Below are positions 1 through 64,000 of a DNA stretch of 64,000 nucleotides, one piece after another. Below the pieces are notes generated by a model. The model searched no databases. It was not told where the DNA came from and saw only the letters and a program-made list of their open reading frames with translations. The translations under genes were made by a program, and so were the position numbers. Each line of letters begins with the position of its first letter. Positions within the stretch are counted from its first letter, which is position 1. The DNA comes from an uncultured Gemmataceae bacterium (GTDB taxonomy: Bacteria > Planctomycetota > Planctomycetia > Gemmatales > Gemmataceae), in NCBI GenBank assembly GCA_963750165.1, contig CAVVPN010000012.1, positions 1 to 64,000 on the forward strand. Reading direction: 5' to 3'.

Positions 1-565
1 GAACTGCCTGCTGGCCACCATGAGGTAGAAGTCAGTGGGGGTGGACTTACGAGAAGGGCAACGATCAGAATCGTCGATGAACAAACAACTTACTGCCAGA
101 TGTATTTTAGTGCATGGGGCATTCTCGGCGGAGGGCTCATCTTGACGCAAGGAGGACGGCAGAACGGACCTAGGTGGATTCTTTGGACAATGCTTGTCCT
201 CTTGTTGGTGCCACTTTGCATGTGCGGGGTCGTGGGCCTGGTCACCTATTGGGGAGGAAAAGCTTAACCAGGTTCCAGTAGAAATGACTGTCGTCAGCAA
301 ACATGTCAAACCAAATCCCAACAGCCCACATGATTGGTACATTCTCAAACTCGTAGATAAGCAGGGAAATTACAAGTCCGTGAACCTCCGAGACAACATT
401 CTTGCGACGAAGTTTTTGCCAGAGGATTTGTACTACAGCGTAGAAATCGGACAGAAATACCAAGTGATCTTTACCGGCGACAAACACAACTTTGTTGGCC
501 TTGTCCCAACGATCAGAGAACACAATAGGCAGTTTTACGAAAGAATGAAACGTAAGGGCGATTAG
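1..565 (+). CDS. Island cargo membrane protein, 5'-partial; probably one gene with a frameshift near 250-267
   Basis: Frame 1 is open from 1 to 267 (ELPAGHHEVEV...WILWTMLVLLLVPLCMCGVVGLVTYWG, hydrophobic segment). It overlaps ORF 194..565 across a G-run. AT-richer than the backbone. Confidence 0.45.
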
Positions 566-687
566 CCACAATGAAATGAGACTGGAGGTGTCTACCTTTT
601 CGCGACTGCCATACATAGCTAGGCTTTATAAAGACCGTTTATATGCGTTTATGAGCCCTTCCACAGACCCTTGCCGTGTGTAGACCC

Positions 688-708
688 AAAAAAGCCCGCG
701 CCGGGGCT
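688..708 (-). terminator. Putative intrinsic terminator downstream of the integrase
   Basis: Minus strand reads AGCCC-CGGCGC-GGGCT-TTTTT. A second hairpin plus T-run lies on the plus strand at about 737-769. Confidence 0.4.
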
Positions 709-773
709 AGAAAGGGGCAGACTAAGAGACCGGAATGGGTCGGGGCAAACACCTCGACCCCACTTTTTTATGG

Positions 774-2023
774 TCAGCCGACCTGGTTCATCGCGTCCAT
801 CGCCTTCTTACGGTCCACCTCGGCGTAGATTTCCGTCGTGAAGGCCGTTGAGTGCCCCAGGATGATCCGGGCCAGTTCTACCCCGAACTCCTTTCGCAGG
901 TACGCTCGCCGCCAGGTGCCTGAGTTGATGCGGATGCCACTTCGGAATGCCCAGTTCTGTTGTCTGCCGCTGCTGATCTTCTTCAGAAAGCTGAACACGG
1001 TGTACCGTTCACCGGGCTTCCGCTTCGGGTCCTTTTTTCTTGCGGGACGCCTGGCTGGGTTGCACCTTGCTCTTACGGGCGGCACGCATCAACTGGTAGC
1101 GTTCCTCGGTCGCCCTTCTGGGGCTGAACACGAAGGCGTCCGGCGGGTACTGACAAAAACGGCTTGAGGACTTCCTGGGCCTTGGGGCCGATGTAGATGA
1201 GGCGTTCCTGGTCGCGGTTTTCGTTCTTGTGCCTGAAGGGTCGGAACACCCAGACCGGCCCGGTGGTGTCTATGTCACAGGGCCGCAGCAGGCAGACCTC
1301 CCCGGAACTCGGCACCCGTCAACCGCTGGAATTCGATCATCCCCCGAACGTGGCGGGTGACCACGGGCAGCACTTTTTCGAACTAGTGTTTCCTCCGCGA
1401 CGGGTTTCACCTTGCGGATTTCCCGGGCCTCCGTGTGGCCCTTACGAAGGGGCGTCACCGACAGCAGGGCGTGGTAGACGCTCGGCGGCACCAGTTCGTT
1501 CTCGCTGCCCCAGCGGAACATCCTCCTGATGATGTCCACCCGCCGGTTGACGGTGAGGCGGGTCAGATGGTAATGGATCGTCTTCTCCAGGATTTTCTCC
1601 CACCCCGTTCTCGACCACCTTCCGCTTGAACACCCGCTGCTGCGACTCCAGCATCTTTGACCGCACCGCCTTCAGGGCCAGGGGTCCGAAATCCCCCACG
1701 GGTGACCTCCTGTACAGTTGGAGCAGCGGTGCGGCAGCACGCTTGATCTTGACGAGTTCGTTCGGGGACTTTTGGTAATACTCCTGGGCGTGGCGGAGGT
1801 AGCCCAGGACGAGCCCGTTGACCGTTAGGCCGGTAGTACTACCGGGTTCAGGGGCAGTTTGCTGCCCACGGGCCAGCCACTCCTGGATCAGGCGGCTGTA
1901 CTGCTCCTTGCTGGCGGCAGTACCGTGACGGCCCAGGTAGTGGTCCTTCCCGTTGAGGGTGACGACGGCCTGGCCGGTGGGCTTGTGGAGGCGGTAAGAA
2001 GGGACGCGGGAAGACGTTCGCAT
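774..2023 (-). CDS. Tyrosine recombinase/integrase, planctomycete type, split into several frames (errors or decay)
   Basis: N-terminus VPSYRLHKPTGQAVVTLNGKDHYLG. Fragments carry GCR..GEVC, RHKN, HPHQLRH (out of frame) and ILGHS...TEIYA catalytic motifs. Lies directly 3' of a tRNA. Confidence 0.85.
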
Positions 2024-2135
2024 GACGCGACTCCTGAAGTAAACCCGGTAGTACTACCGGATTCTTTCGTCCTTCAGGCCGCACACCCGACCGTCGGGTG
2101 GTACGCAAGTCGCGTCGGCACAACTGGTTCTGGAA

Positions 2136-2207
2136 AGCCGACTCTGGGATTTGAACCCAGGACCTATGCTTTACGAAAGCATTGCTCTACCGCTGAGCTA
2201 AGTCGGC
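2136..2207 (-). tRNA. tRNA-Thr(CGT)
   Basis: Reverse complement GCCGACTTAGCTCAGCGGTAGAGCAATGCTTTCGTAAAGCATAGGTCCTGGGTTCAAATCCCAGAGTCGGCT folds as a cloverleaf with anticodon loop TTCGTAA. Confidence 0.95.
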
Positions 2208-2515
2208 GTAAGTTGTTTTATTTCAAGCTGTTTTGTCCTGCTCTGCTCGGAGCGCCTGCTGCTGGACACCAGTTACCCAGTGGTGAAGGGGTGAGCGTGT
2301 TGTTGCCGTTCCGGCCGCGAATGAGGTGACACCCGCGCAACGGAGAGGTCATCCTTCCCAAAAACCATTCTACTGCGCCCACCAGGCCGAGCAAGCCCTC
2401 TGAGGCGGTCTCCTGGTGCTGTTGCTGGCGGCTCAGCGCTCTCCGCCCAGTCGCCAGCAACAGCATCGTCGCCGTCCAGCGCCCGGCCATCGCGGCCCCT
2501 CCCGTCCCCGCGCCG

Positions 2516-3448
2516 TTACTCGTTCCAGTCCGGGCCCGGCACTGCCCCATCGCGCGGATCGTTGACGGCGGCCCAGGTGGCCGCGGTCACGCCCACCGAG
2601 ACGAAGCGCACGCTGCCATCGCCCAGGCAGACGTTGAGGCCGCCGCTGTGGGCCGACTGGGTGCGGGTCGGGTCGCAGCCGGTGATGTAGTTGGGCTGGT
2701 TCTGCGGCAGCGGCGCCGCCGGGTAGCCGACCTGACCGCCCTTGCCGGAGCCGAGGTTGAAGCCCGGCCGCCAGATACTGTTGGAGTCGGCCCACAGGCT
2801 GCCCCAAACATCACTGCCGTTCAGGTTCCCCTGCGGATCGTTGCCGCAGGTGCCGAACACCTCCGCGAAGAACACCGTGTTGGACAGGCCATCGCGGATG
2901 TTGGCCATGCGGTTGGCGCCGTAGGGCACGCCCGTCTGCGGGGCGCCGAAGACGTAGAAGTTGGCGGCGACTGAGCTGGCACCCCAGTTCTCCGCCCCAC
3001 CGTAGGCCGTCTCGTTCATGTAGTTGTTCACGGACGGGTCCGACGGACAGACCAGGATGGGGATCGGCTGGAAGTACTGACCGCCGGCGTAGCCCGTGAG
3101 GGTCATCTGGTTAAAAATGGTTTCCCGCTCCAGGTACGGCAGCAGGAAGGCGAACACGGTGTAGATGTGCCGGCCGTAAGGGGTGCTGGCGGGCGTGAAA
3201 CAGCTGGCGATGGTGGGGTCGGCACAGGGGGCGCACAGGGGCGGGAACAGCTTGCGCGCGCCGTAGAGGTTGTGCAGGGCGACGCCAACCTGCTTGAAGT
3301 TGTTCTGGCACTGGGCCTGGGCGGCGGCCGCGCGGACTTTCTGCACCGCCGGCAAGAGCAGGCCGATCAGGATGGCGATGATCGCGATGACGACCAGCAA
3401 CTCGATCAGCGTGAAACCCGGGCGCTGACGCAGGGAAGGCGGACGCAT
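2516..3448 (-). CDS. DUF1559 family prepilin-type N-terminal cleavage/methylation protein
   Basis: [33 protein letters not shown], and C-terminal [17 protein letters not shown] (H-X9-DG). Confidence 0.95.
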
Positions 3449-3667
3449 GGCGGTTGCCCTCGCACGGCACGGGACAAAGGCAAGAACAATAGCGGCCCGA
3501 ATGATCTGGAGAGGGACAAGTTGAAATTAGGCCCCCCGTGGCGGGATGTCAAGAAGAACAGCAGCGGCGAACTGCGCTTGCAATATTCCCGCGTCCGACG
3601 CAAGATACCACCAGCGCCGCGGATCGTCGTCCCGGCCGGCCCGGTTTCCCGCCCTTCAGGTGCATGG

Positions 3668-4435
3668 ATGCCCAACGCCAACGGCCGCTGGATTGCCCTG
3701 TCGCCGCACCGCCAGTTCATCTGCGACCTGCTTCACTTCGCCCGCCAGGTGCCGACCGTCCCCGTGCAGCGGCGTCTGCGTCTGCGGCCACTGCTTCGCA
3801 CCCGGCGCCGTGCCTGGCCGCGCCCCGGCCTGTGCGTTGTCTTCACGAAGGCCTACGGCATCGTCGCCGCCCGGCACCCCGAACTGCGCCGTGCCTACCT
3901 CAACTTCCCGCGGCCGCGCCTGTACGAACATCCGCACAGTGTCGCCTCGATCGCCATCGAGCGCCAGGTTGGCGGCGAGAACGCGGTGCTGTTCGCACAC
4001 CTGCGCGCCCCGGAGAAGCAACCGCTGGACAAGCTCGACGCCGCCCTGCACCGCTACCAGCGCGAGCCGGTCGAGAGTGTCGGCCTGTTCCGCCGCATCG
4101 GGGTGCTCAACCGACTGCCGGGGCCGCTGCGCCGGCTGGCATGGTGGGGCCTGCTCAACGGTTCCGGTTACCGACGGGCGCGGCAGCTGGGCACGTTCGG
4201 CGTCAGCGTTTATTCGGCCCTGGGCTGCGAATCGCTGCACCCGCTGTCGCCGCTCTCGACGACGCTGACCTACGGCGTCATCGACCGTCGCGGCGAGGTG
4301 GACGTGCGGTTGGTGTACGACCACCGTGTCACCGACGGCGCCACCGTGGCGCGGGCACTGGGCGAGTTGGAAGATGTGCTCAACGGCGAGATCGTGGCGG
4401 AGTTGCGCGAACTGGAAAGGACGGCCGTGCCATGA
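3668..4435 (+). CDS. Stand-alone 2-oxoacid dehydrogenase E2/CAT-like acyltransferase catalytic domain
   Basis: GTFGVS and YDHRVTDGA (HxxxDG). No lipoyl domain. Confidence 0.7.
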   Translation: MPNANGRWIALSPHRQFICDLLHFARQVPTVPVQRRLRLRPLLRTRRRAWPRPGLCVVFTKAYGIVAARHPELRRAYLNFPRPRLYEHPHSVASIAIERQVGGENAVLFAHLRAPEKQPLDKLDAALHRYQREPVESVGLFRRIGVLNRLPGPLRRLAWWGLLNGSGYRRARQLGTFGVSVYSALGCESLHPLSPLSTTLTYGVIDRRGEVDVRLVYDHRVTDGATVARALGELEDVLNGEIVAELRELERTAVP

Positions 4436-5091
4436 CCCAACCCGCAGGCCGGACGTTGTCGTTGACGCCGGCGCGCCGCTTCATGGGTGAGCTGCTGAAG
4501 GACACCCGGCGCGTGCCGACGGCGATGTTGCGGCGGTCGCTGCAACTGGCGGCTGTGGCGGCGGCGCGGCAGGCGGCGCGACCGCGGCCGAGCTGGTGCG
4601 CCGTCTTCACCAAGGCGTACGGCGGCGTGGCGGCGGCCCAACCCGAGTTGCGCCGCGTCTACCGGGACTGGCCGTGGCCGCACCTCTACGAACACGCCGG
4701 CAACGTCGCCGCGGTCGCCGTCACGCGCCGCCTGGAGGGCGAGGGCATCGTCTGCTTCGCGCACCTGCGCCAGCCGCAGGAGCAGCGCCTGGAAGAACTG
4801 GATCAGGAACTGCGGCGCGTGAAGGGCGCGGCGCCGGAAATCGGCGCTGCCCGGCGGTCGGGCACGTTCGGCGTGACGGCGTTGTCGGGCCTGGGGGCGC
4901 CGCTGCTCAACGCGCTGGCGCCGCTGACGACGACGTTGAGCTATGGCCGGGTCGGCGCAGGCGGCGCGGCGGAGGTGCGGCTGACGTTCGATCATCGTGT
5001 GCTGGGCAGCGCCGCCGCGGCGCAGGCGCTGGAACATTTGGAGAGGGTTCTGTGCGGCGACCTGCTCGCGGAACTGAATCAGATTTCGTGA
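4432..5091 (+). CDS. Paralogous E2-like acyltransferase domain with a degenerate active site
   Basis: ATGA overlap with the previous gene. Shares VFTKAYG, PELRR.Y, LYEH and GTFGV, but the motif reads FDHRVLGSA. Confidence 0.65.
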   Translation: MTQPAGRTLSLTPARRFMGELLKDTRRVPTAMLRRSLQLAAVAAARQAARPRPSWCAVFTKAYGGVAAAQPELRRVYRDWPWPHLYEHAGNVAAVAVTRRLEGEGIVCFAHLRQPQEQRLEELDQELRRVKGAAPEIGAARRSGTFGVTALSGLGAPLLNALAPLTTTLSYGRVGAGGAAEVRLTFDHRVLGSAAAAQALEHLERVLCGDLLAELNQIS

Positions 5092-5101
5092 AGCGGCCGC
5101 T

Positions 5102-5797
5102 TCATGGGATCTTACCCCGCCGCCGCCACTGTTCCTCGGCGGAACTCGGCCGCAGGTACAACGGCTCCGCCGCTAATACATCATCGCGTTCGCCGCGGCG
5201 GTAGCGCTCCAGGCCGATTTCCAGCAACTTCTCCGGCCCCGGCGACCACAATTCCTCCGCCACGACTGGAGTGTACGCCGGCAGTCGGTCACGGTACTTC
5301 CGTAGCCCCGGCCCCGACACCCACCAGTCCTTCGCTAACCACGGCAAACAATCCCGTTCCGATTCTACCAGCAACGCCCACAGCGGCCGCATCACCCCAC
5401 CGGCGTCGCGCTCGAATTGCTGGATGTAGATGTTGTCCTGCTGCGCGTCCGCGATCACGTGCAACTTGCCGCACTCCGCCGGCGCCTGCCGCGCGATCGC
5501 GTCAAATGTCGGCACCGTCAGCAGCGCACATCCGGTCGCGAACGCCAACGCCTTGGCGGACATCATGCCGACGCGCAGCCCCGTGTAACTGCCGGGGCCG
5601 CTGCCGACGACGACACCGTCCAGGTCGCGCGGCCGCCAGTCCTCCGCGGCCAGCAGTTCCGCGACCGTCGGCGCCAGGTCACGGGCGTGGCGGCGCGTCT
5701 CGTCGAGGCGGCGCACGGCCCCGAGTTGATCGCCGGCCGCCAGCGCAACCAGGCCGACCGGCTGCGATGTCTCCAGCAGCAGCAGACGCGGATTCAC
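5102..5797 (-). CDS. tsaB: tRNA threonylcarbamoyladenosine biosynthesis protein TsaB
   Basis: LLLETS, HARDL, GPGSYTGLRVG, DAQQ and PLYLRPS motifs. Confidence 0.9.
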   Translation of the reverse strand: MNPRLLLLETSQPVGLVALAAGDQLGAVRRLDETRRHARDLAPTVAELLAAEDWRPRDLDGVVVGSGPGSYTGLRVGMMSAKALAFATGCALLTVPTFDAIARQAPAECGKLHVIADAQQDNIYIQQFERDAGGVMRPLWALLVESERDCLPWLAKDWWVSGPGLRKYRDRLPAYTPVVAEELWSPGPEKLLEIGLERYRRGERDDVLAAEPLYLRPSSAEEQWRRRGKIP

Positions 5798-5895
5798 GAA
5801 AAAGCCCTCCAGACGTCGGTTGGCACGGCTCCCCGTTCACATTATAATCTCAACTTCTTCCACGCCAGATTCGTTCATCCGTCAGCGAGGCAGGC

Positions 5896-6534
5896 ATGAG
5901 CACTGTCGATGAAGTCTCAATTTTCACGGACGGCGCGGCCCGTGGCAACCCGGGGCCGGCCGCCTTCGCTTACGTCATCCGGGACGCCAACGGCGCGCTC
6001 CTGGCCGAGCACAGCCAGTGCATGGGCGAGACCACCAACAACGTCGCGGAGTACACCGCCCTGGTGCGCGCCCTGGAAAAGGCCCTGGAGCTGGGGGCCA
6101 AAAAAGTCCGGCTGCACAGCGACAGCGAACTCATGGTCAAGCAGATGCGCGGCGAGTACAGGGTCAAGAACGAGGGCCTGCGCGATCTGTTCGAGCAGGC
6201 CGGGGCGCTGGCGAAGCGCTTCACGGCGGTGGCGTTCCAGCACGTGCGCCGCGGCGACAACAGCCACGCCGACCGCCTGTGCAACGAGGCGCTGGACGGC
6301 GGCAAGGCGAAGGCCGCAAAGCCCGCGAAGGCGGCGGGTTCCGGCAAGGCGGCGGGCGGCACAGCGGCGCTGGAGCAGCGCGTGCGGGCCGACGTGCTGG
6401 AGTGTCTGTCGGACGCGGCGGCGGCGTGGATCGACAGCCGTGACGCACGGCTGCCGCCGGTGGAGATCGTCTGGGAGCAGTTGTGGTCGATCCTGGAGGA
6501 AAACGGCGTGCTGCGGTCGGCGCGTTCGCGGTGA
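5896..6534 (+). CDS. rnhA: Ribonuclease HI family protein
   Basis: FTDGAARGNPGPA, TNNVAEY, SDSELMVKQM, HVRRGDNSHADRL. Confidence 0.88.
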   Translation: MSTVDEVSIFTDGAARGNPGPAAFAYVIRDANGALLAEHSQCMGETTNNVAEYTALVRALEKALELGAKKVRLHSDSELMVKQMRGEYRVKNEGLRDLFEQAGALAKRFTAVAFQHVRRGDNSHADRLCNEALDGGKAKAAKPAKAAGSGKAAGGTAALEQRVRADVLECLSDAAAAWIDSRDARLPPVEIVWEQLWSILEENGVLRSARSR

Positions 6535-6568
6535 ACGGCGGCCGTGGCCCGTGGCGGAGGACATACCG

Positions 6569-6913
6569 ATGATGCGCAAACTGGGGCTGGGGCTGCTGGG
6601 GCTGGCGCTGCTGGCGGCCGGGGCGGCGGCGCAGGGCGGGGGTGAGAAAGAGTACATCAAAGTGGAGGTGCGCGGAACGCTCAAGACGGGCATCATGGCC
6701 ATCGGCGGTGAGACGACGGGCACGATCATCACGACGCCGCACGGCACCCTGGAACTGGATTTCGGCAAGAAGAAGGAGCTGCGGGAACTGGCCGGCAAGC
6801 TCAATGGCAAGGAGGCGGTCGCACGCGGGACGTTACAGGTGCGCAAGGGCGTGGCGATCAAGCAGCGGTTGATCGTCGCGGTCACGGACCTGAAGGCGGC
6901 GGGAGGGAAGTAG
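6569..6913 (+). CDS. Secreted small beta-rich hypothetical protein
   Basis: Signal peptide MMRKLGLGLLGLALLAAGAAA, GGAGG RBS, AIGGETTG motif. Confidence 0.7.
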   Translation: MMRKLGLGLLGLALLAAGAAAQGGGEKEYIKVEVRGTLKTGIMAIGGETTGTIITTPHGTLELDFGKKKELRELAGKLNGKEAVARGTLQVRKGVAIKQRLIVAVTDLKAAGGK

Positions 6914-7014
6914 CGGGAGCAAGCCCGGGTTCAGCACGGCTGGACCCGGGCATTTACTCGCCTGAGGGCGTGCAGTATGATGACAGCAATTTCTGCGCAC
7001 CCAGAGGCGAAGCC

Positions 7015-7353
7015 ATGACCGTCACGATTGAAGACAACATCAGGGAAAATCCTGCATTGTTCGCCGTGGTGACCAGGGCTCAAAAAGCCCTGGAAGACAT
7101 TGTCGAGCACTCGCTCCTCGACGTGAGCGCCACCTGGTGTTTTGTCGAGGACCAGCGCCACCGACAATTTATCGAACTGAAATTGTCGGACCCGCTGGCG
7201 TCATTGTCGCGCCTGTTCTCCCCCGAAGACCTCGCCCACCCAGATCAATGGGGGTCCCCGCTATCGCGATTTTGGAGCGACTTTTTGAACGTCCTCTCGC
7301 GCAAGCACCTGCTGCGGCTGCACCAGTTGGTCGCCGAACTCGATAAGGAGTGA
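7015..7353 (+). CDS. Hypothetical protein
   Basis: Open frame with upstream GAGG; overlaps the next gene by 4 nt. Confidence 0.6.
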   Translation: MTVTIEDNIRENPALFAVVTRAQKALEDIVEHSLLDVSATWCFVEDQRHRQFIELKLSDPLASLSRLFSPEDLAHPDQWGSPLSRFWSDFLNVLSRKHLLRLHQLVAELDKE

Positions 7354-7673
7354 GTGTGGCGGCCAAGACGAACACCGATCTCATCCGGGAACTGAGTGTC
7401 AACGTCGTCAGCCTCGAAGGCAAGACGGCCGTCCTGCAGCGGAACTATGAACACCTCAACATGGAACAGGACAAAACGGCCGAAGCGCTGCATAACGCCC
7501 TGATGCGGATCAGCGTCCTGGACGAGCGGTTAGATCATCTCGTCAAATCCTTCGCCGAGTTCAAGAAAACCCAGGAAGAAAACACCCGCCAACGCTGGCT
7601 GTTGTGGGTGGCTGCCTGGGGCTGCGCACTCACTCTGGTCGCCAACCTGCTCGTCACGTTTCTGCGCAAATAA
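7350..7673 (+). CDS. Hypothetical coiled-coil protein with a C-terminal transmembrane anchor
   Basis: AAGGAG RBS, heptad-like N-terminal part, hydrophobic WLLWVAAWGCALTLVANLLVTFL. Confidence 0.6.
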   Translation: MSVAAKTNTDLIRELSVNVVSLEGKTAVLQRNYEHLNMEQDKTAEALHNALMRISVLDERLDHLVKSFAEFKKTQEENTRQRWLLWVAAWGCALTLVANLLVTFLRK

Positions 7674-7766
7674 AGGATTCACCACAAAGAGGACAAAGAG
7701 AAGACAGAGAGTTATTATTTCTTCTGTCTTCTCTTTGTCCTCTTTGTGTCTCTGTGGTGAATCCTT
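7673..7766. repeat. REP-like inverted repeat (CACCACA...TGTGGTG family)
   Basis: AAGGATTCACCACA...TGTGGTGAATCCTT arms between convergent genes. Related elements at 18186 and 21866. Confidence 0.8.
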
Positions 7767-7773
7767 GTTTAAC

Positions 7774-10536
<2,763 letters not shown>

Positions 10537-10839
10537 AACGGATGGTCACTCTCCGGATAAGTTCCGTGGTGGTGAATGTGCCCGGCGCCCCTTCTGGGTG
10601 GCCCGGTATCAACGAATCGGTGTGGTACAAGATAGGCACCGACCCAGGACCCGGCCAGTAGCCGCGATAATACTGTCGCGGCCGGCAAAGTCGGCGGGAA
10701 TTTCCTGGTTTGACAGAGTGGTCCGCCCCACAATCCGTGACGGTCAGCGTTTTTCCTTGCGTCGGCACGCCAGCAACAGTACACTCCAAACTGACTCCAG
10801 AGCCCCGCCGGATCGCCTTCCCTCCGCTTGAGGTCGTCA

Positions 10840-13100
10840 ATGTCGCGTACCCTCGTGCTGATCTCCGCCAGTCTCCTTGCGCTGACGCCGACCGGCGGCG
10901 CCGTCCGCGCACAAGCCGTCAAGCTGCCGGGGACGGTCAGCGGCGCGCAGGCGCAGCCGGTGCCGTCGTTCGTCAACGAGGTGACGCCGCTGCTGACGCG
11001 CCTGGGCTGCAACCAGGGCGCCTGTCACGGCAAGAGGGCGGGGCAGAACGGCTTTCGGCTGTCGCTGCGCGGCTACGCGCCGGACTGGGACCACGCCTGG
11101 CTGACGCGCGAGTTCGGCAGTCGTCGCGTCAACACCGCCGACCCGGAGGCGAGTCTGCTGCTGCGCAAGCCGCTGGGCCAGGCACCGCACGAGGGCGGCA
11201 AACTGCTCCGCACCGGCAGCCGTGAACACCAGTTGCTGCTGAAGTGGCTGCGGGCCGGCGCCCCCGGGCCGCACAGGAACGACCCGACACTACAGCAACT
11301 GGAGTTGTTGCCCGGCAACCGGCTGCTGCGGCCGGGCATGGAACTGCAGTTGCTCGTCCGCGCCCGCTTCAGCGACGGCCGCTGGCAGGACGTGACCTGG
11401 CTGACGCAGTTCGTGAGCAACGACGCCAGCGTCGCGGAAGTCAGCCCGACCGGCCGCGTCAAGATGCTGCGTCCTGGTGAGACGGCCGTCCGCGCCACCT
11501 TCCTCGGCCAGGTCGCGGTGCTCCTGGTGACCGCGCCGCACGACCGGGCCGTCCCGCCGGACCTGCTGGCAAAACGTAATAACGTCATCGACGAGCACGT
11601 CTTCAACAAGCTGGACGCCCTGCGCATCGAGCCAGCGGACCTGTGCAGCGATGAGACGTTCCTCCGCCGCGCTTTCCTCGACACCATCGGCGTGCTGCCG
11701 AGCGCGGACGAGGTGCGGGCGTTCCTGGCGGATAAACGGCCCGACCGGCGGGCGCGGTTGATCGACGCATTGTTGGAGCGGCCGGAGTTCGTGGACTTCT
11801 GGACACTGCAACTGGCGGACCTGTTCCAGAACCGCAAGGAGAGCGACCACGACGTGCGCGGCACCAAGGGCGTGCGGGCGTTCCACAGCTGGCTGCGGCA
11901 GCAGGTGGCCGCCAACCGGCCGTGGGACGAGCTGGCTCGTGCCGTGCTGACCGCGAAGGGGACGACCCATGAGAACCCCGCGGTCGGCTACTACATCGTG
12001 ACGGTTGGCGAGAAGCGCCAGGCCGCGGAATCGACGGTGGTGGCGTCGGTGGCGCAGACGTTCCTGGGCACGCGCATCGGCTGCGCCCAGTGCCACAATC
12101 ACCCGCTGGAGAAGTACACGCAGGACGACTACTATCACTTCGCCGCGTACTTCTCGCGCATCCAGCTGCAGCGCCAGGATCCGAAACAGGGGCCGACAAT
12201 GCTGGTGGTGTCGCACCCGGACGCCAACCAGAACAAGCAGCCGGTCGGCTTCGTGCAGCCGCGGACGGGCAAATTCCTGGCGCCGCAACCGCTCGACCGC
12301 AGCGCCACCGCCGTGAAACCCGGCGACGACCCGCGCGCGGCGCTGTGCGCTGGATGACCGACCCGAACAACACGCAGTTCAGCGGCGCGATGGTCAATCG
12401 CCTGTGGGCGCACTTTTTGGGCACCGGCCTGGTCGAGCCCATTGACGACCTCCGCGCCAGCAACCCGCCGAGCAACCCCGCCCTGTGGAACGCGCTCATC
12501 AAGGAGTTTGTTAGTAGCAAATTCGACCGCAAGCACATCATGCGGCTGATCCTGAACTCACGCACCTATCAGTTGAGCGCCGCGACCAAACCCGGCAACG
12601 ACAAGGACACGCGCTGCTATTCGCGCTACTACGTGCGCCGGCTGCCAGCGGAGGTGCTGGCGGATGCGCTGTCGAGCGCGACGGGCGTGCCGGACAGCTT
12701 CCCGGGCTACCCGGTCGGTCTGCGGGCGGTGCAGCTGCCGGACCCGTCGGCGAAGTCGTACTTTCTGACGCTGTTCGGCAAGAGCGAGCGCATCACCGCC
12801 TGCGCCTGCGAGCGCAGCGGTGCGGTGACCATGCCACAGCTTTTGCACCTGCAGAACGGCACCAGCGTCGTGCAGAAGATCGCGGCCGGCGAGGGCCGGC
12901 TCAGCGCATTGTTGAAGGCAAAGAAGACGGACGACGACGTGGTGGAGGAGTTGTTCCTGACGACGCTGGCGCGGCGGCCGACGGCGGGTGAATGGCAGAG
13001 CGTGCGGGCGGCGCTGGCCGGTGGCGACCCGCGCGACGTGGTGTTCCGCGATCTGTTCTGGGCGCTGCTGAATACCAAGGAGTTCGCGTTTAACCATTGA
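10840..13100 (+). CDS. DUF1549/DUF1553 (PSD1-type) planctomycete protein with an Ig-like domain; frameshift near 12350
   Basis: GCNQGACHG, FLRRAFLDTIG, GCAQCHNHP, then VNRLWAHFLGTGLVEP...LFWALLNTKEFAFNH in the next frame. Confidence 0.9.
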
Positions 13101-13101
13101 T
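12987..13101 (+). repeat. Direct repeat copy 1 (3' end of the DUF1553 gene)
   Basis: 115 bp; 6 mismatches against 13916..14030. Confidence 0.9.
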
Positions 13102-13162
13102 CTGCGCGGTACTGAACTCTTGTGGTAGGATGTTGGTGTGCCAGGGCAAAAAGGAGATGGAC

Positions 13163-13462
13163 ATGCAAATTCCCGTTCTCGTGGAGCGGCTCAAGGGAAG
13201 CGGCTACCGAGCACGTGGCACCGAACCGTTCGCCCTTACGGGAAAAGGCGCCACGCGTGAAGAAGCGCTGAGTAAACTGCGTGACAAAATCCAGGCCCGT
13301 CTCAAAAACGGCGTGGAACTCGTTGGGCTGGAAGTCGGTCCGGAGACGAATCCCTGGGTCGAGTTTGCGGGGATGTTCAAAAATGATCCGCTGATCGACG
13401 AATGGAAACAGGCCATGGCCGATTACCGTAAAGAAGTCGAGGAGGATCCAGACTATCGATGA
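13163..13462 (+). CDS. Putative antitoxin (HicB-like N-terminus)
   Basis: AAGGAG RBS, GKGATREEAL, NPWVEFAGMF. ATGA overlap with the PIN gene. Confidence 0.65.
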   Translation: MQIPVLVERLKGSGYRARGTEPFALTGKGATREEALSKLRDKIQARLKNGVELVGLEVGPETNPWVEFAGMFKNDPLIDEWKQAMADYRKEVEEDPDYR

Positions 13463-13878
13463 GCCTTCACATCCTCGATACCGATACGTTGACCTTGTTT
13501 CAGGAAGGCCAGGCCATCGTTTGCCAACGCATCAAAGACCACCCACAAACAGACCTGGCGATCACCGTCTTGAGCGTCGAGGAGCAGTTGTCGGGCTGGT
13601 ACACCGCGCTGCGGCGGGCCAAGTCGATCGACAAACTGGCCTGGGTCTATCGTCGCCTTGCGGAAACCGTGCGCTTTTTCTCCCGGCTGCGAATCGTCGC
13701 TTTTGAGGAACCAGCCATCCGTCGCTATGAGGAGTTGGCGGAGCTAAAGTTGAAGGTCCGCAAAATGGACCTGCGGATAGCCGCCACGGTGATTGAGTGC
13801 GGCGCCACTCTCGTCACACGGAACACTCGAGACTTCAAGGATATTCCTGGTCTGGTCTATGCCGATTGGTCCAAATAA
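13459..13878 (+). CDS. vapC: PIN-domain (VapC-like) toxin
   Basis: ILDTDTL, VEEQLSG, DLRIAA, LVTRNTRDF..IPGL...DWS. Confidence 0.9.
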   Translation: MSLHILDTDTLTLFQEGQAIVCQRIKDHPQTDLAITVLSVEEQLSGWYTALRRAKSIDKLAWVYRRLAETVRFFSRLRIVAFEEPAIRRYEELAELKLKVRKMDLRIAATVIECGATLVTRNTRDFKDIPGLVYADWSK

Positions 13879-13915
13879 TTGATGGGAGAAGGATGCGTCT
13901 CCTATTTAGGCTCCC

Positions 13916-14030
13916 GGTGAATGGCAGAGCGTGCGGGCGGCGCTACGTGGCGGCGATCCGCGCGACGTGGTGTTCCGCGATCTGTTCTGGGCGCTGCTGA
14001 ATACCAAGGAGTTCGCGTTTAACCATTGAT
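13916..14030 (+). repeat. Direct repeat copy 2 (orphan DUF1553 3' end)
   Basis: Encodes GEWQSVRAALRGGDPRDVVFRDLFWALLNTKEFAFNH* with no upstream gene. Confidence 0.9.
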
Positions 14031-14043
14031 TGGCGCGGCACCT

Positions 14044-14097
14044 GGCGCACTGGAAGGGTTCCAGGGGCGTGAGCCCCTGGAACCCTTCCAGTGCGCC
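14044..14097. repeat. REP-like hairpin or bidirectional terminator
   Basis: GGCGCACTGGAAGGGTTCCAGGGGC-GTGA-GCCCCTGGAACCCTTCCAGTGCGCC, a perfect stem. Confidence 0.8.
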
Positions 14098-14121
14098 CCT
14101 CCGGGGCTCAATGCAAAATCG

Positions 14122-14583
14122 CTAGCGAATCTTGACGGGTTCCTTGTGGGGCTCCAGTTCCATGATGCCGACCTCGTCAGCCTCCTCGATAATCAGCGGC
14201 GGGTCGGCCTCCTCGCTGAGCTGCGGCTGCGTCGGATCGGGCATGCCCTCCGGCCAGATGTGAAAGCCGCCGCGCAGGCCCCAGTTGGCGATTTCCCAGA
14301 CACCCCAGATGCCCTTGCCCTCGTTGAAACCCTGGTAAAACACGTCGTGCTTGCCCTGGTAGCGCTTGGTCCAGTGGCAGCGGCCGTCGGCGACGTTGTA
14401 GCGGCCGCGCACGGTGAACTTGCCCACCCAGTCGCGGCCCTCGCCGCGCAACTCGCCGTTGCGGAACGTCAGGCGCAGTTCCATGCGGTGTTTGCCGGGA
14501 ATGGCTTTTTGCAGGAAAAAGCCCGTCCACGGGCCGCTCGGGAAGCGCGGGTCGGTTTCGAGCTGGTCGACGGTGGTACTCAT
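14122..14583 (-). CDS. Hypothetical beta-barrel-like protein
   Basis: GGAGG RBS; PSGPWTGFF...WTKRYQGKHDVFYQG...GFHIWP. Confidence 0.7.
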   Translation of the reverse strand: MSTTVDQLETDPRFPSGPWTGFFLQKAIPGKHRMELRLTFRNGELRGEGRDWVGKFTVRGRYNVADGRCHWTKRYQGKHDVFYQGFNEGKGIWGVWEIANWGLRGGFHIWPEGMPDPTQPQLSEEADPPLIIEEADEVGIMELEPHKEPVKIR

Positions 14584-14682
14584 GAACCTCCTCCTTCGGC
14601 GGTCAGACCTGAACCACGCGCACATTGTAACCGACCGCGACAACTGCCCGGTAGGTTGACCGGCGATTTTTCCCCTGCCGCC

Positions 14683-16161
14683 TTACGGCGCCTGCCGCAA
14701 CCGCTTGCGGAACTCGTCCAGCGCGTGCCGGATGACGCGCTCGACCTGCTCCAGCTGCTCCGGCGTCGGCTCGTGATCCAGGTGGACGCCGACCTGGAAG
14801 TCGTCGGCCGTCACCTCCACCGTCACGTCGCTGAGCAGGTTCGGCGGCACGCGCTTGAGGATGAACTCCCGGCACGCTTCCGCCAGGGCCTTACCGCGGT
14901 CGCCGCAGCCGCACGAACTGCCTGACGCCACCGCGTCCAGGTGGCTGCGGGCGCACACCGCATCAATGTGCGCCGGATCGATGCCGTTCAGCGCCGCCAC
15001 CAGCAGCGCCTGGGCCTCGTCGAGCCGGCCGGCGTGCTGCAGGAAGATGCCCAGCGCGATCCGGCCCCGGCTCAGCAGCTCCGTGTCCGGCGCCGCCGCC
15101 GCCACAGTCACCGCCTCGCGCAGCAACGGCTCCGCCTCCGCCTGGCGTTCGTTCTCTGATAAAAACAGGCCGAAATTCCGCAGCACCTGCGAACGGATGC
15201 CGACCTCGCCCAGCCGCTCGGCTCGCTGTAGCGCGTCGCGGTAGGCGGCCGCGGCCGGTTCCAGTTGGCCGGCCTCGCTCAGCGCCAGGGCCAGCCCCTG
15301 CACCGCCTGCAGCGCCAGCGTGAAGTTGCCGCCGCGCTCCGCGATGACCAACAGCCGCCGCAGCGACGCCTCGCGCGCCGCCGGGTCGTCCAGGTGGCGG
15401 TCCAGGTTGGCCATGTGCTGCAGCGTCAACAGCACCAGCCGATGGCCCTCGCCGAAGCGGCCGGTCAGCAACGGCAGCAGATCGTCGAGGACACGGCGCA
15501 GGGATGTGCTCGGGTGCTGATAGTCGATGCGGTTCAGGATCGTTTGCGCCATCTGCTCGATGATCTCGTCCGGAAGCGCGTCCAGGTTGGCGAAGGGCGG
15601 CCTGTCCATGTCGGCGGCCCTGAGGATTTCGGCCCGCAGGGCGACGGCGGTGGCGACGCGCGGATGGCCGTTGCGCCAGAAGTTTTCAATGGTCTCCTCG
15701 ACGGCCGCCAGCGCCTCCTGTGTTTTGCCGGTGCGCATGAGCAGGTCGGCCAGCGGTTCCAGACCGAAGGCATAACCGGGGTGTTCGCGGCCGTAGAACA
15801 GCCGGCGGGCGTCGAGGCCATCGCGCAGCACCTGCTCCGCCTCGTCGAAGCGCTCCGCCATTTCCAGGCAGTAGCCGAGGTTCATCAGGTATGTCAGGCG
15901 ATCCCTGGCCGCGGCGGTGTCGTCCGGCACGTAGACCACGGCGGCCTTGCGGAAGGCGTCGGCGGCCCAGTCCAGGCGGCCCAGGTTCATGAGCACGGCG
16001 CCGAGCGCGTTCTGCGCCGTGGCGTACTGCGGACTTTTGTCGCCATGTTCGGCCGCGGCGGCGCCGACCGCGGCGCGCGTCAGCTCCTCGGCCTCCAGCG
16101 TCCGGCCCTCCTGCAGCAGAGCCATGGCACGTTCGAGCAGGTTGTCGTCAGCGGTGGACAT
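14683..16161 (-). CDS. Tetratricopeptide repeat protein
   Basis: Repeated helical motifs NALGAVL, NLGYCL, YGREHP, GHPRVA, NFGLFL. Confidence 0.8.
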   Translation of the reverse strand: MSTADDNLLERAMALLQEGRTLEAEELTRAAVGAAAAEHGDKSPQYATAQNALGAVLMNLGRLDWAADAFRKAAVVYVPDDTAAARDRLTYLMNLGYCLEMAERFDEAEQVLRDGLDARRLFYGREHPGYAFGLEPLADLLMRTGKTQEALAAVEETIENFWRNGHPRVATAVALRAEILRAADMDRPPFANLDALPDEIIEQMAQTILNRIDYQHPSTSLRRVLDDLLPLLTGRFGEGHRLVLLTLQHMANLDRHLDDPAAREASLRRLLVIAERGGNFTLALQAVQGLALALSEAGQLEPAAAAYRDALQRAERLGEVGIRSQVLRNFGLFLSENERQAEAEPLLREAVTVAAAAPDTELLSRGRIALGIFLQHAGRLDEAQALLVAALNGIDPAHIDAVCARSHLDAVASGSSCGCGDRGKALAEACREFILKRVPPNLLSDVTVEVTADDFQVGVHLDHEPTPEQLEQVERVIRHALDEFRKRLRQAP

Positions 16162-16181
16162 GAGCGGGCCTCCGATCTATT

Positions 16182-16241
16182 CGTGGGGCAGGCTTTCCAG
16201 CCTGCCGGAGCGACTCGGCAGGCTGGAAAGCCTGCCCCACG
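16182..16241. repeat. REP doublet (GTGGGGCAGGCTTTCCAGCCTGCC family)
   Basis: Perfect inverted pair. Single copy at 56906..56931; related pair at 44090..44153. Confidence 0.8.
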
Positions 16242-16244
16242 TTC

Positions 16245-18110
16245 TTACTCGCCGCCGCCGGTGGTGCGGCCCAGGGCCACGTCGAACTCGCTCAGCAGCG
16301 GCACCAGCATCGCCGCCACCGTGAACGCGAACGTGCCGCCCGTCACCAGGAACGGTACGATCGGGTCGCTGGACTCGTGCGTCGTCGGGTTGCCGATCAG
16401 GATGTTCGTCACACTGTAATAAACCGCCAGCGGACACAGCCAGCTCGCGATCGTCAGCGCCGTCGAGGGCCGGTCGCCGGACAGCACCCACCACAGACCG
16501 CCGATGCCCGCCGCCAAAAAGAAGATGAAGCTGAACCACTGATACTCGAAGCGGCCGTTAATCAGGATCAGATAAATGCAGATCAGCGTGCCGACCGACA
16601 GGAAGAATACCGTCGCCAGCGTGTTCAGGATCGCCACCCGACTCTTGTCGTTGCGCAGCGCCACGTGCAGGCCGAGCACCATCACGAACGCCAGCAGGAT
16701 CAGCATCCCCGGCAGCACGCACAGGACCGCTTCCAGGTTTTTGAACCCCTGGGCGGGGTTTTCAAACAGTTTCTCCTGAAACACGTCCTGAACAATTGGT
16801 TTGGACCCGGGCCGCACGCCGGGCGCCCAGGCCAGGAGCCGAACGCAGCCGTAAAAGATGGCCAGCAACAGCGGCGGTAGCAAAAACTCCTTGGTGTTGT
16901 AGCAAATGCCGCCGAGCTTGCCAAAGATGAACTCGCGCGGCGTCAGGTCCGTCACCAGCAGCAAGTCCAGGGCGCCGGTGTCGCGCTCGGAGGTGATGGC
17001 CGTCACCGCCTGGGCGCTGACCAGCAGCAGGCTCAGGATGCCCACCGGCACCAGGCCGCGCGCCGCCGCCCACCTGTCGCCGGGCTGGGCGAGCGCGAAA
17101 TAGACGATCAGCCCCAGCACCAGGAAATACGCCACCTTGACCAGCAGCGGCCGCCGACCGTAAGCGCGCGTGGCGATCTCGCGCCACAGGATCGGGTTGG
17201 CCCACACCTGCCGCACCGCTCCCGGCGCCGCGTGGGCCCGGGCCCGGTCCTTTAACTCCTCCTCCTCGGGTCGTTCGCGCTGCATGATCGGCTCGCCGCT
17301 GGGATTCCACACGCGCAGTCGTTGGATCGCATAGCCGTTGAGCAGTACGCTCACGGCCAGCATCGCCAGGCCATAGCCGTAGGCCGGCGCCAGGCCGCGC
17401 AGTTCGCTCGGCAGCGGTTCCACCACCGTCTGCATCGCCAGGAACGGCTCCAACCACACCTGCAACCGGGCGACCGTCTCCGGGCTGAGCCAGCCGCCCA
17501 GGCCGACCAGCCCCAGCAGCGCCGGCAGCACCGACAGGGCGTGAACCAGGCACAGGTACAGCACCAGGAACAGGACCGTCAGCGCCAGGGCCTGGAAGGT
17601 CTTGTCGCGCCACAGGGCGATCAGACCGCCGAGTGAGCCGGCCGCCAGCGCCGTCGCCGCCAGCACCGTCACCGCCTGGAAGACCTGTTCGCCGCTGACG
17701 CCGCCCAGGAACAGGTGCAGCATCAGCAGCGGCACCATGCCCGCCAGCAACAGGCCGATTTGCAACAGGCTGCCGAACAGCTTGCCCAGGACGATCTCGT
17801 GGTTGCGCAGGTCGGTCAGCAGCAGCAGCAGGAAGGTGCGGCGGTCCTTCTCGACGGTGATGGAGCTGGCGGCGGACAGGGCGGCGAAGAACAGCAGCAG
17901 TAGCAGCTGGACGTAGGTGAGGATTTGAAAGAGCAGCAGGCCGAAGCGGGCGGTGTCGCCGAGCGTGGCCACGCGGTCCCAGCCAACCGACGCCTGCCAG
18001 GTGGTCAGACCGAGGATCCACAGCAGCCCGAGGTAGGCAGTGCGGGTCACGTAATGCCGGCCGCGCCGCGGTAGCGTCAGCCATTCACGAACGAAGATGG
18101 GACCAAGCAT
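16245..18110 (-). CDS. ABC-2 type transporter permease (double domain)
   Basis: GPIFVREW, SITVEKDRRT...LLLTDL...IVLGKL, NPILWRE, AITSERDTGALDLLLVT; many TM segments. Confidence 0.85.
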   Translation of the reverse strand: MLGPIFVREWLTLPRRGRHYVTRTAYLGLLWILGLTTWQASVGWDRVATLGDTARFGLLLFQILTYVQLLLLLFFAALSAASSITVEKDRRTFLLLLLTDLRNHEIVLGKLFGSLLQIGLLLAGMVPLLMLHLFLGGVSGEQVFQAVTVLAATALAAGSLGGLIALWRDKTFQALALTVLFLVLYLCLVHALSVLPALLGLVGLGGWLSPETVARLQVWLEPFLAMQTVVEPLPSELRGLAPAYGYGLAMLAVSVLLNGYAIQRLRVWNPSGEPIMQRERPEEEELKDRARAHAAPGAVRQVWANPILWREIATRAYGRRPLLVKVAYFLVLGLIVYFALAQPGDRWAAARGLVPVGILSLLLVSAQAVTAITSERDTGALDLLLVTDLTPREFIFGKLGGICYNTKEFLLPPLLLAIFYGCVRLLAWAPGVRPGSKPIVQDVFQEKLFENPAQGFKNLEAVLCVLPGMLILLAFVMVLGLHVALRNDKSRVAILNTLATVFFLSVGTLICIYLILINGRFEYQWFSFIFFLAAGIGGLWWVLSGDRPSTALTIASWLCPLAVYYSVTNILIGNPTTHESSDPIVPFLVTGGTFAFTVAAMLVPLLSEFDVALGRTTGGGE

Positions 18111-18185
18111 AGCGGCTTCCAACGCCCCGCACGTCAACCCGACCAGGAAATGCCAACACGGTCAGAGTATGAAGCAGCCCGGATT

Positions 18186-18349
18186 TTTCACCACAAAGAC
18201 ACGAAGGACACCAAGAAGCGGGGTTCGCTGTCTTGGTTCGTAGTACCGCCTTCAGGCGGCATTCGGCGAAGACCGCCTGAAGGCGGTACTACGAACCAAG
18301 ACAGCGCCGTTGCCTTTTCCTTTGTGTCCTCCGTGTCTTTGTGGTGAAA
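18186..18349. repeat. Nested palindrome: CACCACAAAGACAC outer arms enclosing a GTAGTACCGCCTTCAGGCGG REP doublet
   Basis: Outer TTTCACCACAAAGACAC...GTGTCTTTGTGGTGAAA; inner perfect arms at 18226..18306. Confidence 0.85.
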
Positions 18350-18373
18350 TCGCTTCTGCCGACCTTCCCGGAG

Positions 18374-19636
18374 ATGGATGCGATGACTTCCTTGCTGATT
18401 ACCGCCGACCGCCTGTTCGACGGCACCGGCGGCCCCACCGTGGTGCGGCCACTGCTGCGCGTGGACAGCGACCGCATCGCCGCCGTCGAACAGGCCCTGC
18501 TGCCGCCCGCCGGCTGCACCGGCGAGCGCCACGACTTCCCCGGCTGCACCGTCCTGCCCGGCCTCATCGACACGCACGTCCACCTGGTCTTCGCCGCCCT
18601 GGAGACCAACGACGCCATCATCCGCCAGGTGAACGGCGAGACCGACGACGAGTTGTTGCAGCGGGCGGAGGCGAACGCACGCGCTGCGCTGCACGCCGGC
18701 CTGACGACGGTGCGCGATTGCGGCGGCCGCAACCGCGTGGTGCAACGGCTGCGCGACCGCATCGCCACGGGCCAGGCCGAGGGGCCGGACGTGCTCAGCT
18801 GCGGTATGCCGATCACCACGACGCGCGGCCACTGTCACTGGCTCGGCCTGATCGCCGACACGCCCGCCGAGGTCCGCCGCGCCGCCGAGCGCATGCTCGC
18901 GGAGGACGCCGACTTCCTCAAGGTCATGGCCACCGGCGGCAACATGACGCCCAGCTCCGACCCGATGCGCGCCCAGTACGACGACGCGACGCTCAAAATG
19001 ATCGCCGACCTGGGCCGCGCCGCCGGCAAGCACACCGCCGCCCACGTGCTCAGCCGGGCCGCTCTGCCTGGCGCCGCCGTCGCCCGCGTCCGCACCATCG
19101 AGCACTGCGACTGGCGCGTCGAGGAGGACCGCTACGCCTTCGACCCGGACCTGGCGCAACAGCTGCTCGAGCAGCAGCAATACGTCGGTCTGACGATGTC
19201 GAGCCTGGCGCGGCGGGCGTTTTTGCCGCAGATCGCGCAGTTGAACATCGGCCCGGTGCGGCGGCTGGACCAGCGCTTCGAGTGCGAGCGGCGCATGCTC
19301 GACTTCGGCCTGCGCTACACGCTGCACAGCGACGCGGGCGTGCGGCTGACGCCCATTGCGCGCTTCGATCTGGGGCTGATGGCGGCGGTGCGCGAGCTGC
19401 GGCTGACGCCGGCGGAAGCGCTGCGGGCGGCGACGGCGACCGCGGCGGAGGCAATCGGTTTGGCCGACCGCGGCGTCTTGACAGTGGGCAGACGCGCCGA
19501 CCTGATCGTGGTGGAGGGCAACCCGCTGCAGGACATTTCGTGTATCGGCCGTGTCAAGGCGGTGTTGAAGGCGGGCCGCTGGTTCGTCAACCCGGCGAAC
19601 GTGCAACCGGTTCTCATGAAGGAGAAGGACCCATGA
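18374..19636 (+). CDS. Amidohydrolase family protein (imidazolonepropionase-like)
   Basis: PGLIDTHVH, GLTTVRDCG, LKVMATGG, AAH, IEHC, SDAG, GRRADLIVVEGNPL. Confidence 0.88.
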   Translation: MDAMTSLLITADRLFDGTGGPTVVRPLLRVDSDRIAAVEQALLPPAGCTGERHDFPGCTVLPGLIDTHVHLVFAALETNDAIIRQVNGETDDELLQRAEANARAALHAGLTTVRDCGGRNRVVQRLRDRIATGQAEGPDVLSCGMPITTTRGHCHWLGLIADTPAEVRRAAERMLAEDADFLKVMATGGNMTPSSDPMRAQYDDATLKMIADLGRAAGKHTAAHVLSRAALPGAAVARVRTIEHCDWRVEEDRYAFDPDLAQQLLEQQQYVGLTMSSLARRAFLPQIAQLNIGPVRRLDQRFECERRMLDFGLRYTLHSDAGVRLTPIARFDLGLMAAVRELRLTPAEALRAATATAAEAIGLADRGVLTVGRRADLIVVEGNPLQDISCIGRVKAVLKAGRWFVNPANVQPVLMKEKDP

Positions 19637-20067
19637 AGCGCCTGAGCTACTGCGGGACGTTGGCCGTGCTGCTGGCAGGCGCCGCTTACGCCGGCGGCGA
19701 GCGTGAGGAGCAGTTGCGGTTGGAGGGCAACTGGGAAATTGTGGAACTGGGATACGTTGGCGCTGTCAAGCCGTACCCGAAGGGTCTCAAGATAATCCCC
19801 ATCAACACGGGCAAGATGGCCTACACCGCCGCCACCATCTATGCCCTGCGTCTGGCGCCGACCCGCGAACCGCGCGAGGTGGACCTGACGGTCGTCTCCG
19901 GCTCCGCCAAGACCAAGGGTAAGGTGTACAAGGGCATCTACAAGCTGGAGGGCGACACCTTCACCATCCATTACGCGCTCACCGGGGACCGGCCCAAAAA
20001 CTTCACGGACGGCGCGGGCACCAAGGTGCGCGTGATGAAGTTACAGCGCGTCCGGCAAGCAAAATAG
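19633..20067 (+). CDS. Secreted TIGR03067-domain protein, copy 1
   Basis: Signal peptide; LEGNW, PREVDLT, GIYKLEGDT...RPKNF. Confidence 0.85.
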   Translation: MKRLSYCGTLAVLLAGAAYAGGEREEQLRLEGNWEIVELGYVGAVKPYPKGLKIIPINTGKMAYTAATIYALRLAPTREPREVDLTVVSGSAKTKGKVYKGIYKLEGDTFTIHYALTGDRPKNFTDGAGTKVRVMKLQRVRQAK

Positions 20068-20075
20068 GAGTGACC

Positions 20076-20516
20076 ATGATGCGATCTGCTCTGGCCTGTG
20101 GGGTGGCATTGGTGCTGGCGGCAGGCGCGCCGGCCGGCGGCGAGCGCGAGGAACAGCTTCGGCTGCGTGGCGCCTGGCAAATCGTGTCCCACGCCCCGTT
20201 CGGACAGCCGGGCAAGCAGAACGGACAGCGAATCATTATCACCGGCGACAAACTGGAATTCGAAAAGATCATCCGCTACACCCTGCGCCTGGCCCCGACC
20301 CGGGAACTGCGCGAATTCGACCTGATTGGCCTGTCCGACCCCAATGGCCCCAAGGGCCCCTTGTACAGGGGCATTTACAAGCTGGAGGGCGACACGCTCA
20401 CCCTCCACTACGCCCTCTCCGGGGAGCGGCCGAGCAGCTTCACGGATAACGACAAATCCAGAGTGTGGGTGTTGCAGTTGCGGCGTATCAAGGAAGAACG
20501 AAAGGAGCGAACATGA
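20076..20516 (+). CDS. Secreted TIGR03067-domain protein, copy 2
   Basis: Same framework: LRGAW, GIYKLEGDTL, RPSSF. Confidence 0.85.
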   Translation: MMRSALACGVALVLAAGAPAGGEREEQLRLRGAWQIVSHAPFGQPGKQNGQRIIITGDKLEFEKIIRYTLRLAPTRELREFDLIGLSDPNGPKGPLYRGIYKLEGDTLTLHYALSGERPSSFTDNDKSRVWVLQLRRIKEERKERT

Positions 20517-20944
20517 TGCGATCTGCTCTGGCCTGTGGAGTGGCCCTGGTGCTGGCGGCGGTCGCGCCGGCCGGCGGCGAGCGCGAGGAACAGTTGCGCC
20601 TCAAGGGCACCTGGGAACTCGTGGAACTGGGATACGTCGGCGCTGTCAAGCCGGTCGGCAGCAAGAACTTTTCGATCACCATCATCGGCGACAAGATGAC
20701 CCTTTCCGCCAAGGTTACCTGGGTCCTGCGCCTGGCCCCGACCCGTGAGCCGCGGGAGGTGGACCTGACGGTCGTCGCCGGCACCACGTCCAAGAGCAAG
20801 GTGTACAAGGGCATCTACAAGCTGGAGGGGGACACCTTCACCATCCATTACACACTCACCGGGGACCGGCCCAAAAACTTCACGGACGGCGCGGATAACA
20901 AGGTCCGTGTGATGAAGTTGAAGCGCGTCAACAAACCGAAGTAG
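20513..20944 (+). CDS. Secreted TIGR03067-domain protein, copy 3
   Basis: AAGGAG RBS; LKGTW, GIYKLEGDT, RPKNF. Confidence 0.85.
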   Translation: MMRSALACGVALVLAAVAPAGGEREEQLRLKGTWELVELGYVGAVKPVGSKNFSITIIGDKMTLSAKVTWVLRLAPTREPREVDLTVVAGTTSKSKVYKGIYKLEGDTFTIHYTLTGDRPKNFTDGADNKVRVMKLKRVNKPK

Positions 20945-20952
20945 GAGGGATC

Positions 20953-21402
20953 ATGACGCCGAATACCGCAGTCCTCTGGGTGGCCGTGGCGCTGGTGCTG
21001 ACGGCGGGAGCGGCCCACGCCGGTGAGCGCGAGGAGCAGTTGCGCTTTCAGGGCACCTGGCAGTTGCTGGAGTCGGGGTTGGTCAACCGTCCGATTAAAA
21101 TCAAAGACCAACGGATGACCGTCGTCGGCACCAAAATCACGTTCAGCGGCAGCACGCACTTCACCCTCCACCTGGCCCCGACCCGCGAGCCGCGTGAGCT
21201 GGACCTGCGGCCGCTCGACGGCAAAAACGAGAAGCAGTGGTACAAGGGCATTTACAAACTGGAGAACGACACGCTCACGATCTACTACGCCCTGCCGGGC
21301 GGCGCTCGGCCCACGAACTTTCGCGACGCCAATCAGAACGGGGTGCAGGTGTACTTGATGAAATACCAGCGTGTCCGGGACGGCAAGAAGGGGGACCGAT
21401 GA
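20953..21402 (+). CDS. Secreted TIGR03067-domain protein, copy 4
   Basis: GGAGG RBS; FQGTW, GIYKLENDTL, RPTNF. Confidence 0.85.
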   Translation: MTPNTAVLWVAVALVLTAGAAHAGEREEQLRFQGTWQLLESGLVNRPIKIKDQRMTVVGTKITFSGSTHFTLHLAPTREPRELDLRPLDGKNEKQWYKGIYKLENDTLTIYYALPGGARPTNFRDANQNGVQVYLMKYQRVRDGKKGDR

Positions 21403-21836
21403 GGACCACATGCGCAGTGCGGTGCTGGCTGGCGGCGCTGCTGCTGGCGGCGGGGGTCGCGCACGCCGGCGGCGCGCGCGAGGAACAACTGCGGTTGCAG
21501 GGCACCTGGCAGTTGCTCGAAATCGGGGTGGCCGGCGACACCGTGAAAATGTCCGCGGTCAGCCGTACCGTTGTTATCGCCGGCGACAAAATGGCGTTCA
21601 GCCCCAAGACGGAGTACCGTCTCCGTCTGGCCCCGACCCGGCAGCCGCGCGAAATCGACCTGACCATCACGAAGACCAACAAGGTCCTCAAGGGCATCTA
21701 CGAGTTGCAGAACGACACGCTCACCATCTACTACACGACCACCGGCCGGCGGCCCACGCGGTTTGAGGACCGGGGCAAGGACGGCGACGTGGTCCGCGTG
21801 ATGAAGTACCGACGCATCCCGAAAGAACAGAAATAA
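21399..21836 (+). CDS. Secreted TIGR03067-domain protein, copy 5
   Basis: LQGTW, PREIDLT, GIYELQNDTL, RPTRF. Confidence 0.85.
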   Translation: MRTTCAVRCWLAALLLAAGVAHAGGAREEQLRLQGTWQLLEIGVAGDTVKMSAVSRTVVIAGDKMAFSPKTEYRLRLAPTRQPREIDLTITKTNKVLKGIYELQNDTLTIYYTTTGRRPTRFEDRGKDGDVVRVMKYRRIPKEQK

Positions 21837-21865
21837 GTGAGTTACCGCCTGATTCCGTTGAAATG

Positions 21866-22080
21866 ATTTCACCGCGGAGCACGCAGAGCGAAGACCAGTT
21901 CAAATGTCTTGATCTGAGTTCATCTGTGGATGCGCTTTGGCCTTCGCTCTGCGCTCTCCGGAGGCGCCGAACAACAACTTCCAAGAGTAGGACGGCTCTC
22001 CAGAGCCGTCCCGACGGCTCTGGAGAGCCGTCCTACGAAGTTGTTGTTCGGCGCCTCCTCCGTGTGCTCCGTGGTGAAAT
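21866..22080. repeat. Triple-nested palindromic REP-like element
   Basis: Outer ATTTCACCGCGGAGCAC/GTGCTCCGTGGTGAAAT; middle GGAGGCGCCGAACAACAACTTC/GAAGTTGTTGTTCGGCGCCTCC; inner GTAGGACGGCTCTCCAGAGCCGTC doublet. Confidence 0.85.
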
Positions 22081-22087
22081 ATTCTTC

Positions 22088-22852
22088 TCAGTTGCCCGAG
22101 ACGCCTGGCTTTTGCGCGGCCGGCACGCCGTCGTTCAGCAGCATTTCCGCCCGTTCCGGGTGGCGCTCCAGATACCATGCCAGGCCGGCGAAAAACATCT
22201 GCATCTGCGAGACGCACTGTTCAGCCATCCGCGGCGCCGACGGCCCCAGCACGCGCGACACGATGGCCACGGCGGCGCTGTCGGTGTGGATGAACATGTC
22301 CGCCTGGTGCTGGACGGTGGTGGCGCCGCGCTCGTCGCGGCCCTCGGTGTGCCGCAGGATCACGCACGCCTTGACCTGCACGCGCGGCAGCAGCAGCCCC
22401 GGCTTGACGTGGCCGGTGGCGTACCAGATGCGCAGGTTGGCGCCGCGGTGGACGGTGTCCCAGACGATTTCGCTACCTTGCTCGTCCGTCCAGGCGAAGC
22501 GGCCGGCGCCGCGATCCGCGATATTGACGCACTTGGCCCCCAACCGTCGCCAGGCGATCACGGCCCGGTCGGGGTGGTCCAGGATCCAGTAATACACCGC
22601 TGGCTTGCAGGCGAACTGCTCGGCGGGGCCGCTGGTGAACAGCGTCGGCCGGTCGAGCGTCGTCTTCAGCCCTTCGCGCACCGACGGGGGCATCACGTCC
22701 AGCGGCACCTGCTGCGCCGACTGCACCCTGTCCAGTTTGACCGCGCCCGGCACTGGGGCGAACGGCGTCTGCGCCGCGGCGCTGCCCGCGCCGACTGCGA
22801 ACACTCCGGACACCAGTCCCAACCAGGCCAACCGTAATCGACGGGCTTGCAT
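22088..22852 (-). CDS. Secreted hypothetical protein (possibly START/SRPBCC-like)
   Basis: Signal peptide-like N-terminus; biased codon usage. Confidence 0.65.
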   Translation of the reverse strand: MQARRLRLAWLGLVSGVFAVGAGSAAAQTPFAPVPGAVKLDRVQSAQQVPLDVMPPSVREGLKTTLDRPTLFTSGPAEQFACKPAVYYWILDHPDRAVIAWRRLGAKCVNIADRGAGRFAWTDEQGSEIVWDTVHRGANLRIWYATGHVKPGLLLPRVQVKACVILRHTEGRDERGATTVQHQADMFIHTDSAAVAIVSRVLGPSAPRMAEQCVSQMQMFFAGLAWYLERHPERAEMLLNDGVPAAQKPGVSGN

Positions 22853-23057
22853 CCACCACCTCACTGCAACGCACGGGACAACGGGTTGAGTTCCTGCCCT
22901 TATGATCGAATGCCGGCCGCGCACGGCATGAGCGATTTTGCCGTTGACAACGGAAATGCGCTGTGAGTAAGCAATTTCGCCCCAGAGAACGCAGCGAGCG
23001 CAGAGAAAAGACCGAGAAATCGATCAACAGAGGACGCAGATGGAACACAGATTAAAG

Positions 23058-23150
23058 CTGCCCGTCACGGATGGTGGGGCGGGCAATCTCAACTGGGCCG
23101 ATCTTTACGCCGAAGGCGTAAAAACCCGCCCCACAATCCGTGATGGGCAG
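23058..23150. repeat. REP-like inverted repeat
   Basis: CTGCCCGTCACGGATGGTGGGGCGGG...CCCGCCCCACAATCCGTGATGGGCAG. A half copy lies at about 10723..10747. Confidence 0.7.
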
Positions 23151-23264
23151 TGATTGGTCTTGTCAGGGCCGCCGCGTTTGCCCTATAGTTTCCGGCCTAC
23201 CACCGCGCACCGCGCCGGCAGGCAGTCGGCGGTAAAGGTGGGCACCTCACGGAAGAGACAGAAC

Positions 23265-24515
23265 ATGCGGCGACTGTGGCCCTTTCGCGGCGCCAAAAGC
23301 TGGGTCGTGCTCGGCCTGCTGGTCCTGCTGGCGGCCGGCGTCTGGTGGTATCGCACCCCCCTGTTGACATGGTATCACCTCCGCGGCCTGGCCGGCGCCA
23401 GCGACGACGACCGCCAGGTCTGGGCCGAGGCTGTCGCCGCGCTCGACACCGACGTGACAGCGGGGCTGCTTGAGATGCTCAGGCGCGACGACCCCCGCAC
23501 CTGCGCCAACGCCGAGGCGGCCCTGGCGGCGCTGCTGCGGCGCTGGGGACCGGACGACCCGCGCGGCCCGGAACTGGTTCGCCACATTCGGCAGGAGTTC
23601 GGCTCGCTGAGCCTGGCCGGGAAAGAAGCCGTGCTGGAACTGACGCTGGCCCGGCTGCGCCCCGAGACCGGCTGGCCAGTGGAGGCGTTCGTGAAGGCGG
23701 CGAGCGCCCTGCTGGAGGAGGCCGCCCGGCCGGCCCACGCCAGCGCCCGCGGCCGCGCCCTGGCGCTGGCGGAAGTGCTCGCCGAGGTGACGGCGGGCAA
23801 GCCGGCGCTGGAGTCGGCTGATCTGGTGAACGCTTACCGCAGCCTGGTCCGCGCCGGCCTGGCCGACCACCACCCAGACACGCGCATCCGCGCCATCCAC
23901 CTGACGCTGCACGAAACCCTGCAGCGCGAGGCCGACCTGCTGCAACCGCTGGTGCCGCTGCTGCGCGACAGCGAGTCGAAGGTGCGCCGCGCCGCGCTGC
24001 TGGCCCTGAGCATGGCCGTCACCGTGGCCACGGAGGAGGAGTTGATGCCGCTGCTGCACGACAGCGACGCCGACGTGCGCCGACTGTGCGTCAACGCCCT
24101 GCGTTACCGCAAGTTGACCGACCCGCAGATCGAGTTGGCCCGCCTCTTCAGCCACCCGGAGCCGACCGCCCGGCTCGACGTGTTCGACAAGCTGGCGGAA
24201 ACAGACGACGTGGAACCCGGCGTCTGGCTGCGGCGGCTGAGCCAGGATCCGGTCAGCGCCGTCCGCGCCACCGCCGCCCGCGCCGCCGCCGAGCAAGCGC
24301 GCGTCGATCTGAGCGACCGGCTGCGGCAGATGTCGCTGGAAGACCGTAGCCCCACCGTCCGCCAGCTGACCGCGTATTACCTGCGCCTGCGCCAGCGGCG
24401 CTCAGCGCCCCGGCGCATTGGGGTGCAGGACGACACCGCGCCAGGGGCCTTATTCCTGTCGGCCCCTGGCGCGAGTGCCTGTCTGGTCTGCCCGTCCCAC
24501 AACCGCACGTCCTGA
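23265..24515 (+). CDS. Membrane-anchored HEAT repeat protein
   Basis: N-terminal TM; repeats LADHHPDTRIRA, LLRDSESKVRRAA, LLHDSDADVRR, DPVSAVRATAA. Confidence 0.8.
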   Translation: MRRLWPFRGAKSWVVLGLLVLLAAGVWWYRTPLLTWYHLRGLAGASDDDRQVWAEAVAALDTDVTAGLLEMLRRDDPRTCANAEAALAALLRRWGPDDPRGPELVRHIRQEFGSLSLAGKEAVLELTLARLRPETGWPVEAFVKAASALLEEAARPAHASARGRALALAEVLAEVTAGKPALESADLVNAYRSLVRAGLADHHPDTRIRAIHLTLHETLQREADLLQPLVPLLRDSESKVRRAALLALSMAVTVATEEELMPLLHDSDADVRRLCVNALRYRKLTDPQIELARLFSHPEPTARLDVFDKLAETDDVEPGVWLRRLSQDPVSAVRATAARAAAEQARVDLSDRLRQMSLEDRSPTVRQLTAYYLRLRQRRSAPRRIGVQDDTAPGALFLSAPGASACLVCPSHNRTS

Positions 24516-24687
24516 ACAATCGGTCCTCCGAAAAAAATTAATCCCTTTTTGATTGAATCAGCGCTTGAATCGGCTTACCATCCTATCCACAAGAATCGGG
24601 GTTTGCTTGTATTGACGGTTGGGCTTTTTCCCCGGTCGGCCGGGTCAGCCTTGGCAAACTCCCTCATCCCCTTTCGAGGATCCTATC

Positions 24688-25962
24688 ATGCGCCCCACGA
24701 TCGCCCAACGCCCGCTCAAGGTGATTATTTACATTCAATGCGACGCCACTCGCAACCGTTGTCTGCAACAACTTGGGGAACTGCAAGCGGGAACCCAGCT
24801 GGCAACCCAGTTGGCCCGCTACGCCCTGGAGTGGGTGAAGTGCAACAACGAGGAAGAAGTCGTCGCCACGCTGCGTGCGCATTTCGGCGCGTCCCCGAGC
24901 AACGCCGCCCTGCTCCTCTCGGACCAGTTGGTCGAGACCTTCGGGCAGTTCCCCGAGGAAAGGTACGTGCTGAAAAGTTGGCTGAAAGCGAACGTCCTCG
25001 ACGAGTTTGAGGGCCGGTTACTCGGGACAGTGGCCATCATGCCCAGAAACGTGCGCGTGCCCGACATCGACCGCGTCCTGTGGAAGACGTTCGACGCCAC
25101 GGCTCTCCTGGAGGTGTTGAGCCTGCTCGCCAGCAAATTGACGTACCTCGCCCCGCCCGAACGCAGTGCGGCTTCCGTGGGGCTCGGCCCTGTCGTGGTG
25201 CGGCCGATCACCAGAAAAGAAGAATTGGTGGATTACTTCAAACTGCGTCACCGGATCTATCGCGTCATGGGCTACCTGGAGCCACGGGTGGATCTCGCCT
25301 CTTCCAAAATGGAGATTGACGAGGGGGACACGCACGCCCTTCACTTCGGCGCCTTTGTGAGAGAAGGGGTCCGGGACCGGCTGGTCGGCACGGCGCGCGT
25401 CGTGTGCCTGGAACTGGAGGAAGATGAAAACGCGCGGTGGACCCGCTCGCTGGCCAAGGCCGACACGGCTCTGGGGTGGTCCACGGGACTCCACCTCCAG
25501 CTGCGCCTACCGATTTTTCAATCGATGATAGGCCTGGACGATCGCCTGATTCAAGTCCTTACCGAGGAGCAAAACTGCGGCGAACTGAGTCGGGTCATCG
25601 TGGCGGAGGATTACCGCGGACTCGGCCTGTCCGAACTGCTGGTCTGGTTCGCGTTACTCCAGGCCGACCGCAAAAAAGTGAATCGACTCCTGCTGGAGTG
25701 CTTGCCGGTTCACGAGCGCCTCTATCGCAAATTCGGCTTCCAAGTCTTACCCGGGGTGCAGGGCCAGGTGACGGGGGTCGGCAAGACCATGATCGCGATG
25801 GAACTCGAGCAAGGCACCCTGGAGCAATTTCGCGGGCAGCCGCCCGCGATCCGTTTTGCGCAAGTGCTGCGCCAACGGGGGCAGTTGCTGAGCTGCTTCA
25901 CGCCCGCCTGTGGCAGCGCGGAGTGCGAGTTGTACGTGAACGGCCGGTGCGCCGTGCGCTGA
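24688..25962 (+). CDS. Receiver-like domain fused to a GNAT acyltransferase (LuxI/FeeM-like)
   Basis: C-half: YFKLRHRIYRVMGY, EIDEGD, LVGTARVV, GELSRVIVAEDYRGLGLS, LYRKFGF. N-half has a REC-like beta/alpha pattern (LLLSD; RVLWKTFD). Confidence 0.7.
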   Translation: MRPTIAQRPLKVIIYIQCDATRNRCLQQLGELQAGTQLATQLARYALEWVKCNNEEEVVATLRAHFGASPSNAALLLSDQLVETFGQFPEERYVLKSWLKANVLDEFEGRLLGTVAIMPRNVRVPDIDRVLWKTFDATALLEVLSLLASKLTYLAPPERSAASVGLGPVVVRPITRKEELVDYFKLRHRIYRVMGYLEPRVDLASSKMEIDEGDTHALHFGAFVREGVRDRLVGTARVVCLELEEDENARWTRSLAKADTALGWSTGLHLQLRLPIFQSMIGLDDRLIQVLTEEQNCGELSRVIVAEDYRGLGLSELLVWFALLQADRKKVNRLLLECLPVHERLYRKFGFQVLPGVQGQVTGVGKTMIAMELEQGTLEQFRGQPPAIRFAQVLRQRGQLLSCFTPACGSAECELYVNGRCAVR

Positions 25963-26029
25963 GGAGTACCCGCGGAGCAGTTCGGTCCAGACCGCGCGGC
26001 GTCTCCGCAACAACGTCTTGGGATCCGCC

Positions 26030-27438
26030 ATGTTCAACGCCGTCATCGAAAAAATCGTGTGGCCCCTGCTGGGCGTCGGGGTGGTCGTCCTTGGGTGCTT
26101 TGTCATTGCTTTTCACAATGAACACCAATCCCCGTACCCTTACCTGCTCATCGCCCTGGGTTTGGTGATGGTGTCCTTTGAAAAGGCACGCACGGTGGCC
26201 GATTTCGCCGTCGCCGCCTGGAACCAACTCCGGCATCCCGGGCCGACCCCCCGGCCGCACAACGTGACCGACAGTCAAGTCCTCAGTCAGGGGGTGCTTT
26301 GTGAAACCGAGGCGCCGCCGGCCGCTGACGAATGGAATCGTTTTCTCCGGCCGGTGCTCTACCAGGCCTCGCATTACGCCACTCCCACGTACTACCTCAA
26401 CATGAAACTGCAAATCCTCGACTGGAATGTCGCCTTTGAGTTGCTGTTTCATGCGATTCTGGGAAAAATCCGCAACCGACACGTCAACTACTTTATCAAC
26501 GAACTGGAAAACAAAACCGATGTCTTCGACCACGCCCGCGATTTCTCGGAACGGGTCCGCAAGGGGTTCCTGGCGATGGCGGATACCGAACCGCTGGTGT
26601 GGCGCTCGGAGAAATACGGTCTCGTCACGTTCCTCAAGGTGGCGGTGCTGCTCAGCGACGCCCGGGGCGAACCGCAAGGTTGGTCGGTGGCACTGCTGCC
26701 CAGCAACATTGACTGGAAGCCGTTTGGCGACGACCTGTTCGCCAAGGTTCGGGAAGACAAGCTCTGGAGCCTCTACGCCAGTTCGTATGATCGAGTGCTC
26801 CTGCAATTCCCCCCCTACCTGAAATTGATCGAGGACGTGATTGCCGCGGTGCCGGCGACTGGGCGGGCGGTTCTCGACCTGGCGCAGGGACCGGGAACGT
26901 GACCGCCGCCTTGCTGAAGCGGGGCCACCGCGTGACCGTGGTGGAAAACAACCTGACCATGCTCGAAAAACTGCGCGAACGACGCTTCGACCCCCTGGCC
27001 GTTGAGATCGTCAAGGCGTCCGTGGAAATCCTCGATTCTCTGAACCCAAAGCTCCGGGGCACCTTTGATGCGGCGGTCATGGTCAACGTGCTGTACGCGG
27101 TGGACGCACCGCTCAGTTGTTTGCAAGGCGTCCATCACATGCTCAAGCCGGGCGGGGTGTTGGCTTTCTCGACCACCCATCAAACGACCGACCTCGAACC
27201 CCTGCTCGGTGCCATCAAAAAGCAACTGGAAACGATCGGCAAATTCGATTCCCTGGCCAACGACTATGAGCGACTTTGTGAGGCGAACCGGGACATTCAA
27301 AAGACCATCGCCTGCCGGTATTCCACCGACCAGTATCGCGAATGGGTAAAGCTCGCCGGGTTCCAGATCATCAAAGACGAGCCCTCCACCTACGTGGACG
27401 CCGTCATGCTCATCCACGCCCTGAAAGTCAGGGACTGA
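26030..27438 (+). CDS. Two-TM + PAS-like + class I SAM methyltransferase; single-base frameshift near 26881
   Basis: Adding one G at CTGGC restores VLDLGAGTGNV. Later FDAAVMVNVLY and LKPGGVL. PAS-like PTYYLN...ILDWNVAFELLF...DARGEPQGW. Confidence 0.75.
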
Positions 27439-27746
27439 AGCGTTGTGAGTCTGTGGCAGACGGCCGTCGTCCGGCAGGCTGGACCGACGTCTGAACGGCA
27501 AGCCCTGGCGGTGGGGTTGGGGCCGCGGAAAACGCTGAGCCGCGCCGCTTTCGGTAATGGAAGCGGCGCGGCTCAGTGGAGGTATGGCCTACTTTTTATC
27601 AATACTGGTCGGTTCAGCCTTGGCCGCTGCGGCAGCGGCCTTCAGAGCTAACCGGGCCTGTTCGCGCCTGTGACGGATCTTGCGCTGTTTGAAACGAGTG
27701 CCGGATCGGTTGTATCCCATGAGTCGGCTCCGTGACCTCTCCGGGA

Positions 27747-28133
27747 TTAGTAGCGCCGGCCGCCGCCGCCGCCACCGTAACCGCCGCCACCGCCACCCCC
27801 ACGGCCGCCGTAGCCGCCGCCACCGCCGCCGTAGCCGCCGCCGCCGCCCCGCGGGCCGCCGCGACCGCCACCACCACCGCCGCCCTCCTTGGGCCGGGCC
27901 TCGTTGACCGTCAACGGTCGGCCTTCCACTTCCTTGCCGTTCATGGCCTGGATGGCCGCCTGGGCTTCCGAGTCGGAGCCCATTTCCACGAAGCCGAAGC
28001 CCTTGGAACGGCCGGTGTCACGGTCCATGATGACCTGTGCGGACTGCACGGACCCGAACTCCTCGAACATCTGCTGCAACGTACCGTCGGTGATGCCGTA
28101 GGACAGATTGCCCACGTACAACTTCTTGCCCAT
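27747..28133 (-). CDS. RRM RNA-binding protein with a Gly-rich tail
   Basis: KLYVGNL (RNP2), SKGFGFVEM (RNP1), VNEARPK, GGY repeats. Confidence 0.95.
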   Translation of the reverse strand: MGKKLYVGNLSYGITDGTLQQMFEEFGSVQSAQVIMDRDTGRSKGFGFVEMGSDSEAQAAIQAMNGKEVEGRPLTVNEARPKEGGGGGGGRGGPRGGGGGYGGGGGGYGGRGGGGGGGYGGGGGGRRY

Positions 28134-28369
28134 GAAGGGCCTCCTCTAAGAAAACGCCAGGACCAACCGCCACCACCACTCGGCCACGGCTTGGGCTGGC
28201 GAACTGCGCGGACGAACTATCGGGACAAGAGGAGGGTAATGGTGGGATGGTGCAAACGACATCACAGCCACGGCCCCGATCCAGACCCAATTCAAACAAC
28301 ACTATACACTGCCGCCCGACAGAAAAATAGGGCTTGCGGAAACATTTTTCAGCGATCCCGAAAACGGAC

Positions 28370-29694
28370 TCAGCCACCGGCTGCCAGCGCCGCGCACACG
28401 ATTTCTTCGTCGTTGCGTACGAAGACGCAGCGCTGCGCGAAGGCCGGATGCGACAGCACGACCGTGCGGCCGCGGGCGGTCTGCGATGGCTTCACCAAAT
28501 TGGCGCGGTCGATCTCCTCATAGCCCTGCGGCGTCAACCGGGCAATGAGCAGGTCGCCCTGGTCGGTGAAGCCGAAGTAGCGGCCCTGGTTTTCCACGAA
28601 AAACACCGTGCCGCAAAAGGCCCGCTGGCCGCCGACCGCCTGGAACGTCTCCCACACCCGCGCTCCTGTTCGCGCCTTCAGACAGCGCAATTCTCCCATG
28701 CCGTCCAGGCCGTAGAGGTGGCCGTCGCGCAGCACCGGGTTGGCCATCACCACATGCACCGTGTCGGTCTTGCTGGGGTTGTTGCTCTTGCTGCGCCAGA
28801 AGACCTTCGCTGCTGGTTTGCCCGCGTCCAGGGCGATCATCAGCGAACCGTGGTAGTACGAACTGACGAACAGCTTGTCCTTGCCGACCAGCAGCGGTGT
28901 CATGATGTTGACCGCCGGCCGCTGCGGTTTGCCATCTTCCGGATAGGGAATGGACCAGAAGACCTTGCCCGTGTTCGGGTCGAGACTGTTGACGGACTCG
29001 CTCAGCCAGACGATGACCTGCCGGGTGCCGCCCGCCTCGATCAGCGTCGGCGGCGCACAGGCGATCTCCTCGGTGGAGAGCACCGCCACAACTCCCTGCC
29101 GGTGCCGGCGTCGAAGGCGACGGCGCCGCAACCGTTGGTGCCGACGGTGCAGATCAGTTTGTCGCCGACCAGCAGCGGGTGCGCCGACCAGCCCCAGAGC
29201 GGCACCGGGGCCTTGAGGTCCTTGACGAAGTTGCGGTGCCAGAGCGGCTTGCCCGTCGCGGCGTCCAGGCAAAACAGGTCGCCCATCGTGCCGAGCATGT
29301 AGACCTTGCCGCCGTGGATCAGTGGCGTTGTGCGCGGCCCGGTCGGGAAGCCGATCTTGCCGTAGGTGCAGGCGTATTCGTGCTTCCACACCAGGGCGCC
29401 GTCGGCGGCGTTCAGGCACAGGACACGCTCCGTGCCCGCGCCCAGCTTCTGGCGGTCCATGACGTAGACGCGGCCGCCGGCCACCGCCGGGCCGCTGTAG
29501 CCCTGGCCGATGGGTTTGCGCCAGAGAATTTTGGGACCGCCGGCGGGGAATTTGTCGAGGATGCCCTTTTCGCGCCAGACGCCGTCGCGCTGCGGACCGA
29601 GCCACTGCGGCCAGTCGTCGGCCGCCGCCGGGCCGGCCGCCGCCAGCACGATGCACACCCCCAGGAGCCACGGGAACGGTTTTCGCCAGCACAT
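28370..29694 (-). CDS. PQQ-like beta-propeller repeat protein; frameshift near 29085
   Basis: DDWPQWLGPQRDG, GYSGPAVAGGRVY, SHPAFAQRCVFVRND. Confidence 0.88.
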
Positions 29695-29816
29695 GATTCG
29701 GCCCTCGGAATTGCAAGAAATCAACCGGGCCATTATGCGCGACGTCGGCCGCCCCACAACGGGATTGGGACGAAGTGCGACGGCGGACGGGCGAATGGGA
29801 TTCCGGCGTGAGCGGC

Positions 29817-30878
29817 TCACGGCCCGGCAGTCGCTGGCTCGTCGTGCCGTTCGATGCCTGGGATTTGCAGGATGAAGTCCGGCCCGAACGCCTGCGCCGG
29901 TGTGTGAAAGCCCACCGGTGCCTCGCCAGCCAGGACGCGCTCGACGACGGCCACCGCCGTCAGCGCCGTCAGCGTGTAGCCCTCCGGCCCGCGCAGCCGC
30001 GACACCACCGATCGATCAGCGTCGTCGTGGGCCTCGCCCCAGAGCAGGCTGCGGCCGCGGGCACGCTCCTCGTCGGTAGGGCCGGGCGGGCCAGCCTGGA
30101 TGCGCCGTTTCAGGAACTGCTGCGCCCGCGGCGAGCCCAGCAGCGGCCCGAACAGACGCAGCAGCAAGGTCACGAGCCGCGCGGTCGGCGGCACCGCCAT
30201 GTAGACTTCGATGTTGGGGATCCCGGTGCTGTGGTACGCGGTGGACACGTCGCCCCAGGGGATGGTCATGGCGGTGGTGCGACCGGCGCCGAAGTCAATG
30301 CTGCGGAAACGCCAGCCCGCTGGCACCCGCACCAGCTTGCCGTCACGGCGGATCAGGCCGCCCCGGTTAACGTGCTCGACGGTTGTGTTCGCCGTGCCGC
30401 GCGATACTTTTCCAGTCACCTGAAAGCCCAGCGCCAGATGCGTCGCCGTCGGCAGCCGCTCTTTCAGGTGAGCGGCCAGGCAGTCCGATGGCACCACGTC
30501 GAAACCGACGCCTGGCATCAGCAGCACGCCTGCTTCGCGGGCCGCCGCGTCGCGTCGCGCCAGCGCCTCGAAGACTGCGATCTCGCCGGTGATGTCGAGG
30601 TAATGCGCCCGCGCCCGCAGACAGGCACGGCTCATGGCGGCGAAGGTGTGCGCGAACGGGCCGGCGCAGTGCAGCACGAGGCCCACGCCCTCCAGGTGGC
30701 GGGCGACCGTGGCGGCTTCCAGCGCGAAGACGCGGTGCGCGCAGCCGGTGGTGGCGGCGAGCGCGGCGAGTTGCTCGGCGTTGCGGCCGGCGAGGATCGG
30801 CCGCAGACCGCGCTCGCGCGCCCGCTGGACGATCAGCCGGCCGCTGTAGCCGTTGGCGCCGTAGATAAGCCAGTCCAT
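29817..30878 (-). CDS. Saccharopine dehydrogenase-like NAD(P)-binding oxidoreductase
   Basis: IYGANGYSG, LAGRN, HCAGPF, YLDITGE, GFDVVPSD. Confidence 0.88.
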   Translation of the reverse strand: MDWLIYGANGYSGRLIVQRARERGLRPILAGRNAEQLAALAATTGCAHRVFALEAATVARHLEGVGLVLHCAGPFAHTFAAMSRACLRARAHYLDITGEIAVFEALARRDAAAREAGVLLMPGVGFDVVPSDCLAAHLKERLPTATHLALGFQVTGKVSRGTANTTVEHVNRGGLIRRDGKLVRVPAGWRFRSIDFGAGRTTAMTIPWGDVSTAYHSTGIPNIEVYMAVPPTARLVTLLLRLFGPLLGSPRAQQFLKRRIQAGPPGPTDEERARGRSLLWGEAHDDADRSVVSRLRGPEGYTLTALTAVAVVERVLAGEAPVGFHTPAQAFGPDFILQIPGIERHDEPATAGP

Positions 30879-30898
30879 ACGCGGGGCCCTTGTCCTGA

Positions 30899-30948
30899 TC
30901 CGAGCCCGAGCGCCAGCGAGGGGCCGCTCGCTGGCGCTCGGGCTCGGA
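30899..30948. repeat. REP-like palindrome (CCCGAGCGCCAGCGAG family)
   Basis: Near-perfect hairpin. A second family member lies at about 41649..41701. Confidence 0.75.
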
Positions 30949-31014
30949 CCCATCGTATTCCCTGTAGAATGAAGAAATCCGGTGTTTTCGCCGCAACTTA
31001 CAGGAACCACACAC

Positions 31015-31341
31015 ATGGCCGAAAAGGAACCGCCCAATCCGTTCTATTTCCTGCTCATGGTCGCCGGTGTGCTGTTCGCGCTGACGGCGACGGCTTACGC
31101 GATCATACCGTACATGGAGGAAAAAGCGACCGAGGCGGGCAACCCGCCGCCGCCGAATCCCGTGCGCGACGCCCTGCGCACGGACGGGTGGCAGTGGTTG
31201 CTCTGGCTCGTCCTGGCGGTGGTCGTCTTCGGCCTGCTGAGCATGGGCCTGGATCGCCTACGGCGCTTGCAAAAGGAGCGCGCGGAGGCCAAAATCCCAC
31301 CAGTCGAAGAAAAAGTCACGCCCCCCAACCCGCAGGAGTGA
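31015..31341 (+). CDS. Small two-TM membrane protein
   Basis: NPFYFLLMVAGVLFALTA and WLLWLVLAVVVFGLLSMG. Confidence 0.7.
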   Translation: MAEKEPPNPFYFLLMVAGVLFALTATAYAIIPYMEEKATEAGNPPPPNPVRDALRTDGWQWLLWLVLAVVVFGLLSMGLDRLRRLQKERAEAKIPPVEEKVTPPNPQE

Positions 31342-33348
<2,007 letters not shown>

Positions 33349-33399
33349 GCCGGTCTTTGCTGCCGCTGGCGGCTTATTCCCCGGCGGGTAACCTCGTCC

Positions 33400-33472
33400 C
33401 GTGGCACGGCTCTCCCGAGCCGTGTTGCCGCAGCATTCGGCTTGCGACACGGCTCGGGAGAGCCGCGCCACG
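33400..33472. repeat. REP doublet (GGCTCTCC.GAGCCG family)
   Basis: GTGGCACGGCTCTCCCGAGCCGTG...ACGGCTCGGGAGAGCCGCGCCAC. Confidence 0.75.
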
Positions 33473-33661
33473 GGAGCATCTTGGCCGTTGGGGGAATAAC
33501 CTTCCCCACCCCTTCATCCCTCACCCCCTTTACCCCGTTTACCGCGCCGCAGACTGCGGTTGGTAGCCGCTACCGGTCGAGAGTATAACAGGGGCCGCCC
33601 ATCGCTGCGCCTCCACGGACGGGGCGCTCGCAACCGGGTGCAATTCAGGGAGGAGAACCCC

Positions 33662-35503
33662 ATGTGTGGCATTCTCGGCTACGTCGGCCCCCGCGAGGCG
33701 GAACCGATCCTGCTCGAAGGTCTGCGTCGCCTGGAGTACCGCGGCTACGACAGCGCCGGGATGGCAACGCTGACCGGTGATCGCTTGCACCTGCGCAGGC
33801 GCGCCGGCCGCGTCGCTGACCTGGGCCGTCTGCTGCAGGAGCGGCCCGCGCCCGGCTGTCACGGCATCAGCCACACCCGCTGGGCCACGCACGGCCCCGC
33901 CACCGACACCAATGCCCATCCCCACCTCAGCCAGGACGGCACCGTCGCCGTCGTCCACAACGGCGTCATCGAGAACTACAGCGCCCTGAAAAAACAGCTC
34001 CTCGCCGCGGGCGTCGTCTTCCAGAGCGACACCGACACCGAGGTCATCGCCCAGCTGATTGCCCGGCACCACGACGGCGACCTGGTGGACGCCGTGCGCC
34101 GTGTGCTGCCGATGCTCAAGGGCACCTACGGCCTGGCGGTCGTCAGCGCCCGCAATCCGGAACTGATCGTCGGCGCACGCCTGGGCAGTCCGCTGGTGCT
34201 CGGCCTGGGCGACTACGAGCACTACCTGGCCAGCGACCCCGGCGCCCTGGCCGGCAGCGCCGAGAAGGTGGTGTATTTGCAGGACCATCAGCTGTGCGTG
34301 CTGACGCCGGACACCTGGCACATCTACGACCAGGATCGGGCGCGCGTGACCGCGGCGGTGCAGTCGCTCAACCACCTCGTCAGCGGCGACGCCGACAAGG
34401 GCCCGTTCGAGCACCACATGCTCAAGGAGATTTACGAGCAGCCCGAGTCGCTGGAGAACGCCATGCGCGGCCGCCTCAGCGACGCCGACGCCAGCGCCCA
34501 CTTCGGCGGCCTCAACCTCGACACGCAGCAACTCCGCCGCGCCGAGCGCCTTATCCTCACCGGCTGCGGCACCAGCTACCACGCGGCCCTGGTCGGCGAA
34601 TACCTGATCGAGGAGTTCGCGCGGATGCCGGTGGAGGTGGAGTACGCCAGCGAGTTCCGCTACCGCAACCCGCCCATGGACCGCAACACCATCGTGCTGG
34701 CGATCACGCAGTCCGGCGAGACGGCGGACACGCTGGCCGCCCTGCGCGAGAGCAAGCGCAAGGGCCACCCGACGCTGGCGATTTGCAACGTGGTCGGCAG
34801 CAGCATCGCCCGCGAGGCCGACGGCGGCGTCTACCTGCACGCCGGCCCTGAGATCGGCGTCGCCAGCACCAAGGCGTTCACGTCGCAGGTGACGGTGCTG
34901 ACCATGCTGGCGCTATATCTGGGCCGCATGCGGCACCTGTCCAGCCTGCAGGGCACGCAGATGGTCCGCGACCTGCGCGCGCTGCCGGACGTGATCCGTC
35001 GCACGCTCCACTGCCACGACGACGTCCGCCACATCGCCGAGCGCTACGCCCACGCCGCCAACTTCCTGTACCTGGGCCGGCAGTATCTGTATCCGCTGGC
35101 GCTGGAGGGGGCGTTGAAGTTGAAGGAGATCAGCTATGTCCACGCGGAGGGTTACGCCGCCGCCGAGATGAAGCACGGCCCCATCGCCCTGGTTGATGAG
35201 CACACGCCGTCGCTGTTCCTGATCCCCAACGGCGGCGTCTCCGAGAAGGTGATGAGCAACCTGGAGGAGATCAAGGCCCGCGGCGGCCCGGTGATCGCCA
35301 TCGCCAGTGAGGCCGAGGGCGAGCTGCGCGAGCACCTGCTCGACCGGGCCGACGACGTGGTGTTCGTGCCGGCGGTGCCGGACTACTTGCAGCCGCTGGT
35401 AATGGCGGTGCCGCTGCAACTGCTGGCGTACCACATCGCGCTCTTGCGCGACTGCGACGTGGACAAGCCGCGCAACCTCGCCAAGAGCGTCACGGTGGAG
35501 TAA
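33662..35503 (+). CDS. glmS: Glutamine--fructose-6-phosphate aminotransferase
   Basis: MCGI, LEYRGYDSAG, HTRWATHG, QSGETADT, PRNLAKSVTVE. Confidence 0.97.
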   Translation: MCGILGYVGPREAEPILLEGLRRLEYRGYDSAGMATLTGDRLHLRRRAGRVADLGRLLQERPAPGCHGISHTRWATHGPATDTNAHPHLSQDGTVAVVHNGVIENYSALKKQLLAAGVVFQSDTDTEVIAQLIARHHDGDLVDAVRRVLPMLKGTYGLAVVSARNPELIVGARLGSPLVLGLGDYEHYLASDPGALAGSAEKVVYLQDHQLCVLTPDTWHIYDQDRARVTAAVQSLNHLVSGDADKGPFEHHMLKEIYEQPESLENAMRGRLSDADASAHFGGLNLDTQQLRRAERLILTGCGTSYHAALVGEYLIEEFARMPVEVEYASEFRYRNPPMDRNTIVLAITQSGETADTLAALRESKRKGHPTLAICNVVGSSIAREADGGVYLHAGPEIGVASTKAFTSQVTVLTMLALYLGRMRHLSSLQGTQMVRDLRALPDVIRRTLHCHDDVRHIAERYAHAANFLYLGRQYLYPLALEGALKLKEISYVHAEGYAAAEMKHGPIALVDEHTPSLFLIPNGGVSEKVMSNLEEIKARGGPVIAIASEAEGELREHLLDRADDVVFVPAVPDYLQPLVMAVPLQLLAYHIALLRDCDVDKPRNLAKSVTVE

Positions 35504-35697
35504 GCGCTGCCGGCTGACCACGCGAACCGCGTTTACGTTTCGCGCACTGGCAGTGCGCGAAACGTAAACAGGGGGCCGGGCTCCGCGTTCGGGTCGAAGG
35601 GCGGCTGTTCAAACGGGTTCATGCTTTTTCCGGATAGTGTTCGTTGTGGTGGCAGTACCGGATGCTCGATAACTGCGAATTAGAGCGGTTCGCAGTT

Positions 35698-35765
35698 GGG
35701 TGTAGCGGAAGTCGCCAGACTTCCGTCCGGTGCTGCTCGGAAGTCTGGCGACTTCCGCTACACCC
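35698..35765. repeat. REP doublet (GTAGCGGAAGTCGCCAGACTTCCG)
   Basis: Perfect inverted arms. Another hairpin at 35531..35569. Confidence 0.8.
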
Positions 35766-35946
35766 ATTCGCAATCTGCAATAATTGCCCTTGTCCGACGA
35801 GCCGACCTGGGCGGACAACGTGGACAGGATAGGCTGAAAGTTCCGTCCGACGGCGTCCAGGCGGCAGGAGCCGACGTTCGGCGATCCCCGGAGTACCTGC
35901 AACAACTCCGCAACGGAGTACGTCGCGTCAACCATAGAAATCCGTT

Positions 35947-36939
35947 ATGGATCTAATACTGGAATTCATCAAGGACGCATTGCTGCTGGCGTGTGCCGTG
36001 ATGACAATTTGGACGGTCGGAGCGATTTACTTCGACGTCTGTGGCGGGGCCAGGTGGGGCTGGTGGCTCGCGCTGGGCTGGGCCATTGGCGTCACCGCGC
36101 TGTTCGCGGTTTGGCAGCCGCTCTGGCAGCCTTTCGTTGCCCTGCTCGGGGCCGAGTCACTATTCCTCGCCTGGTGGCTCCGACAGAAGCCGAGCCACCA
36201 CCACGACTGGGCCCCTGGCGTGGCCGTGCTGCCGCGGGCCGTCTGCGCCGGGGACGCGGTCACGATCGAGAACGTCCGCAATTTCGACTACCGTTCGCTC
36301 GATGATTTCACGCCACGCTACGAGACGCGGACGGCTCACCTCGCGAATCTCCAGTCGTTGGACATCATCTTCTTCAACTGGTGTGCAGGGTGGATGAGCC
36401 ATCCGGTGCTGGTCTTCGACTTCGGTCTGGACGGCCGACTGTGTTTCTCGATCGAAGTTCGGTTCCGCAAAGGTCAGGATTACTCGTTCTTCCGCAGCCT
36501 TTACCGGCAACAGGAGCTGATCTTCCTCGTAGCCGACGAGCGTGATGTCATCCTGCGCCGCACCAAGTACTCCCAGGGCCAGGAAGCGCTCCTGTACCGC
36601 CTGAATAGCAGTCCAGAAGAGCTGCAGGCCGTGTTCCTCGATTACGTCTCGACGATCAACAGCATCTACGAAGCGGCACGCTGGTATCACGGCCTGTGCG
36701 CCAACTGCACCACGTCGTTCTACCGCCTGCCCAGCCGCCGGGTCCGATGTGATTGGCGCGTAATTGCCAACGGCCGGCTGGACCGGGCCCTCTATGAGGA
36801 CGGTCGCCTGGACCGAACTTTGCCCTTCCCGGAACTCCGACGAGTCGCCTCTCTCAATGAGATAGCGAACAATGCCCCCGAGGAGGGGTTCGGAGATTAC
36901 ATCCGCCAGCAACTCGAAAGGCGCCGCCATGAGCGATGA
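35947..36939 (+). CDS. DUF4105 (Lnb N-terminal-like) membrane protein
   Basis: Three N-terminal TMs; NVRNFDY, SHPVLVFDF, FSIEVR, DERDVI..RT, WYHGLCANCTT. Confidence 0.8.
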   Translation: MDLILEFIKDALLLACAVMTIWTVGAIYFDVCGGARWGWWLALGWAIGVTALFAVWQPLWQPFVALLGAESLFLAWWLRQKPSHHHDWAPGVAVLPRAVCAGDAVTIENVRNFDYRSLDDFTPRYETRTAHLANLQSLDIIFFNWCAGWMSHPVLVFDFGLDGRLCFSIEVRFRKGQDYSFFRSLYRQQELIFLVADERDVILRRTKYSQGQEALLYRLNSSPEELQAVFLDYVSTINSIYEAARWYHGLCANCTTSFYRLPSRRVRCDWRVIANGRLDRALYEDGRLDRTLPFPELRRVASLNEIANNAPEEGFGDYIRQQLERRRHER

Positions 36940-38794
36940 CATCATCCCACTGCTAAAGGTCCACGAATACTTTCAGGGCGTGTCCGACGAGACCCTCCAG
37001 GAGGTCGTACGGCACGCACAGGTCGCGCACCATGCGGCCGGTAGCGTCGTCCACGAGGCGGACGTCGTACTCACCACTGTCGGCTTCATCCTGCGCGGGC
37101 GGCTCAAGGCCGTTCGGGTCAGCGTCCACGGTACGGAGTCGCTGTTCCGCATGATCGAGCGCGGCGAACAATTTGGGCTGATGGTCGGAGCGCTCGCCGA
37201 ACCCGTGCCGATTCGCGTCGTCGCGCTGGAGCCCACGACGGTCCTCAACCTGGACTACGAACAGGCCATGGAGTTGACGTTGGCCCGGCCGGACCTGCGC
37301 CGGCTGTGGCTAAAGACCTACGCAGGGAGTCTGCGGAAGCTATTCCTCGGTGCTGCCCCCAAGCGGTCCCCGACGATGCTCGCGCTGATTCACGATTCAC
37401 CCGCCACGCGGCGGACGGCCGAACGGCTCATCCAGCGGCTGTGCGACATTGGTGAGCGACTCGCCGTGTTCAGCGATTCTGACCAGTGGAGCGGGTCACC
37501 GAACGTGCGTTTCCGCCCGCTCCGGGCTGAAGGCCGAGACCTGACCGCGGAGGAAATCCGCACGCAGGCCGCTGCGTGGCAGGACGCCAACCGCATCGTC
37601 TTCGACGTCCACTCGTACCTGACGCCGGAGCGGGCGGCCCAGCTGATGGAACTTGTCGATCGCGCGGTCTACTTCGTCCCGGCAGGCGCCGCCGACGCTG
37701 CAATCCGCCGCCTCCAGGCGATCGACGTGTCGGCCCGCGGCTGGCGCGACAAGATCAGTGTCGCCTGGTTGCTTGGGGGCGACAGCCCGGTGGTCCCTGT
37801 GGTTACGAACCTCCGCGACCTCGCCTGCCGCGATTTCAAAGTCACCGAAACGGCGCCCCCATTGCCCTGGGGCCGGTCGCTGGCCAACGGGCTGGAGCGG
37901 CTGGTTCACGACCTCCGCGGTGTGCGCGTCGGGGTGGCCCTCGGCGGTGGGGCTGCTCGCGGCATGTCCCACCTCGGCGTGCTTAAGGCCCTCGAGAGCA
38001 CCGGCATCGTCGTGGACATGATCGCTGGCACCAGCGCCGGCGCCATGACCGGTATTATGTACTCCGCTGGCCTGGACCCCGACTACAACGCAACTCAGTT
38101 CGCCACGGACCTTCGCCCCTCATGGATTTTTCGCCGCCTACCGCGGGGCAACCACTGGTACCTCCTGTACAAGTATCGCCGCGGGCAATTCGAGCCGATG
38201 CTTCGCAAATACCTCCATGACTGGGGACTCGAACAACTCGCCGTCCCCTGCCTCTCCGTCACTGTCGATCTGGTGAGCGGCAACTCGGTTGTTCGCGAAC
38301 GCGGCGATGCCGTCCATGCGATCCTTGAGAGCATCAACTTGCCCGTGCTCTCCGTGCCGATCGTCCGCAACGGCCAGGCGCTGATCGACGGCGGGCTGGT
38401 CAACAACATCCCCGCGGACGTGCTGGTGTCGATGGGCTGCAATTTTGTGATTGCCGTCAGCGTGACGGCGAAGATGGAGACGAAGTTTTGCGACATTACG
38501 CCCGAGAGACCAACGCTGTCCAGGTCCAGGCCGGGCATCATGCCGACGCTCTTGCGCAGCCTGCTGGTCCAGAACCACAGCCTGAACGCCATCGGCGTGC
38601 AGCCGGCGGACGTGGTCATCGAGCCGGACGTGACCGGCTTTGACCTTGCGGAGTTCATGAGGGCGAAGGAACTCGCCGCGATCGGCGAGGCGGCCGCTCT
38701 GGAACAGATCCCGAAGATCCGGCGCCTGCTGGCCCGGCTCGATCCGCAACTCTTCGGTCCAACCGCCGCCGCGCCTGAATCGGCGCCGTCCTAA
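36929..38794 (+). CDS. Cyclic-nucleotide-binding domain + patatin-like phospholipase
   Basis: N-terminal cNMP fold (ILRGRLKAV, GEQFGL, VVALEP); patatin GGGAARG, GTSAG, DGG. Confidence 0.88.
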   Translation: MSDDIIPLLKVHEYFQGVSDETLQEVVRHAQVAHHAAGSVVHEADVVLTTVGFILRGRLKAVRVSVHGTESLFRMIERGEQFGLMVGALAEPVPIRVVALEPTTVLNLDYEQAMELTLARPDLRRLWLKTYAGSLRKLFLGAAPKRSPTMLALIHDSPATRRTAERLIQRLCDIGERLAVFSDSDQWSGSPNVRFRPLRAEGRDLTAEEIRTQAAAWQDANRIVFDVHSYLTPERAAQLMELVDRAVYFVPAGAADAAIRRLQAIDVSARGWRDKISVAWLLGGDSPVVPVVTNLRDLACRDFKVTETAPPLPWGRSLANGLERLVHDLRGVRVGVALGGGAARGMSHLGVLKALESTGIVVDMIAGTSAGAMTGIMYSAGLDPDYNATQFATDLRPSWIFRRLPRGNHWYLLYKYRRGQFEPMLRKYLHDWGLEQLAVPCLSVTVDLVSGNSVVRERGDAVHAILESINLPVLSVPIVRNGQALIDGGLVNNIPADVLVSMGCNFVIAVSVTAKMETKFCDITPERPTLSRSRPGIMPTLLRSLLVQNHSLNAIGVQPADVVIEPDVTGFDLAEFMRAKELAAIGEAAALEQIPKIRRLLARLDPQLFGPTAAAPESAPS

Positions 38795-38921
38795 CCGGCA
38801 ATGCTCGGCCGAACATCAGCGCCGGTAGTAGGGACTTGCGAACGAGCCCAGGCACCCGTGTCGCGGGGTCAGGCCAGGTTGCCCGGCGGGACCTCGAGGC
38901 GCACTCGAACCTGCTTGGTAG

Positions 38922-39001
38922 CTGTGCGAAAAGTAGGTCCGGCGAGCCGAGCCGGACCCGCAGCGGGTGCCGCTCGGCTCGCGGCACCTACTTTTCGCAC
39001 A
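38922..39001. repeat. REP-like inverted repeat
   Basis: GTGCGAAAAGTAGGT...ACCTACTTTTCGCAC. Confidence 0.7.
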
Positions 39002-39173
39002 GGCCCTTGGCAGTGTGTTGTGAACGTGGGGACGGGATTTGAACTGCGCAACTCTCAAATCGAAAACAAGTTCCACCAAGGTCCTTTTTGTGGACCCCGA
39101 CCTTGCCTGACTGTTTGAACCGACTCAACGTGTTCGCAGAATTCCTGCGGCTCACCGGCGTTTTGATTTCAAG

Positions 39174-39248
39174 TCGGGGCGAGAAGATTTGAACTTCCGA
39201 CCTTTCGGTCCCGAACCGAACGCTCTAGCCAAGCTGAGCTACGCCCCG
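39174..39248 (-). tRNA. tRNA-Pro(CGG)
   Basis: Reverse complement CGGGGCGTAGCTCAGCTTGGCTAGAGCGTTCGGTTCGGGACCGAAAGGTCGGAAGTTCAAATCTTCTCGCCCCGA, with anticodon loop TTCGGGA. Confidence 0.95.
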
Positions 39249-40296
39249 AGTTTCTTTTTGTAGGATAATCATCCCGGCAAAATTGTCAACCTCGAACTCT
39301 TCGGCAAAAGCCGGATGCGCTGTTGGAAATCGCGGGTTTTCTGCGGTCGCAGGGACTGGCGAAAAAATGTCCCCCCAATATCCACCAATCCAGGGGTTGA
39401 TTTCTCGCGAAAAATCGATCTGCCGCGCTTTCAGCCACCTGCGTAGTCTCTAACTTTCACGATTGTTCCCCCCGCGCCTCCTGACGCGGGGGAGTTCATG
39501 CGCTGTCGCAACCAACTGCGACACCAAGGCTTGTATCAACGATATGGCATCTATCTATATCGTTGTCATTTACAAATCTGGCGTGTGCGAGAGAAACTCT
39601 TGCGTTTTCGAGACAGCGCAACCGGCTCCACTCCGCCGAAAAAATCGGGCGTGCCTGCCGCTCTGTAGCAGACCTGCGGTGCTTTCGTAATGCAGGCCGC
39701 CCGCACTACGGAAGGGCCCAGCCCGGCGACAAAACTCCTACAACCGGCCCTCCTCCCATCCCTTGCGCCGACCGATTTATTTGACAGCGAGGCGAAAGCG
39801 TCCTTGTGTTGGGTAAGGGATATGGGGTAGGCTCGCACCCTTCCCGAACGGTGGCAGCACCCTCCCCGAAAACGGCCCCGCTCCCTTACACTCGGTAGCA
39901 GACGTCGTTGCCCTTGCGCCGGTCCTTCCCGGGCGAACTGGAGCGAGCGCGGGCCCGGAGCCTGAATATTCCCGGTTTTCGGCGCAACCCGAACAATTGT
40001 TAAACTGATAACAGCATTTGATCTTTCGCAAACCGTACAGGCAGGATTATTCTTGTATCTTGCCTATCTTTTGTTGAGAATCGCCTGACAAAGTTATCGA
40101 ATGCTCCGAGGGCAGCCGGTGGAATTTTCGCGGCGCCGACTGGCGCATCTCCGAACTCCAGCCACGGACGGAAACCTACGCTGCTGCTCCCCCGGACGCC
40201 GTCCGCCAACCTGCGGAAGGGACTTGTCGTCCCCTTGGGGCGTTGCCAGCTCGGGGCCCGTGGCCCGGTCGTTTTTCTTCTTGGGAGGTCGCATCC

Positions 40297-41577
40297 ATGC
40301 AGTTGAAAAAACGTTCGCAGTCGAACCGGTTCCGTCCGCACATGGAGCAGCTGGAAAGCCGGCTGACACCCAGCGTCACAACGCGGTTCACCAATGGCAC
40401 CCTGTCCGTCACCTCGGACAACTCCGCCACCGCCCTGACGCTGACCCAGACCGCCACGAACACCGTTCAGGTGAAGGTCGGCGCCAGTGTCATCTACACC
40501 GCCGCCAACGTTGCCAGCATCCAGGTCAACCAGGGCAACGGCGTTGATAGCACTGTGCTGGACATGGGTGGCCTCAGCCTGGGGGCCAACGTTCAGGTTA
40601 CCACCGGTAGCGGCAACGGCTCCTCGGTCACGTTCCAGAACGGCACTCTGGGCGGACGCGTGACCGTGCTGATGGGCAACGCCGGCACCAACTCCATCAC
40701 CAACAACGCCACCCTCAACGGCCAGGGGACGTTCAGCGGCAGTTCGGCCGGCACGACCACGTTCACGAACGGGGCCGCTGCGCTCCTGGGCGGCAACGAC
40801 ACCTTCAGCCGCATCGCCACCATGACCGTGGGCGGCACCACCAACGGCCTGGCGATCGGCGACGGCTCGCTGGGCCTGAACACCACACTGACCCTGACCG
40901 GCACCGTCCTGGGCAGTCTGAACTTCACGGGCGGCTCGGGCACCAACACCGCGACCTTCGCCGGTGCCACGGTGGACGGCCTGACCACGATCAACGACAC
41001 CACCGGGGTGGGCACCGTCGATACCACGGGCGGCACCTTCAACGCCCCCTTCAGCCTCACCGGCGGCAACTCCGCCAACACCTTCACGACGGCCGCCAGC
41101 AGCACTTTCAACAGCAGCGTGATGCTGCGCTTTGGCAACGGCACCAACACCTACACGATGCCGGGGTTCACGATCAACGGCAGCCTGTCGATCACCGCGG
41201 GCAACGGCACCAACGCCCTGACAAGCTTCGCCACTGCGGCCAGCACCCTGGCCGGCAACCTGTCCATCAGCCTGGGCAACGGCACCAACAGCTTCACGCT
41301 CCCCAACAACACCCTGACCTTCACGGGTGCCACCATCAGCTACACGGGCGGCACCGGGGCCGACACGGTCACCATGAGCAACCTCACTGCCACCAGTGCC
41401 ACCCCCAACCTGATCATCAACACGGGCGGCGGCACCGACACGGTCAACCTCGGCGGCATCACCAACGTCAGCGAGTACGGCAACATCACCGTCACCTTCG
41501 GCACCTTCGGCACCAAGACCTGGACGCCGCCGGGCCCCGGCACCTCCGCGTCCTTCACGCTCAACAACTATCCGTGA
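40297..41577 (+). CDS. Thr/Gly/Asn-rich extracellular beta-solenoid protein with the planctomycete LESRxxPS leader motif
   Basis: GGAGG RBS; FRPHMEQLESRLTPS; repeats such as GNGTNT and TGGxGxDTV. Confidence 0.8.
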   Translation: MQLKKRSQSNRFRPHMEQLESRLTPSVTTRFTNGTLSVTSDNSATALTLTQTATNTVQVKVGASVIYTAANVASIQVNQGNGVDSTVLDMGGLSLGANVQVTTGSGNGSSVTFQNGTLGGRVTVLMGNAGTNSITNNATLNGQGTFSGSSAGTTTFTNGAAALLGGNDTFSRIATMTVGGTTNGLAIGDGSLGLNTTLTLTGTVLGSLNFTGGSGTNTATFAGATVDGLTTINDTTGVGTVDTTGGTFNAPFSLTGGNSANTFTTAASSTFNSSVMLRFGNGTNTYTMPGFTINGSLSITAGNGTNALTSFATAASTLAGNLSISLGNGTNSFTLPNNTLTFTGATISYTGGTGADTVTMSNLTATSATPNLIINTGGGTDTVNLGGITNVSEYGNITVTFGTFGTKTWTPPGPGTSASFTLNNYP

Positions 41578-41710
41578 CCCCTCCCGGAAGATCGACAGCC
41601 GTCCGCCACGTCCTGTGGCGGGCGGCTGTCTTCTGTTTTTGGTCCAGGCCCGAGCGCCAGCGAGAGGGTCGCTCGGCCCCGCGCTGGCGCTCGGGCTCGG
41701 ACCCACCGCA

Positions 41711-42957
41711 TTACCCCATGGTCGCGAACAGCCGGTCGCGGGCCCGGTTCTCGAACAGCTGGAAGAACTGCGCCGTCGCCTCCAGGCACTTGCCGCGGTT
41801 GTGTTCGCGTAGCGCCGCGCCCGCGCCGCCTGACGCAACGGCTGATACTTTTCCGGCGACCGCAACATTTCCAGTGCCCGCCGCGTCAGGCCGTCCACGT
41901 CGTAAAAGTCCACCAGCACGCCTTCGGCGCCGTCCTTGAGCATTTCCTGCACGGGCGCCGTGTTCGAGGCCAGGATCAGGCACTCCGACGCCATCGCCTG
42001 AATCAGCGACTGCGACAGCACATAGGGCACCGTCAGGTAGACGTGCAGGTCGCTCAGGTTGAACAGCGTCGCCAGCTCCGTCGGCGGGATGAAGTCCACG
42101 AAATGGAACTGGTTCGGGTCGTACTGCCCCTGGCTGAGCACGTGCTGCTTGAATGACTTGCCGTTGAGGTGCAGCAGTTCATGGCCGTAGAAGGTGTTCT
42201 CGGTGCCGGCGATCAGGAACTGCACGTCCTCGACCTCCGCCGCCAGCCGCGCCGCCACCTTCATGAAAATGTCGAAGCCGCGCACCGACTCCAGGCCGCG
42301 CGACACGAAGGTCACCACCTTTGTGTCCGGGCCGATGGGGACGCCGTGGAAGGTCGTCGGTCGCACCACTCGGCGGCCCTGGAACAGGTCCGTCTCGACG
42401 CCCTCGTGCAGCACCGTGATCTTGTGGCGCAGCTCCGGCGGGGCGGTGTTCTTCTGGAACTCCGTCGGCGTGTAGGCCGCATCAACCGCCAGCAGGTGCA
42501 GGGCAGTCAGGGCATGGTACGTGGCGTGGAACAGACGCACGCCCTCCGGCGGTGGATACTCCGGCCGCAGCACCATCTTGTCGGTCCAGAACGGCGGCGG
42601 ATACAGCTCGAAGAAGCCGATGAACGGGCACTTGTACAGGTTGCGCAGATACAACATGGTGCCATAAGACATGTGGCCGACCACGAGTTCCGGCGGCGGC
42701 AGTTGTGTGGCGCCGCGCATGCCGCGGTAGATGGCCAGCAGGTGGTCCGTCAGGCCCTGCAGGCTGTTGGGGTTGGTGAAGGTGGTGGGCTGCGGGCCGT
42801 CGGTCAACCGGTAATTGATGTGGTTGAACGGCAGCTGCATCTGGGTGGTGTCCACCGAGGTCAGGAAGGTGCAGGGCCAACCGCGATCCGTCGTCAGGTA
42901 CGCGGCCAGCTGGCCGAACTGGGCCGGGAAATTCGGATGGATGAACAGCACGTGCAT
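41711..42957 (-). CDS. GT4 glycosyltransferase; frameshift near 41810
   Basis: LFIHPNFPAQF, SRGLESVRGF, SDLHVYLTVPYVLS, AMASECLILASNTAPVQE. Confidence 0.88.
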
Positions 42958-42987
42958 GAGCGGCGTCGCCTCCCTCGTTGATGCCGA

Positions 42988-44049
42988 TTACCCCTTGGAC
43001 TTGGCGGCGCGCTCCGGCCGCAGCGACCGCACCACCGCGCCGGCCTGCCACATCTCGCTGGCGGCGATTTCCTTGAGTTCCTTCTCCAGCTGCTCGCGGT
43101 AGTCCTTGCGGCTGTTGGCCTCCAGCACGCGCCGCGTTTCGTTGCCGACCTCGACCTCGTGGTACAGCTGCTCGAAGACCGGCCGGGCGGCGTCGCGGAA
43201 CTTCTGGAACCAGTCCAGGGCGCCGCGCTGCGCCGTCGCGGAGCAGTTGGCGTACATCCAGTCCATGCCGTTCTCGGCGATCAGCGGATACAGACTCTGC
43301 GTCGCTTCCTCAACCGTCTCGTTGAACGCCTCCGACGGCGAATGGCCGTGCTCACGCAGCACCTCGTACTGCGCCAGCCAGAGCCCGTAAATGGCGCCCA
43401 TGAGCACGCCACGTTCGCCGGTCAGGTCGGAAAACACTTCCTTCTGAAAGGTCGTCTCGAACAGGTAGCCCGAACCGATGGCGATGCCGAGCGCCAGAGC
43501 GCGTTCGAGGGCGCGGCCGGTGGCGTTCTGGTGGACGGCGTAACTGGCGTTGATGCCCTTGCCCTCCAGGAACAGCCGTCGCACCGTCGTGCCGGAGCCC
43601 TTCGGCGCCACCAGGATCACGTCGATGTCCTTCGGCGGCACCACGCCGGTCTGGTCGCTGTAGACGATGCTGAAGCCGTGTGAAAAGTACAGCGCCTTGC
43701 CGGCGGTCAGGTGCGGCTTGAGCGTCGGCCATTGCTGCTTCTGGCCGGCGTCGGACAGCAGGTACTGCACGACGGTGCCGCGCTGCGCCGCCTCTTCGAG
43801 CGGAAACAGCGTCTGACCGGGCACCCAGCCGTCCTGCTGGGCCAGGTCCCAACCGCGGCCCTGGTCGCGCAGACCGATGATGACGCGGACACCGTTGTCC
43901 TTCATGTTGAGCGACTGACCGCGGCCCTGCACGCCGTAGCCGAGCACCGCGACGGTTTCCTTGCCGAGGACCGCCTGCAACTTCTCCGGTGGATAGTCCG
44001 CCCGCTCCACGACCGTTTCCTGGTGCTGCCCGATCTGAATCTGACGCAT
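42988..44049 (-). CDS. ilvC: Ketol-acid reductoisomerase
   Basis: LGYGVQG, YLLSDAGQ, FSHGF, VAPKGSG, SDLTGERGVLMG, ANCSATAQRGA. Confidence 0.95.
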   Translation of the reverse strand: MRQIQIGQHQETVVERADYPPEKLQAVLGKETVAVLGYGVQGRGQSLNMKDNGVRVIIGLRDQGRGWDLAQQDGWVPGQTLFPLEEAAQRGTVVQYLLSDAGQKQQWPTLKPHLTAGKALYFSHGFSIVYSDQTGVVPPKDIDVILVAPKGSGTTVRRLFLEGKGINASYAVHQNATGRALERALALGIAIGSGYLFETTFQKEVFSDLTGERGVLMGAIYGLWLAQYEVLREHGHSPSEAFNETVEEATQSLYPLIAENGMDWMYANCSATAQRGALDWFQKFRDAARPVFEQLYHEVEVGNETRRVLEANSRKDYREQLEKELKEIAASEMWQAGAVVRSLRPERAAKSKG

Positions 44050-44183
44050 GAGTGGCTCGTTCCTTGGTGCTTCGCTTCGGGTGTTTCTGCGTGGGGCAGA
44101 CATTCCTGGCTGCCATCTTTGAAAGGTCGGCAGACAGGAATGTCTGCCCCACGACCAATCCAAACCAGCATTCTATCAGCCGA

Positions 44184-44968
44184 TCACGCGCTTGCCCACG
44201 GCACCGGCTGTTTGGCGAAGAACGCCCGCAGCCCCTGCTGACACTCCTCCGTCAACCGCGGCTCGGCGCTGGCGTGGGCCGCCGCCTCGATGGACGCCGC
44301 CTGCTTCGAGAACTGCGTCAGCAACTCTTTCGTTTTGGCGAGCGCCTGCGGCCCCCCCTGGGCCAGCGCCGCGCCCACACGTCCGCCCGGTTGAGCAGGT
44401 CCGCGGCGGACGACACATCGTTAATCAGGCCCGCGCGCATCGCCTCCACAGCATCGATCAGTTCGCCGGTCAGCAGCAGGAAGCGGGCCATGCGTTCGCC
44501 GACGTGGCGCAGCAGGTGCGGCAGCACCATCGCGGCGACCAGGCCGCGGCGCACCTCGGGGTAGCCGAACCTCGCCTCCGGCACCGCGACGGCCAGGTCG
44601 CACACCGTCACCAGGCCGGCGCCGCCCGCAACCGCGGCGCCGTTGACCGCGGCGATGGTCGGCTTCGGCAACGTGTAAATCAGGTCGTAGAGCTTCGCCA
44701 GCCGCAGGGCGTCGTCCCAGACGGGGGTGTCCTCCCGAGGGTGCTGCACCGTCTCGGCCAGCTCGGCGAGGTCCATGCCGGCACAGAACACGGAACCGGC
44801 GCCGGTGAGGATAACACAGCGGGCGCGCTCGTCATCGCGGGCGCGCTCGAACGCCTCGGACAGCGCCGCGATGAGCCAGCGGCTCAGGGCATTGCGCTTG
44901 TCAGGGCGGTTGAGCGTGATGACCACGGCGGGCGGCCGCGGCTGATAGGTCACGATTGGGTCAGCCAT
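44184..44968 (-). CDS. Enoyl-CoA hydratase/isomerase (methylglutaconyl-CoA hydratase-like); frameshift near 44370
   Basis: LNRPDKRNAL, FCAGMDL, VNGAAVAGGAGL, PEVRRG, QGLRAFFAKQ. Confidence 0.88.
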
Positions 44969-45335
44969 GCGAGCGGTCTCCGGCGGGGCGAAGCATGTCG
45001 GCGAGATGGTCGGGCGACGGCACCTGCATGCCCAGCAGGGCGAGGGCGAAGGTCTTGCCCTGATTGTCGCTGCGCAGCGACCGGCTGGCGCCGCCGGCCA
45101 GCACGTCGTAGAGCATGAAGTTGAACGCCAGCAGGTTGGCGGCCTCGAAGCGCTCGACGCGGCTGGGCCCCAGCGGTGCGAAGTGGTGCCGCACCACGTC
45201 GGCGGTCAGGTGTTCGCGCAACCAGGCGAAACCGGCGGCCGTGTAGGCGATGACGGCGACATTGGCGTGGTTGCCCTTGTCGCCGCTGCGGCCGTGAGCG
45301 ATGCGGCTCAGGGGGATGGTGTCGGCGGGCTGCAC
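44961..45335 (-). CDS. AtuA-related small protein (acyclic terpene utilisation C-terminal-like)
   Basis: IAHGRSGDKGNHANV, LAGGASRSLRSDNQGK. Confidence 0.8.
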   Translation of the reverse strand: MQPADTIPLSRIAHGRSGDKGNHANVAVIAYTAAGFAWLREHLTADVVRHHFAPLGPSRVERFEAANLLAFNFMLYDVLAGGASRSLRSDNQGKTFALALLGMQVPSPDHLADMLRPAGDRSHG

Positions 45336-45362
45336 GGTCGGCCTCCAGGCGGGCGGACGGGT

Positions 45363-45424
45363 GAGCGGCGCGGCGTCAGCCCGCCGTGTTGGGGCTGCAC
45401 GGCGGGCTGACGCCGCGCTGCTCG
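45363..45424. repeat. REP doublet (GAGCGGCGCGGCGTCAGCCCGCCG family)
   Basis: Inverted pair; second copy at 49461..49523. Confidence 0.8.
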
Positions 45425-45525
45425 CCACGCGGGCATTGGGTAATGTACGCCAGGTTGCACCGCGCCGCCAACCCGGGTAGAGTAAAACCCTCGATTCCAC
45501 ACCCGTCCCACGCGGAGGCTCAGCC

Positions 45526-46212
45526 ATGATGCTCCGGGGCCGTCAGCTGCTGTTCGGTCTGGTCGTGCTGTCGGCAGCCCCCGCCGCGGCGCAACCTCCG
45601 GATCTGCCGCCGGGAGCGCTGGTCCGCTACGGCGACGTGCGCGGCCGTCACGGCTTCGCCATCGGCGCCTCGGCCCTGGCGCCGGACGGCAAACGGCTGG
45701 CCACGGTTTCCAGCGGTGGCGTCGCCGTCTGGGAGCTGGCCACCGGCCGGCGCCTGGCTTACTTCCCGCTGCCGTTCACGTATTTCAGGACCAGAGTGGA
45801 CATGGCCTTCTCGCCGGACAATCGCTACCTGGGCCTGGTGGAGGCCGGCGGCCTGACCCGGGTCTGGGATCTGCACACGACCGCAGTGGTGCTGGACCTG
45901 CGCCGGGACCGCAACGACTACGCCGACCACGCCCGGTTCACCGCGGACGGCAAGGCGTTCGTCTACTGGCGGAACGCCAAAATCTACTCCAGGGACAAGA
46001 AAAATCCCTTGACGCCCCCATTGCCGAGTCCTGTCCGCTCCTGGGACCACACCCGGGGCCAGTTCATTCGCGCCACCCAGGTTCCGGGCCGCATCCTCGC
46101 GCTGGCCCCGGACGGTCGCACCTACCTCGGCGTGAAGCTGGAGAACTTTCTCCTCGGGTGGGGGACCAAACGCGACTTGACCATTCGCGGAATTGTCGAG
46201 GTGACTTCATGA
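45526..46212 (+). pseudogene. WD40-repeat secreted protein, truncated
   Basis: PDLPPGALVRYG, APDGKRLAT, FSPDNRYL, FTADGK. Ends after about 4 blades. Confidence 0.6.
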
Positions 46213-46436
46213 TCGAGAAGAAAGGGTCTCGGATATTACCGGGTGGTCGAACAGGGGCAGGGAAAGGGGACGCAACTGCGTCCCCTTTCCCTTTCCCGTA
46301 ATCTCGCGCAGGGTCGCCGATTTTCCTTGCCCCCGCAAGGTGGCACTGGTCGAATGACCGGGGTGCATCCGCGGACCAGCTCGCCGCGAACTCCCTTTCC
46401 CAACCCGTCAAACCCGAGAAGCAAAGCGAGGATCCC

Positions 46437-47771
46437 ATGCTGAGCCGTGCCCTGAGACGTGGCGTTTCCGGTTCCTGGATCGCCGCGGTCGTCCTGTTGT
46501 GCCTTGTTGCGGCGCCGGCCGCCTGGGCAGCAGCCAATCGTGCCGCCCGGTGCGAAGCTGGAAAAGGTCTTCGACCTCGGCGTGGTGCTGACCGAGGGCG
46601 TTGCCGTGGCGCCGGACGGCATGGTGTATTTACAGTGACATCACCTTCTCCCACGTCGCCCGGGACAGGAAGGGCGTGATCGAGGCGGGCCACATCTGGA
46701 AGTACGACCCGCGGACGGGCAAGACGGTCATCTTCCGCTCGCCCAGCGGCATGTCCAACGGCATCAAGTTCGACGCCGCGGGCAAGATGATCGTGGCGGA
46801 GGGGGCGGACTTCGGCGGCCGCCGCGTGCAGGGGCACCGACATGAAGACGGGCAAGAGCTATATCGATCGCCGGCCTGAGTTCGAGGGCCGGCCGTTCGA
46901 CTCGCCACCGGCAAGCGTACCTGGGAGGCGGAGGCGGAGAGCTATTTCCCACACCTGCCGGCCGCGTTCACCCCCGACGGGCAGCAGCTGGCAGTCTATA
47001 GCTCGATAAAGGGCCCTCAATGACCTCACCATCGACGAGCGGGGCCGCATCTAACTTCAAGCGACCCGCGCTACCTGGGCCGCGAACCGATCGAGCAGCC
47101 GGTCCAGGCCGTCTAACCGCATCGACCCTGACGGCTCGATCCACCGGATCATCACCGACGCCGGCAGGCCCAACGGCGTGCTGTGTCGGATCGCCCGACC
47201 AGAAGACGCTCGTACGTGGTGAGCAACGACAACGGCACGACCGCCATCGGCCGTATGCCGAAGGACGCACGCCTGCACAAGGGCCGCATCGGCTCTGCTG
47301 GCCTACGATCTGGCGGCAGACGGCACGGCCCGGTTCCGCAAGACGCTCGTGGACTCGCTGCGGCCGCCGCCCAGGACCCCGCCGGCCCCGACGGCCTGGA
47401 ACCTGTGACGTCGAGGGCAACCTATACGTGCCGTCCGCGAGAGACCAAAGGCGGCGCGGCATCCTGGAAGCGTCTACTCGCCTGTCCCTGTGCTGACGCC
47501 AAAGCAGTTGGCCCAGCTGATCGCGGACCTGGACAGCCCGGCGTTCAAGGTGCGCGACGCGGCCATGAAGCGCCTGACGAGCGTGGGCGTGCAGGCGAAG
47601 CCGGCCCTGGAGGGCTGGAAGGAACTGGCTTACCTGCAAAACGGAGATTCCAACGAACGTGGGGTTCGCCCGGGGGGACGAGGCCAACGATGCTGTACAT
47701 CACCGGCGGGCAAGAGTCTGTACCGCATCCGGCTGAACAGTAAAGGCTCCCACCTGCCGCCGAAGAAGTAG
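46437..47771 (+). pseudogene. SMP-30/gluconolactonase family gene, heavily frameshifted and interleaved with WD40 fragments
   Basis: TEGVAVAPDG, SDI, SNGIKFD, PNDL, PNGV, PDG, LYITGGKSLYRI fragments in changing frames. Confidence 0.6.
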
Positions 47772-47937
47772 CGGCCGACCTCCAGCAACCGGAAGAACGC
47801 CTCCACCAGCGGCGCCAAAGTCACCGATTTTTCCTCACACCCTGTCACAGTCGGCGGTCAGCCCCGTATCAGAGGGCGAACGGTGTGATCGCCGGCGACG
47901 GTCGTGCGGCGGTTCCCCGAGAGCGAGGAGTTCTCCC

Positions 47938-48807
47938 ATGAAGCGTTCCCTGTTCCTCAAGGCTGCTCTGGTGATCGTGGTGCTGGCCGGTGTCGTCCCG
48001 ATGGTCCGGGCGCAATCCGCGCCTGCCCAGGCCCCTGCCGGGTCCGGCAACGGCAAGGCGATGGTCAACAACAACGTGATGACGGCGAATCGCCTGGCCG
48101 ACCTGCTCCGGCTGGACGGGCACAAGGCCGAGATCAAGACCTTCAAGAATGGCGGCCAGACGGTCGTCGGCACCATCCTCCGCGACAACTGGCGGTTTGT
48201 CTTGGAGTTCGAGTTCAACAGCAAGGGCAATAACATGAACGTCATTTGCCCGCTGGGCAACCCCACCGCCAGGTTCTCGGCGGACCAGCTACTGGCCCTG
48301 ATGAAGAAGAGCTACGAACTGCCCACGCCGGTGCATTTCGCTTACCGGGCTGGCGACCAGCGGCTGTGCCTGGAGGACCCCAACTACGCCACCTTCAACA
48401 TGACAGCCGCGGGCCTACGCAGCATCCTGGACCGCGTGATGAAGACGGCGCGCGACACCTACCCGCTGTGGGACACCAACCGCTGGCCAGTAAACGGCCC
48501 GGCGCCGGCCGCCCAGGCTCCGGTGGCCGCTCCGGCCGTCAACCCGGGTCTGGTCAACACCACCTGGGTCGGCAGCGAGAACCTGGGCGGCTACGGCCGG
48601 CTGGAGTTCCGCTTCCAGGCCAACGGCCAGGTCACCATGATTGACAGCGACGGCACCCAGCAGGGCACCTGCACCGTGGCCGGCAACACCGTGACGCTGC
48701 GGTTCTACCAGGGCACGGTGGTCTACACCGGCACGCTCACCGGCCAGGGGCTGGCCGGCACCGCCACGAACGGCAAGAGCACCTGGAAGTTCGCCGTCAG
48801 CCGCTGA
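47938..48807 (+). CDS. Secreted two-domain hypothetical protein
   Basis: Signal peptide, GAGGAG RBS, LLALMKKSYE...TYPLW domain, Pro/Ala linker, beta-barrel C-domain. Confidence 0.75.
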   Translation: MKRSLFLKAALVIVVLAGVVPMVRAQSAPAQAPAGSGNGKAMVNNNVMTANRLADLLRLDGHKAEIKTFKNGGQTVVGTILRDNWRFVLEFEFNSKGNNMNVICPLGNPTARFSADQLLALMKKSYELPTPVHFAYRAGDQRLCLEDPNYATFNMTAAGLRSILDRVMKTARDTYPLWDTNRWPVNGPAPAAQAPVAAPAVNPGLVNTTWVGSENLGGYGRLEFRFQANGQVTMIDSDGTQQGTCTVAGNTVTLRFYQGTVVYTGTLTGQGLAGTATNGKSTWKFAVSR

Positions 48808-48908
48808 GCGCGAATACGGCGACAAAAACGGGAAGCACAAAATCATGAAGACAAATACAAATGTCTTCATGATTTTGTGCTTCCCGTTTTTGTCGCCGTT
48901 CTCCCCCG

Positions 48909-49343
48909 TCACTTTTTCTGCTTCACCTCCTGCCCGGTGTTCACGTCGAATTCGCGCCGGCTGTTGCCGGCCTCGCGCACAATGAGGGTGCGGCCGTCCG
49001 GCGCGAAACGCAGGTTGACCACACCGGCGTTCAGCCCGATCCGCAGGAGTTGTCTGCCGCTCGCCCCGTCCCACAGGGCGAGGGTGCGATCCGCGCTGCC
49101 GGAGGCCAGGAGCTTGCCGTCCGGGCTGTAGGCGAGCACGGTCACCCTGTCCTTGTGGCCCTGCATTTTCATCAGCAACTTGCCGGTGCCCAGGTCGGCC
49201 ACGGTGATGATCGCGTTGTCGGCCTTCGCCAGGCGTTTTTGATCGGGACTGGTTGCGGTGACCTGCTTCTGGTCCTGTGCGGTTCCCGTCGCCAGGGTCA
49301 GCAGCAGGGTGCTAACGCTCAGCAGGGGGATGCTTCTCGGCAT
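48909..49343 (-). CDS. Small secreted WD40-repeat protein
   Basis: GHKDRVTVLAYSPDGKLLASGSADRTLALWD. Confidence 0.8.
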   Translation of the reverse strand: MPRSIPLLSVSTLLLTLATGTAQDQKQVTATSPDQKRLAKADNAIITVADLGTGKLLMKMQGHKDRVTVLAYSPDGKLLASGSADRTLALWDGASGRQLLRIGLNAGVVNLRFAPDGRTLIVREAGNSRREFDVNTGQEVKQKK

Positions 49344-49554
49344 GGTGCCTCCGTGGTTCGGGGCGAACGTGAGAAACCGTTACCAACACGACGGCCGAGC
49401 GGACGGGACCGTTTGCCCGCGGCCCGAAACTCCGATACTGATACCAGCGTAATGCCCCGGCGAGCGGCGCGGCGTCAGCCCGCCGGTGCCGGCGCTACCG
49501 GCGGGCTGACGCCGCGCCGCTCGCCCGGAGAATGACCGAGGGAAGCCAACGATC

Positions 49555-51429
49555 ATGGGTTATCGTAGTCTGCGCGAGTGCGTTGACGACCTGCACCGCA
49601 ACGGTATGCTGGTGCGCATCGACGAGGAAATCGATCCGCACCTGGAAGCGGCCGAGGTCCAGCGCCGCGTCTACCAGGCTCAGGGGCCGGCGGTGTTCTT
49701 CGCCCACGTCAAGGGCTGTCGCTTTCCGATGGTCAGCAACCTCTTCGGCACCCGTGAACGCACCCGTTTCCTCTTCCGCGACACCCTCGACACCGTGCGC
49801 CGCCTGGTGGAACTGAAGATTGATCCCGGGGCGTTCTGGAAGCGGCCCTGGCGCTATCGCAACGTGCCGGCCACGCTCTGGCACCTGCGGCCGAAGTTCG
49901 TCCGCTCCGCGCCGATCCTCAACCATCAGATTGTGCTGAGCCAGCTGCCGCAGGTCGTGTGCTGGCCGCGCGACGGCGGCCCGTTCATCACCCTGCCACA
50001 GGTCTACAGCGAAAACGTCGAGCGGCCCGGTTGGCGCGGCTCCAACCTGGGCATGTATCGCATTCAGCTGGCCGGCAACCAGTACAAGCCCGAACGCCAG
50101 GCGGGCCTGCACTACCAGATTCACCGCACCATCGGCGTCCACCACGCGGCGGCGCTGCGGCGCGGCGTCCCTTTCCGTGTCAGCGTCTTCGTTGGCGGCC
50201 CGCCGGCCATGACGCTCGCGGCGGTGATGCCGTTGCCGGAGACGCTGCCGGAACTCGCCTTCGCCGGGGCGCTCGGCGGCCGGCGCGTGCGGCTGGTGTC
50301 GGTGCCCACGGCCAGCCACGGTGAACAGCCCGCCATCATCGCCGCGGACGCCGACTTCTGCATCACCGGCACCGTCGATCCGGAGCCGCTGCCGGAAGGG
50401 CCGTTCGGCGATCACCTCGGCTATTACAGCTTGCAGCACCCATTCCCGGTGCTGAACGTCGAGCACGTCCTGCACCGACCCGGAGCGATCTGGCCGTTCA
50501 CCGTCGTCGGCCGGCCGCCGCAGGAGGATACCAGTTTCGGCCAGATCATCCACGATATCACCGGCCCGGTCATTCCAACGGTGGTCCACGGCGTCAAGGC
50601 GGTCCACGCGGTCGATGCCGCCGGCGTCCATCCGCTGCTGCTGGCCATCGGCAGCGAACGCTACGTCCCCTATGCGCAGGAGCGGCGGCCGCAGGAGTTG
50701 CTGACCTGTGCCAACGCCATCCTTGGTCAGGGGCAGTTGTCGCTTGCCAAGTATTTGCTGATCGTCGCCCAGGAGGACAACCCGGCGCTGGACATTCACG
50801 ACATCGCGGCGTTCTTCCGGCACCTGCTGGAGCGCGTGGACTGGCGGCGCGACTTGCACTTCCAGACCTGCACGACGATGGACACGCTGGACTACTCCGG
50901 CAGCGGCTTCAACGCGGGCTCCAAGCTGGTCATCGCCGCGGCGGGGCCGGTGCGCCGCCAGCTGCCGACGACGCTGCCGCCGGACCTGTCGCTGCCGAAG
51001 AGCTTCCGGGGGCCGCGCGTCTGTCTGCCGGGTGTGCTCGCGGTCCACAGTCCGCCGTACCAGGCGGCCGAGCCGAAGGCGGCGAACGGCCTGGAGGCCG
51101 AGGCGGCCGCGGCGCGCTTCTGCAAGGCACTGTCCCCCGGCGACGCGCTCAACCAGTTTCCGCTGATTGTGCTGGTCGATGACAGCGAGTTCACGGCGCG
51201 GTCGCTGAGCAATTTCCTGTGGGTGACGTTCACGCGCTCCGACCCGGCGGCGGACGTGCTCGGCGTCGGAGCCGGATTGCGGCAGAAGCATTTCGGTTGT
51301 GAGGGGGCGCTGGTGATCGATGCGCGGGTCAAGCCGCACCACGCGCCGGCGCTGGAACCGGACCCGGCTGTCAGCCGTCGTGTCGATGCCCTGGCGGCGC
51401 CGGGCGGGCCGCTGCATCGCATGATTTAG
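49555..51429 (+). CDS. UbiD family decarboxylase
   Basis: NLFGT, DGGPFITLP, NLGMYR, EGPFGDHLGYY, VGRPPQED, DTLDYS. Confidence 0.92.
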   Translation: MGYRSLRECVDDLHRNGMLVRIDEEIDPHLEAAEVQRRVYQAQGPAVFFAHVKGCRFPMVSNLFGTRERTRFLFRDTLDTVRRLVELKIDPGAFWKRPWRYRNVPATLWHLRPKFVRSAPILNHQIVLSQLPQVVCWPRDGGPFITLPQVYSENVERPGWRGSNLGMYRIQLAGNQYKPERQAGLHYQIHRTIGVHHAAALRRGVPFRVSVFVGGPPAMTLAAVMPLPETLPELAFAGALGGRRVRLVSVPTASHGEQPAIIAADADFCITGTVDPEPLPEGPFGDHLGYYSLQHPFPVLNVEHVLHRPGAIWPFTVVGRPPQEDTSFGQIIHDITGPVIPTVVHGVKAVHAVDAAGVHPLLLAIGSERYVPYAQERRPQELLTCANAILGQGQLSLAKYLLIVAQEDNPALDIHDIAAFFRHLLERVDWRRDLHFQTCTTMDTLDYSGSGFNAGSKLVIAAAGPVRRQLPTTLPPDLSLPKSFRGPRVCLPGVLAVHSPPYQAAEPKAANGLEAEAAAARFCKALSPGDALNQFPLIVLVDDSEFTARSLSNFLWVTFTRSDPAADVLGVGAGLRQKHFGCEGALVIDARVKPHHAPALEPDPAVSRRVDALAAPGGPLHRMI

Positions 51430-51430
51430 C

Positions 51431-51837
51431 GCGGTTCGCAGTGGCGTGGACCACGAACGGCAGGTCGGCGCTGCCAGGCGCCGATTCTCGACGTAATGAA
51501 AACGTTGGCGTTCTTGGCGTTCTTGGCGTCCTTGCTGTGGCAACCGCCGCCGGTGGTGGTCGCGCCGTGCCAACCGCACGGGGCCAGGGCGCCAAATCTC
51601 GACGTGTGAAAAAGTTGGCCCCCTTGGCCTCCTTGGCCCCCTTGCTGCGACAGCGCAGGCCGCTGGTGGTCAGCCCGTGCCCGCCGCCCACTCGTGTGCA
51701 AGGTCACCGCACCTGGAGCGGTTCGCGTTTGGGTAGCGCACAAGTCGTGGGATGGCTCTCCAGAGCCGTCAGCGTTCTCCCGACGGCTCTGGAGAGCCGT
51801 CCCACGACTTGTGGTCCACGCGACTGGGAACCGCTCT
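51431..51837. repeat. Composite intergenic repeat element
   Basis: 24-bp terminal inverted repeats (22/24), two imperfect ~95-bp direct repeats and an internal GGCTCTCCAGAGCC REP doublet. Confidence 0.7.
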
Positions 51838-51956
51838 GAACTGCCGTCGATCAGGTGCGAACCAATCCATGTCAACCTTCCTTCCGATAGAACCGATAAA
51901 AACGATAAGTGTAGAATCGCCGAAAAGGATGGCTCCCGGCGTGAGGGAGAACAATC

Positions 51957-53534
51957 GTGGACCGGAAGGCGTGGCCTGAGTTAACGCGGCGGAGCGTGGC
52001 GCGCTGCGCAGTCTGGGCTGGCCTCCTGGCAATCGCTCTGTCCGGGACCAGTCGCGCCCAGCAACCCCCGGTTGCCTATCTCTTGCCGCCCGTGGCCGAA
52101 GCTGCCCCGGCTCCGCCCACGACGCCTCTGCCGCCTGCCGCCCAGGCCGAACCGCAGGACCATACCTTTGCCATCAACCTGGCCACCGCCCTGCACCTGG
52201 CCGGGGTCGCGCCGCTGGACATCGCCCTGGCGGTCGCCCGTGTCCAGGCCGCCGACGCCCAGCTGAGCCGCACCAATGTGCTCTGGCTGCCGACCATCTA
52301 CCTGGGCTCCGACTACGCCCGCTCGGACGGTCAGCTGCAGGCTGTGGCCGGCCAAAGTTTCACCACTAGCAAGAGTTCGCTGCTGCTCGGCGCCGGCCCC
52401 AGTGCCGTGTTCGCCCTCAGCGACGCCATTTTCGCGCCGCTGGCCGCCCGCCGGGTGCGGGCGGCCAGCGAGGCCGGCGTGCAGATCGCGCGCAACGACA
52501 GCCTGCTGGCGGTGGCCGAGGCGTACTTCAACGTGCAGCAGGCGCGCGGCGAACTGATTGCGGCCATCGAGACGGTGCGCCGCACCGAGGAACTGGTCCG
52601 CAAGGCCGATGTGCTGGCCGAGGGCCTGACGTTGCCCGCCGAGGCTGACCGTGCCCGCGCCGAATTGGGGCGGCGCCGGCAGGCGGTGCAGCTGGCCCAG
52701 GAACGCTGGCAGATCGCCAGCGCCGAGTTGACGCGGTTGCTGCGGTTGCAGCCCGGCACCCTGGTTGAGCCGCTGGAGGCGCCGCACCTGACGGTGTCGC
52801 TGCTCGACCTCAACGTGCCGGTGGACGACCTGATCGCTCTGGGGTTGACGCGCCGTCCGGAGCTGGCGGCTGCGCAGGCGCTGGTGCAGGCGACGCTGGC
52901 GCGGCTGCGGCAGGAGCGAATTCGGCCGCTGATCCCGAGCATCCTGCTGCGCGGCAACGGCACCAACCCAGCCGGCACGCTGTCGAGCGGCTACTTCGGG
53001 GGCGGTGTCAACAGCAATCTGTCGAATTTCAGTGCCCGCAACAGCATGGACCTGCAGGTGCTCTGGGAACTGCAAAACCTGGGGCTGGGCAACCTGGCCG
53101 CGGTGCGCGAGCGCGAGGCGGAGAAGCAGGCGGCGACGCTGGAGCTGTGGCGGACGCAGGACCGCATCGCCGCGGAGGTGGTGCAGGCGCACGCCCAGGC
53201 GGCACGGGCGCAGGACCGGCTGCGCCTGGCGGAGGGTGCCGTGCAGTTTGCGGTCGGGACCGCGGACAAGAGTATCGAAGGGCTCAAGGCCCGGCGCGTC
53301 GGCGAGATGCTGGTGCTGGTGGTGCGGCCGCAGGAGGCGGTGGCTGCGGTGCAGGCGCTGGCCCAGGCGTACCTCGATTACTACGGCGCCGTCGGCGACG
53401 TGAACCGGGCACAGTTCCGGTTGTACCGGGCGCTCGGGCAGCCGGCGCAGTGCCTGATTCCGCCGGCGCCGCTCCCGGCCAGCGCCCCGGCTGTCGGCCC
53501 TGCCGGAAATGGCGGCGCCTTCCGTACTCCTTAA
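51957..53534 (+). CDS. TolC family outer membrane efflux protein
   Basis: LWLPTI, VAEAYFNVQQA, RRPELA, AQFRLYRALG. Confidence 0.85.
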   Translation: MDRKAWPELTRRSVARCAVWAGLLAIALSGTSRAQQPPVAYLLPPVAEAAPAPPTTPLPPAAQAEPQDHTFAINLATALHLAGVAPLDIALAVARVQAADAQLSRTNVLWLPTIYLGSDYARSDGQLQAVAGQSFTTSKSSLLLGAGPSAVFALSDAIFAPLAARRVRAASEAGVQIARNDSLLAVAEAYFNVQQARGELIAAIETVRRTEELVRKADVLAEGLTLPAEADRARAELGRRRQAVQLAQERWQIASAELTRLLRLQPGTLVEPLEAPHLTVSLLDLNVPVDDLIALGLTRRPELAAAQALVQATLARLRQERIRPLIPSILLRGNGTNPAGTLSSGYFGGGVNSNLSNFSARNSMDLQVLWELQNLGLGNLAAVREREAEKQAATLELWRTQDRIAAEVVQAHAQAARAQDRLRLAEGAVQFAVGTADKSIEGLKARRVGEMLVLVVRPQEAVAAVQALAQAYLDYYGAVGDVNRAQFRLYRALGQPAQCLIPPAPLPASAPAVGPAGNGGAFRTP

Positions 53535-53647
53535 CGGGTTGATCGCAGCGTTCGGTTGGAGCGCCCGTCTCGACCTGTTATAATCCCCCCTGTCCGCCCC
53601 TTTTTCCTGACCGCTTCCCAGGAAAACCAACGCCGAGGCTGCCGCTG

Positions 53648-56600
53648 ATGAATCCCCTCACATTCGCGCTGCGTCACCCGGTCACCGTGCTGGTGGCGCT
53701 GGTGGCGCTGGTCGGCGGCGGCGTGCTGGCCGTCGCGCGCATGAAGGTCGATATTTTCCCCTCGCTGAACCTGCCCGTCGTCTACGTCGCGCAGCCCTAC
53801 GGCGGTATGGACCCGGCCCAGATGGAAGGGCTGATCGCCAACTATTACGAGTATCATTTCCTGTACATCGGCGGCATCCACCACGTCGAGTCAAAGAACG
53901 TGCAGGGCGTCGCCCTGATGAAGCTGTACTTCCATCCCGGCACCGACATGGCCCAGGCGATGGCCGAGACGGTCGGCTACGTCAACCGTTCACGCGCCTT
54001 CATGCCGCCGGGAACGGTGCCGCCGTTCATCATGCGTTTCGACACCGGCAGCGTACCAGTTGGCTACCTCGTGCTCTCCAGCGAGACGAAATCCATCGGC
54101 GAGATCCAGGACCAGGCCCTGTTCAAGGTGCGGCCGATGTTCGCCAGCATTTCGGGCGTGTCGGCGCCGCCGCCGTTTGGCGGCAGTCAGCGCACCGTCG
54201 TCATCCGCGTCGATCCCGACCTCCTGCGCGCAGGGGGGTCTCGCCGGATGACGTGGTGCAGGCGCTGGCGTCCGGCAACAGCGTCAGCCCATCCGGCAAC
54301 GTCCGCACCACCGACGCGATGCCGCTGGTGCCGGTCGATTCGATGGTGGTGCGGCCGAAGGAACTGGGCACCATCCCGCTGGGCAAAAGCGGCAAGGTGT
54401 TCCTGCGCGACGTGGCCCCGGTGATCGAGGACGCCAGTGACATCGCCACTGGCTACGCGCTGGTCAACGGCAAGCGCGCGGTGTACATCCTGGCGACCCG
54501 GCGCGCGGACGCCTCGACCGTCGCGGTGGTCGATGCCATCAAGGCGAACCTGCCGAAAATGCAGGCTCAGCTGCCCGACGACATCAAGGTCAGCTTCGAG
54601 TTCGACCAGTCGCCGTACGTCACCAATGCCGTGCGCACCGTTGCCATCGAGGCCGTGCTCGGGGCGGTGCTGACCGGGCTGATGGTGCTGCTGTTCCTGC
54701 GCGACTGGCGCAGCGTCATCGTGGTGGTGCTGAACATCCCGCTGGCGCTGACCGGCTCGCTGGTGGCGCTGGCGCTGACGGGCCAGACGATCAACCTAAT
54801 GACGCTGGGCGGCCTGGCGCTGTCGGTGGGCATTCTGGTTGATGAGGCGACGGTGGAGGTCGAGAACATCCACACGCAGATGGAGAAGACAGGCTCGATC
54901 GCGCTGGCGGTGCGGCGCGGCAACGCGGAGACGGCGGTGCCGCGCTTGCTGGCGATGCTGTGCGTGCTGGCGGTGTTCATTCCGTCGTTCTTCATGCAGG
55001 GCTCGGCGCAGGCGCTGTTCGCGCCGCTGGCGCTGGCGGTCGGCTTCGCCATGATCGCGTCGTATCTGCTGTCGAGTTCGTTCGTGCCGGTGCTGTCGGT
55101 CTATCTGCTGCGGCACCAGCAACAACACATCCAGGCGGCGCACGGCCCGTCGCCGTTGGTGCTGTGGTATCAGCGCACGCTGGCCGCGGTCACGGCCCGG
55201 CGCGGCGTGCTTGTGCCGGCGTACCTCGTCGGGACCGTGGCGGTGGTCGTGCTGCTGGGACGGCTGCCCGGTGTGGAAATCTTCCCGCGTGTCGATGCCG
55301 GCCAGTTCCAGTTCCGGCTGCGAGCGCCCGTCGGCACGCGCATCGAGGAAACCGAGGCCGTCGTGCAGGAGGCCCTGCGCTTCATCAAGGACGAGGCTGG
55401 CCCGGATGCCGTGGAGATCAGCGCCGGTTTCGTCGGCGTCGTGCCGTCGAGCTACCCGATCAACACGATCTACCTGTGGACCGGCGGCCCCGAGGAAGCG
55501 CTGATGCGCGTGGCGCTGCGGCACGATTCGGGCGTTGCCGTCGAGGATTTGAAGCGGCGGCTGCGCGAGAAACTGCCGGGCCACTTGCGGGAATGGCTGA
55601 TACAGCGCTGGCTGGCGGAGGGAGTCTCGTCCGCCCGGGTCGAGGAGCGCGTCACGGACCTGCAGCTGTCGTTCGAGCCGGCGGACATCGTCAACGAGGT
55701 GATGAGCTTCGGCTCGCCGACGCCGGTGGAAATCCAGGTCAGCGGCCCCAGGCTGGCCGAGAACAGCGCTCACGCCGAGAAGATTCGCCGCGAGCTGGAG
55801 AAGATCGCGGCGCTGCGCGACCTGCGCACGGTGCCGTCGCTGGAGTACCCGACGCTGTCGGTGCGCATCAACCGCGAGAAGGCCAGCTTCAGCGGCGTCA
55901 CCGCGGACGACGTGGCAAAAGCGCTGGTGGTCGGCACCTCGTCGAGCCGCTTCACGATGCCGAACTACTGGCGCGACCCAAACAGCGGCATCGGCTACCA
56001 GGTGCAGGTGGAAATTCCGCAGCGGCTCATGGGCCGCAAGCTCGACATTGAAATGATCCCGGTGAAGCGCGTCGGCGGGCGGCTGGTGCTGCTGCGCGAC
56101 GTGGCGGACGTGGTCGAGGACACGATGCCGGGCGAGTTCGACCGCTACAACATGCGGCGGCTGGTGAGCCTGACGGCTAACGTTGAGGGCGCGGACCTGG
56201 GCCGGGTCAGCGAGCAGGTCGAGCAGGCCATCCGGGACGCGGGGCCGGCGCCGGCGGGCGTGCTGGTGGACGTGCGCGGTCAGGTGACGCCGCTCCAGGA
56301 ACTGACACGCGGCCTGGCGTTTGGCCTGGGGCTGGCGGTGGCGGTGATTCTGCTGTTGTTGACGGCGTATTTCCAGTCACCGCGGCTGGCGCTGGTGGCG
56401 GTGGCGGCGGTGCCGGCGGTGCTGGCGGGCGTGGTGCTGGCGCTACTGCTGACCGGCACGACATTGAACCTGCAGTCGTTCATGGGCGCGATCATGGCGG
56501 TCGGCGTCGCGGTGGCCAACGCGATCTTGCTGGTGACGTTCGCGGAGCGCCACCGCCGGCAGCAGGGCGGCGCCCTGGCAGCGGCGCTGGCGGGGGCACG

Positions 56601-56883
56601 GGCGCGGCTGCGGCCGATCCTGATGACCAGCGCCGCGATGATCGCGGGCATGGTGCCGATGGCGCTGGGCCTGGGCGAGAGCGGCGATCAGACGGCGCCA
56701 CTGGGCCGGGCGGTGATCGGCGGCCTGGTGGCCTCGACGCTGGCGACGCTGGGCGTGTTACCGGCGGTGTTCGCGCTGGTGATGAGCGGCGCCAGCACAA
56801 AGTCGGCATCGCTGGACGCGCTGGACCCGGCGAGCCCGTATTATGTGCCACACGAGGGCGAGACGCAGCCCGGGGCCGTGTAG
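53648..56883 (+). CDS. RND efflux transporter permease; frameshift near 54235
   Basis: [41 protein letters not shown]. Confidence 0.92.
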
Positions 56884-56985
56884 TCTTCGGGTCAGCCGCA
56901 TTTTCGTGGGGCAAGCTGGAAAGCCTGCCCCATGAAAATGCGGTTGAACGAAGGGACCCGATCAGCGAATATGCGAGGGCCTATC

Positions 56986-58314
56986 ATGAAATCCCGAATC
57001 CTCCTGCTGTTCGCGGCGGCGCTGCTGGCCGGTTGCGGCGGTCAGCGGCCGCAGTCCGAGAGCAAGCCCGGCGCGTCCACGGTGGCGAAGGTCCAGAAAG
57101 TTTCGCCACAGCGCAAGGAACTGGTGCGCGTCGTCGAGCAACCAGGAACGGTGCAGGCGTATGAGGAGACGCCGCTGTATGCCCGATTGGCTGGCTATGT
57201 CAAGAAGTTCCACAAGCTCATCGGCGACAAGGTGAATCCGGGCGACGTGCTCGCGGAGATCAGCATCCCCGAACTCGTGGAGGAGTCGAACCAGAAGGAG
57301 CAGCTTGTCAAGCAGGCGCTGGTCGAGGTGGAGCTAGCGCGAAAGAATTTGGCGACGGCCGAGGCCCACGTGACCGCAGTGGCGGCGCAGGTGAAGGTCG
57401 CCGAGTCGGCGTTGACCCGCGCCCAGGCCAGCTACGAGCGCTGGCAGTCCGAGCACCGGCGCATGACCAAATACGTGGCCGACAAGGTGCTTGAACGGCA
57501 AACGCTCGACGAGACGCTCAACCAGTTCAAGGCCGCCGAGGCCACCCGCGACGAGACGCGGGCACAGATCATCGCCACGCAGGCGCTGGAGGCGAAGAGC
57601 GTCGCGGAGAAAAACCGGGCCGAGGTGGACGTGATGCTGGCGCAGGCCCGCGAGCATGTGGCGAAGGCGGAGGCACGGCGCGTTGCGGAGCTGGTCAAGT
57701 ACACGCGCGTGCCGGCGCCGTATGCGGGGGTGGTGACGAAGCGCAACGTGGACACCGGCCATTTCGTGCAGCCGGCGGACAGCGGTCGGGCGGTGCCGCT
57801 GTACACCGTCGTGCGCCGCGACAAGGTGCTGGTCGTCATTTACGTGCCGGAGCTGGACGCCGTCCTGGTGCGCGAGCGGCAGCCCGTGACGGTGACCGTG
57901 CAGGCTCTGGGCGGCCGTGCGTTCCTGGGCACGGTGTCGCGCACGTCGTGGGCGCTGGAGCCGGGCACGCGGACCATGCGAGCCGAGATCGACCTGGAGA
58001 ACCCCCAGGACGAACTGCGGTCGGGCATGTATGTTTACGCGCGTGTGACCACGAAGCTGCCGCCGGCGTGGGTGCTGCCGGCCGCCGCGGTCGTCAAGCA
58101 GGGCGATCAGCTGATGTGCTTCCGCGTGGAGGGCACCAGGGTGGTGCGGACGCCCGTGCAGGTCGGCCACTCCGATGGGGAATCGGTGCAGGTGCTGCGC
58201 TGGCAGAAGACCGCGGCGCCGGTGACATGGGCGGAGTTTTCCGAGGGCATGACCGTTGCGGCGAAGGCGAAGGGGCTGACGGACGGGCAGACGGTCGAGG
58301 TCGCCGGCCGCTGA
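56986..58314 (+). CDS. RND periplasmic adaptor (MFP), lipoprotein
   Basis: LLAGC lipobox, APYAGVVTKRNVDTG, TRTMRAEIDLEN, GMYV. Confidence 0.9.
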   Translation: MKSRILLLFAAALLAGCGGQRPQSESKPGASTVAKVQKVSPQRKELVRVVEQPGTVQAYEETPLYARLAGYVKKFHKLIGDKVNPGDVLAEISIPELVEESNQKEQLVKQALVEVELARKNLATAEAHVTAVAAQVKVAESALTRAQASYERWQSEHRRMTKYVADKVLERQTLDETLNQFKAAEATRDETRAQIIATQALEAKSVAEKNRAEVDVMLAQAREHVAKAEARRVAELVKYTRVPAPYAGVVTKRNVDTGHFVQPADSGRAVPLYTVVRRDKVLVVIYVPELDAVLVRERQPVTVTVQALGGRAFLGTVSRTSWALEPGTRTMRAEIDLENPQDELRSGMYVYARVTTKLPPAWVLPAAAVVKQGDQLMCFRVEGTRVVRTPVQVGHSDGESVQVLRWQKTAAPVTWAEFSEGMTVAAKAKGLTDGQTVEVAGR

Positions 58315-58533
58315 CGGCGGCGCGGCGTGAGGCGTCCTGCTCCCGTAGCTTCACACGCAACACCGCCTCCAGCACATCCGTCTGCCGATAGCCGCGTATT
58401 TTTTGTTTGACAGAGCCGAAAGGTTCGCTACCCTGGCGAATAAACCGTGAGACTTCGTGCGCGTTTGGTCCACATGCCGCGCCGGCTGTTTTTCCCCGTG
58501 AACGCCAACCGCTTTTCACCAGGAGACTCGACC

Positions 58534-60524
58534 ATGGCTCCCCCCTCATGGCTTCAAACGCTGAAGGGCATTCTCGGCAGCCGCCGCCGGTGCGCCGCCC
58601 TCCCTGGACGCTCCTTCGTGCCCCAGCTGCTGGCCCTTGAAGATCGCTGTTTGCCCAGCACCTTCCCAGTCCTGAATCTCAACGACAGCGGCCCCCACTC
58701 CTTGCGGGCGGCCGTCGCCGCCGCCAATGCCAATCCCGGTCCCGACACCATCACGTTCGCGGATCATCTCCACGGCACGATCCGGCTCACGAGCGGCGCA
58801 TTGCCGATCAACGACAGCGTGACCATCAACGGTCCGGGGGCCGACCAGCTGGCCGTCAGCGGCACCAACGCCAGTCGGGTGTTCGAGCTGGCGACGAGCC
58901 TGAATGTGACCATCAGCGGCCTGACGATTACTCACGGGAGTGCCCTCGACCTGGCGGGTGGCATCCTGAACAACGGCAGTAACCTGACCCTCACCAGAGA
59001 TAGCCTGACCCAGAACGTCACCTCTGAAGGCACGACGGATACCAACGGCGCCCAGGGCGGCGGCCTTGCGAGTCTGGGCGGCATCGTGAACATCACCGAC
59101 TGCACGATCACCGACAACCAGGCGCTTGGCGGCGCAGCGCGTCGGCGTCCGGGCAAGCGTATGGTGGCGGCCTGTTCCTTGCCGCGGGCATTGCCACGAT
59201 CCGCAACAGCACATTCATCGGCAACCTGGCACAGGGAGGAGCCAGCAGTTCCGACGGTGAATGCGGCGGTGGAGCCATCAATACCGGCGGTGTCCTGTTC
59301 ACGGACTCCGTGCCGCTGGTTGTGACCAACAGCACCTTCAGTAACAACCTGGCCGTGGCCAGTGCCAACTGTCCTGGCAACGCCGGCGATGGCGGGGCCA
59401 TCAGTTCGGGGATCGGTGGCATTACCATCTCCGGCAGCACCTTCGATCACAATCAGGCTGTCGGTGGCAATGGCGGAGTCAATGAATTCGCGGGAGAGTC
59501 CGAAGGCGGTGCCATCGGTAACTATGGTCCCCTGACCGTCTCCGGCAGCACGTTCGACGGCAACCTGTCCCGCGCCGGCAACGGCGGCCAGGGCGATCCG
59601 GGGGCAGTGGACGTTGATCCCTCCGTGGACGTGAGCTACGGCGGCGCCATTGCCAGCCTGTTCGGCCCCGGCACGGACTACTTCTACTCCAGCCTGAACG
59701 TCACCGGCAGCAGCTTCAGCAACAACAAGGCCATCGGCGGCAATAACGCCACTGCCACGGGGACCGACATTGTCGAGGCCGGAGCGGCCGAGGGCGGTGC
59801 GCTTGGCGATGAGTTCGGCGTGGCGGCGACCATTACCGGCAGCACGTTCAACAACAACCAGGCCATTGGCGGCAACGGCAACAGCTGTAGCGGGCCGGTG
59901 ATCGATGACGGCACCGGCTTCGGCGGCGCGATCCTGTGCGGCTTCGGCGGCGGCTATTACGGGGCAACCACCCTCACCGTCAGCAACAGCACGTTTACCG
60001 GGAACAATGCCACCGGCGGCAACAACAACACCGGCACGGCCGGCACGGCGGGCTTTGTCGGGTCCGGGGTCGGCGCTGGCATTGCGAACTACCTGGGAGG
60101 CGCGGCCAGCGTCAGTGGCAGTGCGTTGGTCCTCGGCGAGGCCAGCGGCGGTCACGGCAACACAGCCAGCGGCACCGGCGTCTTCGCCGGTCTCGGAGCG
60201 GGCGGCGGGATCTTCAATGCCGTGGGGAACTACAACTCTTCGGGCTACGGCCAGTTCAACCCCAGCGTCGTCACCGTCAGCAACAGCCTGATCAGCCTCA
60301 ATCAGGCCGAGGGACAGGGCGGCGGGGCTGGCCTGGGCGGCGGCGCCTACAACGACGCCACCTCTTCGCTGGCGCTGACGAGTTCCCTGGTGACGCTGAA
60401 CCAGGCCGACGGCGCTCCGGGCAGCGGCGGCGGAGTCTACACGCTCGGGACGTTCACCCACGACGCCCAGACCTTCATCATCTTCAACCACGCCAGCACG
60501 AGCGGTGACAACATCGGGATGTGA
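58534..60524 (+). CDS. Extracellular beta-helix protein (Pmp-like GGAI/FxxN repeats) with LEDRxLPS leader; frameshift near 59140
   Basis: LALEDRCLPS, DSGPHSLRAAV, repeated STFxxNxAxGG and GGAI. Confidence 0.82.
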
Positions 60525-60985
60525 CGCCCTTCCGTGTCGTTTTCGTTCGTAGTTTCGCCTTCAGAGAGCGTCCAGCTTTCAAGTATTGGTAAATAAGGAG
60601 TTACGGCGAGCCAGGTGGCCCAAAATGGGGGTGGAGGGGTCCGGGAATACCTGAACAAAAAGCCCCATTCCGAGACGTAACCCTCTTGCCGTAAACCCTT
60701 TCCCTGCACCACTTATAAGCTGGACGATCTCTTCAGGCGGTCCTTTGTGCCGGAGCAAGGGACCGCCGGCCACCAGTCGCGCTTGCCCCCGGGGTGGTTT
60801 TCTCTCACGGGGGTGAGATGAAATAACCGCCTGGCAGCACAGGAGTTGCCGTTTCATCTCACGTTTCTTGCACACCCCTATGGGCCAAGTTGCGCCCGCC
60901 CGCGCTGATCCGTGCCGGCTGGCGCCCGGCGTTGCCGGCTTGAAGGTGCCCGCTCGGTCTCGACCGTGCCGGCCAGCGCCCGGCG

Positions 60986-61234
60986 TTACCGGCGCGGGTC
61001 GTTTACGAAAAGAGGCAGGGCTCCGTCCCGGTCGGGCCAGACCACCAGGTGCCAGTGGTTGGGCATGAGCACGTAGGCCAGCAGGCGCATCGCGTGCCGC
61101 TCCCAGGCCTGGCGCAAGACCTTCTCGAAGGCCGCGTAGTCGGCCGGCTTGTGAAACAGCGTGCCCCGGCCCACCGCGCGGTTCAGGACGTGGTAGACGT
61201 AGCCGGCGTCGGCACAACGGAGGCGTCTGGCCAT
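60986..61234 (-). mobile_element. 5' fragment of a REP-associated tyrosine transposase (RAYT, IS200/Y1 HUH family)
   Basis: MARRLR...YHVLNR...LF...DY..F...AYVLMPNHWHLVV (HUH). Truncated before the catalytic Tyr. Confidence 0.85.
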
Positions 61235-61324
61235 GACCGTCGCTTACCCGACCCACCCGCCACTGTCAAAAAGAAAGCTGACCCCTTTTTCTCTTCTCTT
61301 GTTTTCCTCTTCTCCTCTTGACGT

Positions 61325-63647
61325 TCATTTTTTCTGGATTCTTTCAAGAGCCCTCAAGCACGAACGACGAATAACTTCATCAGTGGATGCGATTCCTTTC
61401 ATTAACGCGGGTACGGCCGCCTTGGCTTCAGGACCGATGCTTCCAAGAGTAATAGCGGCGGCACGCTTCGTCATTACAGACCGGCTCTCCAACAGCTTAA
61501 TGAGTGTCGGCACGGCTGGTTTCGCCTTCCCGCCCATTTCCTCAAGGCCGCTCATTGCGTAATGCTGAGTGGTGTCATCATTCTCTTTCAACAACTGAAT
61601 TAATTCAGACAGGTTTTCCTTTGCTTCAAACCCCAGATTTTTGAGGGCGAATGAACAATACACTCGTACCTCGCCCGACTTGTCTTGTTTCCATGAATTA
61701 GCCAATGCTGAAATAGCAGCCTTATTTCCAATGTGTCCCAGCGCTTGAGCCGCGTACACTCGAATTTGTTGTTCGGGGTCGCGTAAAGAAATGCAAAGCG
61801 CTTCAGTCGCGGCTTTTGTAGATTGGCCGAGGTCTCCCAACGATTGGATCGCGCGAACTCTCACACTCACCTTTGAGTCCCTGACGGACCTAAGGCAACG
61901 TTTCAAAATTAATCCGCAGTTCCCTTCTACAATAACCCTGGCCCAACCGGGGGCCTGGTTTGGAAGGGAGGCAGAGCCGTGGACATCCACCAATGCCAAT
62001 GCCCTCACTGCCGACAAGGTGCGGACCACCCCGAACGCGCCCTCCATTACCGGCTCAACCTTCTCCTGAGCCGGTTGGATGAGCACCAACGCCGGTGGTT
62101 GGCAGCCTGGGAGTCCCAGAAGGTCGGCCGCGGCGGCGACCGCCTACTGTCCCTCATCACCGGCCTGAACGTGGAAACCATCCGGCGCGGTCGCCGGGAA
62201 CTCGAGGACTCCCTGCGGGACTGCCCCCCGGATCGCATCCGCCGGCCCGGGGCAGGACGGCCCGCTGTGAAAAAAAAGTGCCGGGCCTCATGAACGCTTT
62301 GAGGCAGCTGGTTGAGGAGCAGACCGCCGGCAGCCCGCAAACCTGTCAGAAGTGGGTGCGCCACAGCGTCGCCTACCTGAGCACGCGGTTGCAAGGCCAA
62401 GGCTTCGCCGTCAGCCCCGCCACGGTCTATCGCCTGTTGGACGACCTGGGCTATTCGCTCAAGGCCAACCGCAAGCGCTTCACCGGCCCGCCTCACCCAG
62501 ACCGGGACCGGCAGTTCGCGTACATCGCCGGGCAGCGGCGCCGCTTCGCCATCCTCGGCCAGCCGGTGATCAGCGTGGACAGCAAGAAAAAGGAGTTGAT
62601 CGGCAACTTCAAGAATGCAGGGCGGCAGTGGTGCCGGTGCGCCACGGAGGTCAACGCCCACGACTTCCTGGACGACGCCTTGGGCCGGGCCGTCCCCTAC
62701 GGGGTCTACGACGTGCGCCAGGACCGCGGCCATGTCTACGTGGGGTTGTCCGCCGACACCGCGGCGTTCGCGGGGGACGTGATCGGCCGGTGGTGGCGCG
62801 GCGAGGGACGGCTGTGGTACCCGCAGGCCGACGAGTTGCTGATCCTGTGCGACGCGGGCGGGAGCAACAGTTGCCGCGTGCGGTTGTGGAAACAGCGCCT
62901 CCAGGAGGAGTTGGCCGACCGCTGGGGGCTGTGGGTGACGGTGTGCCATTACCCGCGGGGGGCGTCGAAGTGGAACCCGGTGGAGCACCGGCTGTTCAGC
63001 CGCATCAGCGTCAACTGGGCGGGGGAGCCGCTGCGAACCGTGGAGACGCTGTTGGCCTGCATCCGGGGCACGGAGACGGACGCCGGTTGGGCGGTACGTG
63101 CGACGTTGCTGGACGCGGAGTACGCGAAGGGGGTCAAGGTGCCGGACGCAGAAATGCAGACGTGGCGCCTCCAAAGGCATGCCGTCTGCCCCAGTTGGAA
63201 TTACACCATCAAGCCACGTTGGACAATATTCTAACATCAGCACCCAGGTGTAAGCTGCGGACTAATTTTGAACGGCTGCCTAATCAATGCTTCGATGGTT
63301 TCTGGAAAAGGCGGTTGAATGGATGTTAATGACTGTGCAGCAAAACAGCGAACACCCTCGCTTGGGTCAGCGAGCGCTTTGATTAATGCCGTTGCGCGAA
63401 GTTTACTGTATCCTTCAATAGACGCAAGACGCAAGGCAGCCAGCATTCGCTTAGGCTCGTCTTCGCTTTTCAGCATTTTCAGGAGGTTGTCAACGTTAAC
63501 AGACCTTTTTTCGGAATGATCATCAGAAGAAGATTGTTGGATTGAAAAGGAGGTGACATGGAATACCACTGGTTTCCCACAGTCGCACCCCATGAGAATG
63601 TTAGAGCCAACAAGCGAAAAGATGACCGAAACGATATAATGGTTCAT
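61325..63647 (-). pseudogene. HEAT/PBS-lyase repeat protein (310 aa reconstructed) interrupted by an IS
   Basis: Removing the IS and one TAA joins ...PETIEALIR|SVRDSKVSVRVRAIQSLG... in frame. AGGAG RBS; AT-rich. Confidence 0.88.
61894..63280 (+). mobile_element. ISAzo13-family insertion sequence (transposase ORFs 61979..62293 and to 63234, joined by -1 frameshift)
   Basis: Imperfect TIRs GGCAACGTTTCAAAATTAATCCGCAG / CTGCGGACTAATTTTGAACGGCTGCC; TAA target duplication; ISVDSKKKELIGNFKN, DAGGSN, SKWNPVEHRLF, WNYTI; A8G run at 62270. Confidence 0.93.
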
Positions 63648-63845
63648 CGCTTTCTCCTAACAATGGAGTTGCATTTACCCAAGCAGTTCGCTTAACGCCT
63701 ACCAACACTTCATGGCCGAACCAGGCGGAAATACTGATCCATGCTTTCAAGTATTACTACCTGAGAGGAAAAGGGGTCAGGTTTATTTACGGCTACAAGG
63801 CCGAACATGGATTGGGGCGCTCGCCGCGCCTCGGTTTTCCCAGTT

Positions 63846-63905
63846 TTACGCTGGCCGGCGGCCGCGCAAGACGTGTGTGTCTTGCGCGGCCGCCGGCCAG
63901 CGTAA
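63846..63905. repeat. Perfect 27-bp-stem hairpin (REP-like)
   Basis: TTACGCTGGCCGGCGGCCGCGCAAGAC-GTGTGT-GTCTTGCGCGGCCGCCGGCCAGCGTAA. Confidence 0.8.
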
Positions 63906-64000
63906 CCGCCCCCTTTTCGGATTGCAAGTAAGAAACGCCGGGGAAACGACAAGCCACCCGGACAGTCTTAAATTGGTGACGAGAAGTCTCCGCATGCTCC

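Follow-up and report, generated by a model that had tools for sequence, protein, structure and literature searches.

The window, a stretch of 64,000 nucleotides from an uncultured Gemmataceae bacterium, carries two co-oriented genes on its forward strand, on which all features described below lie. Gene 1 (24688..25962; ATG at 24688, stop at 25962) encodes 424 amino acids comprising a receiver-fold domain, a GNAT acyltransferase of the LuxI/FeeM clan and an optional four-cysteine tail, while gene 2 (26030..27438; ATG at 26030) encodes about 469 amino acids comprising two transmembrane (TM) helices, a PAS domain and a class I SAM methyltransferase, and is interrupted in the assembly by a one-base frameshift. 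The coordinates and frames given in a preliminary description of the locus proved correct, the frame of gene 2 changing at 26881-26883 and then remaining open to 27438. As also described there, both genes are richer in AT than their neighbours, with GC contents of 0.62 and 0.59 (GC3 0.76-0.79) against 0.66-0.73 (GC3 0.84-0.93) in the six window neighbours with a correct frame and about 0.66 in the genome as a whole. The window copy is flanked by a HEAT-repeat gene and an RNA-binding gene, a promoter and terminator scan at the locus yielded matches at chance level, and no paralogue of either gene was found in the same genome.

The N-terminal half of gene 1 (amino acids 6-157; 24703..25158) has a receiver fold of the (beta/alpha)5 type in the AlphaFold model (pLDDT 91.7), with a loop in place of helix 4. 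This model matches the REC domain 6swl at Z 12.8 (rmsd 2.7, 120 aligned residues) and many further REC chains at Z 11.6-12.3. In sequence, this half resembles ordinary receivers weakly (hhalign probability 3%, P 0.005), no Pfam REC match was found in gene 1, and an Atlas search with the receiver half returned scores below 0.9 throughout, among which OKR_DC_1_N and Response_reg, both at 0.85, are leads only. Asp79 (24922-24924) stands where beta3 ends, in the place of the phospho-acceptor; it aligns with the REC aspartate in hhalign and is conserved in 159 of 165 relatives; the family-specific residues Arg123, Asp126 and Asp128 are likewise conserved. The receiver of the preliminary description retains its fold and its aspartate, but its lysine is not conserved: a Lys after beta5 occurs in 4/169 relatives, a Ser/Thr after beta4 in 45/169, and all three residues together in only 6/139, the Ser/Thr and Lys columns being mapped from a weak profile alignment. 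By eye, a divergent clade (L034-L039) is devoid of the Ser-Asp motif. Because the aspartate is kept but the lysine and the Ser/Thr are not, the 'phosphorylation-gated' character formerly ascribed to this domain appears, from its residues, doubtful. In this context, sections of PMC8195603 propose kinase-independent receivers as ligand switches in conflict systems.

The C-terminal half is a GNAT domain (amino acids 166-375; 25183..25812) with near-invariant residues extending from R187 to Y346 (R187, Y191, Y196, D214, R237, P275, E299, S301, R302, E337, C338, H342 and Y346). Its best fold match is FeeM (2g0b, Z 16.6), followed by RpaI, YjcF, TofI and LasI at Z 14.3-14.8, and gene 1 matches the Pfam FeeM family (PF21926) with 39.7 bits against a cut-off of 27, which bears out the earlier assignment to the LuxI/FeeM type. 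Gene 1 also shares the pattern R-Y-Y, E-x-D-x-x-D, R, ELSR, the LuxI signature. The TIGR03694 score is 31 at a cut-off of 112 and PF00765 (Autoind_synth) did not match gene 1 at E<=1; a genome-wide search with PF00765 was blank, yet its positive control also gave no match. The GNAT C-terminal half is closest in sequence to glucosamine-6-phosphate and protein N-acetyltransferases (E 2e-5). A CoA-type P-loop, R310-G311-x-G313 (25615..25626), is apparent in the relatives' alignment, its three named residues being present in 177, 182 and 161 of 182 relatives, respectively; an altered P-loop together with a partner ACP, that is, an acyl-ACP donor, characterises FeeM-type enzymes, the meaning of the loop being taken from a part of PMC11685415. 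The conserved residues suggest that gene 1 encodes an active acyl-CoA-dependent N-acyltransferase. The four-cysteine tail (C403, C408, C413, C421; 25894..25950), a possible zinc site, is present in gene 1 as previously described, but is optional among relatives, being recognised by pattern in 53/159 full-length sequences, about one third.

Gene 2 begins with a hydrophobic hairpin (26051..26185), of whose two TM helices one was called in the window protein by a hydropathy scan at threshold and the second by eye; among relatives, the same position can be occupied by a 2TM type unrelated to this one, by a TIR_2 domain or by a TIR of the CAP12/Pycsar type. The earlier reading overlooked that the TM part is one of several swappable N-terminal modules, others being TIRs. 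The PAS domain at about amino acids 100-228 (26327..26713) is called from a measurement on the intact relative P0057 (Atlas features 0.97, TM-scores of 0.58-0.64 to PAS domains) and from weak Pfam hits. In two PDB fold searches with the gene 2 model the matches listed were taken up by the methyltransferase part, a PAS-only profile had no match among PDB sequences, and the C-terminal part of sister-clade NDT proteins gave no significant alignment with the gene 2 PAS (P 0.08). Both the two TMs and the PAS-like segment postulated earlier are nonetheless supported, the latter by the features of P0057. The most conserved part of gene 2 is a class I methyltransferase of the small-molecule type (26759..27435), with an intact SAM motif I, an acidic motif II and invariant W, Y, YD and N. 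Within GxGxG, the residues G297, G299 and G301 are invariant, and the acidic residue of motif II (E/D318) is found in 93/93. The domain has the class I Rossmann fold, matching NovO at Z 22.0, with the phospholipid N-methyltransferase 8ys9 also among the top folds (Z 20.4); no NCBIfam cut-off was reached. The class I SAM assignment accordingly holds, and on its conserved residues gene 2 probably encodes a SAM-binding, active small-molecule methyltransferase; small-molecule chemistry for the pair, as initially supposed, is likely.

The frame of gene 2 breaks inside motif I, where one base is lost from a short G run (26881..26883), probably through an error of long-read assembly. Alternatively, gene 2 could be a recent pseudogene and the module dead in this genome, a reading that would concern this copy only. 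Its supporters could point to the position of the break within motif I, to the splitting of gene 2 in loci L020 and L024 also, and to the one DNA read run at the locus, which covers only 25486-25665 and leaves 26881-26883 outside its reach. We consider it very improbable, given that the two halves of gene 2 are equally near to intact relatives (58-70% and 59-70%), that the window's essential DNA ligase has two compensating frameshifts, that frame changes occur in 8-10 of about 60 DUF1501 paralogues, and that the lost base falls within a G run.

The pair recurs in other genomes, as the preliminary description would lead one to expect. Gene 1 adjoins gene 2 in 24 of 27 metagenome loci, the contigs of the other three ending there, and in 12/12 of the closest genome loci (profile E<1e-70). 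Spanning at least five phyla, the two genes co-diverge, with a distance correlation of 0.80 over 22 pairs, and the pair is rare and patchy (1/400 genomes of the phylum). No third conserved gene was found beside it, and no copies were found in phage or plasmid collections; viral contigs gave generic methyltransferases only. Neither a LuxR nor a histidine kinase occurs among 120 neighbours of 20 loci (E<=1e-12), so that the earlier remark on their absence from the vicinity extends to the relatives. An autoinducer-binding domain was not found in this genome, which is 93% complete, while the control matched in E. coli; the same genome encodes 66 or more ordinary receiver domains. The pair has no conserved neighbour of the ACP, ThiF-like, nitroreductase, exporter, PEP-CTERM or regulator kind. 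The flanks are mostly ordinary and the pair lies rarely in defence islands: PADLOC matched 7/120 neighbours (5/20 loci) against 5/114 (5/20 loci) in the control, and four flank proteins in three loci were judged defence-specific against none in the control. Around one copy, the DNA forms an island rich in AT and in IS elements that also encodes an Mrr nuclease and a TIR protein. No PADLOC model matched gene 1 or the 2TM and PAS parts of gene 2.

A TIR domain replaces the TM helices in 9/111 gene-2 sequences, parsimony requiring at least four changes from 2TM to TIR, one of them recent (P0083/P0085 beside the 2TM-bearing P0071). The two 2TM types are unrelated (P 0.49), and neither was found elsewhere in this genome. 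Searched against PADLOC, the CAP12-type TIR of L033 matches the CBASS effector TIR (E 5.6e-45) and PycTIR (2e-33), and, of 16 TIRs examined, 15 show a Glu-bearing motif where the catalytic residue presumably lies. Gene 1 relatives likewise bear a TIR, caspase or CHAT domain in 10/168 cases, arising by seven changes. As background, 31 related genomes (about 184 Mb) contain 42 TIR_2 matches, or about 0.03% of genes versus 4-8% here. More than 90% of pair members are without TIR or caspase, and in these taxa TIR and CHAT belong to the mobile domains, with up to 54 CHAT matches in one genome. In a clade rich in CHAT and TIR (P0226-P0297), the partner gene was seen a single time, in L027. Sister PAS-methyltransferases share their operons with genes for EAD1-like trypsin, caspase and NDT/DrHyd-type proteins, which belong to the N-terminal vocabulary set out in parts of PMC7159879, and one relative ends in a segment weakly resembling EACC1 (E 0.047). 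The TIR swaps in the slot of gene 2, together with the fusions of gene 1 to TIR, caspase and CHAT, shift the context from ordinary quorum sensing towards conflict or immune signalling. Since TIRs also occur on gene 1, their role may be that of inputs or adaptors and not of killers.

Given this anatomy, the strict pairing and co-divergence, the exchange of 2TM for TIR and the fusions of gene 1, we tentatively favour a reading in which the pair is a kinase-independent conflict-signalling module: gene 2 would bind and methylate a messenger derived from acyl-CoA, and this would switch the 2TM or TIR part of gene 2. Because strict pairing across phyla coincides with repeated immune-type domains, the pair likely makes and reads an acylated small-molecule alarm signal, a type of messenger for which the searches made gave no description. 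In this probably self-contained circuit, gene 1, probably switched by a ligand and not by a kinase, would acylate a small amine from acyl-CoA; gene 2 would bind and methylate the product, and so likely switch on its own N-terminal part. In the window copy that part is a membrane hairpin, in some relatives a TIR predicted to cleave NAD. Pycsar suggests, by analogy, that the PAS-methyltransferase unit would take the gene 1 product as its ligand and that binding or methylation of this ligand would change the oligomeric state such that the 2TM/TIR module fires or resets. The trigger, at a guess, would be infection or some other stress of conflict; the receiver-fold domain would read it, or a fused TIR or caspase would pass it on. 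TM/TIR effectors are not known to carry an intact methyltransferase, and the presence of one here as the most conserved part of gene 2 is at odds with conflict signalling, as are the ordinary flanks, the minority status of TIR and caspase, the mobility of TIR and CHAT and the failure to find phage or plasmid copies. It seems to us rather unlikely that the pair is a bacterial immune system with a second messenger other than the nucleotides made by a cyclase or TIR. In such a system a synthase of the quorum-sensing type would produce an acyl amide, which might be an acylated SAM derivative, and the PAS-methyltransferase unit would read it and gate a hairpin that damages the membrane or a TIR that destroys NAD.

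The main rival to conflict signalling, on balance unlikely yet a serious contender, is a biosynthetic route by which the pair would make, in two steps, a methylated N-acyl amino acid or amine, akin to stieleriacine, for export as a signal or allelochemical; the receiver and PAS would tune the enzymes, the TM hairpin would do no more than anchor, and a fused TIR or caspase would serve now and then as an input or adaptor module. In planctomycetes, methylated N-acyl tyrosines are produced by a synthase together with a methyltransferase (PMC7293339, PMC12479983), a FeeM/LuxI-like or double GNAT adjoins sister methyltransferases in L040, L041 and L044, and ordinary flanks fit this route, which nevertheless leaves the four TIR-for-hairpin replacements, being no additions, without explanation and lacks any of the conserved biosynthetic, export or regulatory neighbours sought above. 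Modification of macromolecules or lipids is improbable: gene 1 would acetylate a protein (possibly that of gene 2) or an amino sugar, or the pair would make an N-methylated aminolipid at the membrane. The acetyltransferase-like GNAT C-terminal half, the CoA-type P-loop, the fold match to 8ys9 and weak matches to ornithine-lipid enzymes are consistent with it, but FeeM and AHL synthases come first for the GNAT domain as a whole, and lipid housekeeping would be a poor match for a pair that is rare, patchy and single-copy and has soluble TIR forms. We regard as still more improbable the earlier model of a receiver phosphorylated by a histidine kinase and driving an AHL-like synthase, with the membrane methyltransferase maturing or quenching a quorum signal. 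The receiver fold with its aspartate and the rank of AHL synthases directly below FeeM argue for it, and the abundance of ordinary receiver domains in the genome makes orphan kinases plausible; the scarcity of the lysine, the Ser/Thr and the full triad, the clade devoid of the Ser-Asp motif, the missing Autoind_synth match, a genome without a LuxR-type binding domain and neighbours without a kinase all argue against it.

All four domains are known; what is new, to judge from the searches made, is their fixed pairing and the repeated TM/TIR exchange, of which no description was found in Pfam, NCBIfam, PADLOC or the literature searched, the 2020 Burroughs and Aravind receiver-domain conflict paper (cited in PMC8195603) lying outside that scope and possibly bearing on novelty. 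Were the conflict reading true, a new class of alarm messenger acting within the cell would come from LuxI/FeeM-type enzymes, and there would be a testable example of a kinase-independent receiver domain; an acyl-amide immune system would link LuxI/FeeM chemistry to abortive-infection immunity, and biosynthesis would make the pair a two-gene route, under double sensor control, to an unknown methylated N-acyl metabolite. The natural TIR fusions offer a direct NADase read-out, and both readings are testable with two genes in E. coli.

Among known systems, MADS was considered and rejected: the PADLOC mad2 profile matches the methyltransferase (E 3e-25) but matches an unrelated PCMT equally well, and other mad genes are not conserved beside the pair, mad2 itself being described, in part of bioRxiv 10.1101/2023.03.30.534895, as a DNA N6-methyltransferase in an eight-gene operon. 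The LuxI-family AHL synthases (LasI 1ro5, TofI 3p2h and the CoA-using RpaI 6wn0 and BjaI 5w8a) have the fold in common (Z 14.3-14.8), whereas gene 1 has the classic CoA P-loop and neither a PF00765 match nor a LuxR partner. FeeM and the PEP-CTERM/exosortase N-acyl amino acid synthases (2g0b, PF21926, TIGR03694) provide the top fold and Pfam match of the GNAT; gene 1 shares their fold and PF21926 but, lacking the altered P-loop and ACP partner, keeps the CoA-type RGxG, stands outside any ACP or exosortase context and is fused to a receiver domain. The stieleriacine NasY pathway (PMC7293339, PMC12479983) follows the same logic of synthase and methyltransferase in planctomycetes, the stieleriacine paper making no mention of PAS or receiver domains while the methyltransferase of the pair is fused to a PAS. 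The conflict systems of multicellular bacteria (VMAP, iSTAND, EACC1 and EAD coupling) are presented, in sections of PMC7159879 and PMC8195603, as a constant core with variable TIR, DrHyd, caspase, trypsin and EAD modules, with kinase-independent receivers and an occurrence in planctomycetes; neither FeeM nor LuxI was among the matches listed in the supplement files searched of these two papers. Variable modules on a constant core, as in these systems of Kaur et al., occur in a minority of pair members, and unlike VMAP, iSTAND, GAP1 and EACC1, the core of the pair contains no MoxR-vWA, GTPase, STAND or EACC1-caspase and consists of two small-molecule enzymes. From Pycsar (PycC with PycTM or PycTIR) and the TM/TIR effectors of CBASS the pair differs in possessing no nucleotide cyclase (PycC, CD-NTase) and no cNMP or STING sensor, in its synthase, a LuxI/FeeM-clan acyltransferase with a receiver fold, in its sensor, a PAS with an intact methyltransferase, and in its rarity within defence islands. 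With both it shares, as far as the relevant part of PMC11224242 describes them, a synthase gene beside a sensor bearing a TM or CAP12/Pycsar-type TIR module, and the interchangeability of TM and TIR on the sensor protein.

The stretch of gene 2 that precedes its PAS domain is an exchangeable slot, and this changes the reading of the gene pair. The slot of the window copy holds a hairpin of two TM helices, while a hydropathy scan of 98 proteins with an anchor motif detected a helix pair in 72, a single helix in 12 and no helix in 14, the helices being of at least two unrelated types. In nine of the 111 sequences of the gene 2 tree the slot is occupied by a TIR domain without a TM helix, five of these TIRs being of CAP12/Pycsar type and forming one clade (support 1.0) and four of TIR_2 type, P0085 being placed among the latter on visual resemblance to P0083; parsimony assigns four changes to this exchange. 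Likewise, TIR, caspase or CHAT domains are found on gene 1 relatives in at least 10 of the 168 leaves of the gene 1 tree, which takes seven changes, a minimum because the fusion scan covered the longer relatives only, and at one locus, L027, both genes carry a TIR. The background is 42 TIR_2 matches across 31 related genomes (about 184 Mb), or about 0.03% of genes, assuming 1.15 kb per gene. Conflict systems of multicellular bacteria draw their N-terminal modules from TIR, DrHyd, caspase, trypsin and EADs (PMC7159879), and an alternation of PycTM and PycTIR has been described (PMC11224242).

Both genes lie at the coordinates given in the preliminary description (gene 1, 24688..25962, and gene 2, 26030..27438, both on the + strand) and are AT-richer than their neighbours, as it claimed, and than the genome. 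The window is the beginning of contig C12 in an assembly of 9.6 Mb (12 contigs, 93% complete), in the rest of which no paralogue of either gene was found. Judged by its genes and by how the relatives are named, the source is probably a planctomycete. A word search with gene 1 returned 54 proteins at E<=0.001, the query counted, and a profile built from 52 of these extended the family to 255 clusters (50% identity, E<=1e-30). The AlphaFold model of gene 1 (pLDDT 91.7) bears out the proposed receiver and LuxI/FeeM-type halves: residues 7-159 adopt a receiver fold (Z 12.8) and residues 162-389 a GNAT fold, for which FeeM is the top match (Z 16.6), ahead of RpaI, YjcF, TofI and LasI. Across 190 aligned segments R187, Y191, Y196, D214, R237, E299, S301, R302, E337, C338, H342 and Y346 are near-invariant, the leading group of which we take to be the LuxI/FeeM signature. 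The GNAT loop R310-G311-x-G313 is also retained; loops of this type bind CoA and are altered in the ACP-using FeeM (PMC11685415), and such retention makes acyl-CoA the likely donor. The receiver Asp79 is kept in 159 of 165 relatives, but Lys133, earlier noted as equally well placed, is not a family trait, because only 4 of 169 relatives have the Lys. Ser/Thr is present in 45 of 169, all three residues together in 6 of 139, and the family conserves its own Arg123, Asp126 and Asp128 in place of Ser/Thr and Lys. Similarly, the four-Cys tail is present in the window protein but optional (53 of 159 full-length relatives). A third gene 1 clade (P0226-P0297) keeps this tail well and has most of the CHAT/TIR fusions, which reach 1080 aa; within it P0246 has by eye a PilZ-like N-terminus and P0287 a weak EACC1-like tail, and a partner gene was seen in L027 only.

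When the PAS region of an intact gene 2 relative served as query, 102 proteins were found, the query protein itself and the truncated product of the window included; nearly all of the 102 run on into a methyltransferase with intact motif I. The model of the intact relative P0057 (pLDDT 89.7) agrees with the domains first proposed, matching small-molecule methyltransferases (NovO, Z 22.0), with a middle part identified as PAS from its Atlas features (0.97) and from structural similarity (TM about 0.6).

The suggested co-occurrence holds in other genomes, gene 2 lying directly downstream of gene 1 in 24 of 27 metagenome loci, and the remaining three contigs end inside gene 1 or within about 170 bases of it; these loci, found via gene 1, include near-identical sets (L008/13/14, L009-12, L016/17), about 18 being distinct. 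Pair copies on two metagenome contigs (L020, L024) are broken or partly deleted. A genome search from gene 2 yielded 80 loci, the best 12 of which (profile E<1e-70) all adjoin a gene 1 relative, one with gene order reversed and one across a 0.5 kb gap, in Planctomycetota (6), Bryobacteraceae, two alphaproteobacteria, Methylococcaceae, Desulfobulbaceae and Bipolaricaulota; a further 63 are generic methyltransferases and 5 a sister clade without gene 1. Across 22 pairs, which are not independent where they are related, distances in the two genes are correlated (rho 0.80, Mantel p 0.0005), and no third conserved gene was found beside the pair. The pair is rare: among 400 genomes from the phylum 1 contains it, 60 relatives gave no full-length match, and each of the five carriers examined has it once.

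The sister PAS-methyltransferases sit behind NDT/DrHyd-type genes (L040:8699-12591, L044:7652-10272, L045:7568-10906), fused to a caspase in L041:946-5296 and accompanied by trypsin and EAD1-like domains, the EAD1 match being below cut-off, in L042:5472-11293 of Aquisphaera insulae. A double GNAT or LuxI/FeeM-like GNAT lies downstream in three of these five loci, and an EgtD-like methyltransferase is among the third genes. A 942-aa PilZ-methyltransferase fusion (L049:7952-10780), related in its methyltransferase only, shares an operon with large genes of unknown identity.

Neighbourhoods of the pair are mostly ordinary, PADLOC matching 7 of 120 flanking proteins (20 loci) versus 5 of 114 (20 control loci) in a comparison of four genes per side with three. 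A difference emerges only once generic kinases, ATPases and helicases are excluded, which leaves Shedu, PDC-S14, Mrr and a PD-(D/E)XK nuclease in three loci versus none in the control. In L008:1833-13401 the genes around the pair include Shedu (SduA), a match to PDC-S14 and a Ser/Thr kinase that carries PD40 repeats. In a complete genome (L112, G400:C1:510500-530400) the pair lies within an AT-rich island (44-48% GC) that also holds transposases of three types (IS1380, IS256 and IS110), an Mrr nuclease, a TPR protein and a protein resembling a TIR-helicase. The window itself contains, at about 19630-21836 (+), a tandem array of five short secreted-type paralogues with the common start GG(E/A)REEQLRL.G.W, one tested member of which had no Pfam match at E<=1e-4.

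The leading reading, though short of even odds, is a kinase-independent alarm circuit, in which gene 1 would yield an acyl-CoA-derived messenger that gene 2 would read and methylate, thereby gating its TM or TIR part. The anatomy, pairing and domain exchange of the two genes are observed here, and the substrates, ligand, trigger and phenotype are inferred. Kinase-independent receivers of conflict systems have been proposed as ligand switches (PMC8195603). Against such an immune reading stand the ordinary flanks, the lack of TIR in most members, and a methyltransferase that is more conserved than the acyltransferase of gene 1 and looks active. A methyltransferase of this kind would suit a biosynthetic route to a methylated N-acyl compound for export, the main rival reading and a somewhat less likely one: planctomycetes make methylated N-acyl tyrosines, but the clusters responsible use other genes, and PAS or receiver fusions are absent from the portions of text searched (PMC7293339, PMC12479983).

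Modification of proteins or lipids by the pair appears improbable, and a quorum circuit gated by phosphorylation, for which the preliminary description had argued, slightly more so. That the window copy is dead seems least probable. The one-base frame break in gene 2 (26881-26883) is probably an assembly error, because it sits within a G run, the halves on either side are equally conserved, 8-10 of about 60 DUF1501 paralogues switch frame, and the window's NAD-dependent DNA ligase (31348-33348, +) bears two compensating frameshifts in its zinc-finger region (about 32560-32680). These frameshifts mark assembly indels; the missing Cys motif is readable in a different frame. A PQQ-like beta-propeller gene (28370-29820, -) is also split across two frames.

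No model in Pfam, NCBIfam or PADLOC names the pair, and no description was found in the full-text literature and supplement files searched, subscription journals being largely outside their coverage. A PADLOC mad2 match to the methyltransferase is generic, and this identity was rejected. The pair stands outside Pycsar, FeeM and LuxI, because each comparison fails on a defining feature: it resembles Pycsar in layout but has no cyclase, and resembles FeeM and LuxI in chemistry but retains the CoA loop and has no ACP, unlike the former, and has no LuxR, unlike the latter.
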